A model generated the notes under the pieces. It saw nothing but the letters and a program-made list of their open reading frames with translations. It was not told where the DNA came from and searched no databases. Source: Promethearchaeota archaeon (GTDB lineage: Archaea > Asgardarchaeota > Lokiarchaeia > Sigyniarchaeales > SOKP01). Taken from it: DNA of 32,055 bases. The stretch spans positions 1 through 32,055 of the forward strand of contig JAHLWP010000040.1 of assembly GCA_019057865.1 (NCBI GenBank), in the 5' to 3' direction. Both the position numbers and the translations under genes were made by a program. Positions 1 through 32,055 of the stretch are shown here, one piece after another. Within the stretch, counting starts at the first letter, position 1. Every line of letters starts with the position of its first letter.

Positions 1-81
1 TATAAAATATCATTCCCAACTAAAAGAGAAATGGAATATATGAGTAAATATATCTTGAATCATTATGGGAAAAGGGTTTGA
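1..81 (+). CDS. 3' end of a hypothetical protein running in from the window edge
   Basis: Open frame from base 1 (YKISFPTKREMEYMSKYILNHYGKRV) to TGA at 79-81. Confidence 0.4.
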   Translation, partial: YKISFPTKREMEYMSKYILNHYGKRV

Positions 82-118
82 AATAAGATTTAAATGAATA
101 ATGATAACTTTATTAATT

Positions 119-718
119 ATGACCAAAAAAATTAAAAAAACAAAGGAAAATATTTCAAATCTTCCCTCAAAAGATGGAAACTATAATATCTTTAATAGAA
201 AAGGAGAGATGATGTATACTGGGAAAGGAAATATAAAGGATAGAATCGCTGCCCATTCTAATGAACCAAATATGCCCTTCACATCATTTACATATAATCT
301 AGAGCCATCTGCTAAAAAGAGAAAAGAGATTGAGGAAAAAAGAATAAAACACTATAAACCACCTTTAAATAAATTGTATGACCGTGATATTATAAACATC
401 TCTGGAGAATATGATTCACATCAGAAAGTCATTGCTAATTTGACTATGTTTGAAAAAATTAAAAGCATAGAATTATCAAAATTGAAAGATCTAAAGTTCA
501 AACATCCCATTGAATTCGAACTTGAATATAAGCATAGCGCTATTTTTGCTCATAATGAGAATTATGATCTTTATGCAACAGGTTCTACTTATAATGAAAT
601 GATTCAAGATTTATATAGAAGAATTAAAGCAATTATTGAAATGTATTCAAATCCTGAAATCAGATTTACAAAATCATCAGAAGATTATCGAAGGAAATTT
701 TTAGAAACTTTCTCATGA
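119..718 (+). CDS. GIY-YIG nuclease domain fused to a HicB-like antitoxin domain
   Basis: N-terminal half resembles UvrC-type GIY-YIG (LPSKDGNYNIF...MYTGKG..IKDRI..H...E...IKHYKPPLNK). C-terminal half is HicB-like (IFAHNENYDLYATGSTYNEMIQDL). Start at ATG 119 or 101. Confidence 0.6.
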   Translation: MTKKIKKTKENISNLPSKDGNYNIFNRKGEMMYTGKGNIKDRIAAHSNEPNMPFTSFTYNLEPSAKKRKEIEEKRIKHYKPPLNKLYDRDIINISGEYDSHQKVIANLTMFEKIKSIELSKLKDLKFKHPIEFELEYKHSAIFAHNENYDLYATGSTYNEMIQDLYRRIKAIIEMYSNPEIRFTKSSEDYRRKFLETFS

Positions 719-741
719 AATAAATAAATGGGTTTGAATAA

Positions 742-1038
742 ATGACTCAACTTAGAAGAAGAATTGTTATAAAAGGTCTAAAAAATAAAGGATTTAGACC
801 AATTCCTGAAAAATCAAATGATCTCTGGTTTGGACTTACGATTGATGGCGAGTTTGTTCCTCAGATAAAGACTTTTATAAGCGGAGGTGGCCAAAGACAA
901 ATGATTTATGAGGATAATATTCACCATATGACTCATGAATTGCACATGGATAATAAAAAACAATTTCTAAATTATATTAAATGCTCTTATATTTATAGTG
1001 AATATATCAGAGATTTAAGAAGAAAGAATATTATATGA
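742..1038 (+). CDS. HicA-like toxin of a putative type II toxin-antitoxin pair
   Basis: 98 aa and basic, with a GLKNKGF N-terminal motif and a C-terminal 'MTHELHM..KQFLNYIKC...EY...L' pattern typical of HicA-like proteins. Lies directly downstream of a HicB-like domain. Confidence 0.55.
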   Translation: MTQLRRRIVIKGLKNKGFRPIPEKSNDLWFGLTIDGEFVPQIKTFISGGGQRQMIYEDNIHHMTHELHMDNKKQFLNYIKCSYIYSEYIRDLRRKNII

Positions 1039-1050
1039 TTTCTTTTAATT

Positions 1051-1090
1051 TGATTGGAAGTGAAGTAAACATTTAAATTTTTTGTCGGTA
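1051..1090 (+). repeat. Copy of the degenerate ~40-bp junction motif (TGAT..RAAG..AAAsATTTAAATTTTTGTCG)
   Basis: Aligns with 7980-8017, 30181-30220, 30291-30316 and 31979-31999. Contains a BRE/TATA-like core. Confidence 0.55.
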
Positions 1091-1144
1091 TGATAAGAAT
1101 GAATAATTTTAAAATATTAAAAAAGACATAAATGAGGAATAAAA

Positions 1145-1348
1145 ATGATTTTTCAAGAGACTATTTTTACAATTTCATGGCTAAGTGTAATTATTATAAT
1201 AATCATTATTTATGTATTAGCAATAATTTTAGCTGTATGGGTTTACAACGATGCTAAGAAAAGAGATATGAATGCTGAAGTGTGGTTATTAATTGTATTA
1301 TTGACCAGTTTTATCGGATATATTATATATTTGATAGTGAGAGAATAG
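1145..1348 (+). CDS. Small two-TM membrane protein (PLDc N-terminal-like)
   Basis: TM-WVYNDAKKRDMNAEVWLLIV-TM-IIYLIVR pattern. Confidence 0.7.
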   Translation: MIFQETIFTISWLSVIIIIIIIYVLAIILAVWVYNDAKKRDMNAEVWLLIVLLTSFIGYIIYLIVRE

Positions 1349-1478
1349 CCATAGGAAGATTTTGGAAGTAAAAGTAGATTTTTACAAAAAATAATTAAAA
1401 TTTTATATTCATATCCTTCTTTTATAATAATGAAAAGAGATAAAAAGATTTTAATAAATAATTGACAGGTATTTTTTT

Positions 1479-2030
1479 TTGAATCTTGAAAAAAAAAATG
1501 AAATTCTTTCAAAAGCATATACAGACTCACAAAACATGATTTCATTAGCCGATTCAAAAGCAAATATTTCACTTACGATTCAAGGTTTGTTAATTACTAT
1601 TGCCTTAGGTTTTTCTTTATTATCGAATATTTTTGTAAAAATAGAATCTTTAATGGAACAGAACCTGCCTTTTTTTTATTTTTATATAACAATTACTATA
1701 ATTTTTATCAGTTTTTCTATAATTGGAATAATTACAACTATTCTTGTATTTAAACCAAGAGAACCAAAAGAAGAGACCGAAAGAAATAGGGAAGGCTTTT
1801 TTTATTTCGGGCATGTTTCAAAATATTCTTCATCTGATGAATATTTTTCAAAAATTAAGCAACTTGATGAAGAAAAACTAATGGAAGAATATTCAAGGCA
1901 AATATATCAATTATCTCATATTGCTAAGGAAAAGTTTAAGTTTCTTAGGTTGTCAATTTATTTTTTAATTATAAATATAGGACTTACTGTTTTTTTTTTA
2001 ATCCTAAGCAGTATTGTTAATGTATCTTAA
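1479..2030 (+). CDS. Pycsar transmembrane effector (PycTM / DUF5706-like)
   Basis: ADSKA motif, hydrophobic helices, FKPR...FYFGHV, SRQIYQLSHIAKEKF and a C-terminal TM. Adjacent to a nucleotide cyclase. Confidence 0.85.
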   Translation: MNLEKKNEILSKAYTDSQNMISLADSKANISLTIQGLLITIALGFSLLSNIFVKIESLMEQNLPFFYFYITITIIFISFSIIGIITTILVFKPREPKEETERNREGFFYFGHVSKYSSSDEYFSKIKQLDEEKLMEEYSRQIYQLSHIAKEKFKFLRLSIYFLIINIGLTVFFLILSSIVNVS

Positions 2031-2049
2031 ATCTAAAGCGGGTGAGTAA

Positions 2050-2760
2050 ATGGGATTTGTTGAAGATTTAACAAATAAAGTTCGAGATTATTTATCTGGC
2101 GATTATGAGATTGTGGAGACCAAGGGAATTCCCTCTGTTGATAATGTATCTCATGGGAAAAAAGCAAAAAAGATAAATTTATGTGCTTTTAGCATTGATT
2201 TGAGAAAATCAAGCGATTTATTAGTTCAGCATCAAAAACAAACTGCTGGCAAAATCCATAAAGCATTTCTAGCTGTGGCTTCATCAGTTGTTTTGAAATA
2301 TGGGGGAAAAATTAGAAGTTTTCAAGGTGATAGTATTTTAGTTTTTTGGCCAGCTAATCTCAAATCTCAAATTATGGACGCTGTTAGGGCCGCAATGGCA
2401 ATTAATTGGTTTTTAAGTAGCAAATTATCCTCCCTTTTTGAAAAGTATTCAAAATTAGATTATGGTATTGGTATCGATTGGGGGGAGGTATTTATTGTGA
2501 GAGCAGGTATTTCGCGTGATTCCAACAATAATGATTTAGTTTTTATTGGTAAATGTGTAAATCTTGCTGTAGCTATTGCTAACCAAGCTAAGGCGCCTGA
2601 AAATATTGAAGTTTCTTTATCTGTCTATAATAATCTGGAAGATAGCCATAAATATGCAACTAAAAATAATAATAAAGTTAATATGTGGAACGATGGAATT
2701 GTGGTATGGAATAATAAAAGATATGACACAAAATTAACTAATTATTATTGGGGTCTATAA
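2050..2760 (+). CDS. pycC: Pycsar pyrimidine cyclase (class III nucleotide cyclase)
   Basis: Metal-binding SIDLRKSS and FQGDSIL motifs, GIGIDWGEV and FIGKCVNLA. Stand-alone cyclase next to a PycTM effector. SD GGGTGAG upstream. Confidence 0.85.
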   Translation: MGFVEDLTNKVRDYLSGDYEIVETKGIPSVDNVSHGKKAKKINLCAFSIDLRKSSDLLVQHQKQTAGKIHKAFLAVASSVVLKYGGKIRSFQGDSILVFWPANLKSQIMDAVRAAMAINWFLSSKLSSLFEKYSKLDYGIGIDWGEVFIVRAGISRDSNNNDLVFIGKCVNLAVAIANQAKAPENIEVSLSVYNNLEDSHKYATKNNNKVNMWNDGIVVWNNKRYDTKLTNYYWGL

Positions 2761-2780
2761 AAAGAGCTCATCAAGAGTTG

Positions 2781-3116
2781 ATGAAGATATCAGAAAAGTA
2801 TGAAAGTTTTAATGAAGAAAAGGTTGAAAATATTGTAAAAGAATTAATTGAAAGTGGAGTTATTTTTATGGTAGGAATAGAACGGGCGTTATACCAATAC
2901 ATTCAAAGAGTAGCAACTAAGTTAGGTTATATGGATATAAAACCAATGGATTTAGGGCGAGTTATTATTTTAAAAGACGAGGACTATTTAAGAGTAGCAG
3001 ATAAAATCTGGGAATATATTACATCTGGAATTTTAGCTCCTGGTAGCAATCGAAACAATCCGTGGTTTCCCCATCTTCATTTAACTGAGAAAGGTAAAAA
3101 ATTCTTGGAAAAATAA
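2781..3116 (+). CDS. Hypothetical protein, possibly winged-helix-like, ending in WFPHLHLTEKGKKFL
   Basis: ORF track 2748-3116, with a likely ATG at 2781 after the cyclase stop. The 'IWEYITSGILAPG...LTEKG' pattern resembles a wHTH wing. Confidence 0.55.
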   Translation: MKISEKYESFNEEKVENIVKELIESGVIFMVGIERALYQYIQRVATKLGYMDIKPMDLGRVIILKDEDYLRVADKIWEYITSGILAPGSNRNNPWFPHLHLTEKGKKFLEK

Positions 3117-3348
3117 GGGCTTCGATAAATTAAATAATTTAAGGTTACTTTTATTCTTGATATTGCATTTTTATATTTTTAGTATCAAGGTTAGGCTTTA
3201 TCTTAAACTCTATATATATTCACAAAAATTAGGCATTATTTTTAAAGAAAAAATAAAAAATGAAGATTTAAATTTATCTTGTTTAATTATATTATTAGTA
3301 CATAGAGAATTTTATATGATTCTCTATAAAAAAAGAGAACAAGACATT

Positions 3349-3840
3349 ATGGTAAAAGTTTTTATTTCTCATAGTACAAAAGATTTTCAACTTGTGGTAG
3401 CTTTAGAGAAATATCTTAATGCTTATGGTATTGAAGTATATATAGCAGAAAGAGATTACCAACCTGGAAAACCTTTATCTAAAAAAATTATGCAAAATAT
3501 TGATATATGTGATTATTTTTTAGTCATCTATACTTTTAATGGTAAAGAATCTAATTTTGTAAATCAAGAGATTGGATATTGGATGAAGAAAAAGAGATAT
3601 GAGGATCTAATTCCTTTTGTAGAAAAAGGAATAAATCCTGAAGCTCTTTTGTGTGGTGTTGAATATATTGAGTTTGATCCTTTAAATCCAAAAATAGGAA
3701 TTGCTAATGTTATTAAATATATAAATAATCAAATAAAAATAAAAAAGAAACAACTAATTTTTGATGTTGGAGTTGGTTTAGGGATAGCAGGACTTACATT
3801 TTTAATATTTTATGGTCTTTCTAAATTAGGTGAAGAATAA
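3349..3840 (+). CDS. TIR domain protein with a C-terminal transmembrane helix
   Basis: KVFISHSTKD box 1, YQPG, CDYFLVIYT and the catalytic Glu in SNFVNQEIGY. C-terminal hydrophobic GVGLGIAGLTFLIFYGL. True start is probably ATG 3349. Confidence 0.85.
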   Translation: MVKVFISHSTKDFQLVVALEKYLNAYGIEVYIAERDYQPGKPLSKKIMQNIDICDYFLVIYTFNGKESNFVNQEIGYWMKKKRYEDLIPFVEKGINPEALLCGVEYIEFDPLNPKIGIANVIKYINNQIKIKKKQLIFDVGVGLGIAGLTFLIFYGLSKLGEE

Positions 3841-4041
3841 AACAATTATATCTAATGTTGTTGGTAAAAGCTTTCATTATTTAATGATATTTCTAAGAGA
3901 GGGAGGGGAACCATTGGAAATAAGAGGTTTGTCTTTAATTCAACATTATAGTATTTTGGTATTGTGTTATACTAAATTTAAATTAAAACATTTTCCTTTA
4001 ATTAAAATGAAGATAGATATTAAATTTTGGCTAGATTTAAA

Positions 4042-5154
4042 ATGAAATATTCTCACAAAACTACTCATAGTTTTACTCCACCTATAGAATTTTGGAGATT
4101 AATTGAAAATTTATTTCTATCTTTTCCGTTTCGAAAAAATGGTAATTTTTTTGAATCTCGAGATGAATTAATAAAATATTATGAGATGAAAACACAAGAG
4201 GTTTTCGATATAGATGATTATGGCGTGGATATTTATGGAAATAAATTTCGAATAAAATTTTTAAAAAAATGGAATCGTGAGATACTTTTAAGTGACATTC
4301 CAAAATCTCAAAAAAAGTCAATTTCTCCAAGGAATATTATCGTAAAGATCAATCAGTTAGGTAAAATAATTAAATTTTTATCAACACATATTTCTAATCC
4401 ACAGACAGTATTTAAATTCCAACATTTTATTGAAAGCATGTATCAATATCTTATAGAGATTTATGACTTAAATCCAGATAATGATATAATAAGAAGATAC
4501 GGATTAAGCGATAGAAATGCGTTTAATTATAAGCAAAACAAAGAAAGATTATTTGGATCTAGATATTTTGGTGGCTTATTAAAACCCGAAGAATTTAATA
4601 CCTACTTTAATTCTGCATGTAGAAAATATATGGTTCCTTTTGTAATGTTTAAGCAAAATAAGGAATGTTATATTATTCATACTACAGACATCTTTGTTGA
4701 AAAGATAATACAAAATATTCCATTGTTTCTGAATCAATGGGATTTAAAACAAGCTAATAATTATTTTATAAAAGCTTATAATGAGAGAGATAAAGGAAAT
4801 TATTCCGAATGTCTAAATAATATTCGGAAGGGAATGGAAGAAATTAGAAATTATATTTTTAGTCGTTATTCAATAAATCCAACAATATCATTAGGAAATG
4901 ATTTAAGAAATTTATTCGATAAGTATTGTAAAAAAGTGTTTGATTTCTCTAAGATGCCTGAAAGTGATTTAAATAAAATAGAGAATATTATTTCTAAATT
5001 AAAAGAAAGTGTATTATTAGCGGTTAAAATTACTAATATTGGTTCTCACTCATCTTCTGTTCCAAGTTTAATCGAAGAAAATACTTCATTATTTTTATTG
5101 GGATTAGTTGCATCCATATTTCCATATATCTTTTACTTATTGAAATCAGATTAA
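4042..5154 (+). CDS. Abortive-infection-like protein with a putative C-terminal HEPN/Abi_C-like helical domain
   Basis: C-terminus GNYSECLNNIRKGMEE...ITNIGSH resembles HEPN/Abi_C (degenerate Rx4-6H). Defence-island context. Confidence 0.45.
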   Translation: MKYSHKTTHSFTPPIEFWRLIENLFLSFPFRKNGNFFESRDELIKYYEMKTQEVFDIDDYGVDIYGNKFRIKFLKKWNREILLSDIPKSQKKSISPRNIIVKINQLGKIIKFLSTHISNPQTVFKFQHFIESMYQYLIEIYDLNPDNDIIRRYGLSDRNAFNYKQNKERLFGSRYFGGLLKPEEFNTYFNSACRKYMVPFVMFKQNKECYIIHTTDIFVEKIIQNIPLFLNQWDLKQANNYFIKAYNERDKGNYSECLNNIRKGMEEIRNYIFSRYSINPTISLGNDLRNLFDKYCKKVFDFSKMPESDLNKIENIISKLKESVLLAVKITNIGSHSSSVPSLIEENTSLFLLGLVASIFPYIFYLLKSD

Positions 5155-5269
5155 CAAAAATGAATTTTTTAAGAATTCTTATCTAGACTTCGTGGAGTCA
5201 AAAATATTTATCCAAATTAATAAAGTTTTGTTGAATATTTGAGAGTTTACTAAATAAGAGAATCTCCAC

Positions 5270-5630
5270 TATGTAATAATATTTCTGAGAGAGGGAAAGG
5301 GATAATTGGAAGTAAAAATGAAACTCCCGCTTTTGTCGCTACAGTGTTTAATTCAAAAAGGCTCTTTTAAAGAGTTTATTAAATAAAAATGCTCTAAAAG
5401 AATCAATAACTAAATCACAAGATTATTTATTAAGTGAGCTTTTAGTAAAGATAACTGCATCTATATATGACGTAAGTCCCAGATATTTTCAAGAGCATCT
5501 TATTTCAATCATTAATTCGGCAGTTGCGTTTGGATGGAGAGCCTGTAAAGAATTAGAAGATTTTGAACGCTTAGAAAAAAAAATCCAAGAAGAAATGGAA
5601 AAGGAAAAGTATTCTAGCTATATTAAATAA
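5270..5630 (+). pseudogene. Frameshifted gene remnant
   Basis: Two overlapping open frames (..GSKNETPAFVATVFNSK / ALLKSLLNKNALKE...GWRACKELEDFE...YIK*) that join by a frameshift near 5360. No start codon. Confidence 0.3.
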
Positions 5631-5706
5631 ATAAAAAAACTCTTAATTTGTCTTATTTCCTCACAAGTACATTCTCGTAATAGTCATTATCATTTAACAT
5701 CAAATA

Positions 5707-7608
5707 CTATAACTTATTATCTACATAACTTTTTAAATATAATAAATAATCAAAATTATCACTATACATCGTTTGCTTACTTTCTCTTATTTCTTCTGGG
5801 TTTACGGTTTTGGAGCTAGTGCCAATTCTTTTTTTATAAATATAACTTCCATCATCTCGTAAAACACCAATAACTTTTATTGTCTGAGCAATAACGATAA
5901 TTAAACAAATCTTTTCTATATTATTCTTATCCTTTAGTTTAATTTGTTGAATATTCACAAAATTTTCATTGTACTTAGTCCGTCTTTTTATAAGATTTTT
6001 TAAATCAGTAACTCTGTTTTCTAATGAGTCATAATCCAAACCAATTATATTTCTTGGGATTTTATCTGAAATACCAATAATTAATACACCTCCTTGATTA
6101 TTAGCAAAACTAGCAATTTGTTGACAAAATTTTATTTTACTCTTGTTTAACTCTTGAATTTCTTTAATTTTCCATAAATCTAAGGTTTGTTTAAAATCCC
6201 ATAATTCTGTTTCAATTCTGTTATCTTCCATTGATTTTCGTACAAACTTAATCCAAAAATCTTCGTTGTATATAAGGGATTTTTGAAGTCTATATTTATT
6301 AATATCCATATCAAGATTTCTATAAATCTCCTCATATTTATCTTCAGGGATTTGATTAACTGTTGATTGATAATTCTCTTTTTTTAATAAATAAACTGAA
6401 CATCCATCATTACTTTCAGGTAAAAATTCACGAGAATGAGTTGTGATAAATATTTGAATTTTATCTGAAATATTTATAAATTTATCTCTTAATTTAGTTT
6501 CTAAACCAGGATGAAGATGTAATTCCGGTTCTTCTATGAAGAGAATCTTATTCTCTTTTAATTCCTTAATATATGCAAGAAAATGAATAATATTTAAAAT
6601 TCCTGCACCCATATTTTCTAATGGTAAATCAAAATCTATTTCCCTTTCTTTAAAGATAAGATATGTTCTATCTTGTTGATCAACCATTTGTCCCACTGCT
6701 ATTATGTCGGGAAGATATTCATGTAATTCTTGGTTAAAATCTAATAGCCATTGATCCTGATTTGTAACTTTTTTCATGTGAATGAATTTTGCCAGATTTT
6801 CACCATTAGGTTCTAAAATTGTACTGGTTATATTATTTCTATCAGAATCCTTCTTGAATATCCTTTTGTCAGGAATTAAAAATATAATGTCAAAAAACTT
6901 ATTTTTTAATAATTCTATTAAAAATAATAAAGCTGGATAGTCTGAAAATATATGAAGATTATTAAAAAAACTCTGAAGACTTGAGTTGACACTACCAATA
7001 TTAATATTAGGAAAATCAGTAAAAAAATTTTGAATCGTTTTATCTCTAGCAATAAGCTGAGTAATGTCAGAAACTAAGGTTTGATTTATATTATCTTTAA
7101 CTATTGCTCTTACTAATATTTGTGTTCCTATTTTTTTATGCATTGTTGAAACTTGACTAATATAGATATTTTTAATTATATTACTATATCTAATTTCTAT
7201 ATAAATTTTTGAATAACAACCTTGATCAATTAACCATTGAATTGCTACATTTTTATCTTGCCATTCATCTTTTTTAAGATGTCCTTTTAATCCTTCTGAA
7301 GAACGAAAAGCATTATTTAAGTAGTTACCATGATACAATTTTCGAAGTAATTCCCTTCTGAAAGATTTTGATAATTTAAAAGAAAAAATAATTGAAGCTT
7401 CAACTTCTTTATTATTCTCATAGATGTATCTTGAAGAAAAAGCCCCATTTTGATAATTTTCTTTTAGCATTCTAAAAATTTTAAATAAGTTAGATTTTCC
7501 AGAATTATTTTTTCCAATTAATACATTATAATTATTGAGATTAGAAAATTCTGCTCTCACATAACTTAAGAAATGAAAAAGTTCAATTTTTTCAATCTTT
7601 AATTCCAT
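5707..7608 (-). CDS. ABC/AAA (OLD/AAA_15-like) ATPase fused to a C-terminal Schlafen AlbA_2 domain
   Basis: Walker A GKNNSGKS, signature MGAG, Walker B FIEEPELHLHP and H-loop ITTHS. C-terminal ETELWDFK, IASFANNQGGVLIIGISD and KRIGTSS are AlbA_2 motifs. Likely start is ATG 7608. Confidence 0.85.
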   Translation of the reverse strand: MELKIEKIELFHFLSYVRAEFSNLNNYNVLIGKNNSGKSNLFKIFRMLKENYQNGAFSSRYIYENNKEVEASIIFSFKLSKSFRRELLRKLYHGNYLNNAFRSSEGLKGHLKKDEWQDKNVAIQWLIDQGCYSKIYIEIRYSNIIKNIYISQVSTMHKKIGTQILVRAIVKDNINQTLVSDITQLIARDKTIQNFFTDFPNINIGSVNSSLQSFFNNLHIFSDYPALLFLIELLKNKFFDIIFLIPDKRIFKKDSDRNNITSTILEPNGENLAKFIHMKKVTNQDQWLLDFNQELHEYLPDIIAVGQMVDQQDRTYLIFKEREIDFDLPLENMGAGILNIIHFLAYIKELKENKILFIEEPELHLHPGLETKLRDKFINISDKIQIFITTHSREFLPESNDGCSVYLLKKENYQSTVNQIPEDKYEEIYRNLDMDINKYRLQKSLIYNEDFWIKFVRKSMEDNRIETELWDFKQTLDLWKIKEIQELNKSKIKFCQQIASFANNQGGVLIIGISDKIPRNIIGLDYDSLENRVTDLKNLIKRRTKYNENFVNIQQIKLKDKNNIEKICLIIVIAQTIKVIGVLRDDGSYIYKKRIGTSSKTVNPEEIRESKQTMYSDNFDYLLYLKSYVDNKL

Positions 7609-7896
7609 TTTATTCCCTAAATGCAAATAATTTGTAATATAACTACAATTGATTAATATTATTATATTTTTTATAAATGTCCTCTTTTTTTTTCTCTATT
7701 TTACTTTAAAAGTAGAGATCCTAAGACTTGGAGATATGAAGATTTTTATCCAATTATACCTTCACTTTGGATTTTTTAATTGAAGTTCTAAGAGAAAAAG
7801 CTAAGGAAATTTTGAAAGAACAAAAAAGTAATAAAAATTAACCATCTTATTTTCTTTTTCTTAAAATTTGCTTTCTATTACTTTTTTACACTGGAA

Positions 7897-7960
7897 TTCG
7901 ACTATATTTTAGATGAGATTAATAATTCTTTAAAAATAATCTATTTTTTCTTTTTTATTT
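7897..7960 (+). repeat. Direct repeat shared with 29647-29710
   Basis: Core GATGAGATTAATAATTCTTTAAAA(A)TAATCTATTTTTT is present in both places. Confidence 0.75.
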
Positions 7961-7995
7961 CTATTTTAAGAAATAAAGGTGATTGAAAGTAAAAA

Positions 7996-8205
7996 TAAAG
8001 ATTTAAATTTTGTCAGGAGAATAATATTTAAAATATAAAAAATGAAATTTTTCACACATAAAATCTTCATTAACCCATTATTTTGGATGACATATTTTCG
8101 ACAAGATGAATAATCCAAGCCTCATTAGTTATAGGTTCTATTGGAGAGCCCCATTCTTTTGTATTATGATGACTTGCTAAAATATGAATTAATTCATCTA
8201 ATTTT
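7996..8205 (+). repeat. 210-bp direct repeat, copy 1 (3' end of HD gene plus downstream flank)
   Basis: Identical to 30295-30504 except for one base (8025 T vs 30324 C). Confidence 0.95.
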
Positions 8206-8855
8206 TTTGATTTTATTTCTTGACTTATTATTTTAATACCATTAATAATATGTTCTTGTTTTAAAAAAGTCTCAGTGATTTCAAAAAATCCATTCTCAGT
8301 TCTATAGCAATTAATCTTACCAATATCATGTAAAATTGCTCCCGCTATTATTAAATCTTTATCAAGAATAATTTCTTTATTATCTAAATTTAAAATTATT
8401 GCCAATGAAAATTCGATTGTTTGGACTGTATGTTCTAATAATCCTCCCTTATAAGCATGATGTTTTATTTTTGCCCCTGGCGATTCAAAGAAAATAGGAT
8501 ATTTTTCAAGTGTGTCTTTTATTGATATTTTTAATTCGCGTTCTTCGATTTCTTCTATAAAACTATATAATTTTTCTCTCAAAACATCTATGCCTTCACT
8601 CGGTTTTACTTTTATGATTTTATTGCTTAAGCGATTAATTCCATACTGCCCAATATGCCATAAATGTATACTATTGAATTCAACAAAATATTTACCTCTT
8701 AGGAATTCTTTTACTTTTGGATTATCATTTAAAAGGTATTTTTGATATTCAATTACTTTAATAATATTGCCCTCTGGATTAAATTCAAGTCCATAGCGTT
8801 TAAATTTATTATTCAATCTTTTTAAATTTTCTTCTAAATTCTTGTTCAAAATCAT
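8070..8855 (-). CDS. HD-domain phosphohydrolase (YhaM/Cbf1-like), paralog 1
   Basis: SPGA..HHAYKGGLLEHT, AILHDIGK, EHI, ILASHH..EWGSPIEP.T.EA.IIH. Confidence 0.9.
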   Translation of the reverse strand: MILNKNLEENLKRLNNKFKRYGLEFNPEGNIIKVIEYQKYLLNDNPKVKEFLRGKYFVEFNSIHLWHIGQYGINRLSNKIIKVKPSEGIDVLREKLYSFIEEIEERELKISIKDTLEKYPIFFESPGAKIKHHAYKGGLLEHTVQTIEFSLAIILNLDNKEIILDKDLIIAGAILHDIGKINCYRTENGFFEITETFLKQEHIINGIKIISQEIKSKKLDELIHILASHHNTKEWGSPIEPITNEAWIIHLVENMSSKIMG

Positions 8856-9018
8856 TTTTATTACTTATTTTCATTACTCTTATTTAGAAATAATTCTAGT
8901 CTTCTTTTTAATATTTATTATTAATAATTCTAGATAATTTCCAATTTTGACTATTTTTAAAAGATTTTATATAATAGAATTTTCATTAATTTTGTAAATA
9001 ACCAAAAGGAGTGAAATT

Positions 9019-12000
9019 TTGATAAATTTTTCAAAAGAATTAAATTGTATATATCAAAAAATTGCTGAATTGGATTATAATGAAAAATATATCCGAAAAA
9101 ATTTTTTTCATAGTCCAATTAATAGAGATGAAGCAATTAAATATATACAAGAGTTATTCCCAATTCATTTAGCTAAATCTCGTGAAATATTCAAAGAGAT
9201 TCTGACTTTCCCAACAGGTTGTGGAAGAATTAATATTTTAGATATTGGATGTGGTCCATTTACTTTTTCTCAAGCGATTTTAGAAGAACTTATTTGGCGT
9301 TCAAAAAGATATTCTAATGGGATATATAAAATTAATATCAAAGGTGTTGATTTGTCAGAGACACAATTGGAATTTGGAATGCAAATGCTAAATGATTGGA
9401 AAAAAATTAGAAAAGATTCAGGTTGGGATATTAGTACATCTCCATTAATAGATAACGCGAATTTTGATTCTTCGCATTTAGAAATAATAGATTGGATTAA
9501 AAATTCAGAGTTAGATTATTTAATAATCGGATTCAGTGCCTCAATATCATCGGGCGTTAATAGAGCCCTAAAAATAATTAAAAAGATTTTTCCATATATA
9601 AAAAATTCAAATTTCTCAATTATTATTGTAGCACCAAAAGAATATGAAAATAAAAGAGATTTGGATAAAATAAGAGAATTCTTAACAAAATTTACTTCCT
9701 TAAATTTAAACTATAAAAAACTAAAATTCTCTTTACAAAAACCTGATAGTATGGAGGTATATAGTAAAAAACGGATCATAAAAAATGTACCATTTAAAAC
9801 TCTTTTTTGTGAAAATTACATCAAAATTCATTTTTCGTATTTAAAAATATTAAATTTATTGGATTCCTATAAGAAAATGGTAATCCCTTTTAATAAAGCA
9901 AAGAGATGGCTAAATTGTAGGAAAGTAACTGATCATATTGGTCTTAAACTTTATCAATATGATTTTAATTTATCATATAATTTATTAATAAAAAATCTTT
10001 TAACTACGGGTAAATATGATTATACACAATATCCAATCAGAAAAGGACTTGATTTTCAAGCATCGAGAGAAGTATGTTTTGTACCTGTAAATATTTGTGT
10101 TCTAAATATCATCTTAATTGAGGTTTGGGGTAAGCATCTTGATAGGAGATTGCCCTCATATATTTATGGATCGCGATTAATACAAAGATTTTCGTTAAAT
10201 AGAATATTTAAAAGATATGGCTCTTTATATAGAGATTTTATACAAACTGGCTCAACAATTCCTCATAAAAGAAATATACTACTATATCAAACAGATATTA
10301 AAAATTGTTATGGAACAATTAAAAAAAAATCATTAATTAAAGATTTGAAAGATGATTTTGAAGATTTAATGGCAAGTGATTTAGGAGAACAATATTCATT
10401 TTATAGTTCTAATCCAAGCGAATCAATAGAATTAATTTTGAAATCATTAAATAATATATTTGGTGATTCTGAAGGTATTCCTATAGGATTACCTATATCT
10501 CCCATTATAGTGAATAATTTCTTAACTAAACTTGATGAAAATATTAGAGAATTACCATGTGTAAAAGATTATGGTAGATATTTAGATGATATTAGAATTA
10601 TTGTCAAAGAAGATAATACAGAACAGTTTGGAGAAAATTTTAATAAGGTAATAGACAAGAAAATAAAAGACTTAGAACTTAATCAAAAGGAAAATAAAGC
10701 TGGTAAGATTAAAACAATTGAATATTTTGGAAGTTCTATTATTCTCCAGAAAAATTCTGAACTTCAGATTTTAGAGGATATCTTCTTAGAAATAATGTAT
10801 CCGATTTATTTAGTAGGTAAGTCTTTAAGGGAGATTGATGCATTTAATACAAATTATAATAATTTGTCAGATGAACTAAGAAATATTATTATATTATTAT
10901 CATCTTCATTAAAAGAATTAGGAATCTTTATCGACCACGAGTTCTTAGAAAGGATTTTTATAACATCTTTTTTCCATAAAAAAAAGTCTAAAAGAAAAGA
11001 ATTCTCACCATTAAAAATTCCAAAAGAAATATGTAATATTTCTGAATCGAATATTTTAGCAGAAAAAATAAAAAAAATAAATATAGCATGGTATAAAAAA
11101 TATATTCAAATTCAGAATTTTATGTATAATGAATTACACGAAGAATTGTTAATTTGGGATGACATAATAAAAGATTTGGAAGATCTTTATAATAATTATG
11201 ATGATAATGAGAAAACAGAAGAATATCAATCAATGAAGAAAGAACTTTTAAAAAAATTAAGTAAAAATAAATTTATTTTATCCTTTAGAAAAATTAGATT
11301 TTTAGCATATAGATTATCTCTTATTAAAGCAATACAATTTAAGGAAAAAGATAATCCGATACTCCAAAAACTTATTAAATTTGATTTAATAGGTTTTCCA
11401 ATAAAATTAACAGGCTTATTATGTTATAGGTATGGTCATATTGATCTCCTAAAGAATAAATTAATAGAAAGTTGTAAAAGAGGACATCATCCACTTACTA
11501 GTGACGAAGAAATTTGTCCTAGAATTTATGGAAATGAAATAGGTTCTCTAATTCATCTTCTTGGTCTGTATTTTGAAGAAAATAATGATAATTTTGATTC
11601 CGATGAATGGAAAGGAGTTTTACAATTCTTTTTAGAAAATGGAAGATTTGATGAAAAATTATCAACAACGGAATTTGTATTAAGATTAAATATTAGTAGT
11701 TTATGGACTTATAATTTTTGGTTGCAATTATTAGAGCGCGAAGGCAATGTTTTCATTATAAAGAATTTAGTATTATGTGTAGCCTCACATGACCAATTAC
11801 AAAATAATATCCCTATGGAAGTAAAGAATAAATTGATTAAAATTTATAAGAAAGATGAGGTTCTTATTAATTTAGTTTTACATTTATGGAGTAAAATACA
11901 GAAAGATGGTATAAAAATTCTATTTCAAAAAGATGATGTTTTAACTCTAATTGATTTTTTCGATAAAGAAATAGATTATGAATTAGAATTGACGTCTGAC

Positions 12001-12099
12001 TATGAATGGGAAGAAGGTTTTGAGATAAACGAATTTTATGAAAGTGATGATATTCTAGATGACTTACCCGATGATTATGGAGAAGATGAATATTATTAA
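9019..12099 (+). CDS. SAM-methyltransferase / reverse transcriptase fusion (UG/Abi-DRT-like RT) with a helical C-terminal region and an acidic Tyr-rich tail
   Basis: Methyltransferase motifs ILDIGCGP and GVDLS. RT motifs IYGSR, QTDIKNCYGTI, GIPIGLPISPIIVNNFL, YGRYLDDIRI and LELNQKEN. SD GGAGTGA precedes the TTG start. Confidence 0.9.
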   Translation: MINFSKELNCIYQKIAELDYNEKYIRKNFFHSPINRDEAIKYIQELFPIHLAKSREIFKEILTFPTGCGRINILDIGCGPFTFSQAILEELIWRSKRYSNGIYKINIKGVDLSETQLEFGMQMLNDWKKIRKDSGWDISTSPLIDNANFDSSHLEIIDWIKNSELDYLIIGFSASISSGVNRALKIIKKIFPYIKNSNFSIIIVAPKEYENKRDLDKIREFLTKFTSLNLNYKKLKFSLQKPDSMEVYSKKRIIKNVPFKTLFCENYIKIHFSYLKILNLLDSYKKMVIPFNKAKRWLNCRKVTDHIGLKLYQYDFNLSYNLLIKNLLTTGKYDYTQYPIRKGLDFQASREVCFVPVNICVLNIILIEVWGKHLDRRLPSYIYGSRLIQRFSLNRIFKRYGSLYRDFIQTGSTIPHKRNILLYQTDIKNCYGTIKKKSLIKDLKDDFEDLMASDLGEQYSFYSSNPSESIELILKSLNNIFGDSEGIPIGLPISPIIVNNFLTKLDENIRELPCVKDYGRYLDDIRIIVKEDNTEQFGENFNKVIDKKIKDLELNQKENKAGKIKTIEYFGSSIILQKNSELQILEDIFLEIMYPIYLVGKSLREIDAFNTNYNNLSDELRNIIILLSSSLKELGIFIDHEFLERIFITSFFHKKKSKRKEFSPLKIPKEICNISESNILAEKIKKINIAWYKKYIQIQNFMYNELHEELLIWDDIIKDLEDLYNNYDDNEKTEEYQSMKKELLKKLSKNKFILSFRKIRFLAYRLSLIKAIQFKEKDNPILQKLIKFDLIGFPIKLTGLLCYRYGHIDLLKNKLIESCKRGHHPLTSDEEICPRIYGNEIGSLIHLLGLYFEENNDNFDSDEWKGVLQFFLENGRFDEKLSTTEFVLRLNISSLWTYNFWLQLLEREGNVFIIKNLVLCVASHDQLQNNIPMEVKNKLIKIYKKDEVLINLVLHLWSKIQKDGIKILFQKDDVLTLIDFFDKEIDYELELTSDYEWEEGFEINEFYESDDILDDLPDDYGEDEYY

Positions 12100-12231
12100 A
12101 ATTACAATGTGGGGAATATAAAAGGGAGTTTATACAAGAAATTAATAATTTCCTTAAAGAACACCAAAACTATTATTTTATTTTTATCATTTATATAATA
12201 AAGTCGAGAATTTCTGAGAGTGGTGGTAATC

Positions 12232-12351
12232 TTGAAATTTAAACTCATTGAAATAGAAATTGAAAACTTTCTTAGTTATAAAAAAGCTAAATTTTCAGAA
12301 TTAAAAGATTATAATGTTTTGATTGGAAAAAATATTTTAAAAGTTCTATAA
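12232..12351 (+). pseudogene. 5' fragment of an ABC/AAA ATPase gene, truncated within Walker A
   Basis: LKFKLIEIEIENFLSYKKAKFSELKDYNVLIGKN-ILKVL* aligns with MELKIEKIELFHFLSYVRAEFSNLNNYNVLIGKNNSGKS of 5707-7608. GGTGGT SD-like site upstream. Confidence 0.8.
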
Positions 12352-12395
12352 AATATAATATAAATAATTTAAAGTGATCCAATATGGGATAGAAT

Positions 12396-12572
12396 ATGAG
12401 TAACGAGAAGAAAATCTTCACTTTAGAGGATGTAAAATTAGCTTCAATGGGTCCAGATACTATTGTTTATATCCCACGAGCTTTAATTAAGCATAAAATT
12501 CTTGATCCTGAAAAGAGATATAACGTGCATTTTGAAGAGATTCTTGAGGAAGAACATAAAAAGGAAGATTAA
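12396..12572 (+). CDS. Small AbrB/SpoVT-like DNA-binding protein (58 aa, not in the ORF track)
   Basis: MSNEKKIFTLEDVKLASMGPDTIVYIPRALIKHKILDPEKRYNVHFEE..., a swapped-hairpin-like 'K...MG...VYIP..L' pattern. Confidence 0.6.
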   Translation: MSNEKKIFTLEDVKLASMGPDTIVYIPRALIKHKILDPEKRYNVHFEEILEEEHKKED

Positions 12573-13108
12573 TCTCCTTCTCGATAGGAGCTGTGTTTAA
12601 TAATCTCGAAGTCCAGATTGTTATCTTCTAGATGTTTAATTACATTTGGAGAAAATTTTAATACAATTAATTTTTCTTCTTTTGTTTTGATTAATTTAGG
12701 AATATAAAATTCATCAGAGGATTCTTCTAAGAGAATATAGCTTGAGAGAAATGCTGTTTTATTGTTATACTTAATATTACAAATGTAATTCTCGATATTG
12801 ACTATTTTCTTATCTTTCCTAACTCCTCTGAATTGCAATGATACTGTTTTTTTATCATTTTCAACCTTAAAATATTCTACCAAATGTGATAAATCTTCAG
12901 GATGAACTATTTTATAAAATTCTCTTTTCTTCCATTGAGAGACTTCTTCTTCACTATATCCAAATATTTTACTAAAGTTTTTATTAAAGTATTTTAAATA
13001 GCCTCTTTGAATGATAACAATTCCCATTGTAGATTTATCAGCAAAATGAAGAAATGTTTCATCCCTTAATTTAGTAGTAAATTCTTCACTTATCTCTATT
13101 TTTGACAT
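12569..13108 (-). CDS. PAS domain S-box protein
   Basis: GIVIIQ.G..KYFN..FSKIFGYSEEE...VHPEDL...FRG.RKDKK PAS/PAC pattern. Confidence 0.85.
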   Translation of the reverse strand: MSKIEISEEFTTKLRDETFLHFADKSTMGIVIIQRGYLKYFNKNFSKIFGYSEEEVSQWKKREFYKIVHPEDLSHLVEYFKVENDKKTVSLQFRGVRKDKKIVNIENYICNIKYNNKTAFLSSYILLEESSDEFYIPKLIKTKEEKLIVLKFSPNVIKHLEDNNLDFEIIKHSSYREGD

Positions 13109-13356
13109 ATTTTTTATTCCTAAGCAATTTAATTAAAAATTATTGCCTTTTTTGATAATTTTTAACATTATTAATAAAAGACCTTTTTTATTTATGCTTT
13201 TTCAAATGGGTTCTTATAAAGGAAAAATCCAAAAAAATGAAGATTTAAATTAAGGAAGTTAATTATATAATTGTTGTATAGGAATCTTCATAGGGGATTC
13301 TATAAGAATATATTCTAATATTTTAATTGAATTACAATATCCATTAAAAATAGAAG

Positions 13357-13923
13357 GTGGTAGAAATTAGCAAGGAGTTAATCTACAAAATTTGCCTTTT
13401 TGGAGAAAAAAATGTTGGAAAAACTTCACTAATTCAGGCGCTTATTCAAAAAAGATTCAATAAGGAAACAAAACCACCAACATTCATAGATATTGAGATT
13501 AAAGAGTTAACAATAAATTCTTTTAAAATTGCACTTCAAATATGGATTCTTAAATTTGATTTTCAATTTGAATTCTTTTTCCCCCTTTTTCTAAGGGGTA
13601 CATCAGGAGGTATTTTTATGTATGATATCACCAATTATTCCAGCATAAGTAATGTAGAAAAGTGGATAACAACATTTAAAGAAGGTTTATCTAATGATAG
13701 AAAGAAAATTCCTCTATTATTGGTTGGTGGTAAGTTAGATCTCTATGAAGATAGAACATTGTCTAGAAAAGATGCTAAGAGAATCTCAAAAAAATATAAC
13801 TTCTTGAAATATTTCGAATGTTCCTCTAAGGCTGGACAAAATGTTGAAAAAATCTTTGAATTTTTAGCGAGATCCATACAGAAACATGAAGATTATTTTA
13901 ATAAAACTAAACAAAATATTTAA
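13357..13923 (+). CDS. Rab-like small GTPase (Asgard-type) with a degenerate G3 motif
   Basis: KICLFGEKNVGKTS (G1), YDITN..S, VGGKLDL (G4) and ECSSKAGQNV (G5). The G3 DxxG is replaced by WILKF. Confidence 0.85.
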   Translation: MVEISKELIYKICLFGEKNVGKTSLIQALIQKRFNKETKPPTFIDIEIKELTINSFKIALQIWILKFDFQFEFFFPLFLRGTSGGIFMYDITNYSSISNVEKWITTFKEGLSNDRKKIPLLLVGGKLDLYEDRTLSRKDAKRISKKYNFLKYFECSSKAGQNVEKIFEFLARSIQKHEDYFNKTKQNI

Positions 13924-13937
13924 AGGAAAAAAAAATT

Positions 13938-14594
13938 ATGGGTGAAAAATTCAAAAGTCAAGTAGTCGCAGAAATGATAAATAATGTGGAAAAAATCGCC
14001 AGAGATTATGAGTTAGCCATTAAAAAAAACAAATTTGAAATGAAATGCCCTTATCCAAAAATAATTAAAACCTATGAAAGCATAAGACAAACGCTCATTG
14101 ATTACAGTTGGAATGAACAAGCCATGATTTTCAATGAACAAGTTAAATTTTACCAAGAAAAACTAGAGAAAGATATAAAATTGCGCGAAATTAAAGTTCA
14201 ACAAGAGCAAAAACAGAAAGAAATTGAAGAATTATATAAAAATAAGGAGATAGATACAATTAGAACAGTAATTCTATCACTCAATAGAGAGGAGAATATT
14301 TTAGATTTTGAAGAGAAAAAGAAAGAAAAAATTAAAGAGTCTGAAGAAATTTTTAATATGATTGATAATGCTGAAAGAATGGCAAAAGAATACGAAAAAG
14401 AAATAAAAAGGGGTAGAATCCTTCATCTTGATTGTCCATATGAAAAAATAATAGAAATTTATGAAGAAGTTAAAAAAAGATTTGAAAGTATTGGTTGGAA
14501 AGAAGAGTCGAGTAAATTGATTGATTCTATCGAATATTATAATAACAAACTTGAAAAAGATAAAAGATTAAGAGAAATTGAAGCGAAAAAATAA
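13938..14594 (+). CDS. Helical protein with two internal ~75-aa repeats (CPY...W...Y..KLEKD..LREI)
   Basis: EMINNVEKIARDYE..CPYPKII..W..KLEKDIKLREI vs NMIDNAERMAKEYE..CPYEKII..W..KLEKDKRLREI. Confidence 0.75.
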   Translation: MGEKFKSQVVAEMINNVEKIARDYELAIKKNKFEMKCPYPKIIKTYESIRQTLIDYSWNEQAMIFNEQVKFYQEKLEKDIKLREIKVQQEQKQKEIEELYKNKEIDTIRTVILSLNREENILDFEEKKKEKIKESEEIFNMIDNAERMAKEYEKEIKRGRILHLDCPYEKIIEIYEEVKKRFESIGWKEESSKLIDSIEYYNNKLEKDKRLREIEAKK

Positions 14595-14612
14595 TGGAGG
14601 GAAGTGACTTAA

Positions 14613-14786
14613 ATAAGGCTAAAAGTATGTTTCAAGTGTCATGAATATGTGCCTGTTCTTGAAAATAATTTTATCAATAAAAAACAATTGGAAAAGTTTG
14701 ATTCATTACATTCCGGCCATCCTGTTCAGATTGTAAATAAAGAAGAGTTAGTTAATATAAAGGAATGGAAAAATCCTTTTATGTAA
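14613..14786 (+). CDS. Small putative Zn-binding protein (CxxC...HxxH) with a possible ATA start
   Basis: IRLKVCFKCHEYVPV...HSGHPVQIV... SD GGAGG/GTGA at 14596-14607 and no in-frame ATG near the 5' end. Confidence 0.5.
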   Translation: MRLKVCFKCHEYVPVLENNFINKKQLEKFDSLHSGHPVQIVNKEELVNIKEWKNPFM

Positions 14787-14816
14787 ATTCTTTTATAAAA
14801 GAACTTAGAATTTTTA

Positions 14817-15254
14817 TGGTTTCCTAATCTTCACTTAACCGAGAAAGGTAAAAAAGTTTTGGATTTTCATCTTTTAGCAAAAGAAAAGTTGAAAAATTAT
14901 AGAACATATATTAGTAAAATTAATTATGGAGATTATGATCCTTTAATAAAGTGTTTAATATATGGTTGGGGATATATCTCTGTTACTTATAATGAAATAA
15001 AGAATTTTGAACAAGAACCTTACGAAAACATATTATCAGCAAATCTAAGAAATAAACAAAATGAATTTTGGAGATTAACAAATAGAAATTTTTATTTCTC
15101 TTTAAAAATATTCAAAACAGTATTGAATATTAAAGAACAAGATATTTTTGTGGCATTCCCTCCACTACATAAACACGAAAGAGGATGGATGTTTTATAAA
15201 TCACCTATTAAAATGTTTAGTGAAAAAACTGATTTTATTATTTATTTAAAATGA
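14817..15254 (+). pseudogene. Chimeric ORF: a copy of the 3' end of the 2781-3116 gene fused in frame to an unrelated fragment
   Basis: 14817-14861 encodes WFPNLHLTEKGKKVL (compare WFPHLHLTEKGKKFL at 3063-3107), in frame with ORF 14859-15254. In-frame stop at 14796 and no ATG. Confidence 0.55.
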
Positions 15255-15300
15255 TATTTTTATAAGAAAAAAAAGTTTATTCGTTGTTAAATAATTTTTA

Positions 15301-15498
15301 TTAAATAGTTTTTATTTCATTTTTGTTAAACCAGTATTCATACGCTTTTTTAATGCATATTCTTGCTACTTCTGTATTTGTTTTTAGACCTAAATTTTTC
15401 TTTATTTGTAAAAAATAATCATATAAAGGTTGATCCATTTCTTTTGAAAGATTTAGTCTAATACCTATTTCAGCTTCAGTTTCGTTGTTTTTATCCAT
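15301..15498 (-). CDS. Small ribbon-helix-helix-like DNA-binding protein
   Basis: 65 aa, with beta-strand IGIRLNL followed by two helices. Paralog of 15652-15894. Confidence 0.65.
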   Translation of the reverse strand: MDKNNETEAEIGIRLNLSKEMDQPLYDYFLQIKKNLGLKTNTEVARICIKKAYEYWFNKNEIKTI

Positions 15499-15550
15499 AT
15501 ATATTTGTATTTTGAGAAAAATATAATCTTTTGGAAAAATAATCCCGATT

Positions 15551-15615
15551 TATCCCAAATTATCACAAGAACTTATATATCTATAAAAATATCTATAGAG
15601 TGACAAAATTGGATA
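15551..15615. promoter_or_regulatory. Divergent promoter region with imperfect inverted repeats flanking a TATA box
   Basis: TATCCCAAATTATCAC (15551-15566) and GTGACAAAATTGGATA (15600-15615) match 12/16 as an inverted pair around AAGAACTTATATAT. Confidence 0.45.
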
Positions 15616-15651
15616 TAAAAAATTAATTATTACAAAAGAGGTAAAAAAACT

Positions 15652-15894
15652 ATGAGTATTAATGAAACGATTGAATTAAGACTTACTCTTACTGAAGAAG
15701 ATCCTCTATATCATCCTTTTTCAGAAATCAAGAAAACATTAGGAGTAAAAAAGAATGCTGAAGTGCTTCGCTTTATTATAAAACAGATTTCAAAAATTCC
15801 TATTTCTAATTTAATTCTTGATTTTATGGGTAAAAGTCCTGATTCAATTAAAAAAACAAAATCTACAAAGAAAGAGGTAAAGAAAAGTGAGTAA
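15652..15894 (+). CDS. Small ribbon-helix-helix-like DNA-binding protein
   Basis: IELRLTL..PLY..F..IKK.LG.K.N.EV.R..IK pattern shared with 15301-15498. SD GAGGT upstream. Confidence 0.65.
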   Translation: MSINETIELRLTLTEEDPLYHPFSEIKKTLGVKKNAEVLRFIIKQISKIPISNLILDFMGKSPDSIKKTKSTKKEVKKSE

Positions 15895-16918
15895 AGCAAA
15901 ATCAAAAACTTATTTATTCCATGAAATTTCTTCATATCTTCCATTATTGGAAGGAGAGGAGTTTGATACATTAGTAGAGGATATAAAGCTCTTTGGACAA
16001 ATTGAACCGGCAGTTCTTTTTGAAGGAAAAATCATAGACGGGAGAAATCGATATAGAGCATGTAAAAAACTAAAGATTGAGTTAAAAATAAGAGAATGGA
16101 AACCCAGCGAATTAATAGGTATGACACCATTGCAATTTGTTATTTCTGAAAATATTGTAAGAAGACATTTAAATCCTGCTCAGAGAAGTGAAATTGGATT
16201 GTTATTGTTAGAAGAAGAGGAGAAAAAAGCGAAAAAAAGAAGAAAGGAAACAGAAGGAAGACCAAAAAAACTGGTTATAGAAAAAAAACCAGTTTTAGAT
16301 AAAAAAGAATTTGGAGAGAAAGGAAGATCAGTAGAAATCGTAGCCCCAAAAGTTAGAATAAGTGGTGTGACTCTTTCAAAAGCCAAAAAGATCAAACAAG
16401 TTGCAGAAAAAGAACCGATAATCAAAAAAGAATGGGAAAAAGCTAAAAAAGGGGAAAAAGGAGTAGATACAGTTTATCGAAAAGCTAAAATTATTGAAAA
16501 ATTACCTGAAGACTTGAAGAAAGAAGTAAGAAAAGAAAAACCAAAAATTACCATAGAAGAAGCTAAAGTTATTGCTGAAATTCCAAGTGAAGTATTAAGA
16601 AAGCAAGAAATACTTGAGAGAGAAAGAGTAAAGAAACGACAAGTATCAGAAATTAAAAAGAAGAAAGATTTAGCTGAAGGAAAAGTATTACCTAAACCTA
16701 AGTATTTTGATAAAGACGCAAGTAAAGTGAAAGCTGTTGAAGACATTTGTAAAAAAGCTGTTGATGGTCTTACATTTGCTGGATTGGAAGGATATGGTAA
16801 AGTTGCTAGAGATGCCTGTATTAAAATGATGAAAATTCTATTTGAGCATTTGAGAGAAGAATTAAAGAAAGCAGGAGAAGTAGCACCAAAGAAGGTGATT
16901 GATTCAAATGCCTATTAA
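15887..16918 (+). CDS. ParB/Srx N-terminal domain protein of the phage/mobile-element type, with HTH and lysine-rich regions
   Basis: LVEDIK.FGQIEP....GKIIDGRNRYRAC, FVISENIVRRHLNPAQR. Confidence 0.85.
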   Translation: MSKAKSKTYLFHEISSYLPLLEGEEFDTLVEDIKLFGQIEPAVLFEGKIIDGRNRYRACKKLKIELKIREWKPSELIGMTPLQFVISENIVRRHLNPAQRSEIGLLLLEEEEKKAKKRRKETEGRPKKLVIEKKPVLDKKEFGEKGRSVEIVAPKVRISGVTLSKAKKIKQVAEKEPIIKKEWEKAKKGEKGVDTVYRKAKIIEKLPEDLKKEVRKEKPKITIEEAKVIAEIPSEVLRKQEILERERVKKRQVSEIKKKKDLAEGKVLPKPKYFDKDASKVKAVEDICKKAVDGLTFAGLEGYGKVARDACIKMMKILFEHLREELKKAGEVAPKKVIDSNAY

Positions 16919-17504
16919 AGTAGAAGATGTAGAGATTGCTGTTAGGGAAATGCTTGAAAAATGTCTTCTTATTAATCCAGTAGAAATATGTGAGTATATG
17001 GGTATTGATCCTATTATTGTATTACCACGAAGTCCAGAAGGAAAATGGGGTGGAACCATAAAAAATGAAAATACGATATATAATCTTTTACAAACTCTTC
17101 GAGAAATTCAAGTAAAATGGCGTAAAAGATGTAGAGAAGCTTATGAGTCTTTTAGAGAAGGATATCAAAATGCATCATATTGGGATAGAGACAAAAAGAA
17201 GATGGTTTATTATAAGGATGTCATGTCTTATAAAGAATTCATTGCTATGCGAGTACCAGAAGAAGGTATATACTTAATACCAAAAGTAGACAATTCAGGA
17301 GCTTATTTTATTCCAAATCCAGAAGAAGAAAAGCAATGGCGTAAAAAACATATATTAGGAGGCACGAAAACTATTATAACTAGAATTAAAGATGGAGTGA
17401 AAGCAGGATATATTGAAGATACAAAGAAGGTTCGAAAATTTATCAAAGGATTTGATCCAGGCAAACATCTAATATATAAGGAGGAAGAAGTGGAAGAAGA
17501 ATAA
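16908..17504 (+). CDS. Hypothetical protein translationally coupled to the ParB-like gene
   Basis: SD AGGTGAT at 16893-16899 and ATG at 16908. Overlaps the ParB stop and is followed by an oligo-T tract. Confidence 0.7.
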   Translation: MPIKVEDVEIAVREMLEKCLLINPVEICEYMGIDPIIVLPRSPEGKWGGTIKNENTIYNLLQTLREIQVKWRKRCREAYESFREGYQNASYWDRDKKKMVYYKDVMSYKEFIAMRVPEEGIYLIPKVDNSGAYFIPNPEEEKQWRKKHILGGTKTIITRIKDGVKAGYIEDTKKVRKFIKGFDPGKHLIYKEEEVEEE

Positions 17505-17533
17505 TTTATTTATTTATTTTTTTTTAATTTTTT
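17505..17533 (+). terminator. Oligo-T archaeal terminator
   Basis: T-rich run immediately after the 17504 stop. Confidence 0.4.
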
Positions 17534-17605
17534 AAATATTAAGTCTTTTTGAAGTTTAATCGCTTCTAAAGGCAAAAAAAAAATTTAAAAAAAGGTTTAA
17601 AAATT

Positions 17606-19297
17606 ATGAGTGAAGAAAATAGATTTATAAAAAATAAAAAGGTATTAGCACTTTCTATATCACTTGTAGTAGCATGTATATTAGCTGGAGTGTTTGGAAT
17701 ATCATTTGTAATAGTAAATGATAAATATAATGATTTATCTGGAGATTACGGAGATTACAATGAATTATACACTGATTATTTGGAATTATTAAATGATTTT
17801 AATAACCTTGAAAATGAATATTCTATTTTATCAGGAGAACATATAGAATTAGAGAATGATTATAATGCCTTAGTACTTGCTTTAAATAATATGACTGCTG
17901 AAAGAGATGCATTACTACTTGTTTGTGACGAACTTCTTCAGGATATTATTGCCTTAGAGACTATTATTACTGGCCTGAATTTTGAAATAATTGCTCTTGA
18001 AAATACTATTACTGGATTACAGACTACTATTATTGGATTACAAGATGAGATATTTACTCTTACTGCTGAAAGAGATGCTTTACTACTTGCTTTAGAAAAT
18101 CTTGAAGATGATATGGATGAATTAGAGGCTTATTATCTTGGGCTTATTGCTGGTTTAAATTCTGAAATAGCTGTACTTGAAGCTGAAAGAGATACCTTAG
18201 TAATTGCTTTAGCTGATATGACTGCTTTAAGAGATAGTTTACAATCTGATTTAGATGCTATGACTATTGAAAGAGATAATTTGGTAATTGATTTATCTGA
18301 TATGACTGCTTTAAGAGATGCATTACAAATTGAATTAGATGATCTTACTGCTATCTATGATGCTCTATTGGGTGATTATCAAATACTTTTTGATGCCTAT
18401 AATGAACTTCAAACTATTTATAATACACTTCTAATTGCTTATGACTATATTACTGATACTATAAGACAATCGATACTTCCAGTTCAATATTGTATTTTTG
18501 CTGAAGCTGTAAGACGTTATTATATGGATATGTATCTTGAAGGGAAAATTGGAAAAAATTATTGGATGAGTTTTGCAGAATATTGTCGAGATGTAATATT
18601 ACACGATAGTTGGCAGGAGAATTCGTTTGTAGATGTATCTAATGCTTTTTCTGATGCTTTAAGATTTGGAAATGATACAATGTATTTAGCATGGGAAATA
18701 ATGTATTATACTTTCTTTGATTGGCTTCCAAATTGGGATGGCTGGGATTTAACAGGAAATGAGCTTATTGATATTGACACAATAGTAGATTGGTGTATAA
18801 CCGAAATTGATTATGAATATGATTCTGATATAATTTATAGTCAAGAATATTTTGAATACGATTATATTAAATTCCCAGTGGAAACAGCTTTCAGAACTAT
18901 GGGAGACTGTGAAGATCAAGCTATATTAACATCAGCTTATTTGGAAAGTTGTGGATTTGATACAGCCATTTTAATAAGTCATGATCCAAACCATCCTGCA
19001 TATGGAGAATTTTATCATGGATCCCTTTGGGTTCATATAGAAGATCGAGATGCTTTTTGGTCATTATATCCTACAACAAGGTTATGGTCTATTGATGGTG
19101 GTATTAATCTTTGGTGTTGGCTTGATACTACTTGGAATATTCCTTTTGGCTCTACACCCGAATGGCTTCAATATTATATTGATTTTGAAATACCTCTTAC
19201 TTGGGATATTATATCATTAGCTATTTGTGATATAGGTGGTACAGTAGAAACGAATATAATGGAAAATTTAGGCTTAACTTATGTTATGCCATCTTAA
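17606..19297 (+). CDS. Membrane-anchored coiled-coil protein with a C-terminal transglutaminase-like (Cys-His-Asp) domain
   Basis: N-terminal TM, then ~240 aa of acidic heptads with MTAERDAL-type repeats. Catalytic-type motifs GDCEDQAIL, FYHGSLWV and WLDTT. Confidence 0.8.
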   Translation: MSEENRFIKNKKVLALSISLVVACILAGVFGISFVIVNDKYNDLSGDYGDYNELYTDYLELLNDFNNLENEYSILSGEHIELENDYNALVLALNNMTAERDALLLVCDELLQDIIALETIITGLNFEIIALENTITGLQTTIIGLQDEIFTLTAERDALLLALENLEDDMDELEAYYLGLIAGLNSEIAVLEAERDTLVIALADMTALRDSLQSDLDAMTIERDNLVIDLSDMTALRDALQIELDDLTAIYDALLGDYQILFDAYNELQTIYNTLLIAYDYITDTIRQSILPVQYCIFAEAVRRYYMDMYLEGKIGKNYWMSFAEYCRDVILHDSWQENSFVDVSNAFSDALRFGNDTMYLAWEIMYYTFFDWLPNWDGWDLTGNELIDIDTIVDWCITEIDYEYDSDIIYSQEYFEYDYIKFPVETAFRTMGDCEDQAILTSAYLESCGFDTAILISHDPNHPAYGEFYHGSLWVHIEDRDAFWSLYPTTRLWSIDGGINLWCWLDTTWNIPFGSTPEWLQYYIDFEIPLTWDIISLAICDIGGTVETNIMENLGLTYVMPS

Positions 19298-19356
19298 TTT
19301 CTTTTTTTTTAATTTATTAATATTTAGTTAAGAGTTATTTTGGAGTTGAGAGAAAA

Positions 19357-19533
19357 ATAAGTTTATATAAGAAATATCATCAATGGTGTATCTTTTATGA
19401 AATCTGTCCTCTTTTTCGAAAAGAACAATTTGTTTGTACCCATTATGGTGGTAATGGCGAACAATGTGGTAAATATCGGGAATTTATTTTAAAGCAAGAA
19501 TTTAAAACTAAGAAAAAGGTGATTTCTCATTAG
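19357..19533 (+). CDS. Small 4-Cys protein with a possible ATA start
   Basis: ISLYKKYHQWCIFYEICPLF..FVCTHYGGNGEQCGKYREF... SD-like GGAGTTGA at 19342-19349. Confidence 0.4.
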   Translation: MSLYKKYHQWCIFYEICPLFRKEQFVCTHYGGNGEQCGKYREFILKQEFKTKKKVISH

Positions 19534-19678
19534 TATTAAAGAACTCAAAATATTATTAGAGAAATTTGATGAGAATGCTAAGATTGTTTTTAAAGTACAT
19601 AATGAATTAAGATGTTCCACTATAAAAGAAATAAAAAAATTATCTCTTGATTTAGTACAAATTTTCATAGGAGAATAA
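19529..19678 (+). CDS. Small virus-like hypothetical protein with a possible ATT start
   Basis: ISIKELKILLEKFDENAKIVF... SD AGGTGAT at 19517-19523. Overlaps the upstream stop codon. Confidence 0.4.
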   Translation: MSIKELKILLEKFDENAKIVFKVHNELRCSTIKEIKKLSLDLVQIFIGE

Positions 19679-19705
19679 GATTATAATTTATTCCTAATTT
19701 TTTTT

Positions 19706-20075
19706 TTAATATTTTCGATGTTCAAATCGTTTTTTGGAACGATAGATTTTCCGAGCAATATCATGTCTAGTTCCATCAGGAATAGAAAATGGAAATACTA
19801 CAGCAGAAACTTCATTAAATTTCTTTCCATCTCTTCTAAAAGAAAATTCATCTCCTACTGTGAAAGTATCCCAATTATTTCTACCACGATCTTCATGTTT
19901 ATTACCGGCAATGGTTATATAATGTAATCTTGGTTTTTGTTCTTCTGGTATATTTAATTCCTGTACTTTATCTTTTAATTCGTAATAAGCTTTTTCACAT
20001 TGTTCTCCACTCATATAAATATCATCGATAAAAACAATATCATTTACATCATAAATACTTGTTCCATAAGGTATT
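19706..20075 (-). pseudogene. 5'-truncated phosphoribosyltransferase-like (PRTase-CE-like) gene fragment
   Basis: Extending ORF 19706-20014 upstream gives ..DVNDIVFIDDIYMSGEQ, a PRPP-binding-loop-like motif. C-terminal VVFPFSIPD. Confidence 0.55.
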
Positions 20076-20528
20076 CTTAAAAATATGTGGATGATAAGGT
20101 TTTATATGATCAAAAGTTCTATAAAAACCAACCCACATCATAGGTGTGCTTACAACAAGAATCCCATCAACTTTTAAAATCCGGTTAAATTCTTTAAATA
20201 GCTTATATAATTCCTTAAAATCAAGATGTTCTATTAGATGACCACAAAATATATAATCAATTGATTCATTATCAAATGGAATTCTATCAGGTGCTATGTA
20301 TCTTAATGTGATAATATCACCATGATTTTGTCTTAACTCTTTAAGAGTTATAGGATTCCCATCTAAAACTATTAAATGCTTATATTTATCCCACAGATTG
20401 AGATAGTTTTCAAATCTACAATTCCCACATCCTATATCAATAATAACAGCATTCTCATCTTTAGGCAAATATTTTCCAGCTAAATCATAAAAACAGAATG
20501 GAAAATTACCTGAATATTTCTTTTTCAT
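20049..20528 (-). CDS. Class I SAM-dependent methyltransferase (Methyltransf_11-like), probably C-terminally truncated
   Basis: IIDIGCGNC, IPFDNESIDYIFCGHLIEHL, RILKVDGILVVSTP, DHIKPY. Confidence 0.8.
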   Translation of the reverse strand: MKKKYSGNFPFCFYDLAGKYLPKDENAVIIDIGCGNCRFENYLNLWDKYKHLIVLDGNPITLKELRQNHGDIITLRYIAPDRIPFDNESIDYIFCGHLIEHLDFKELYKLFKEFNRILKVDGILVVSTPMMWVGFYRTFDHIKPYHPHIFKNTLWNKYL

Positions 20529-21005
20529 TTCAAATGTTTTATTCCATTCTTTATATTTTTCCTTTGAAAATCGTAATAGAAAGGTATCTCAAGGCTTCTA
20601 CTCCATTTTTATGAAATTGTTTTTTTTTGAATTTTAAAACTTCGTGAAAGGGTAATTTCATTCACATTTCAAGAGAAAAATTCTTTGAATAAATATTCTC
20701 ACTAAGTTTTAAACTTAAAGAAGATTAACCAAATTATGAAAATCTAATTTTAGAGTTATATTATGTATTAATAATATTATCTTTACTATTTTTTATTTAT
20801 CTATTGACTATTATTATCTTAATTTATATTTTTTTAATTTTTATTGAAAACAATTAAAGATCTTTAATTTCTTTGAGGATAAAATAATTTTGAGTAAAAT
20901 TTATTTTTCTTAATAATTCTCGAAATCTTTAATCAAATTAAAGAGTTTTTTGGTTTGACTATAAATTTTAATAGAAACTTCTTTAGCTTGATTTTAAGAT
21001 AATTC

Positions 21006-21404
21006 TTATTTTTCAGAATTTAAATTTCTATTTAAATTAGATTTTTTTATTTGATTCAATAAATTTTTTTCTTCAATTTTATTTTTTATTCGATCCAGGA
21101 ATTTAAGATCTTCAGAAGTAAATTCTATCGCTGGTTTCATTTTATATTTCATAAAATTATATAAATTTGCGAGCTCATATTTTAAATCCTGAATTATGGC
21201 CTTTTCTTTAGAACCTATTTTTTCAACTATAGAGTAAATGTTAAATCTCCCTTTTTTTTCTAAGACATGAATTTTATTTGTATTTTTCAATCGTAATAAA
21301 TATATTCTCGTTTCTTGTTCTTCAAAATCAAGTTTTTTAGCTATTTCCTTACTTGTCAAGGCTTCTTGTTTTAGCAAATCTAAAATTTGATCTTTTTTAC
21401 TCAT
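21006..21404 (-). CDS. Winged-helix transcriptional regulator (repressor-like)
   Basis: KDQILDLLKQEALTSKEIAKKL...YLLRL...KKGRFNIY. Likely start is ATG 21404. Confidence 0.8.
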   Translation of the reverse strand: MSKKDQILDLLKQEALTSKEIAKKLDFEEQETRIYLLRLKNTNKIHVLEKKGRFNIYSIVEKIGSKEKAIIQDLKYELANLYNFMKYKMKPAIEFTSEDLKFLDRIKNKIEEKNLLNQIKKSNLNRNLNSEK

Positions 21405-21405
21405 A

Positions 21406-21526
21406 AATATACTAAGTTGTATATTAATAAATATATTTTGAAATTCAATATACAAAACAAACATTTAAATATACTTGATCTGTATATTATTTAATAAAGA
21501 ATGCTTTCAATATACTATTAGTATAC
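21406..21526. promoter_or_regulatory. Operator array: four AATATAC half-sites, three in palindromes AATATAC-N5-7-GTATA(TT)
   Basis: AATATAC at 21406, 21447, 21468 and 21509 (spacings 41/21/41), between divergent genes. Confidence 0.65.
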
Positions 21527-21549
21527 AAATAAAAAAAAGTGAAAAAAAA

Positions 21550-21765
21550 ATGGTTAAGTATAAAGAACTGTATGAGAACCAATTAAAGTTTATTAAAATT
21601 AAGTATTATACTGGATTTAAATGTCCTAAGTGTAGTGCTGAGATATATATGCAAGGAACTGAATTTGTATGTAGTAATGAAGACTGCTCTTATGATGTTG
21701 ATGCTTTAGAGATTTTTAATAGATATGCTAATGGAAAATATGAAAGAATTGAAGAGGTTAATTAA
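21550..21765 (+). CDS. Small Zn-ribbon protein
   Basis: FKCPKC...FVCSNEDC. ATG at 21550. Confidence 0.65.
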   Translation: MVKYKELYENQLKFIKIKYYTGFKCPKCSAEIYMQGTEFVCSNEDCSYDVDALEIFNRYANGKYERIEEVN

Positions 21766-21768
21766 AAA

Positions 21769-21888
21769 ATGAATCAAAAAATTAAGAGAATAATTGAAAG
21801 TTATGAGAGTATAATTGACTTAGAGGAAACTAAAGAAGTTATGCACCTTATAGCTGATTTAGACGAACTATTTAGAGAGGTTGATTAA
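21769..21888 (+). CDS. 39-aa hypothetical protein
   Basis: MNQKIKRIIESYESIIDLEETKEVMHLIADLDELFREVD. GAGGT SD, and the ORF fills the gap in the operon exactly. Confidence 0.55.
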   Translation: MNQKIKRIIESYESIIDLEETKEVMHLIADLDELFREVD

Positions 21889-21891
21889 AAA

Positions 21892-22257
21892 ATGAACAAA
21901 CAAAGTGGAAATAAAGAAAAAATATATCAATTATTACAAAAAGAACCTCTAACATCAATAGAATTAGCTGAAAAATTAATAATTAACGAAGATCCTGAAA
22001 AAAATATCCAATTTATTAGAACTTATCTTCAAAGACTAATAAAAGCTAAATTAATCGAATCCGTTGATAAGAATGGAAGATATAATGTCTATTGCGCAAT
22101 TCAAAGAGAATCTAATGAGAAAACTGAATTAGTTGATACTCAAATCTTAAAAAAAATGATAAAGCCATTTGTAGAGAAAAATATCGATCTTGATTTAGAA
22201 AATGATGAAATTGAAAGAATAAAAGTATTATGGGAGGAGATGAATACTAATGCCTAA
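21892..22257 (+). CDS. Winged-helix regulator, paralog of 21006-21404
   Basis: KEKIYQLLQKEPLTSIELAEKL...RTYLQRL...KNGRYNVY. Confidence 0.8.
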   Translation: MNKQSGNKEKIYQLLQKEPLTSIELAEKLIINEDPEKNIQFIRTYLQRLIKAKLIESVDKNGRYNVYCAIQRESNEKTELVDTQILKKMIKPFVEKNIDLDLENDEIERIKVLWEEMNTNA

Positions 22258-22858
22258 ATTTAATTTTGGATCATTAGATAAAGAATCAAAAAAAGTTCCT
22301 GACAGTCAGGAAAAAAAATTAATTTTAAATGAATCTACTAAAGAAGCTAAAACTGATTTAGCCAGAGATAAAACTCCTTTTAAGATTGATCAACAAGTTG
22401 CACAACCTGAAGTTTCAAGAACAGTTTCTATAGAGGCTGATCTTGGAGATAAGATCCCAAGAACCGATCCTGAAACATGGAGAACAGAAAAAGTGCCAAA
22501 ATCGATTAATGGCAGTAAAAACCATGTTGAGGGTTTTGGACACACAACCAGAACAACTGGAGAAATTGATAAAAAAATCATTGAATTTGATTTAAGAATT
22601 GAAAAAAAATTTAATGAATTCAATGAAAGACAATTAAAACTAATTAAAACTGGCCTTAAACATGAATTATCATTAGACAATGTAAGACGTTATATTAAAA
22701 CCCATCATAAAAAAACTAAGATGTATAAATTAGCAGATTATTTTTCTGATGCAGATTTATCTGAAATAGAAGAAATGTTAATGTTTCTTCATTCTACAGG
22801 AGAAATTAGAAGAGATAAAAACAATTTCTGGTATTTAACTAAATCTAAAGGAGAGTGA
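22250..22858 (+). CDS. Hypothetical protein with a probable C-terminal winged helix
   Basis: VRRYIK...MYKLADYF...EIEEMLMFLHSTGEIRRDKNNFWY. Overlaps both neighbours. Confidence 0.6.
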   Translation: MPKFNFGSLDKESKKVPDSQEKKLILNESTKEAKTDLARDKTPFKIDQQVAQPEVSRTVSIEADLGDKIPRTDPETWRTEKVPKSINGSKNHVEGFGHTTRTTGEIDKKIIEFDLRIEKKFNEFNERQLKLIKTGLKHELSLDNVRRYIKTHHKKTKMYKLADYFSDADLSEIEEMLMFLHSTGEIRRDKNNFWYLTKSKGE

Positions 22859-22863
22859 AAATA

Positions 22864-23169
22864 ATGTCTGAATTAAGATATGTATGTAAAACATGTGGAA
22901 AAGTATATAAACTCCTTACTTGGTTTAACAAGCATGTGGAGAAATATCAACACGAATTAGATCCTATTGAGTTATTTGATAAGAACAATGAACTTTCATT
23001 TCTTAAGTGTGAAATTAATATGCTTAAACGACAATATAGAGAGCTTAAAGCTAAAGGCTTTATGTCCAGTATGGATCCTATTGAGAGAATAGGAGAGGAT
23101 CAACATAGACCGGAGAGAGAACCTTTTAAAGTCGAATTCAATGTAATAATCCAAGAATTAAAAATTTGA
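22864..23169 (+). CDS. C2H2 zinc-finger protein with a coiled coil
   Basis: YVCKTCGKVYKLLTWFNKHVEKYQH. Confidence 0.7.
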   Translation: MSELRYVCKTCGKVYKLLTWFNKHVEKYQHELDPIELFDKNNELSFLKCEINMLKRQYRELKAKGFMSSMDPIERIGEDQHRPEREPFKVEFNVIIQELKI

Positions 23170-23225
23170 TATTCAAATAAAAAAAAAAAAAATTAAAAAG
23201 AAAAAGAAAAGAAGGAGGTGTTGCC

Positions 23226-23360
23226 ATCATTAAAGTTGTAAAGTCAACCAAAAAAAGTAAATCGATAAACTTTATGGATTATATATTCAAGCCAAAGAAC
23301 TCACCTAGCTTTACAACTCTAACGGGGCCGCAAAAAATAGCTATAAAAAATATGTGTTAA
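23226..23360 (+). CDS. Possible 44-aa protein with an ATC/ATT start
   Basis: Perfect SD GGAGGTG at 23214-23220, followed by an open frame IIKVVKSTKKSKS...KNMC*. Confidence 0.3.
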   Translation: MIKVVKSTKKSKSINFMDYIFKPKNSPSFTTLTGPQKIAIKNMC

Positions 23361-23508
23361 ATGGATATTATCAATTGATAATATGCATATAAACCATTCT
23401 CTTTACGTTTTTAAATAGACTTATCAATCTACTATTTAAATATTAATTTTTATTTATAAAGGAGCATGATTTCTTTTATCTTAGGAAGTATAAATTAAAG
23501 GAATCAGA

Positions 23509-23793
23509 ATGAAGACATTTGAAGAATTAACTGACCTAGAAAAATCGGTTTTATTTGTTTGGGGAAAGGAACTAGATTATACTACAACTGCACGTTATCC
23601 GATGCAAAAGATTAAAAAAAAACTCCTAACCACTCTACCGGATATTAAAGATAAAGATTTAAGGAGAATAAATAAAACTCTAATATCTAGTGGTTTTATT
23701 ACTAAACAACCTTCAGGAAGGAATCCAACATATCATCTAAGTCGTGAAGGTTTAAGATGTTGTAATATTTTAAAGGATGAATATGTAATTTAA
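23509..23793 (+). CDS. Winged-helix-like protein
   Basis: LTDLEKSVL...LISSGFITKQPSGRNPTYHLSREG wing pattern. Confidence 0.65.
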   Translation: MKTFEELTDLEKSVLFVWGKELDYTTTARYPMQKIKKKLLTTLPDIKDKDLRRINKTLISSGFITKQPSGRNPTYHLSREGLRCCNILKDEYVI

Positions 23794-23971
23794 AAAGGAT
23801 ATTAATATTTTATATAGAAATATAACCATACAACATATTTTTTATTGGAAAACATTTATATAGAAAAAATGTTGTATTAATCAATGGGAAGTAAAAAATA
23901 ACATTAATGTCAAAATTGTCATAAATTTAAGATGTCAGTTAGATTAGTCATGTGGAGGATGAGTTTGAGAG

Positions 23972-24253
23972 ATGGATATGTTAAAAATAGCAAATCAGGT
24001 AAGGAGGAAAAAAGCCCAGGATAATAAATGGTTCTTATATGAGTTTATTGATAAAAATCCTGATTTAACCGTTTATGAAATAAGTAAAAAAATTAATTGG
24101 ACAACGGGCAAAGTAAATAATTATGTACAGAAACTAGTAAAAGATAACATGATTCATAACTTTGATGAAGTAGTTAATGGTAGAAATCAGAAAAAATATC
24201 GTGGCAAAACCGTGAAAGAATTTATTAACTGGGAAGAGTTTAACAAAAAATAA
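23972..24253 (+). CDS. Winged helix-turn-helix transcriptional regulator
   Basis: FIDKNPDLTVYEISKKINWTTGKVNNYVQKLVKDNMI. Confidence 0.8.
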   Translation: MDMLKIANQVRRKKAQDNKWFLYEFIDKNPDLTVYEISKKINWTTGKVNNYVQKLVKDNMIHNFDEVVNGRNQKKYRGKTVKEFINWEEFNKK

Positions 24254-24307
24254 TTTTTTTTTAATCTTTTTTTTTTAATTTTATAAGGATTTATATTACT
24301 TTTTTAA

Positions 24308-24622
24308 ATTCATGCGAAATTTCGGCTATATTCAAACTTAAAATATGTTTTTTATGCATATTTTCAAAATAAAAAATTCATTCATGAAACTGAAAAAATA
24401 CCTGAAGAACAAAAAAAACCTAAGAAACCTAAAATTCGAAAAGAAGAAATATGTCCAACTTGCAATAAAATTCATAAAATCTTTCAGGATAAAGATATGA
24501 ATAAGAGTGAAATTATTAATTGGTTTACTAAATATCTTGTAGTTAATAAAGAAAACTTTACTTTAGATTGGCTTAGAGGACAAAAACTAACTTTTGAATC
24601 TGTAAATGAAATGAGAAAATAA
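24308..24622 (+). pseudogene. Gene fragment containing a CPTC motif but no upstream start codon
   Basis: Open frame after the stop at 24305: ...KEEICPTCNKIHKIFQDKDMNKSEIINWF...EMRK*. Confidence 0.3.
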
Positions 24623-24905
24623 TTACTTTTTTTGATAAATGTATTACAACTTTTTTTTAAGGATGAATCACCAGAAATTCAAATAGTTGAAGAATTATTA
24701 AATTATAATCTATTATCAAATTCTATATTACGTTCCATGTCTCAGGAAGGAAAGATTGATGATAAAAATTAAAAGTGCTTAAATTACTTAATTTACGAAA
24801 AATTATTTATTCATTATACTAATTATCTTTAAATACTTTATTTTGTATATTAATATTGAAGAGAAAGATAAGGATGGGGCCCACCGGTCTCTACTTATCA
24901 TTCAT

Positions 24906-25673
24906 TTAATTTACTGGTATATCATTATCCGGAAATATTTTCATTCCTTTACTTATATATTTAGGATAATTCCTGAGTTTTTTAGAAACAAATCTTTTAT
25001 ATAAAGGTTTAGTAGTATAATCTCTATAATGCTGATTATAAAGTATCATTTCTAAAAATCTCCTTATATTATAACCTGTAAAATCTGATAATTGAATTCC
25101 TTCGCTTAATTTTGAATCCATAAAATAAATTGCAGAAACAATTTTTTGGAAAGTTACATATTTAGTGCCTCTATAAATTATATCTTTAATTAATTCCTTA
25201 GTTTTCTTGTCTTTTGTTATACCTTCTGTATCTTTAAGCAATATTCCTCTCGAATGATACTTCTCTTTTAATGAATATTCAATTCTCTCAAGTAGCATTG
25301 AATATGCCCAGTATTTTATATTAATTGGTTTTAAGAGTTTATCTTTTAGAATCGCAGTAATTATAATTTCAAATTCAGAATTAGAACACATATATTCTAA
25401 CACAGAACGAAAAAAATCTATACATTCTATTAAATTAAGCTTTTTTCCTAAACTGCTTCTTCCTTTTTCTTTACTAAATAGATTTGATGCATGTAACTCA
25501 AAATCACTATTGGGTAAATTATACTTATAAGCTAATACTTCTTTAATTGTTATCATATTCAAATCTAAAATCTGAAAATATTCTTCTTGAACTAGTATTG
25601 CATTCAATAAATATATCTTTACCTTATCGGGAAGATCAACCGTTCCTGACTCATCAATGAAAACTAAAACCAT
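24906..25673 (-). CDS. DUF3800 family protein
   Basis: N-terminal VFIDESGT, ELHAS and DSKLSEGIQLSDF (DS..+QxxD) motifs. Confidence 0.85.
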   Translation of the reverse strand: MVLVFIDESGTVDLPDKVKIYLLNAILVQEEYFQILDLNMITIKEVLAYKYNLPNSDFELHASNLFSKEKGRSSLGKKLNLIECIDFFRSVLEYMCSNSEFEIIITAILKDKLLKPINIKYWAYSMLLERIEYSLKEKYHSRGILLKDTEGITKDKKTKELIKDIIYRGTKYVTFQKIVSAIYFMDSKLSEGIQLSDFTGYNIRRFLEMILYNQHYRDYTTKPLYKRFVSKKLRNYPKYISKGMKIFPDNDIPVN

Positions 25674-25788
25674 ATTATAATTAAATAAATTGGGTTTTAT
25701 ATTTAAAGTATAATTATATATATTATATTTGCATTTAATCTCAATGTTTAGAAATTAAAAGATAATTATAAAAGATTAAAAGAGTAAA

Positions 25789-27855
25789 ATGCTAATTTCA
25801 AAAGTTTCTATAAAAAATTATCGAAATTTTCAAAATTTCAAGATTGAATTAGGTAAATTTAATTTAATATTTGGAGAAAACAATATTGGAAAAACTAATT
25901 TTATAAATGCTCTAGAAGGCATTTTAAATCCAACTCGTTCGTTTAAATCTTTTAAAATTGAAGAAAGTGATTTTATTGATATACATAAACCAATTATAAT
26001 AAAGATTAAATTTCAAAGTATTGATGAGGATAATGAATTAATCAACATCTTAGAAGATGGCATTATTGACCCTGAAATGAATTATAGTGCTAAATTAAAG
26101 TTCATTGCAAAATGGAATCCAGAAGAGAAAGACATTGATAAAGACTGCTTTTTTATTAAAAAGGAAATGAGTGATGATAATGGAAAATTTAATTTTAAAT
26201 ACGCTTATCGAAGATTATTCCATTTTTATTCTATTCCAAGTATGAGATGGGCAAGAAAAGAAATTAGGATGGATAAAAAAAGTGATTTAATGAATGTAAT
26301 TAATTATTATTTGCCAAATTTTATCATTTCTTTTTCACTTCTTAAGAAGGGGCTCCAAGAAATTCTTTTAAGTTTAAAGGAAGACTTGATTTCAGTTGAA
26401 TTCCCAAACTCAGTAATTACAGATTTAGACCATCTTATAAAACTTTTGAATCAAGAGTTTAAGATTGATGAAGAAAACAAACTTAAGAGTCTCAAGACAG
26501 ATAGAGAAAAGGTTTTTGCAAAAATAAAAGAAATTTTTAGTAATAATAGCTTTGAAAAAGGTCAAATCGATCTTATCGATGATTTATTTAATAAATTTAA
26601 TGAAAAGCTAATAATTTTTGAAAAAAGATTTGAGACTCAAAGAATTCTAAGTGATTTAAAAAAAAGGTTTTCTGATTTAAATAGCTTTAAAAATTTACAA
26701 AATGATTTTTCAGTAATTATAGAAAAAATTATGCCGAATATTAAATTAGATTTATCTTTTGTTTCAATTCAAGATAATGAGTTATTAAAAAAAGCTTTAA
26801 TCGAAATTGATGATTTTCCGATATTAGCTCATGGAACCGGATTTCAAAGTTATTTCGTTATTGCCTTAAAATTATTGAAAATAAATTCAATGCTTAATAG
26901 ACAAGATATTAAAAGTTCCTTTATAGCAATTGAAGAACCCGAAGCTCATTTATACCCACATTTGCAAAGACAATTAATTGAAAATCTTAGAGTAATTCAA
27001 AATGAATTTGAAAGTAGGTATGATATAAAATTTCAATTTATTATTACAAGTCATTCGTCAAATATCTTATCAAGATTTGAATTTCCAGAATTGATTTTAT
27101 TGAGGAAAAATGAAAATTTCTATACCGAATCGATACATTTTCCGGAAATAAGAATATTAATTGATGATTTAGAATTAGCTGAGGAAGAATATAAAAGTAA
27201 AGTGGGTAAATTAAACAAGAGCCTCATAAGGGTTTTTAAAGGAATATTTACATTCTACCCTGAAGCTTTTTTTTCACGATGCATAATTCTTGGAGAAGGT
27301 TCAACTGAAGAGGGAGCCATTCCAGAATATGCAAGAACTATGAATAAAAACTTCGACCTTTTTAGTATTTCTTACATTTCTCTTGAGGGTACAGGAAACT
27401 TAAAATATTATAAAACTATTTTAAAAAGATTAAATATTCCCTTTATTTCTATAGTTGATAAAGATGATAATGATGTGAAGGATTTTTTAAGTGACGATGA
27501 ATTTATCACCAAGGAAAAAGCATTTGAAGCTGAGATTATTTCAAAGGTACCATGTTATAAACTTCTTGATGTTTTAATAAGTCTATGTTCCGATAAAACA
27601 ATAGAAAATTATTATAATATCATTAAAAATGAATTATCTTTAACAAATGAAGTTAATAATTTTGGAGAATGCATAAATTTCTTTAAAGAGCATCTAGAAT
27701 ACGAGGATGTTTTAAAAAAAATCTTAAAACCATGGATAATTAGACAAAAAGGTCTTACGATGGGAAAATTATTAGGAGAAATTAGTGAATTAGAGGAAAT
27801 TCCAGAGATATATAAAGAAGTTATCAATAAAGCAGTTGAAAAAACTAAGAGTTAA
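25789..27855 (+). CDS. gajA: OLD-family ATP-dependent nuclease (Gabija GajA-like)
   Basis: GENNIGKT, HGTG signature, IAIEEPEAHLYPHLQR and ITSHS. TOPRIM motifs FFSRCIILGEGSTE and VDKD. Confidence 0.85.
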   Translation: MLISKVSIKNYRNFQNFKIELGKFNLIFGENNIGKTNFINALEGILNPTRSFKSFKIEESDFIDIHKPIIIKIKFQSIDEDNELINILEDGIIDPEMNYSAKLKFIAKWNPEEKDIDKDCFFIKKEMSDDNGKFNFKYAYRRLFHFYSIPSMRWARKEIRMDKKSDLMNVINYYLPNFIISFSLLKKGLQEILLSLKEDLISVEFPNSVITDLDHLIKLLNQEFKIDEENKLKSLKTDREKVFAKIKEIFSNNSFEKGQIDLIDDLFNKFNEKLIIFEKRFETQRILSDLKKRFSDLNSFKNLQNDFSVIIEKIMPNIKLDLSFVSIQDNELLKKALIEIDDFPILAHGTGFQSYFVIALKLLKINSMLNRQDIKSSFIAIEEPEAHLYPHLQRQLIENLRVIQNEFESRYDIKFQFIITSHSSNILSRFEFPELILLRKNENFYTESIHFPEIRILIDDLELAEEEYKSKVGKLNKSLIRVFKGIFTFYPEAFFSRCIILGEGSTEEGAIPEYARTMNKNFDLFSISYISLEGTGNLKYYKTILKRLNIPFISIVDKDDNDVKDFLSDDEFITKEKAFEAEIISKVPCYKLLDVLISLCSDKTIENYYNIIKNELSLTNEVNNFGECINFFKEHLEYEDVLKKILKPWIIRQKGLTMGKLLGEISELEEIPEIYKEVINKAVEKTKS

Positions 27856-27861
27856 AAAATT

Positions 27862-29628
27862 ATGACAAGAGATTCATCACAAGAAGAAATTATTTATTCT
27901 GATATAAATAAATCATATTTGGTTATAGCTCCACCTGGTTATGGCAAAACTTTTACAATGGGGCGAAGAATCAAATATATTATTGAAAATAAAAAGATTT
28001 CTGGTAAATTAATTGGATTAACATTTACTAATGCTGCAGCAAATGAAATGTTTAACAGATTAGATATTGATGATAATATTTTAGAAAAAAAAGTGTATAT
28101 TACAACATTTCATTCTTTTTGTTATAATATTTTAAGAAATTATGGATCAAAAATAGAGTTAAATCAGAGATTTAATATTATTAGTCCAATTGAGAGAGAA
28201 GATTTATTAAAAAAAAATTTAATTGATTTGGGTATTAATCAAGATTCAATTGATAATGTTTATAAAAATGATTTCTCAGAATGGATTCTTGAAAAACGTT
28301 TAAAACTAAATGAAGGATACAAAAACCAAGATTTTGAAGAAATCTTCAATAAAGCTTATGATGATTACGAGAATAACTTGAAAAACGAAAATAAGCTGGA
28401 TTTCAACTATTTAATCATAAAAGTTATAGAACTATGGAAAAAATATCCTGTCATACTTAATTTCTATCGTAAAAAATATGAGTATGTGTTAGTAGATGAA
28501 TTCCAAGATTCTAATATGATACAATATCAAATTTTTAAATATTTAATAAATGGTGTTGAAAAACCTGGAACTAATAGTAAAAAATTAAATTTTATGTGTT
28601 TTGGTGATGATTTTCAGTCAATTTTCATATTCCAAGGAGCTCTCTCCAATGAATTAAGGATAATCTTAGATGATTTTGACTATGAAATTAAAGAATTAAG
28701 AGTAAATCACAGAACTACTTCTTCATTAATCAAATCTATCAATTTATATTTAAGAAAAGGAGAATTATCGACGCTTGGTATTAATAATAAGATTGATTGT
28801 TATTTATTTAATAATGTGGAAGAAGAAGCAATATTTATTTTAGAAAAAATCAAAGAGTTTCAAAAAGGTGGGATTGCACTTGATGATATATGCATAATTT
28901 CAAGAATGTATTTTCGTCTTAATAATATTAAAGAATTATTTGAAAATAACGATCTAGAATTTATATATTTAAAGGATTTTAGAAATGATACAATTGAAAG
29001 AAAATACTTGAACTTTTTCAATAAATTTGATGAAATTATATTAGAACAAAGGAAATCTGGTAAAATATCAAGTATTTTTATGCAAATCTGTGAGAATAGT
29101 GGTTATGACTTTGATAATGATATTGTGCTTCAGACAATTTATGAATATATTAAAGACTATGAATTAAGGAAAGATATTAAAAAATATCACTTATGGGAAA
29201 AAATTCAGTTAATCAAGAATGATATGTTGTTAGAATTGAATTGGGGGGAAAAGATTAGAGAAAAAACTAAAGGTAAAATTTATCTATCATCGGTACATCA
29301 AGTAAAAGGATTAGAGTTTTCAAAAGTCATTTTTGTAGGACTAGAAAATTTTGAATTCCCACACCCTAGAATTTGTATTAAAAAGTGTATAAATAATGAA
29401 GTTATTAATATTCAAGAGGAAAAAAATATTCTTTATGTTGGAATTAGTAGAACAAAATCTAACCTTATTTTAACATCTTTAAAACAAATCCTTAATAGAG
29501 AGGGTAAAATAAAGAAGAGAACTCTAAGTTGTCTTTTACAAGATATAGAACATTTTATAAATATTATAGATATCAATAATCCCCTGTCATCGGTAACTTT
29601 TGATTCAAAAAAGTGCTGGAATTGTTAA
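27862..29628 (+). CDS. gajB: UvrD-like SF1 helicase (Gabija GajB-like)
   Basis: APPGYGKT, LTFTNAAA, TFHSF, VDEFQD, GDDFQSIF, NHR, SVHQVKGLEF, LYVGISR. Begins 7 bp after the OLD nuclease stop. Confidence 0.85.
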   Translation: MTRDSSQEEIIYSDINKSYLVIAPPGYGKTFTMGRRIKYIIENKKISGKLIGLTFTNAAANEMFNRLDIDDNILEKKVYITTFHSFCYNILRNYGSKIELNQRFNIISPIEREDLLKKNLIDLGINQDSIDNVYKNDFSEWILEKRLKLNEGYKNQDFEEIFNKAYDDYENNLKNENKLDFNYLIIKVIELWKKYPVILNFYRKKYEYVLVDEFQDSNMIQYQIFKYLINGVEKPGTNSKKLNFMCFGDDFQSIFIFQGALSNELRIILDDFDYEIKELRVNHRTTSSLIKSINLYLRKGELSTLGINNKIDCYLFNNVEEEAIFILEKIKEFQKGGIALDDICIISRMYFRLNNIKELFENNDLEFIYLKDFRNDTIERKYLNFFNKFDEIILEQRKSGKISSIFMQICENSGYDFDNDIVLQTIYEYIKDYELRKDIKKYHLWEKIQLIKNDMLLELNWGEKIREKTKGKIYLSSVHQVKGLEFSKVIFVGLENFEFPHPRICIKKCINNEVINIQEEKNILYVGISRTKSNLILTSLKQILNREGKIKKRTLSCLLQDIEHFINIIDINNPLSSVTFDSKKCWNC

Positions 29629-29646
29629 AATTTTCAAATATTAGAT

Positions 29647-29710
29647 TTCGATTCTCTCTTGGATGAGATTAATAATTCTTTAAAATAATCTATTTTTTGT
29701 TTTTTTATAA
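29647..29710 (+). repeat. Direct repeat shared with 7897-7960
   Basis: See 7897-7960. Confidence 0.75.
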
Positions 29711-30073
29711 AAATTAGTTAAGATTGATTTTTCCATAATCTTAGTAAATATACTAAGAAGAATAAAATTGCAATTTATTGAGTCACGTCTATAAAAATTT
29801 AATTTCAAAATTTTATATAAAGTGTAATAAATACACATATTTTGTAAGATCAAATTTCTCATATTTCAGATCTAGGCAATCTCCGTTATTGACAGTATTA
29901 TCCCAAAAATCCTCATTATCGTATAATGGGGATGTCAAAGCTATCTTTAAGACACTTTTATACTCGTCAAAAAAATAATTATGATAAAAAACTTTAGAGG
30001 TTAGATCAAAATCTATAAACATTTTAAAATTAACTTTTGAATTTTTTAAAGATTTCTCGTAATTTAAGGGCAT
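29680..30073 (-). pseudogene. Probably frameshifted hypothetical gene
   Basis: Overlapping minus-strand ORFs 29813-30073 and 29680-29862. Confidence 0.3.
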
Positions 30074-30227
30074 AATCAGGGATTATATTAATTTAAAGAT
30101 TTACATTCTTATAAAAAAAGTCATATTTAAGTCCTCTTTTTTCCAAAAGTGTAAATATTAGAAAAACATGTTTTTCTTTTTGATATGAAGTAAAAGAAAG
30201 ATTTGGGATTTTTGTCGGATTAAATAC

Positions 30228-30307
30228 TTTTGATTCTCTTTTTTTCGCTTTTTCTACAAAAATTAATTAAAATTGATTATTTTCGACATCAAAGTAAAGA
30301 TTTAAAT
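30228..30307 (+). repeat. ~80-bp repeat, copy A
   Basis: 76/80 identical to 31707-31786, and identical to 32010-32055 over the available length. Confidence 0.9.
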
Positions 30308-30504
30308 TTTGTCAGGAGAATAACATTTAAAATATAAAAAATGAAATTTTTCACACATAAAATCTTCATTAACCCATTATTTTGGATGACATATTTTCGA
30401 CAAGATGAATAATCCAAGCCTCATTAGTTATAGGTTCTATTGGAGAGCCCCATTCTTTTGTATTATGATGACTTGCTAAAATATGAATTAATTCATCTAA
30501 TTTT
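30295..30504 (+). repeat. 210-bp direct repeat, copy 2
   Basis: 209/210 identical to 7996-8205. Confidence 0.95.
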
Positions 30505-31157
30505 ACCGACTTGATTTCTGAAGAAATAATCTTTATACCATGGATAATATGTTCTTGTTCATGAAAAATATCTGTTATTTCAATAATTCCATTAGAAAAT
30601 TCATAACAATTTATTTTTCCAATATCGTGAAGAATAGCCCCAGCAATTAATAAATCTTGATCGATGATTAAATTTTCAATAACATCATTTACAGCTAAAG
30701 CTAATTTAACTGTTTGAATTGTATGCTCTAATAATCCTCCTTCATAATTATGGTGATTATATTTAGCTCCTGGAGTTTCATAAAACATTTTGTTTTTTTC
30801 GAAAAACTCTTTTATAGAATTTTTTAATTCGCTATCTTTAATCATTTCAATATATTCCCATAATTCACTTCTTAAAGTATCAATACTTTTCGAAGGCTTT
30901 ATTTTTACTATTTTTCTAATTAGTCTTTTTATTCCTGCTTTCCCTATGAACCAAAATTTTTGATCCCAATTAAAAGCAATTAAGTATTGATCTTTTAATG
31001 CTTGTTTTAGTTTTGGATTATTTGTAATTACATAATCATCATTAATTTTGATTATATCTCCATTATATTCAAATTGAATCTCTAATGGTTCATATTTTTT
31101 ATTTAATAATTTTATATTTTCTTCCAGAATTTTTGACATTTTTACTACTCGATTCAA
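30369..31157 (-). CDS. HD-domain phosphohydrolase (YhaM/Cbf1-like), paralog 2
   Basis: TPGAKYNHHNYEGGLLEHT, AILHDIGK, ILASHH..WGSP. Start may be ATG 31139. Confidence 0.9.
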   Translation of the reverse strand: MNRVVKMSKILEENIKLLNKKYEPLEIQFEYNGDIIKINDDYVITNNPKLKQALKDQYLIAFNWDQKFWFIGKAGIKRLIRKIVKIKPSKSIDTLRSELWEYIEMIKDSELKNSIKEFFEKNKMFYETPGAKYNHHNYEGGLLEHTIQTVKLALAVNDVIENLIIDQDLLIAGAILHDIGKINCYEFSNGIIEITDIFHEQEHIIHGIKIISSEIKSVKLDELIHILASHHNTKEWGSPIEPITNEAWIIHLVENMSSKIMG

Positions 31158-31200
31158 ATTTATTTAGATTATTTAATTTTTCTTTTATTAATAATGTAGC

Positions 31201-31494
31201 TTGAAAAAAACATATTATATTTATTGCGTATTTAAGGCTTCAGTATATCTTTTTATTCATAGGAATACTAATACATCAGATGTAAAAAATAAAATAATTT
31301 TAGGTATGAAATTAAAAAAACCATATATTGCTCTTCATAGTGCAGGATTATTTAATATATCAATTACTGAAAAAATCTTAAAACAAATTGGTGATGATAT
31401 CTTTAACAAGTATAACTATCTTTATAAACAAGAAAAACAAAAAAGCAGTGGTGAAATTGCATTTTTTGATGTTTATATTATGCCTGGTGAATAA
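31201..31494 (+). CDS. Hypothetical protein or gene fragment
   Basis: ORF track only; no recognisable motif. Confidence 0.35.
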   Translation: MKKTYYIYCVFKASVYLFIHRNTNTSDVKNKIILGMKLKKPYIALHSAGLFNISITEKILKQIGDDIFNKYNYLYKQEKQKSSGEIAFFDVYIMPGE

Positions 31495-31544
31495 TAGGAT
31501 TAATTAATAAAAGTTTGTTGTAATTTTTGAACTTTCTATTTTTA

Positions 31545-31745
31545 TTATTTTTCTATTTGATTTATGAAGGATTTATCTATTGTAAAATTGTAATCTCCTG
31601 TCTCAGCTTTAACAGTAATAGTTTTTTTATTTACTCGTTCTATTGGATACCATCTTCCATATAATTGAGAGAAAACTTTTTTACCCTCCTTTTTTGCTTC
31701 AATTAATTTTGATTCTCTTTTTTTCGCTTTTTCTACAAAAATTAA
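31545..31745 (-). pseudogene. 3' fragment of a mobile-element gene with an SH3-like 'WYPIERVNKKTITV' motif
   Basis: Open frame ..VEKAKKRESKLIEAKKEGKKVFSQLYGRWYPIERVNKKTITVKAETG..EK*. Its 5' end lies inside repeat copy B and there is no start codon. Confidence 0.45.
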
Positions 31746-31786
31746 TTAAAATTGATCATTTTCGACATTGAAGTAAAGACTTAAAT
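31707..31786 (+). repeat. ~80-bp repeat, copy B
   Basis: 76/80 identical to 30228-30307. Confidence 0.9.
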
Positions 31787-31978
31787 ATTTGAATGGGTTT
31801 ATAAAAATAGGGAAGGGAAATTTATTCAAAGATAATTTGAGCTATACATTGGATTTCGCCCTCTATTAAACTCTAGCGAGTTTAATCTCTCCCTGATTTT
31901 TTTATAATTGCTCAGATTTCTTTTCCCTTCACTTCTCTTTATGTAAGAATTTAGGTTATTAAATTTCTTTTTAATTAT

Positions 31979-32055
31979 AAACATTTAGATTTTTTGTCGC
32001 TTTAATTACTTTTGATTCTCTTTTTTTCGCTTTTTCTACAAAAATTAATTAAAAT
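31979..32055 (+). repeat. Repeat copy C, including the junction motif, truncated by the window end
   Basis: Colinear with 30197-30273. Confidence 0.9.

What the first reader, a model, noticed from the sequence alone, without database searches (positions are those of the whole stretch)
9019..12099. Methyltransferase-reverse transcriptase fusion: candidate new defence-associated RT system in an Asgard archaeon
Seen: one 1026-aa ORF with a class I SAM methyltransferase (LDIGCGP, GVDLS; about aa 1-270), a full RT core (TDIKNCYGTI, GIPIGLPISP, YLDD; about aa 290-570) and ~400 aa of probably helical sequence. Known: RT plus alpha-helical repeats is the layout of UG/Abi RTs (AbiK, Abi-P2, several DRTs), which act in antiviral defence. 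From memory, methylase-fused UG RTs have been noted bioinformatically in bacteria, but I know of no functional characterisation or Asgard example. It lacks group II intron domains, the retron VTG motif and any DGR TR/VR. Inference: a single-gene antiviral system in which the RT product controls the methyltransferase, or the methyltransferase modifies the template, the product or a host RNA. Its position among Pycsar, Gabija and TIR genes fits this.
Basis: partly seen in the sequence, partly recalled or inferred. Interest (0 to 1): 0.9.

Follow-up and report, generated by a model that had tools for sequence, protein, structure and literature searches.

The report
Archaeal methyltransferase–reverse transcriptase defence fusion
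This is a real, intact gene in an Asgard archaeon that fuses an RNA-methyltransferase-like domain to a reverse transcriptase and a helical-repeat domain; it is a rare, very divergent archaeal branch of a fusion type already catalogued (but never studied) in bacteria, and it probably acts in antiviral defence.

Summary
Window 9019-12099 (+) is one intact 1026-aa ORF. It has an Rsm22/METTL17-like class I SAM-methyltransferase fold (aa 1-280), a complete RT (D426, YLDD 521-524), an ARM/HEAT-like solenoid (aa ~579-972) and a disordered acidic Tyr-rich tail.

The fusion is not an assembly artefact. Eight relative clusters keep it, and an independent contig from another study spans it at ~97% identity with no indel in the ORF.

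It is a UG/Abi RT. Profile-profile alignment to bacterial UG25/UG35-like methylase-RTs covers the whole length (99.9%, E 3.5e-32). The architecture is therefore already known (Mestre 2022), but this clade scores far below member level on UG25 and not at all on UG35. It also lacks their partner genes (DUF1848, UvrD).

Its recurrent companion is instead a DnaQ-like 3'-5' exonuclease, fused in one subclade and adjacent in two loci. In the window a YhaM-like HD protein sits next to the gene.

Defence-island context is seen in two independent loci, and the gene was not found in 40 related genomes.

Best reading: an antiviral, probably protein-primed DNA-synthesising RT whose product is restrained by an exonuclease. 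That mechanism is inferred, not shown.

Verdict: new variant of a known kind; interest moderate.

The parts
9019..12099 (+). Whole 1026-aa MTase-RT-solenoid ORF (TTG start, TAA stop)
   Evidence: The only RVT_1 match in the 4.26-Mb genome. An independent contig spans it with no indel in the ORF.
9019..9858 (+). N-terminal Rsm22/METTL17-like class I SAM-methyltransferase fold (aa 1-280). Motif I is L74-D-I-G-C-G-P80, the motif II acid is D111, and the motif III-like stretch is D145-N-A-N-F149.
   Evidence: Model pLDDT 82. Best structural matches are chains in mitoribosomal small-subunit assembly intermediates, Z 16.2-18.9, against Z<=14 for generic MTases. Atlas Rsm22 clusters match at TM 0.66-0.73. 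D75, G79, P80 and D111 are invariant in the family.
9886..10752 (+). Reverse transcriptase domain (aa ~290-578) with catalytic D426 and Y521-L-D523-D524
   Evidence: Pfam RVT_1 5.9e-11. PADLOC UG/DRT models 1e-11 to 5e-22. D426, Y521, D523 and D524 are invariant.
10753..11934 (+). All-helical ARM/HEAT-like solenoid (aa ~579-972), the alphaRep-type domain of class 1 UG/Abi RTs
   Evidence: Model pLDDT 80, all helices. The best matches are all importin/armadillo/HEAT/designed-repeat proteins at Z 9-11.5. AbiK appears only at Foldseek E~1. hhalign aligns this region with the C-terminal part of UG25/35-like proteins.
11935..12096 (+). Disordered acidic tail (aa ~973-1026) with six Tyr, ending in YY; candidate protein primer
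   Evidence: pLDDT <50. The E-W-E-E-G-F core is conserved, and Tyr is in the last three residues in 6 of 8 relatives; it is absent from the tail of P0004. The analogy is to the DRT9 C-terminal priming Tyr (PMC12483538). Its function is inferred.
8856..9018 (.). Divergent intergenic region between the HD gene and the RT gene. It holds an AT-rich TATA-like TTTATATAAT at ~8966-8975 and GGAG at 9008-9011.
   Evidence: Read directly. No significant RNA structure (z -0.28). No Rfam family.
8070..8855 (-). YhaM-like HD-domain protein (261 aa), divergent neighbour; possible but unproven accessory nuclease
   Evidence: Pfam HD 8e-14. Best NCBIfam match is the 3'-5' exoribonuclease YhaM at 9e-21, below the equivalog cut-off. 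It is 33% identical to the HD gene directly downstream of the RT homologue in L004. It also has RT-less paralogues at 30369-31157 and on C41, and homologues in 7 of 40 relatives.

Best explanation
The gene encodes a divergent archaeal member of the methylase-fused class 1 UG/Abi reverse transcriptases (the UG25/UG35 lineage). It most likely works as an accessory antiviral defence enzyme.

Shown here:
- The three-domain architecture.
- Intact SAM-binding and polymerase motifs.
- Full-length homology to bacterial methylase-RTs.
- Sporadic occurrence.
- Defence-island context in two independent loci.
- A recurrent link to a DnaQ-like 3'-5' exonuclease.

Inferred from characterised relatives (AbiK, DRT4, DRT7, DRT9, DRT10):
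- The RT synthesises DNA primed on the protein itself. The conserved acidic Tyr-rich C-terminal tail is the candidate primer.
- The solenoid supports oligomerisation or nucleic-acid handling.
- The DNA product, once it accumulates during infection, stops the cell or the virus.
- The exonuclease (fused or adjacent in relatives; supplied in trans, or perhaps replaced by the neighbouring YhaM-like HD protein, in this genome) would continually trim the product in uninfected cells. This is what host ExoI does for DRT9 and UG17.
- The Rsm22-like domain most likely binds a structured RNA (a template/scaffold RNA, or a host or viral RNA that serves as signal). It may or may not methylate that RNA.
For: Architecture and motifs.

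UG/Abi affiliation:
- The best PADLOC hits are UG5, UG34, Drt3a, UG17 and UG25 (4.7e-22 to 1.9e-14). Retron and group II models score weaker.
- All 20 labelled non-family HMMER neighbours are UG5, UG17, UG3 or UG25/35-like.

Full-length kinship to UG25/35-like proteins:
- hhalign gives 99.9%, E 3.5e-32 over 834 columns, from the N-terminal helices through motif I and the RT into the solenoid.
- The N-terminal domain of family member P0010, on its own, hits the methylase part of RT_UG35 at 1.4e-8.
- An Atlas cluster of 1006-aa bacterial RTs shares the N-terminal fold at TM 0.72.

Accessory, mobile character: not found in 40 related genomes. Only ~8 full-length relative clusters among 1.84 billion representatives.

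Defence context:
- Window: Pycsar, TIR, ATPase-Schlafen and Gabija-like genes.
- L029/L030: Nmad3, RNase_Zc3h12a, radical SAM, HEPN, SAVED+SMODS, TIR and Cas6.

Exonuclease link:
- RNase_T domain fused at the N-terminus in P0005, P0006, P0071 and P0074.
- A separate adjacent gene in L002 and L004, 32-46% identical to the fused domains.

Precedents:
- DRT9 is primed by C-terminal tyrosines, and ExoI is conditionally essential with DRT9 and UG17 (PMC12483538).
- DRT4, DRT7 and DRT10 show template-independent or protein-primed synthesis (abstracts listed).
Against: - Nothing functional is known for any methylase-RT. Mestre et al. rated the defence prediction for UG25 and UG35 as inconclusive.
- Only two loci give a clear defence-island context. 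L004 lies beside a HerA/NurA/Mre11/Rad50 operon, L014 lies among metabolic genes, and the other contigs are too short to judge.
- The window itself has no DEDD exonuclease. The genome's three copies are on other contigs.
- In RT-less relatives the same exonuclease and a 302-aa HD protein flank a HerA/Rad50-like operon, so their adjacency to the RT in L004 could be inherited synteny.
- The window's HD protein has paralogues with no RT nearby.
- The loop after strand 4 of the methyltransferase (SASxSSG) is not shared with UG25/35-like proteins, so catalysis is uncertain. Rsm22/METTL17 itself is only a 'putative' methyltransferase with an architectural role (PMC9892005).
- The tail Tyr is missing in P0004.
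- No template ncRNA was found.
Confidence: 0.6

Rival explanations
1. Two-gene (or larger) system in this genome. The divergently transcribed YhaM-like HD protein (8070-8855) is the RT's dedicated partner. It would act either as the nuclease that trims the product (replacing the DEDD exonuclease of relatives) or as the effector.
For: - The HD gene is immediately adjacent, 163 bp away and divergent.
- An HD protein 33% identical follows the RT homologue directly in L004.
- The best family match is a 3'-5' exonuclease, YhaM, the same polarity as the DEDD exonuclease linked to relatives.
- The HD-RT pair lies between the ATPase-Schlafen gene and an inverted 5' fragment of a paralogous ATPase, which may mark a cassette.
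Against: - HD paralogues at 60% and 50% identity sit elsewhere (window 30369-31157; contig C41) without an RT. Homologues occur in 7 of 40 relatives that showed no match to the RT.
- Five of the seven relative loci show no HD gene nearby.
- The L004 HD is the orthologue of one that accompanies a HerA/Rad50-like operon in RT-less genomes.
Confidence: 0.25
2. Not immunity. It would be a housekeeping or regulatory RNA-modification or RNA-binding enzyme: an Rsm22-like ribosome- or RNA-associated factor in which the RT-like domain makes a regulatory cDNA or simply binds RNA.
For: - The N-terminal fold is closest to ribosome-assembly factors Rsm22/METTL17.
- The defence score for UG25/UG35 was inconclusive in the reference survey.
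- L004 and L014 are not obvious defence islands.
Against: - Not found in all 40 related genomes searched, many of them >90% complete.
- Extremely rare overall.
- Embedded in dense defence islands in two unrelated loci.
- Polymerase catalytic residues are strictly conserved.
- All sequence neighbours are UG/DRT RTs.
Confidence: 0.1
3. A mobile retroelement RT (group II intron, retron, DGR or an unknown retrotransposon) rather than a domesticated defence enzyme.
For: - Weak RT-core matches to retron St85 (4.3e-11) and group II (2.2e-9) models.
- The flank differs between strains beyond ~12167.
Against: - Those matches cover only the shared RT core, far below their cut-offs, and are weaker than the UG/DRT matches.
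- No maturase or endonuclease domain.
- Single copy in the genome.
- No TR/VR-like or terminal repeats.
- No Rfam intron or retron RNA.
- Full-length homology to UG25/35-like proteins.
Confidence: 0.04

Closest known systems
UG25 and UG35 methylase-fused class 1 UG/Abi RTs (Mestre et al. 2022, PMC9226505)
   Same: Same order of domains: N-terminal methyltransferase, RT, C-terminal helical repeats. Homologous over the whole length by profile-profile comparison with bacterial UG25/35-like proteins. RT_UG25 aligns to aa 68-785. As with UG25/UG35, no experiment exists.
   Different: - Member-level scores are missing: 51 bits on RT_UG25, against 268-275 bits for the partial bacterial protein P0037. 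P0001 gives no RT_UG35 hit.
- The hosts are archaeal rather than bacterial.
- No adjacent DUF1848 (the UG25 partner) and no dedicated UvrD helicase (the UG35 partner).
- The recurrent companion is instead a DnaQ-like exonuclease.
- The post-strand-4 loop of the methyltransferase differs.
DRT9 (UG28) and UG17/DRT10 systems
   Same: They are class 1 UG/Abi RTs. Both DRT9 and this protein have a C-terminal tail with conserved tyrosines. There is a functional tie to a DEDD-type 3'-5' exonuclease: host ExoI neutralises the DRT9 and UG17 products. The RT tree places the family weakly on the UG17 + UG25/35 side.
   Different: Those systems have a conserved structured ncRNA template and no methyltransferase, and their exonuclease is a host gene rather than fused. 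No ncRNA was found here.
AbiK / Abi-P2 / DRT4 / DRT7 (template-independent, protein-primed UG/Abi RTs)
   Same: RT plus helical-repeat layout, and they act as stand-alone proteins. The absence of any detectable template RNA fits a template-independent mode.
   Different: They have no methyltransferase or exonuclease module. The priming Tyr of AbiK is N-terminal (Y44, as named in the PDB title). Structural similarity of the solenoid to AbiK is weak (Foldseek E~1).
Rsm22 / METTL17 (mitoribosomal small-subunit assembly factor, Pfam PF09243)
   Same: It is the best structural match of the N-terminal domain (Z 16-19 over 234-256 residues; TM 0.66-0.73). It is a class I SAM-MTase fold that grips structured RNA.
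   Different: There is no sequence-level match to PF09243. The N-terminal domain has no invariant cysteines that could form the Fe4S4 site. Assigning the matched PDB chains to METTL17, Rsm22 and SAF1 rests on the entries' paper and on chain lengths, not on a chain table.

Membership tests
UG/Abi reverse transcriptases | RT domain closer to UG/Abi profiles than to group II intron, retron, DGR or CRISPR-RT profiles | tested here: met
   PADLOC: UG5 4.7e-22, UG34 5.7e-17, Drt3a 1.1e-16, UG17 1.6e-15, UG25 1.9e-14, against retron types 2e-11 or weaker. NCBIfam group II gives 2.2e-9. All 20 labelled nearest neighbours are UG groups.
Class 1 UG/Abi RTs | C-terminal alpha-helical repeat (alphaRep/HEAT-like) domain fused to the RT | tested here: met
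   The model of aa 575-1026 is an all-helix solenoid. All top matches are HEAT/ARM/importin/designed repeats at Z 9-11.5, which is within the range helical proteins reach by arrangement alone. It is colinear with the C-terminus of UG25/35-like proteins, two of which carry Pfam HEAT_2.
UG25 | N-terminal methyltransferase domain fused to the RT | tested here: met
   Class I MTase fold. The RT_UG25 alignment starts at aa 68. hhalign covers motif I.
UG25 | Member-level match to the group profile (RT_UG25) | tested here: not met
   50.9 bits, E 1.9e-14 for P0001, and at best 1.7e-17 in the family. The partial bacterial relative P0037 gives 268 bits.
UG25 | Associated DUF1848 gene (cluster 579 of Mestre et al.) | tested here: not met
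   The only DUF1848 matches in the genome are on contig C52, not on the window's contig C11. None is listed in the relatives' loci.
UG35 | Member-level match to RT_UG35 and an associated UvrD-like helicase | tested here: not met
   P0001 gives no RT_UG35 hit at E<=1. Only the N-terminal domain of P0010 hits it, at 1.4e-8. The only UvrD helicase in the window (27862-29628) is 15.7 kb away and directly follows a GajA-like ATPase-TOPRIM gene.
Rsm22/METTL17 (PF09243) | Sequence match to the family profile | tested here: not met
   No PF09243 hit at E<=1 for P0001 or at E<=0.1 for 8 family members. The similarity is structural only.
Rsm22/METTL17 (PF09243) | Fe4S4 cluster ligated by conserved cysteines | tested here: not met
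   No invariant Cys among the N-terminal invariant columns of the family. The feature itself is taken from PMC9892005.
Group II intron RT / retron RT / DGR RT | Maturase (X) or endonuclease domain and intron RNA; msr/msd ncRNA; TR/VR repeat pair | tested here: not met
   Only RVT_1 in Pfam. No Rfam family in the window. No long near-repeats around the gene. Single copy in the genome.
Protein-primed UG/Abi RTs (AbiK, DRT9 type) | Conserved priming tyrosine positioned to reach the active site | tested here: inconclusive
   The tail has 6 Tyr and ends in YY. 6 of 8 relatives have Tyr in the last three residues, P0003 has Tyr only further in, and P0004 has none. The tail is modelled as disordered. 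No full-length model could be made.
ncRNA-templated DRTs (DRT2, DRT9, DRT10) | Conserved structured ncRNA next to the RT gene | tested here: inconclusive
   No Rfam hit. Fold z-scores are +0.84 and -0.28. Only short, low-complexity or ~60%-identity matches were found between the flanks of 8 loci. AT-rich, highly diverged flanks could hide an RNA.

The most novel reading that the evidence does not exclude
An Asgard-archaeal 'DNA-writing' immune enzyme with a self-contained safety catch. The Rsm22-like domain would read or methylate a structured RNA (its own template, or a host or viral RNA) to license synthesis. The RT would extend DNA from its own C-terminal tyrosines. A built-in or recruited 3'-5' exonuclease would act like an antitoxin that viruses disable. 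This would be a fused RT/exonuclease version of the DRT9-ExoI relationship, joined to RNA methylation, and the first mechanistic handle on the unstudied UG25/UG35 lineage and on RT-based immunity in the archaeal relatives of eukaryotes.
Probability: 0.2. Interest if true: 0.8.

Novelty: new variant of a known kind. Interest (0 to 1): 0.52.

Why it matters
Methylase-fused UG/Abi RTs (UG25/UG35) were catalogued in 2022 but have no known activity, partner logic or proven defence role.

This archaeal clade adds three testable clues:
- an Rsm22-like, hence probably RNA-gripping, methyltransferase domain;
- a conserved Tyr-rich acidic tail like the DRT9 primer;
- a gene-fusion link to a DnaQ-type 3'-5' exonuclease, which mirrors the host ExoI dependence of DRT9 and UG17.

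It also extends RT-based candidate immunity into Asgard archaea. UG/Abi RTs in general were reported as rare in archaea, and I found no report of a methylase-fused one from Asgard archaea.

If confirmed, it would show how a toxic DNA product and its neutralising nuclease can be packaged in one polypeptide.

Tried and rejected
- **ncRNA search.** Rfam on the whole window gave nothing. RNA folding of 12100-12400 and 8856-9018 was no better than shuffles. blastn between the flanks of 8 loci gave only A/T-rich 13-18-mers or ~60%-identity stretches with no consistent position. No ncRNA is claimed, and none is excluded.
- **Sequence search of the N-terminal profile against PDB.** Nothing significant. 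Whole protein against PDB: only a marginal group II RT hit, E 0.033.
- **Genome-contig scan with the motif I pattern.** It found only two Krumholzibacteriia loci with a ~395-aa ORF matching aa 71-141. These are stand-alone methyltransferases, not RT fusions.
- **Complex prediction** of the N-terminal domain with the genome's own DEDD exonuclease: no verdict (score 0.00). This counts neither for nor against binding.
- **Sequencing runs.** No RNA holder was listed, so nothing can be said on expression.
- **Supplementary tables of Mestre et al.** are not held. The locus of bacterial P0067 is not on record, so the A4 reference set could not be split into UG25 and UG35 by neighbours.
- **RT-only tree.** The family is a well-supported clan (95/95), but its join with UG25/35-like and UG17 is weak (62/39). 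There is no outgroup, and branches are long. Rows used: 8 family, 6 UG25/35-like, 13 UG5, 1 UG17, 1 UG3. All other hits were left out.
- **Flanking terminal or DGR-type repeats.** None beyond chance. No tRNA in the window.
- **PDB sequence searches** of the 1514-aa exonuclease-bearing ORF and the 1202-aa neighbour of another exonuclease copy: uninformative.
Full report
**1.

Window 9019-12099 (+) is a single 1026-aa ORF. It starts at a TTG preceded by GGAG at 9008-9011. The N-terminus aligns with the Met starts of its homologues.

- LDIGCGP, aa 74-80
- GVDLS, aa 109-113
- TDI..., aa 425-427
- GIPIGLPISP, aa 486-495
- YLDD, aa 521-524

Pfam sees only RVT_1 (aa 415-572, E 5.9e-11). The methyltransferase is too divergent for Pfam.

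An AlphaFold model of aa 1-300, built on an 11-sequence family alignment, is confident (pLDDT 82, pTM 0.84). Every Foldseek hit to it is a class I SAM-methyltransferase.

The C-terminal 452 aa model as an all-helical solenoid (pLDDT 80). The last ~54 residues are disordered.

**2. It is not an assembly artefact.**

Eight full-length relatives, from different metagenomes, keep the same three regions in the same order.

A 6-kb contig from a different study covers 8800-12167 at about 97% identity. It shows 87 substitutions and one 1-nt gap, and that gap lies upstream of the ORF. A reading frame of 3 kb kept open across that many substitutions argues for selection.

The window is a whole contig (C11). 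Its composition fits the rest of the genome: GC 0.254 against 0.291, and tetranucleotide r 0.996, mid-rank among contigs.

**3. Which RT it is.**

PADLOC places the RT core among UG/DRT models. These score better than the retron models:

| Model | E-value |
|---|---|
| UG5-nitrilase | 4.7e-22 |
| UG34 | 5.7e-17 |
| Drt3a | 1.1e-16 |
| UG17 | 1.6e-15 |
| UG25 | 1.9e-14 |

NCBIfam gives Drt3a 9.4e-17, retron St85 4.3e-11 and group II 2.2e-9, all far below their cut-offs.

The RT_UG25 alignment alone runs from aa 68 to 785, so it includes the methyltransferase region.

An exhaustive HMMER search of 1.84 billion representatives returned only 60 hits. Beyond the family, all 20 that I labelled are UG groups: 17 UG5 (full or partial), 1 UG17, 1 UG3/Drt3a, and one UG25/UG35-like protein, P0037. 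True members score 1e-100 to 1e-276 on their own model, so this protein is a member of none of those groups.

I collected bacterial relatives of P0037 (including a 926-aa Neomoorella protein) and compared the two alignments. The hhalign result was probability 99.9%, E 3.5e-32, 834 aligned columns. The alignment runs from the first helices (FP.H.aKa) through motif I (ILDIGCGPFTFS against VVDIGAGIGTFS) and the whole RT into the C-terminal helices.

Further support comes from three results:
- The N-terminal domain of the most divergent family member hits the methylase part of RT_UG35 on its own (1.4e-8).
- The ESM Atlas holds a cluster of 1006-aa bacterial RTs whose N-terminus has the same fold (TM 0.72).
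- With a family RT-region HMM, UG25/35-like proteins are the best outside scorers, and they alone align across the N-terminal extension of the RT.

An RT-only tree recovers the family as a clan (95/95). Its join with UG25/35-like and UG17 is only weakly supported (62/39).

Conclusion: this is a deep, divergent branch of the methylase-RT lineage described as UG25/UG35, class 1 UG/Abi, by Mestre et al. 2022 (PMC9226505).

**4. The domains.**

*N-terminal domain.* An all-against-all structural search puts three chains from mitoribosomal small-subunit assembly intermediates on top: T. brucei 6sg9_F1 (Z 18.9), human 8csp_7 (Z 17.0) and yeast 8d8j_0 (Z 16.2). Each aligns over 234-256 residues. Generic methyltransferases reach Z 14 at most.

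The paper behind those entries names METTL17, Rsm22 and the trypanosome homologue SAF1 as the conserved methyltransferase-fold factor. It describes that factor as a 'putative' methyltransferase that grips rRNA helix 31 (PMC9892005). My assignment of the chains rests on this paper and on chain length.

Atlas clusters annotated Rsm22 (PF09243) also match, at TM 0.73 and 0.66.

The SAM-pocket residues are conserved in the family: D75, G79 and P80 in motif I, D111 after strand 2, and D-N-x-N-F149 after strand 3. The loop after strand 4 (SASxSSG) is family-specific and is not shared with UG25/35-like proteins. SAM binding is therefore likely, but transfer and substrate are open.

*RT.* D426 and Y521-x-D523-D524 are invariant.

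*C-terminal domain.* All structural matches are importin, armadillo, HEAT or designed repeat proteins at Z 9-11.5. AbiK appears only at Foldseek E~1. This fits the alphaRep domain of class 1 but is not diagnostic on its own.

*Tail.* The core E-W-E-E-G-F is conserved, and the last three residues include Tyr in 6 of 8 relatives. P0004 has no Tyr in its tail. I confirmed that DRT9 uses C-terminal tyrosines Y496/Y498 (PMC12483538). The analogy here remains an inference.

**5. Distribution and host.**

The family is tiny, with about eight full-length clusters at 50% identity. All come from low-GC (25-36%) sediment or subsurface metagenome contigs. They include LCGC14 marine-sediment records.

Two contigs carry archaeal markers: HerA-NurA-Mre11-Rad50 in L004, and a histone fold in L014.

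The gene gave no match in 40 genomes of the same genus and order. It is the only RVT_1 in its own genome.

The genome has an actin at 4.5e-133 and 49 Ras-family GTPases. One of those GTPases lies 1.3 kb downstream of the RT. This supports 'Asgard archaeon'.

**6. Neighbourhood.**

The window is a defence island:
- PycTM + PycC (1479-2760)
- a TIR protein (3157-3840)
- an AAA_15/AAA_21 ATPase fused to Schlafen AlbA_2 (5707-7626, -)
- a GajA-like ATPase-TOPRIM followed after 7 nt by a UvrD helicase (25789-29628)

This context is replicated independently. The homologue P0074 sits on a 188-kb contig among Nmad3, RNase_Zc3h12a, radical SAM, HEPN_Swt1, SAVED + SMODS, a TIR fragment and Cas6.

*Exonuclease link.* The most informative link is a DnaQ/RNase_T-type DEDDh exonuclease.
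- It is fused to the N-terminus in P0005, P0006, P0071 and P0074 (Pfam 3.5e-12; DIETTG, NKxFD and HRAxxD are intact).
- It is a separate adjacent gene in L002 and L004, 32-46% identical to the fused domains.

The window has none. The genome has three copies on other contigs.

Caveat: the same exonuclease, with a 302-aa HD protein, flanks a HerA/Rad50-like four-gene operon in two RT-less congeners. The L004 adjacency may therefore be inherited synteny. The fusions are not open to that objection.

*HD protein.* The window's divergent neighbour (8070-8855) is a YhaM-like HD protein (NCBIfam 9e-21). It is 33% identical to the HD gene that follows the RT in L004. It also has RT-less paralogues in the window and elsewhere. 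I therefore treat it as a possible partner, not an established one.

**7. How it probably works.**

By analogy with the characterised UG/Abi enzymes, I propose an antiviral RT that synthesises DNA from a protein primer, with the Tyr-rich tail as the candidate primer. The analogues are:
- AbiK/Abi-P2, DRT4 and DRT7: template-independent, protein-primed.
- DRT9 and DRT10: ncRNA-templated, protein-primed (abstracts).

The product would become harmful when it accumulates.

The DRT9 study showed that host ExoI, a 3'-5' exonuclease, continually removes the product. ExoI is conditionally essential with DRT9 and UG17, and a phage protein that shields 3' ends triggers the system. A 3'-5' exonuclease fused to, or encoded next to, the archaeal RT fits that logic as a built-in restraint. 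In the window this role would fall to a trans-encoded copy or to the YhaM-like HD protein.

The Rsm22-like domain most plausibly holds a structured RNA, either a template/scaffold or a signal. Whether it methylates anything cannot be told from sequence.

Steps shown here: architecture, conserved catalytic and SAM-binding residues, homology, context, and the exonuclease link. Steps inferred: priming, the nature of the product, the role of the exonuclease, and the role of the methyltransferase.

**8. Novelty.**

What is new:
- an archaeal (Asgard-associated) clade that no current UG/DRT model captures at member level;
- a different accessory logic, with an exonuclease in place of DUF1848 or UvrD;
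- a structural assignment of the methylase to the Rsm22/METTL17 fold.

No paper in the held library mentions UG25 or UG35 beyond the two classification papers. A search for Asgard with RT and defence systems turned up no such system among the titles and abstracts listed.

I rate it a new variant of a known kind, of moderate interest. Its value lies mainly in giving testable hypotheses for an unstudied RT lineage.

Noticed in passing
window 12232-12351 (+): A 39-codon ORF is 59% identical (E 1e-10) to aa 7-40 of the ATPase-Schlafen protein at 5707-7626 (-). It stops just before the Walker A site, so it is a truncated 5' remnant of a paralogous ATPase gene, with some upstream similarity too. The HD-RT pair thus lies between inverted ATPase 5' ends. 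The independent strain contig (X5) stops matching at ~12167, just before the remnant, which suggests a recombination junction.
   Followed up: partly
window 30369-31157 (-); G000:C41:127878-128651: There are two more copies of the YhaM-like HD protein (60% and 50% identical to 8070-8855), neither next to an RT. Homologues occur in 7 of 40 relatives.
   Followed up: partly
L024 1503-9638; L025 596-8728; L004 2892-14946: A 302-aa YhaM-like HD protein and a DnaQ-like exonuclease bracket a four-gene HerA/NurA/Mre11/Rad50-like operon in two RT-less genomes of the same genus. In L004 the same HD-exonuclease pair sits beside such an operon with the RT gene in between. This may be a conserved nuclease module of its own.
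   Followed up: partly
L023 343-4887 (G000:C49): A 1514-aa ORF in the same genome carries the same DEDD exonuclease domain at its C-terminus (aa ~1323-1505). It has no NCBIfam hit, and its only PDB hits are weak DnaQ matches. The rest of the protein is unexplained.
   Followed up: partly
window 5707-7626 (-): An ABC-type ATPase (AAA_15/AAA_21, AriA/HEC-01A-like in PADLOC) is fused to a Schlafen AlbA_2 domain where OLD/Gabija proteins carry TOPRIM.
   Followed up: partly
window 12396-12572 (+): A 58-aa ORF overlaps the end of the convergent PAS-domain gene by 4 nt. It has no NCBIfam hit. It may be a small regulator or chance.
   Followed up: partly
ESM Atlas clusters (rows 6 and 8): Bacteroidota proteins of ~690-700 aa combine the same Rsm22-like methyltransferase fold (TM 0.68-0.70) with a NERD nuclease-related domain. 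This is another nuclease-linked use of the fold.
   Followed up: no
L029 8054-9173 and 13693-14517: Next to the exonuclease-MTase-RT homologue P0074 lie an RNase_Zc3h12a protein, a radical-SAM protein upstream after a 655-nt gap, and a HEPN_Swt1-like protein 198 nt downstream on the same strand. The long upstream gap was not examined for an RNA.
   Followed up: no
cluster of P0009: On a 165-kb contig the homologue of P0074 (1164 aa) is recorded as two products of 687 and 475 aa. This is probably a frameshifted or split copy.
   Followed up: no
G000:C52:17130-18560: A DUF1848 gene (the UG25 partner family) exists in this genome, far from the RT. It is flanked by two short DUF1848 fragments, one with an in-frame TGA.
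   Followed up: no

What the first reader, a model, noticed from the sequence alone, without database searches (positions are those of the whole stretch)
11965..12099. Acidic, tyrosine-studded RT C-terminal tail ending in YY: possible protein primer
Seen: the tail EIDYELELTSDYEWEEGFEINEFYESDDILDDLPDDYGEDEYY is about half D/E and has six Tyr, including the last two residues. Known: AbiK and Abi-P2 prime DNA synthesis on their own tyrosines, and DRT9 uses C-terminal tyrosines. Inference: this flexible tail may mimic nucleic acid, enter the RT active site and prime covalently linked DNA, or act as an autoinhibitor.
Basis: partly seen in the sequence, partly recalled or inferred. Interest (0 to 1): 0.7.

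Follow-up and report, generated by a model that had tools for sequence, protein, structure and literature searches.

The report
Acidic tail of archaeal defence polymerase
The extremely acidic, tyrosine-tipped end of a rare archaeal methyltransferase-reverse-transcriptase is real and partly conserved, but its tyrosines are not kept in relatives, so it is more likely a regulatory or docking tail than the site where DNA synthesis starts.

Summary
Bases 11965-12099 encode K983-Y1026 plus the stop of a 1026-aa ORF (9019-12099, +). The last 43 residues hold 21 D/E and six Tyr and end in YY. This is the most acidic C-terminus among 2,332 long ORFs of the genome. The Tyr density alone is near chance.

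The protein has an N-terminal SAM methyltransferase, a reverse transcriptase (RT) with YLDD, and alpha-helical repeats. It is collinear with UG35/UG25, and its closest folds are AbiA, DRT4, DRT6 and AbiK. Only about 11 relatives turned up in the collections searched. The gene sits in a defence island of an archaeon.

The "tail" has two parts:
- Residues 985-1001 are the best-conserved segment of the whole family and are predicted helical.
- Residues 1008-1026 are a disordered polyanionic extension found only in the exonuclease-less clade.

No tail Tyr is invariant. A Tyr within the last four residues occurs in 7 of 11 sequences. It is absent from the two closest relatives, one of which has no Tyr in its last 60 residues. 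Known priming tyrosines are essentially invariant within their families, so the primer reading is weakened (about 15%).

I favour a non-catalytic, DNA-mimicking regulatory or sensor tail. The scan earlier noted a similar tail on a DRT6-like enzyme in another genome.

The parts
9019..12099 (+). Whole gene: 1026-aa methyltransferase-RT-alphaRep protein (TTG start, TAA stop)
   Evidence: ORF list and translation. The start aligns with M1 of homologue P0003. AF2 model: pLDDT 81.9, pTM 0.87.
9019..9819 (+). N-terminal class I SAM-methyltransferase-like domain (aa 1-267), motif I LDIGCGP at aa 74-80
   Evidence: Invariant motif in the family. Fold matches METTL17/Rsm22-type methyltransferases, Z 17-18 over model 1-270. 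Collinear with the methylase part of a true UG35 protein by hhalign.
9820..10758 (+). Reverse-transcriptase fingers and palm (aa 268-580) with motif A D426 and Y521-L-D523-D524
   Evidence: Pfam RVT_1 E 5.9e-11. PADLOC UG/DRT models. Z about 19 to group II intron RTs over 269-570. Catalytic residues are invariant in P0001, P0003 and P0004.
10759..11970 (+). All-helical alphaRep-like domain (aa 581-984)
   Evidence: AF2 secondary structure. Foldseek top hits AbiA, DRT4/UG15, DRT6 and AbiK over 580-760 columns. For homologue P0006, DRT4 9vdo aligns 442 residues, Z 12.5.
11971..12039 (+). Conserved acidic-aromatic C-terminal motif (aa 985-1007): predicted helix 987-999 plus short helix 1003-1006; holds Y987, Y995 and Y1007
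   Evidence: Mean pairwise identity 0.52 for 985-1001, against 0.35-0.39 for the RT, methyltransferase and alphaRep bodies. E990 is invariant. pLDDT about 70 here and 74-78 in the P0006 model.
12040..12096 (+). Clade-specific disordered polyanionic extension (aa 1008-1026), ending in Y1025-Y1026; holds Y1020
   Evidence: pLDDT 26-32. Present only in clade A (P0001, P0003, P0004, P0007). Most clade B proteins stop at or just after the position of Y1007.
8070..8855 (-). Divergently transcribed YhaM-like HD 3'-5' exonuclease, a possible partner of the RT
   Evidence: Pfam HD. NCBIfam YhaM E 9e-21 and PDB YhaM 9h3f E 7e-16. A homologue (33% identity, E 1e-20) lies directly downstream of the RT homologue P0004.

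Best explanation
The C-terminus is a two-part, non-catalytic regulatory module on a Class-1-like Abi/UG polymerase.

Part 1 (aa 985-1007) is a family-wide acidic-aromatic helix that packs on the enzyme body.

Part 2 (aa 1008-1026) is a floppy polyanionic extension with an aromatic tip. It most likely behaves as a single-stranded-DNA mimic. In the resting state it would occupy a basic nucleic-acid surface or channel of the enzyme (autoinhibition). Alternatively, or in addition, it could be captured by an ssDNA-binding protein, such as a viral SSB or annealing protein, which would couple infection to enzyme activity.

If DNA synthesis is protein-primed, as in all characterised Class 1 enzymes, it more probably starts on one of the invariant or near-invariant tyrosines of the body (Y338, Y404, Y518, Y703, Y764, Y805, Y943).

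Shown here: the architecture, the conservation pattern, the predicted disorder and the charge. Inferred: DNA mimicry, autoinhibition or sensing, and where priming occurs.
For: Charge is what is kept. Net charge of the tail is -10 to -20 in all four clade A proteins, while the sequence and the Tyr positions drift.

The tail is the most acidic C-terminus in the genome. The methyltransferase and RT domains are net +9 and +12, which gives a complementary basic body.

The extension is predicted disordered (pLDDT 26-32). The tip of the short-tailed homologue P0006 is also floppy, whereas the core helix is moderately confident in both models.

An aromatic last residue occurs in 7 of 11 family members (Y in six, F in one) at different tail lengths. 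The genome background is about 11% for a Y or F last residue. By my own knowledge, this resembles the aromatic-tipped acidic tails of bacterial SSB and of T7 gp2.5 and gp4, which dock on partners.

There is precedent in the same enzyme class. The flexible C-terminal subdomain of DRT4 binds a phage SSB and licenses activation, and C-terminal residues of AbiK are needed for defence.

The benchmark for primers is strict conservation: DRT4 Y125 is conserved in 174 of 174 homologues and the DRT9 tyrosines are strongly conserved. The tail tyrosines here fail that benchmark.
Against: The recurring Tyr within the last four residues (7 of 11) would also suit priming. DRT9 shows that a C-terminal tail can prime.

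Only about 11 sequences exist and they are related, so the conservation statistics are weak.

Clade B and P0010 lack the extension, so it is not needed for the family's core activity.
Confidence: 0.42

Rival explanations
1. One reading: a tail tyrosine (Y1025/Y1026, Y1020 or Y1007) swings into the RT active site and its hydroxyl primes covalently attached DNA, as DRT9 does with Y496/Y498.
For: All characterised Class 1 Abi/UG enzymes are protein-primed, and their priming residues lie in flexible elements at varied places. DRT9 primes from two Tyr in an acidic context near its C-terminus. Seven of 11 family members have Tyr within the last four residues. The tip is disordered and so could reach the active site. 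In several structural alignments of the P0001 model to RT-only chains, the aligned range ends at 1001-1025, which hints that the tail lies near the palm. This is suggestive only: the ranges give first and last residues, and it was seen in only one row for the P0006 model.
Against: The sister sequences P0003 (ends in S) and P0004 (no Tyr in its last 60 residues), plus P0013 and the G119 homologue, lack a terminal Tyr. No tail Tyr is invariant, and Y995 is F or L in eight of the nine other aligned sequences (a gap in the ninth). Priming Tyr are essentially invariant in the families studied. Invariant or near-invariant Tyr exist elsewhere in the protein. Tyr density in the tail is near chance for this AT-rich genome.
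Confidence: 0.15
2. The tail is a docking motif for a dedicated partner of the system. The candidate is the adjacent YhaM-like HD 3'-5' exonuclease, and the docked nuclease would stand in for the DEDDh exonuclease that clade B carries as an N-terminal fusion.
For: The long acidic extension occurs only in the exonuclease-less clade A (4 of 4) and in none of the exonuclease-fused proteins P0005, P0006 and G119. A homologous YhaM-like HD gene flanks the RT in two of four clade A loci, and locus L005 also has a separate DEDD exonuclease gene. In DRT4 the ssDNA product is held in check by host 3'-5' exonucleases.
Against: The correlation is confounded by phylogeny (one clade against another), and P0010 lacks both features. 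No HD domain was on record among the neighbours of P0003 or P0007 on their short contigs. A 60%-identical HD paralogue in this window sits far from any RT. No binding test was possible.
Confidence: 0.15
3. The extension 1008-1026 is a functionally neutral low-complexity appendix produced by drift in an AT-rich genome. Only the conserved helix 985-1007 matters, as a structural cap of the alphaRep domain.
For: The extension aligns poorly even among clade A members and is absent from clade B and P0010. It is predicted disordered. Tyr, Asp and Glu codons with A or T in the third position suit a 24% GC genome.
Against: Strong net negative charge is kept in four diverged clade A proteins (31-44% identity). 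It is the extreme outlier among 2,332 C-termini of the same genome. An aromatic end recurs at different tail lengths.
Confidence: 0.15

Closest known systems
UG35 / UG25 methylase-RT fusions (Class 1 UG/Abi; Mestre et al. 2022, PMC9226505)
   Same: The domain order is the same: N-terminal methyltransferase, then RT, then alpha-helical repeats. hhalign of the family profile against a true UG35 protein (P0065, Nodularia) is collinear over 655 columns, probability 98.3%. The PADLOC UG25 model aligns from the methylase into the alphaRep region.
   Different: Scores are very weak (UG25 51 bits, against 1168 bits for a true UG35 on its own model). RT-only hits to UG5, UG34 and Drt3a score higher. 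There is no adjacent DUF1848 or UvrD partner. The one UG35 protein examined has a basic, not acidic, C-terminus. The host is archaeal. Clade B adds an N-terminal DEDDh exonuclease.
DRT9 (UG28) reverse transcriptase, C-terminal priming tyrosines Y496/Y498 (PMC12483538)
   Same: There are tyrosines in an acidic context close to the C-terminus of a defence RT. DRT9 is the precedent for a tail that primes.
   Different: DRT9 is a Class 2 RT without alphaRep, uses an ncRNA template, and its two Tyr are strongly conserved. Here there is an alphaRep domain, no Rfam match was found, and the tail Tyr are not conserved.
DRT4 (UG15), DRT6 (UG12), AbiK and AbiA protein-primed template-independent polymerases
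   Same: These are the best structural matches over RT plus alphaRep. The priming Tyr sits in different places in different families. In DRT4 the flexible C-terminal subdomain senses a phage SSB, and 3'-5' exonucleases trim the product.
   Different: They have no methyltransferase domain, and no polyanionic tail is reported in the passages I read. Sequence identity is only 10-14%. Biochemistry for this family is unknown.
Aromatic-tipped acidic C-terminal tails of ssDNA-handling proteins (bacterial SSB, T7 gp2.5 and gp4); from my own knowledge, not tested here
   Same: A disordered D/E-rich tail ending in an aromatic residue, used as a DNA mimic and partner-docking element.
   Different: The proteins and folds are unrelated. 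The resemblance is in composition only.

Membership tests
Class 1 UG/Abi reverse transcriptases | UG/Abi-type RT domain with an intact catalytic YxDD | tested here: met
   Pfam RVT_1. Twenty-four PADLOC RT models matched, with UG/DRT models best. D426 and Y521-L-D523-D524 are invariant in the three closest family members.
Class 1 UG/Abi reverse transcriptases | C-terminal alpha-helical repeat (alphaRep) domain fused to the RT | tested here: met
   AF2 predicts an almost entirely helical region from 573 to 1006. Foldseek top hits are AbiA, DRT4/UG15, DRT6 and AbiK over 580-760 columns. DRT4 aligns 442 residues to the P0006 model.
Class 1 UG/Abi reverse transcriptases | Protein-primed, template-independent DNA synthesis in a homo-oligomer | not testable with these tools
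   This needs biochemistry. It is known for AbiK, AbiA, Abi-P2, DRT4, DRT6 and DRT7.
UG25 / UG35 | N-terminal methyltransferase fused to the RT | tested here: met
   Motif I is invariant. METTL17/Rsm22-like fold, Z 17-18. Collinear hhalign to a true UG35 protein.
UG25 / UG35 | Strong match to the group's own profile | tested here: not met
   UG25 gives E 1.9e-14 (51 bits) and UG35 is not listed, while a true UG35 protein scores 1168 bits. UG5, UG34 and Drt3a RT-only hits score higher.
UG25 / UG35 | Associated DUF1848 gene (UG25) or UvrD-like helicase (UG35) | tested here: not met
   The immediate neighbours are a YhaM-like HD gene and a PAS gene. The only UvrD gene is 15 kb away, paired with an OLD-type ATPase. 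No such partner appears in the homologues' loci.
Tail-primed RT (DRT9-like mechanism) | Conserved tyrosine(s) in the C-terminal tail | tested here: not met
   Tyr lies within the last four residues in 7 of 11 sequences. None is invariant, and it is absent in the closest relatives P0003 and P0004.
Tail-primed RT (DRT9-like mechanism) | Tail tyrosines predicted next to the YxDD site | tested here: inconclusive
Alignment ranges only hint at proximity to the palm.
Tail-primed RT (DRT9-like mechanism) | Associated structured ncRNA template | tested here: inconclusive
   No Rfam family reached its gathering score anywhere in the window. A new RNA would not be detected this way.

The most novel reading that the evidence does not exclude
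The polyanionic, aromatic-tipped tail is an ssDNA-mimicking bait on an archaeal (apparently Asgard) Class-1-like polymerase. It would keep the enzyme shut until a viral ssDNA-binding or annealing protein grabs it. In this clade it would work together with a stand-alone YhaM-like exonuclease that replaces the fused DEDDh exonuclease of the sister clade. That would make it a self-contained 'polymerase plus product-trimming nuclease plus decoy tail' immune module, not described in the literature I searched for any organism.
Probability: 0.12. Interest if true: 0.75.

Novelty: new variant of a known kind. Interest (0 to 1): 0.4.

Why it matters
Defence reverse transcriptases of the Abi/UG type start DNA on their own side chains and sense infection through poorly understood C-terminal regions. 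Almost all of this knowledge comes from bacteria.

This gene represents a very rare lineage, found here in archaeal genomes and in metagenomes. It has about 11 sequences in the collections searched and occurs in 2 of 400 genomes of its phylum. It combines a methyltransferase, the polymerase and a link to 3'-5' exonucleases.

Its end carries the family's best-conserved motif plus an extreme acidic tail. Learning whether that tail primes, inhibits or senses would show how such enzymes are controlled. As it stands, the specific primer claim is weakened, and the rest is a testable lead rather than a discovery.

Tried and rejected
- Complex prediction: body (aa 290-980) against tail (aa 981-1026). 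No verdict (score 0.11, mark 0.32), so it counts neither way.
- Looking for more family members to enlarge the set of C-termini: a word-index search with the C-terminal alignment found only the near-identical fragment P0011. A metagenome contig scan gave only distant RTs. A genome contig scan gave nothing. A phylum-wide genome search gave 2 of 400.
- Model coordinates are not exposed, so distances from the tail Tyr to D523/D524 could not be measured.
- PIP-box reading (Qxx[ILM]xx[FY][FY]), checked by eye: P0001 and P0003 fit only partly (no Q), and the Exo-clade ends do not fit. Rejected.
- Atg8-interacting [WFY]xx[LIV] motif, checked by eye: no tail aromatic is followed by L, I or V at +3. 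Rejected.
- A frameshift as the cause of the G119 homologue's Tyr-less end: the DNA around its T-run gives no FYY in another frame. Rejected.
- A second RT next to the second HD paralogue at the window's end: none found by tblastn or the ORF list.
- ncRNA near the RT: no Rfam hit.
- Hydrophobic-moment scan of the core helix: values are low (0.0-0.4), so there is no clear amphipathic signature.
Full report
**1. The observation**

The ORF 9019-12099 (+) is 1026 aa long, with a TTG start and a TAA stop. Its start aligns with Met1 of the nearest homologue.

Bases 11965-12099 are codons K983 to Y1026 plus the stop. It contains 21 D/E in 43 residues and six Tyr (Y987, Y995, Y1007, Y1020, Y1025, Y1026).

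- Within the protein, the acidity is far from chance (binomial P about 1e-9).
- Six Tyr in 45 residues is not remarkable (P = 0.027). The protein is 5.2% Tyr and another window near residue 294 is equally Tyr-rich.
- Among 2,332 ORFs of 200 aa or more in the window's own genome, this is the most acidic C-terminal 45-mer: net -20, against a mean of +1.0 and s.d. 3.7. Ten of those ORFs end in YY. The last residue is Y in 4.1% and F in 6.7%.
- A fragment from another contig on record (P0011) carries an identical tail.

**2. What the protein is**

- Pfam finds RVT_1 at residues 415-572.
- PADLOC gives many UG/DRT RT models. The UG25 model aligns collinearly from residue 68 to 785.
- The AF2 model built on the family alignment is confident (pLDDT 81.9, pTM 0.87). 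It shows a Rossmann-type domain at 1-267, RT fingers and palm at 268-580, and an almost entirely helical region to 1006.
- The N-terminal domain matches METTL17/Rsm22-type methyltransferases (Z 17-18). The RT matches group II intron RTs (Z about 19).
- Over RT plus helical repeats, the best Foldseek matches are AbiA, DRT4/UG15, DRT6, AbiK and Abi-P2. For homologue P0006, DRT4 aligns over 442 residues.
- hhalign of the family profile against a true UG35 protein is collinear over 655 columns, with probability 98.3%.
- Mestre et al. describe UG25 and UG35 as the methylase-RT fusions of Class 1 and note that UG/Abi RTs are rare in Archaea.
- The catalytic residues D426 and Y521-L-D523-D524 are invariant in the three closest family members.

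The gene is therefore a divergent relative of the methylase-fused Class 1 Abi/UG polymerases. It is not a member of UG25 or UG35 by profile score or by partner genes.

**3. Setting**

The window is 24% GC and reads as a defence island. It holds:
- a Pycsar effector domain and a TIR protein;
- an ABC-ATPase fused to Schlafen/AlbA_2;
- DUF3800;
- an OLD-type ATPase with a UvrD helicase;
- two YhaM-like HD genes.

A Ras-family GTPase, together with archaeal genes in homologues' loci (HerA-NurA-Mre11-Rad50 and a histone-fold gene), points to an archaeon. The first-stage notes call it Asgard; I did not test that directly.

The family is tiny and sporadic. Exhaustive HMMER over 1.8 billion representatives gave 11 proteins below 1e-30. 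The gene is found in 2 of 161 genomes of the class and 2 of 400 of the phylum.

**4. Anatomy of the tail across the family**

Eleven C-termini are available. A maximum-likelihood tree separates two clades:
- Clade A: P0007, then P0001, then P0003 with P0004. These have no exonuclease domain.
- Clade B: P0005, the G119 homologue, P0006 and P0008. The complete members carry an N-terminal DEDDh exonuclease.
- P0010 sits on a long basal branch.

The "tail" falls into two parts.

*Part 1, residues 985-1001.* This is the best-conserved stretch of the whole family. Mean pairwise identity is 0.52, against 0.35-0.39 for the methyltransferase, RT and alphaRep bodies.
- In most members the consensus is a hydrophobic residue, then DLDYEL, a basic residue, S, IF, E/D, W, E/D, E/D, GF.
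- E990 is invariant.
- It is predicted helical with pLDDT about 70 in P0001 and 74-78 in P0006.

*Part 2, residues 1008-1026.* This extension exists only in clade A.
- Most clade B proteins stop at or just after the residue aligned with Y1007.
- It is predicted disordered, with pLDDT 26-32.
- Its sequence drifts but its charge does not: the tail's net charge is -20, -19, -10 and -14 in the four clade A proteins.

**5. The tyrosines**

| Residue | State across the family |
|---|---|
| Y987 | Unique to P0001 |
| Y995 | F or L in eight of the nine other aligned sequences; a gap in P0007 |
| Y1007 | Tyr in 6 of 8 aligned sequences; F in the G119 homologue |
| Y1020, Y1025, Y1026 | Lie in the clade-specific extension |

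- A Tyr within the last four residues occurs in 7 of 11 sequences: P0001, P0005, P0006, P0007, P0008, P0010 and P0012.
- It is missing in P0003 and P0004, which together form the sister group of P0001, and in P0013 and the G119 homologue. P0004 has no Tyr in its last 60 residues.
- The G119 end is not a frameshifted FYY.
- By contrast, Y12, Y167, Y338, Y521 and Y805 are invariant, and Y103, Y404, Y518, Y703, Y764 and Y943 nearly so.

The literature benchmark is strict:
- DRT4's priming Y125 is conserved in 174 of 174 homologues.
- DRT9's Y496 and Y498 are strongly conserved.
- Priming residues of Class 1 enzymes lie in the fingers (AbiK Y44, Abi-P2 Y61), the palm (DRT4), the RT-alphaRep linker (AbiA) or an alphaRep helix (DRT7).

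An aromatic last residue in 7 of 11 members, against a background of about 11%, still shows that the tip is not random.

**6. How it most likely works**

What selection keeps is a strong negative charge, predicted disorder, a hydrophobic or aromatic tip and a conserved helix in front of it. The hydroxyl groups are not kept. This is the signature of acidic DNA-mimicking tails that fold back on a basic nucleic-acid surface or dock on partners. Bacterial SSB and T7 gp2.5 and gp4 are examples, from my own knowledge.

The methyltransferase and RT domains of P0001 carry net +9 and +12.

Within the same enzyme class, DRT4's flexible C-terminal subdomain binds a phage SSB and licenses activation, and AbiK needs its C-terminal residues.

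I therefore favour a non-catalytic regulatory tail, acting by autoinhibition and/or as a sensor, at about 0.42. The rivals are:
- tail priming, about 0.15;
- docking of the neighbouring YhaM-like exonuclease, about 0.15;
- a neutral appendix, about 0.15.

The exonuclease idea rests on three things. The extension occurs only in the exonuclease-less clade. A homologous HD gene flanks the RT in two of four clade A loci. DRT4 products are trimmed by 3'-5' exonucleases. It is confounded by phylogeny, and a second HD paralogue sits far from any RT.

**7. Limits**

The only geometric hint is that several RT-only chains align to the P0001 model with ranges ending at 1001-1025. This was seen in only one row for the P0006 model.
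- The complex prediction gave no verdict.
- The family has few, related sequences.

**8. Verdict**

The acidity is exceptional, and the first half of the "tail" is in fact the family's signature motif. The primer interpretation is weakened but not excluded.

The feature is a new variant within a known kind, a Class-1-like Abi/UG polymerase. If that note holds, such tails recur in this enzyme class. I did not test it.

Noticed in passing
window 12232-12351 (+): A 39-codon ORF 133 bases after the RT stop. It is 59% identical over 34 residues to the N-terminus of the ATPase-Schlafen gene at 5707-7626 (-). It looks like the decayed stump of a second ABC-type ATPase gene, a sign of gene turnover next to the RT.
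   Followed up: partly
window 8070-8855 (-) and 30369-31157 (-): Two YhaM-like HD 3'-5' exonuclease paralogues, 60% identical overall, with their last 40 or so residues identical. One is divergent from the RT; the other lies about 740 bases beyond the end of the OLD/UvrD pair. A homologue also follows the RT homologue in L005.
   Followed up: partly
L001 1436-4927, L009 5044-8535, L015 1501-5004 (-): Clade B relatives (1163-1167 aa) carry an N-terminal DEDDh (RNase_T) exonuclease fused to the methyltransferase-RT-alphaRep body. L005 has a separate DEDD exonuclease gene two genes from the RT. This is a recurrent link between the polymerase and 3'-5' exonucleases.
   Followed up: partly
window 9019-9819 (+): By fold, the methyltransferase domain of the RT protein is closest to the mitochondrial ribosome-assembly methyltransferases METTL17/Rsm22 (Z 17-18), not to DNA methyltransferases of restriction systems. 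Its substrate is unknown.
   Followed up: no
window 25789-29628 (+): An OLD-type ATPase with a TOPRIM domain, followed 6 bases later by a UvrD-family helicase. This is a Gabija-like pair in an archaeal genome.
   Followed up: no
window 10030-10032, 10228-10230 and 11431-11433 (codons of Y338, Y404, Y805): Tyrosines in the body of the protein that are invariant or nearly so (Y338 beside the fingers IPK-like motif, Y404 before a low-confidence loop, and Y703, Y764, Y805 and Y943 in alphaRep helices). They are better candidates than the tail for a priming residue.
   Followed up: partly
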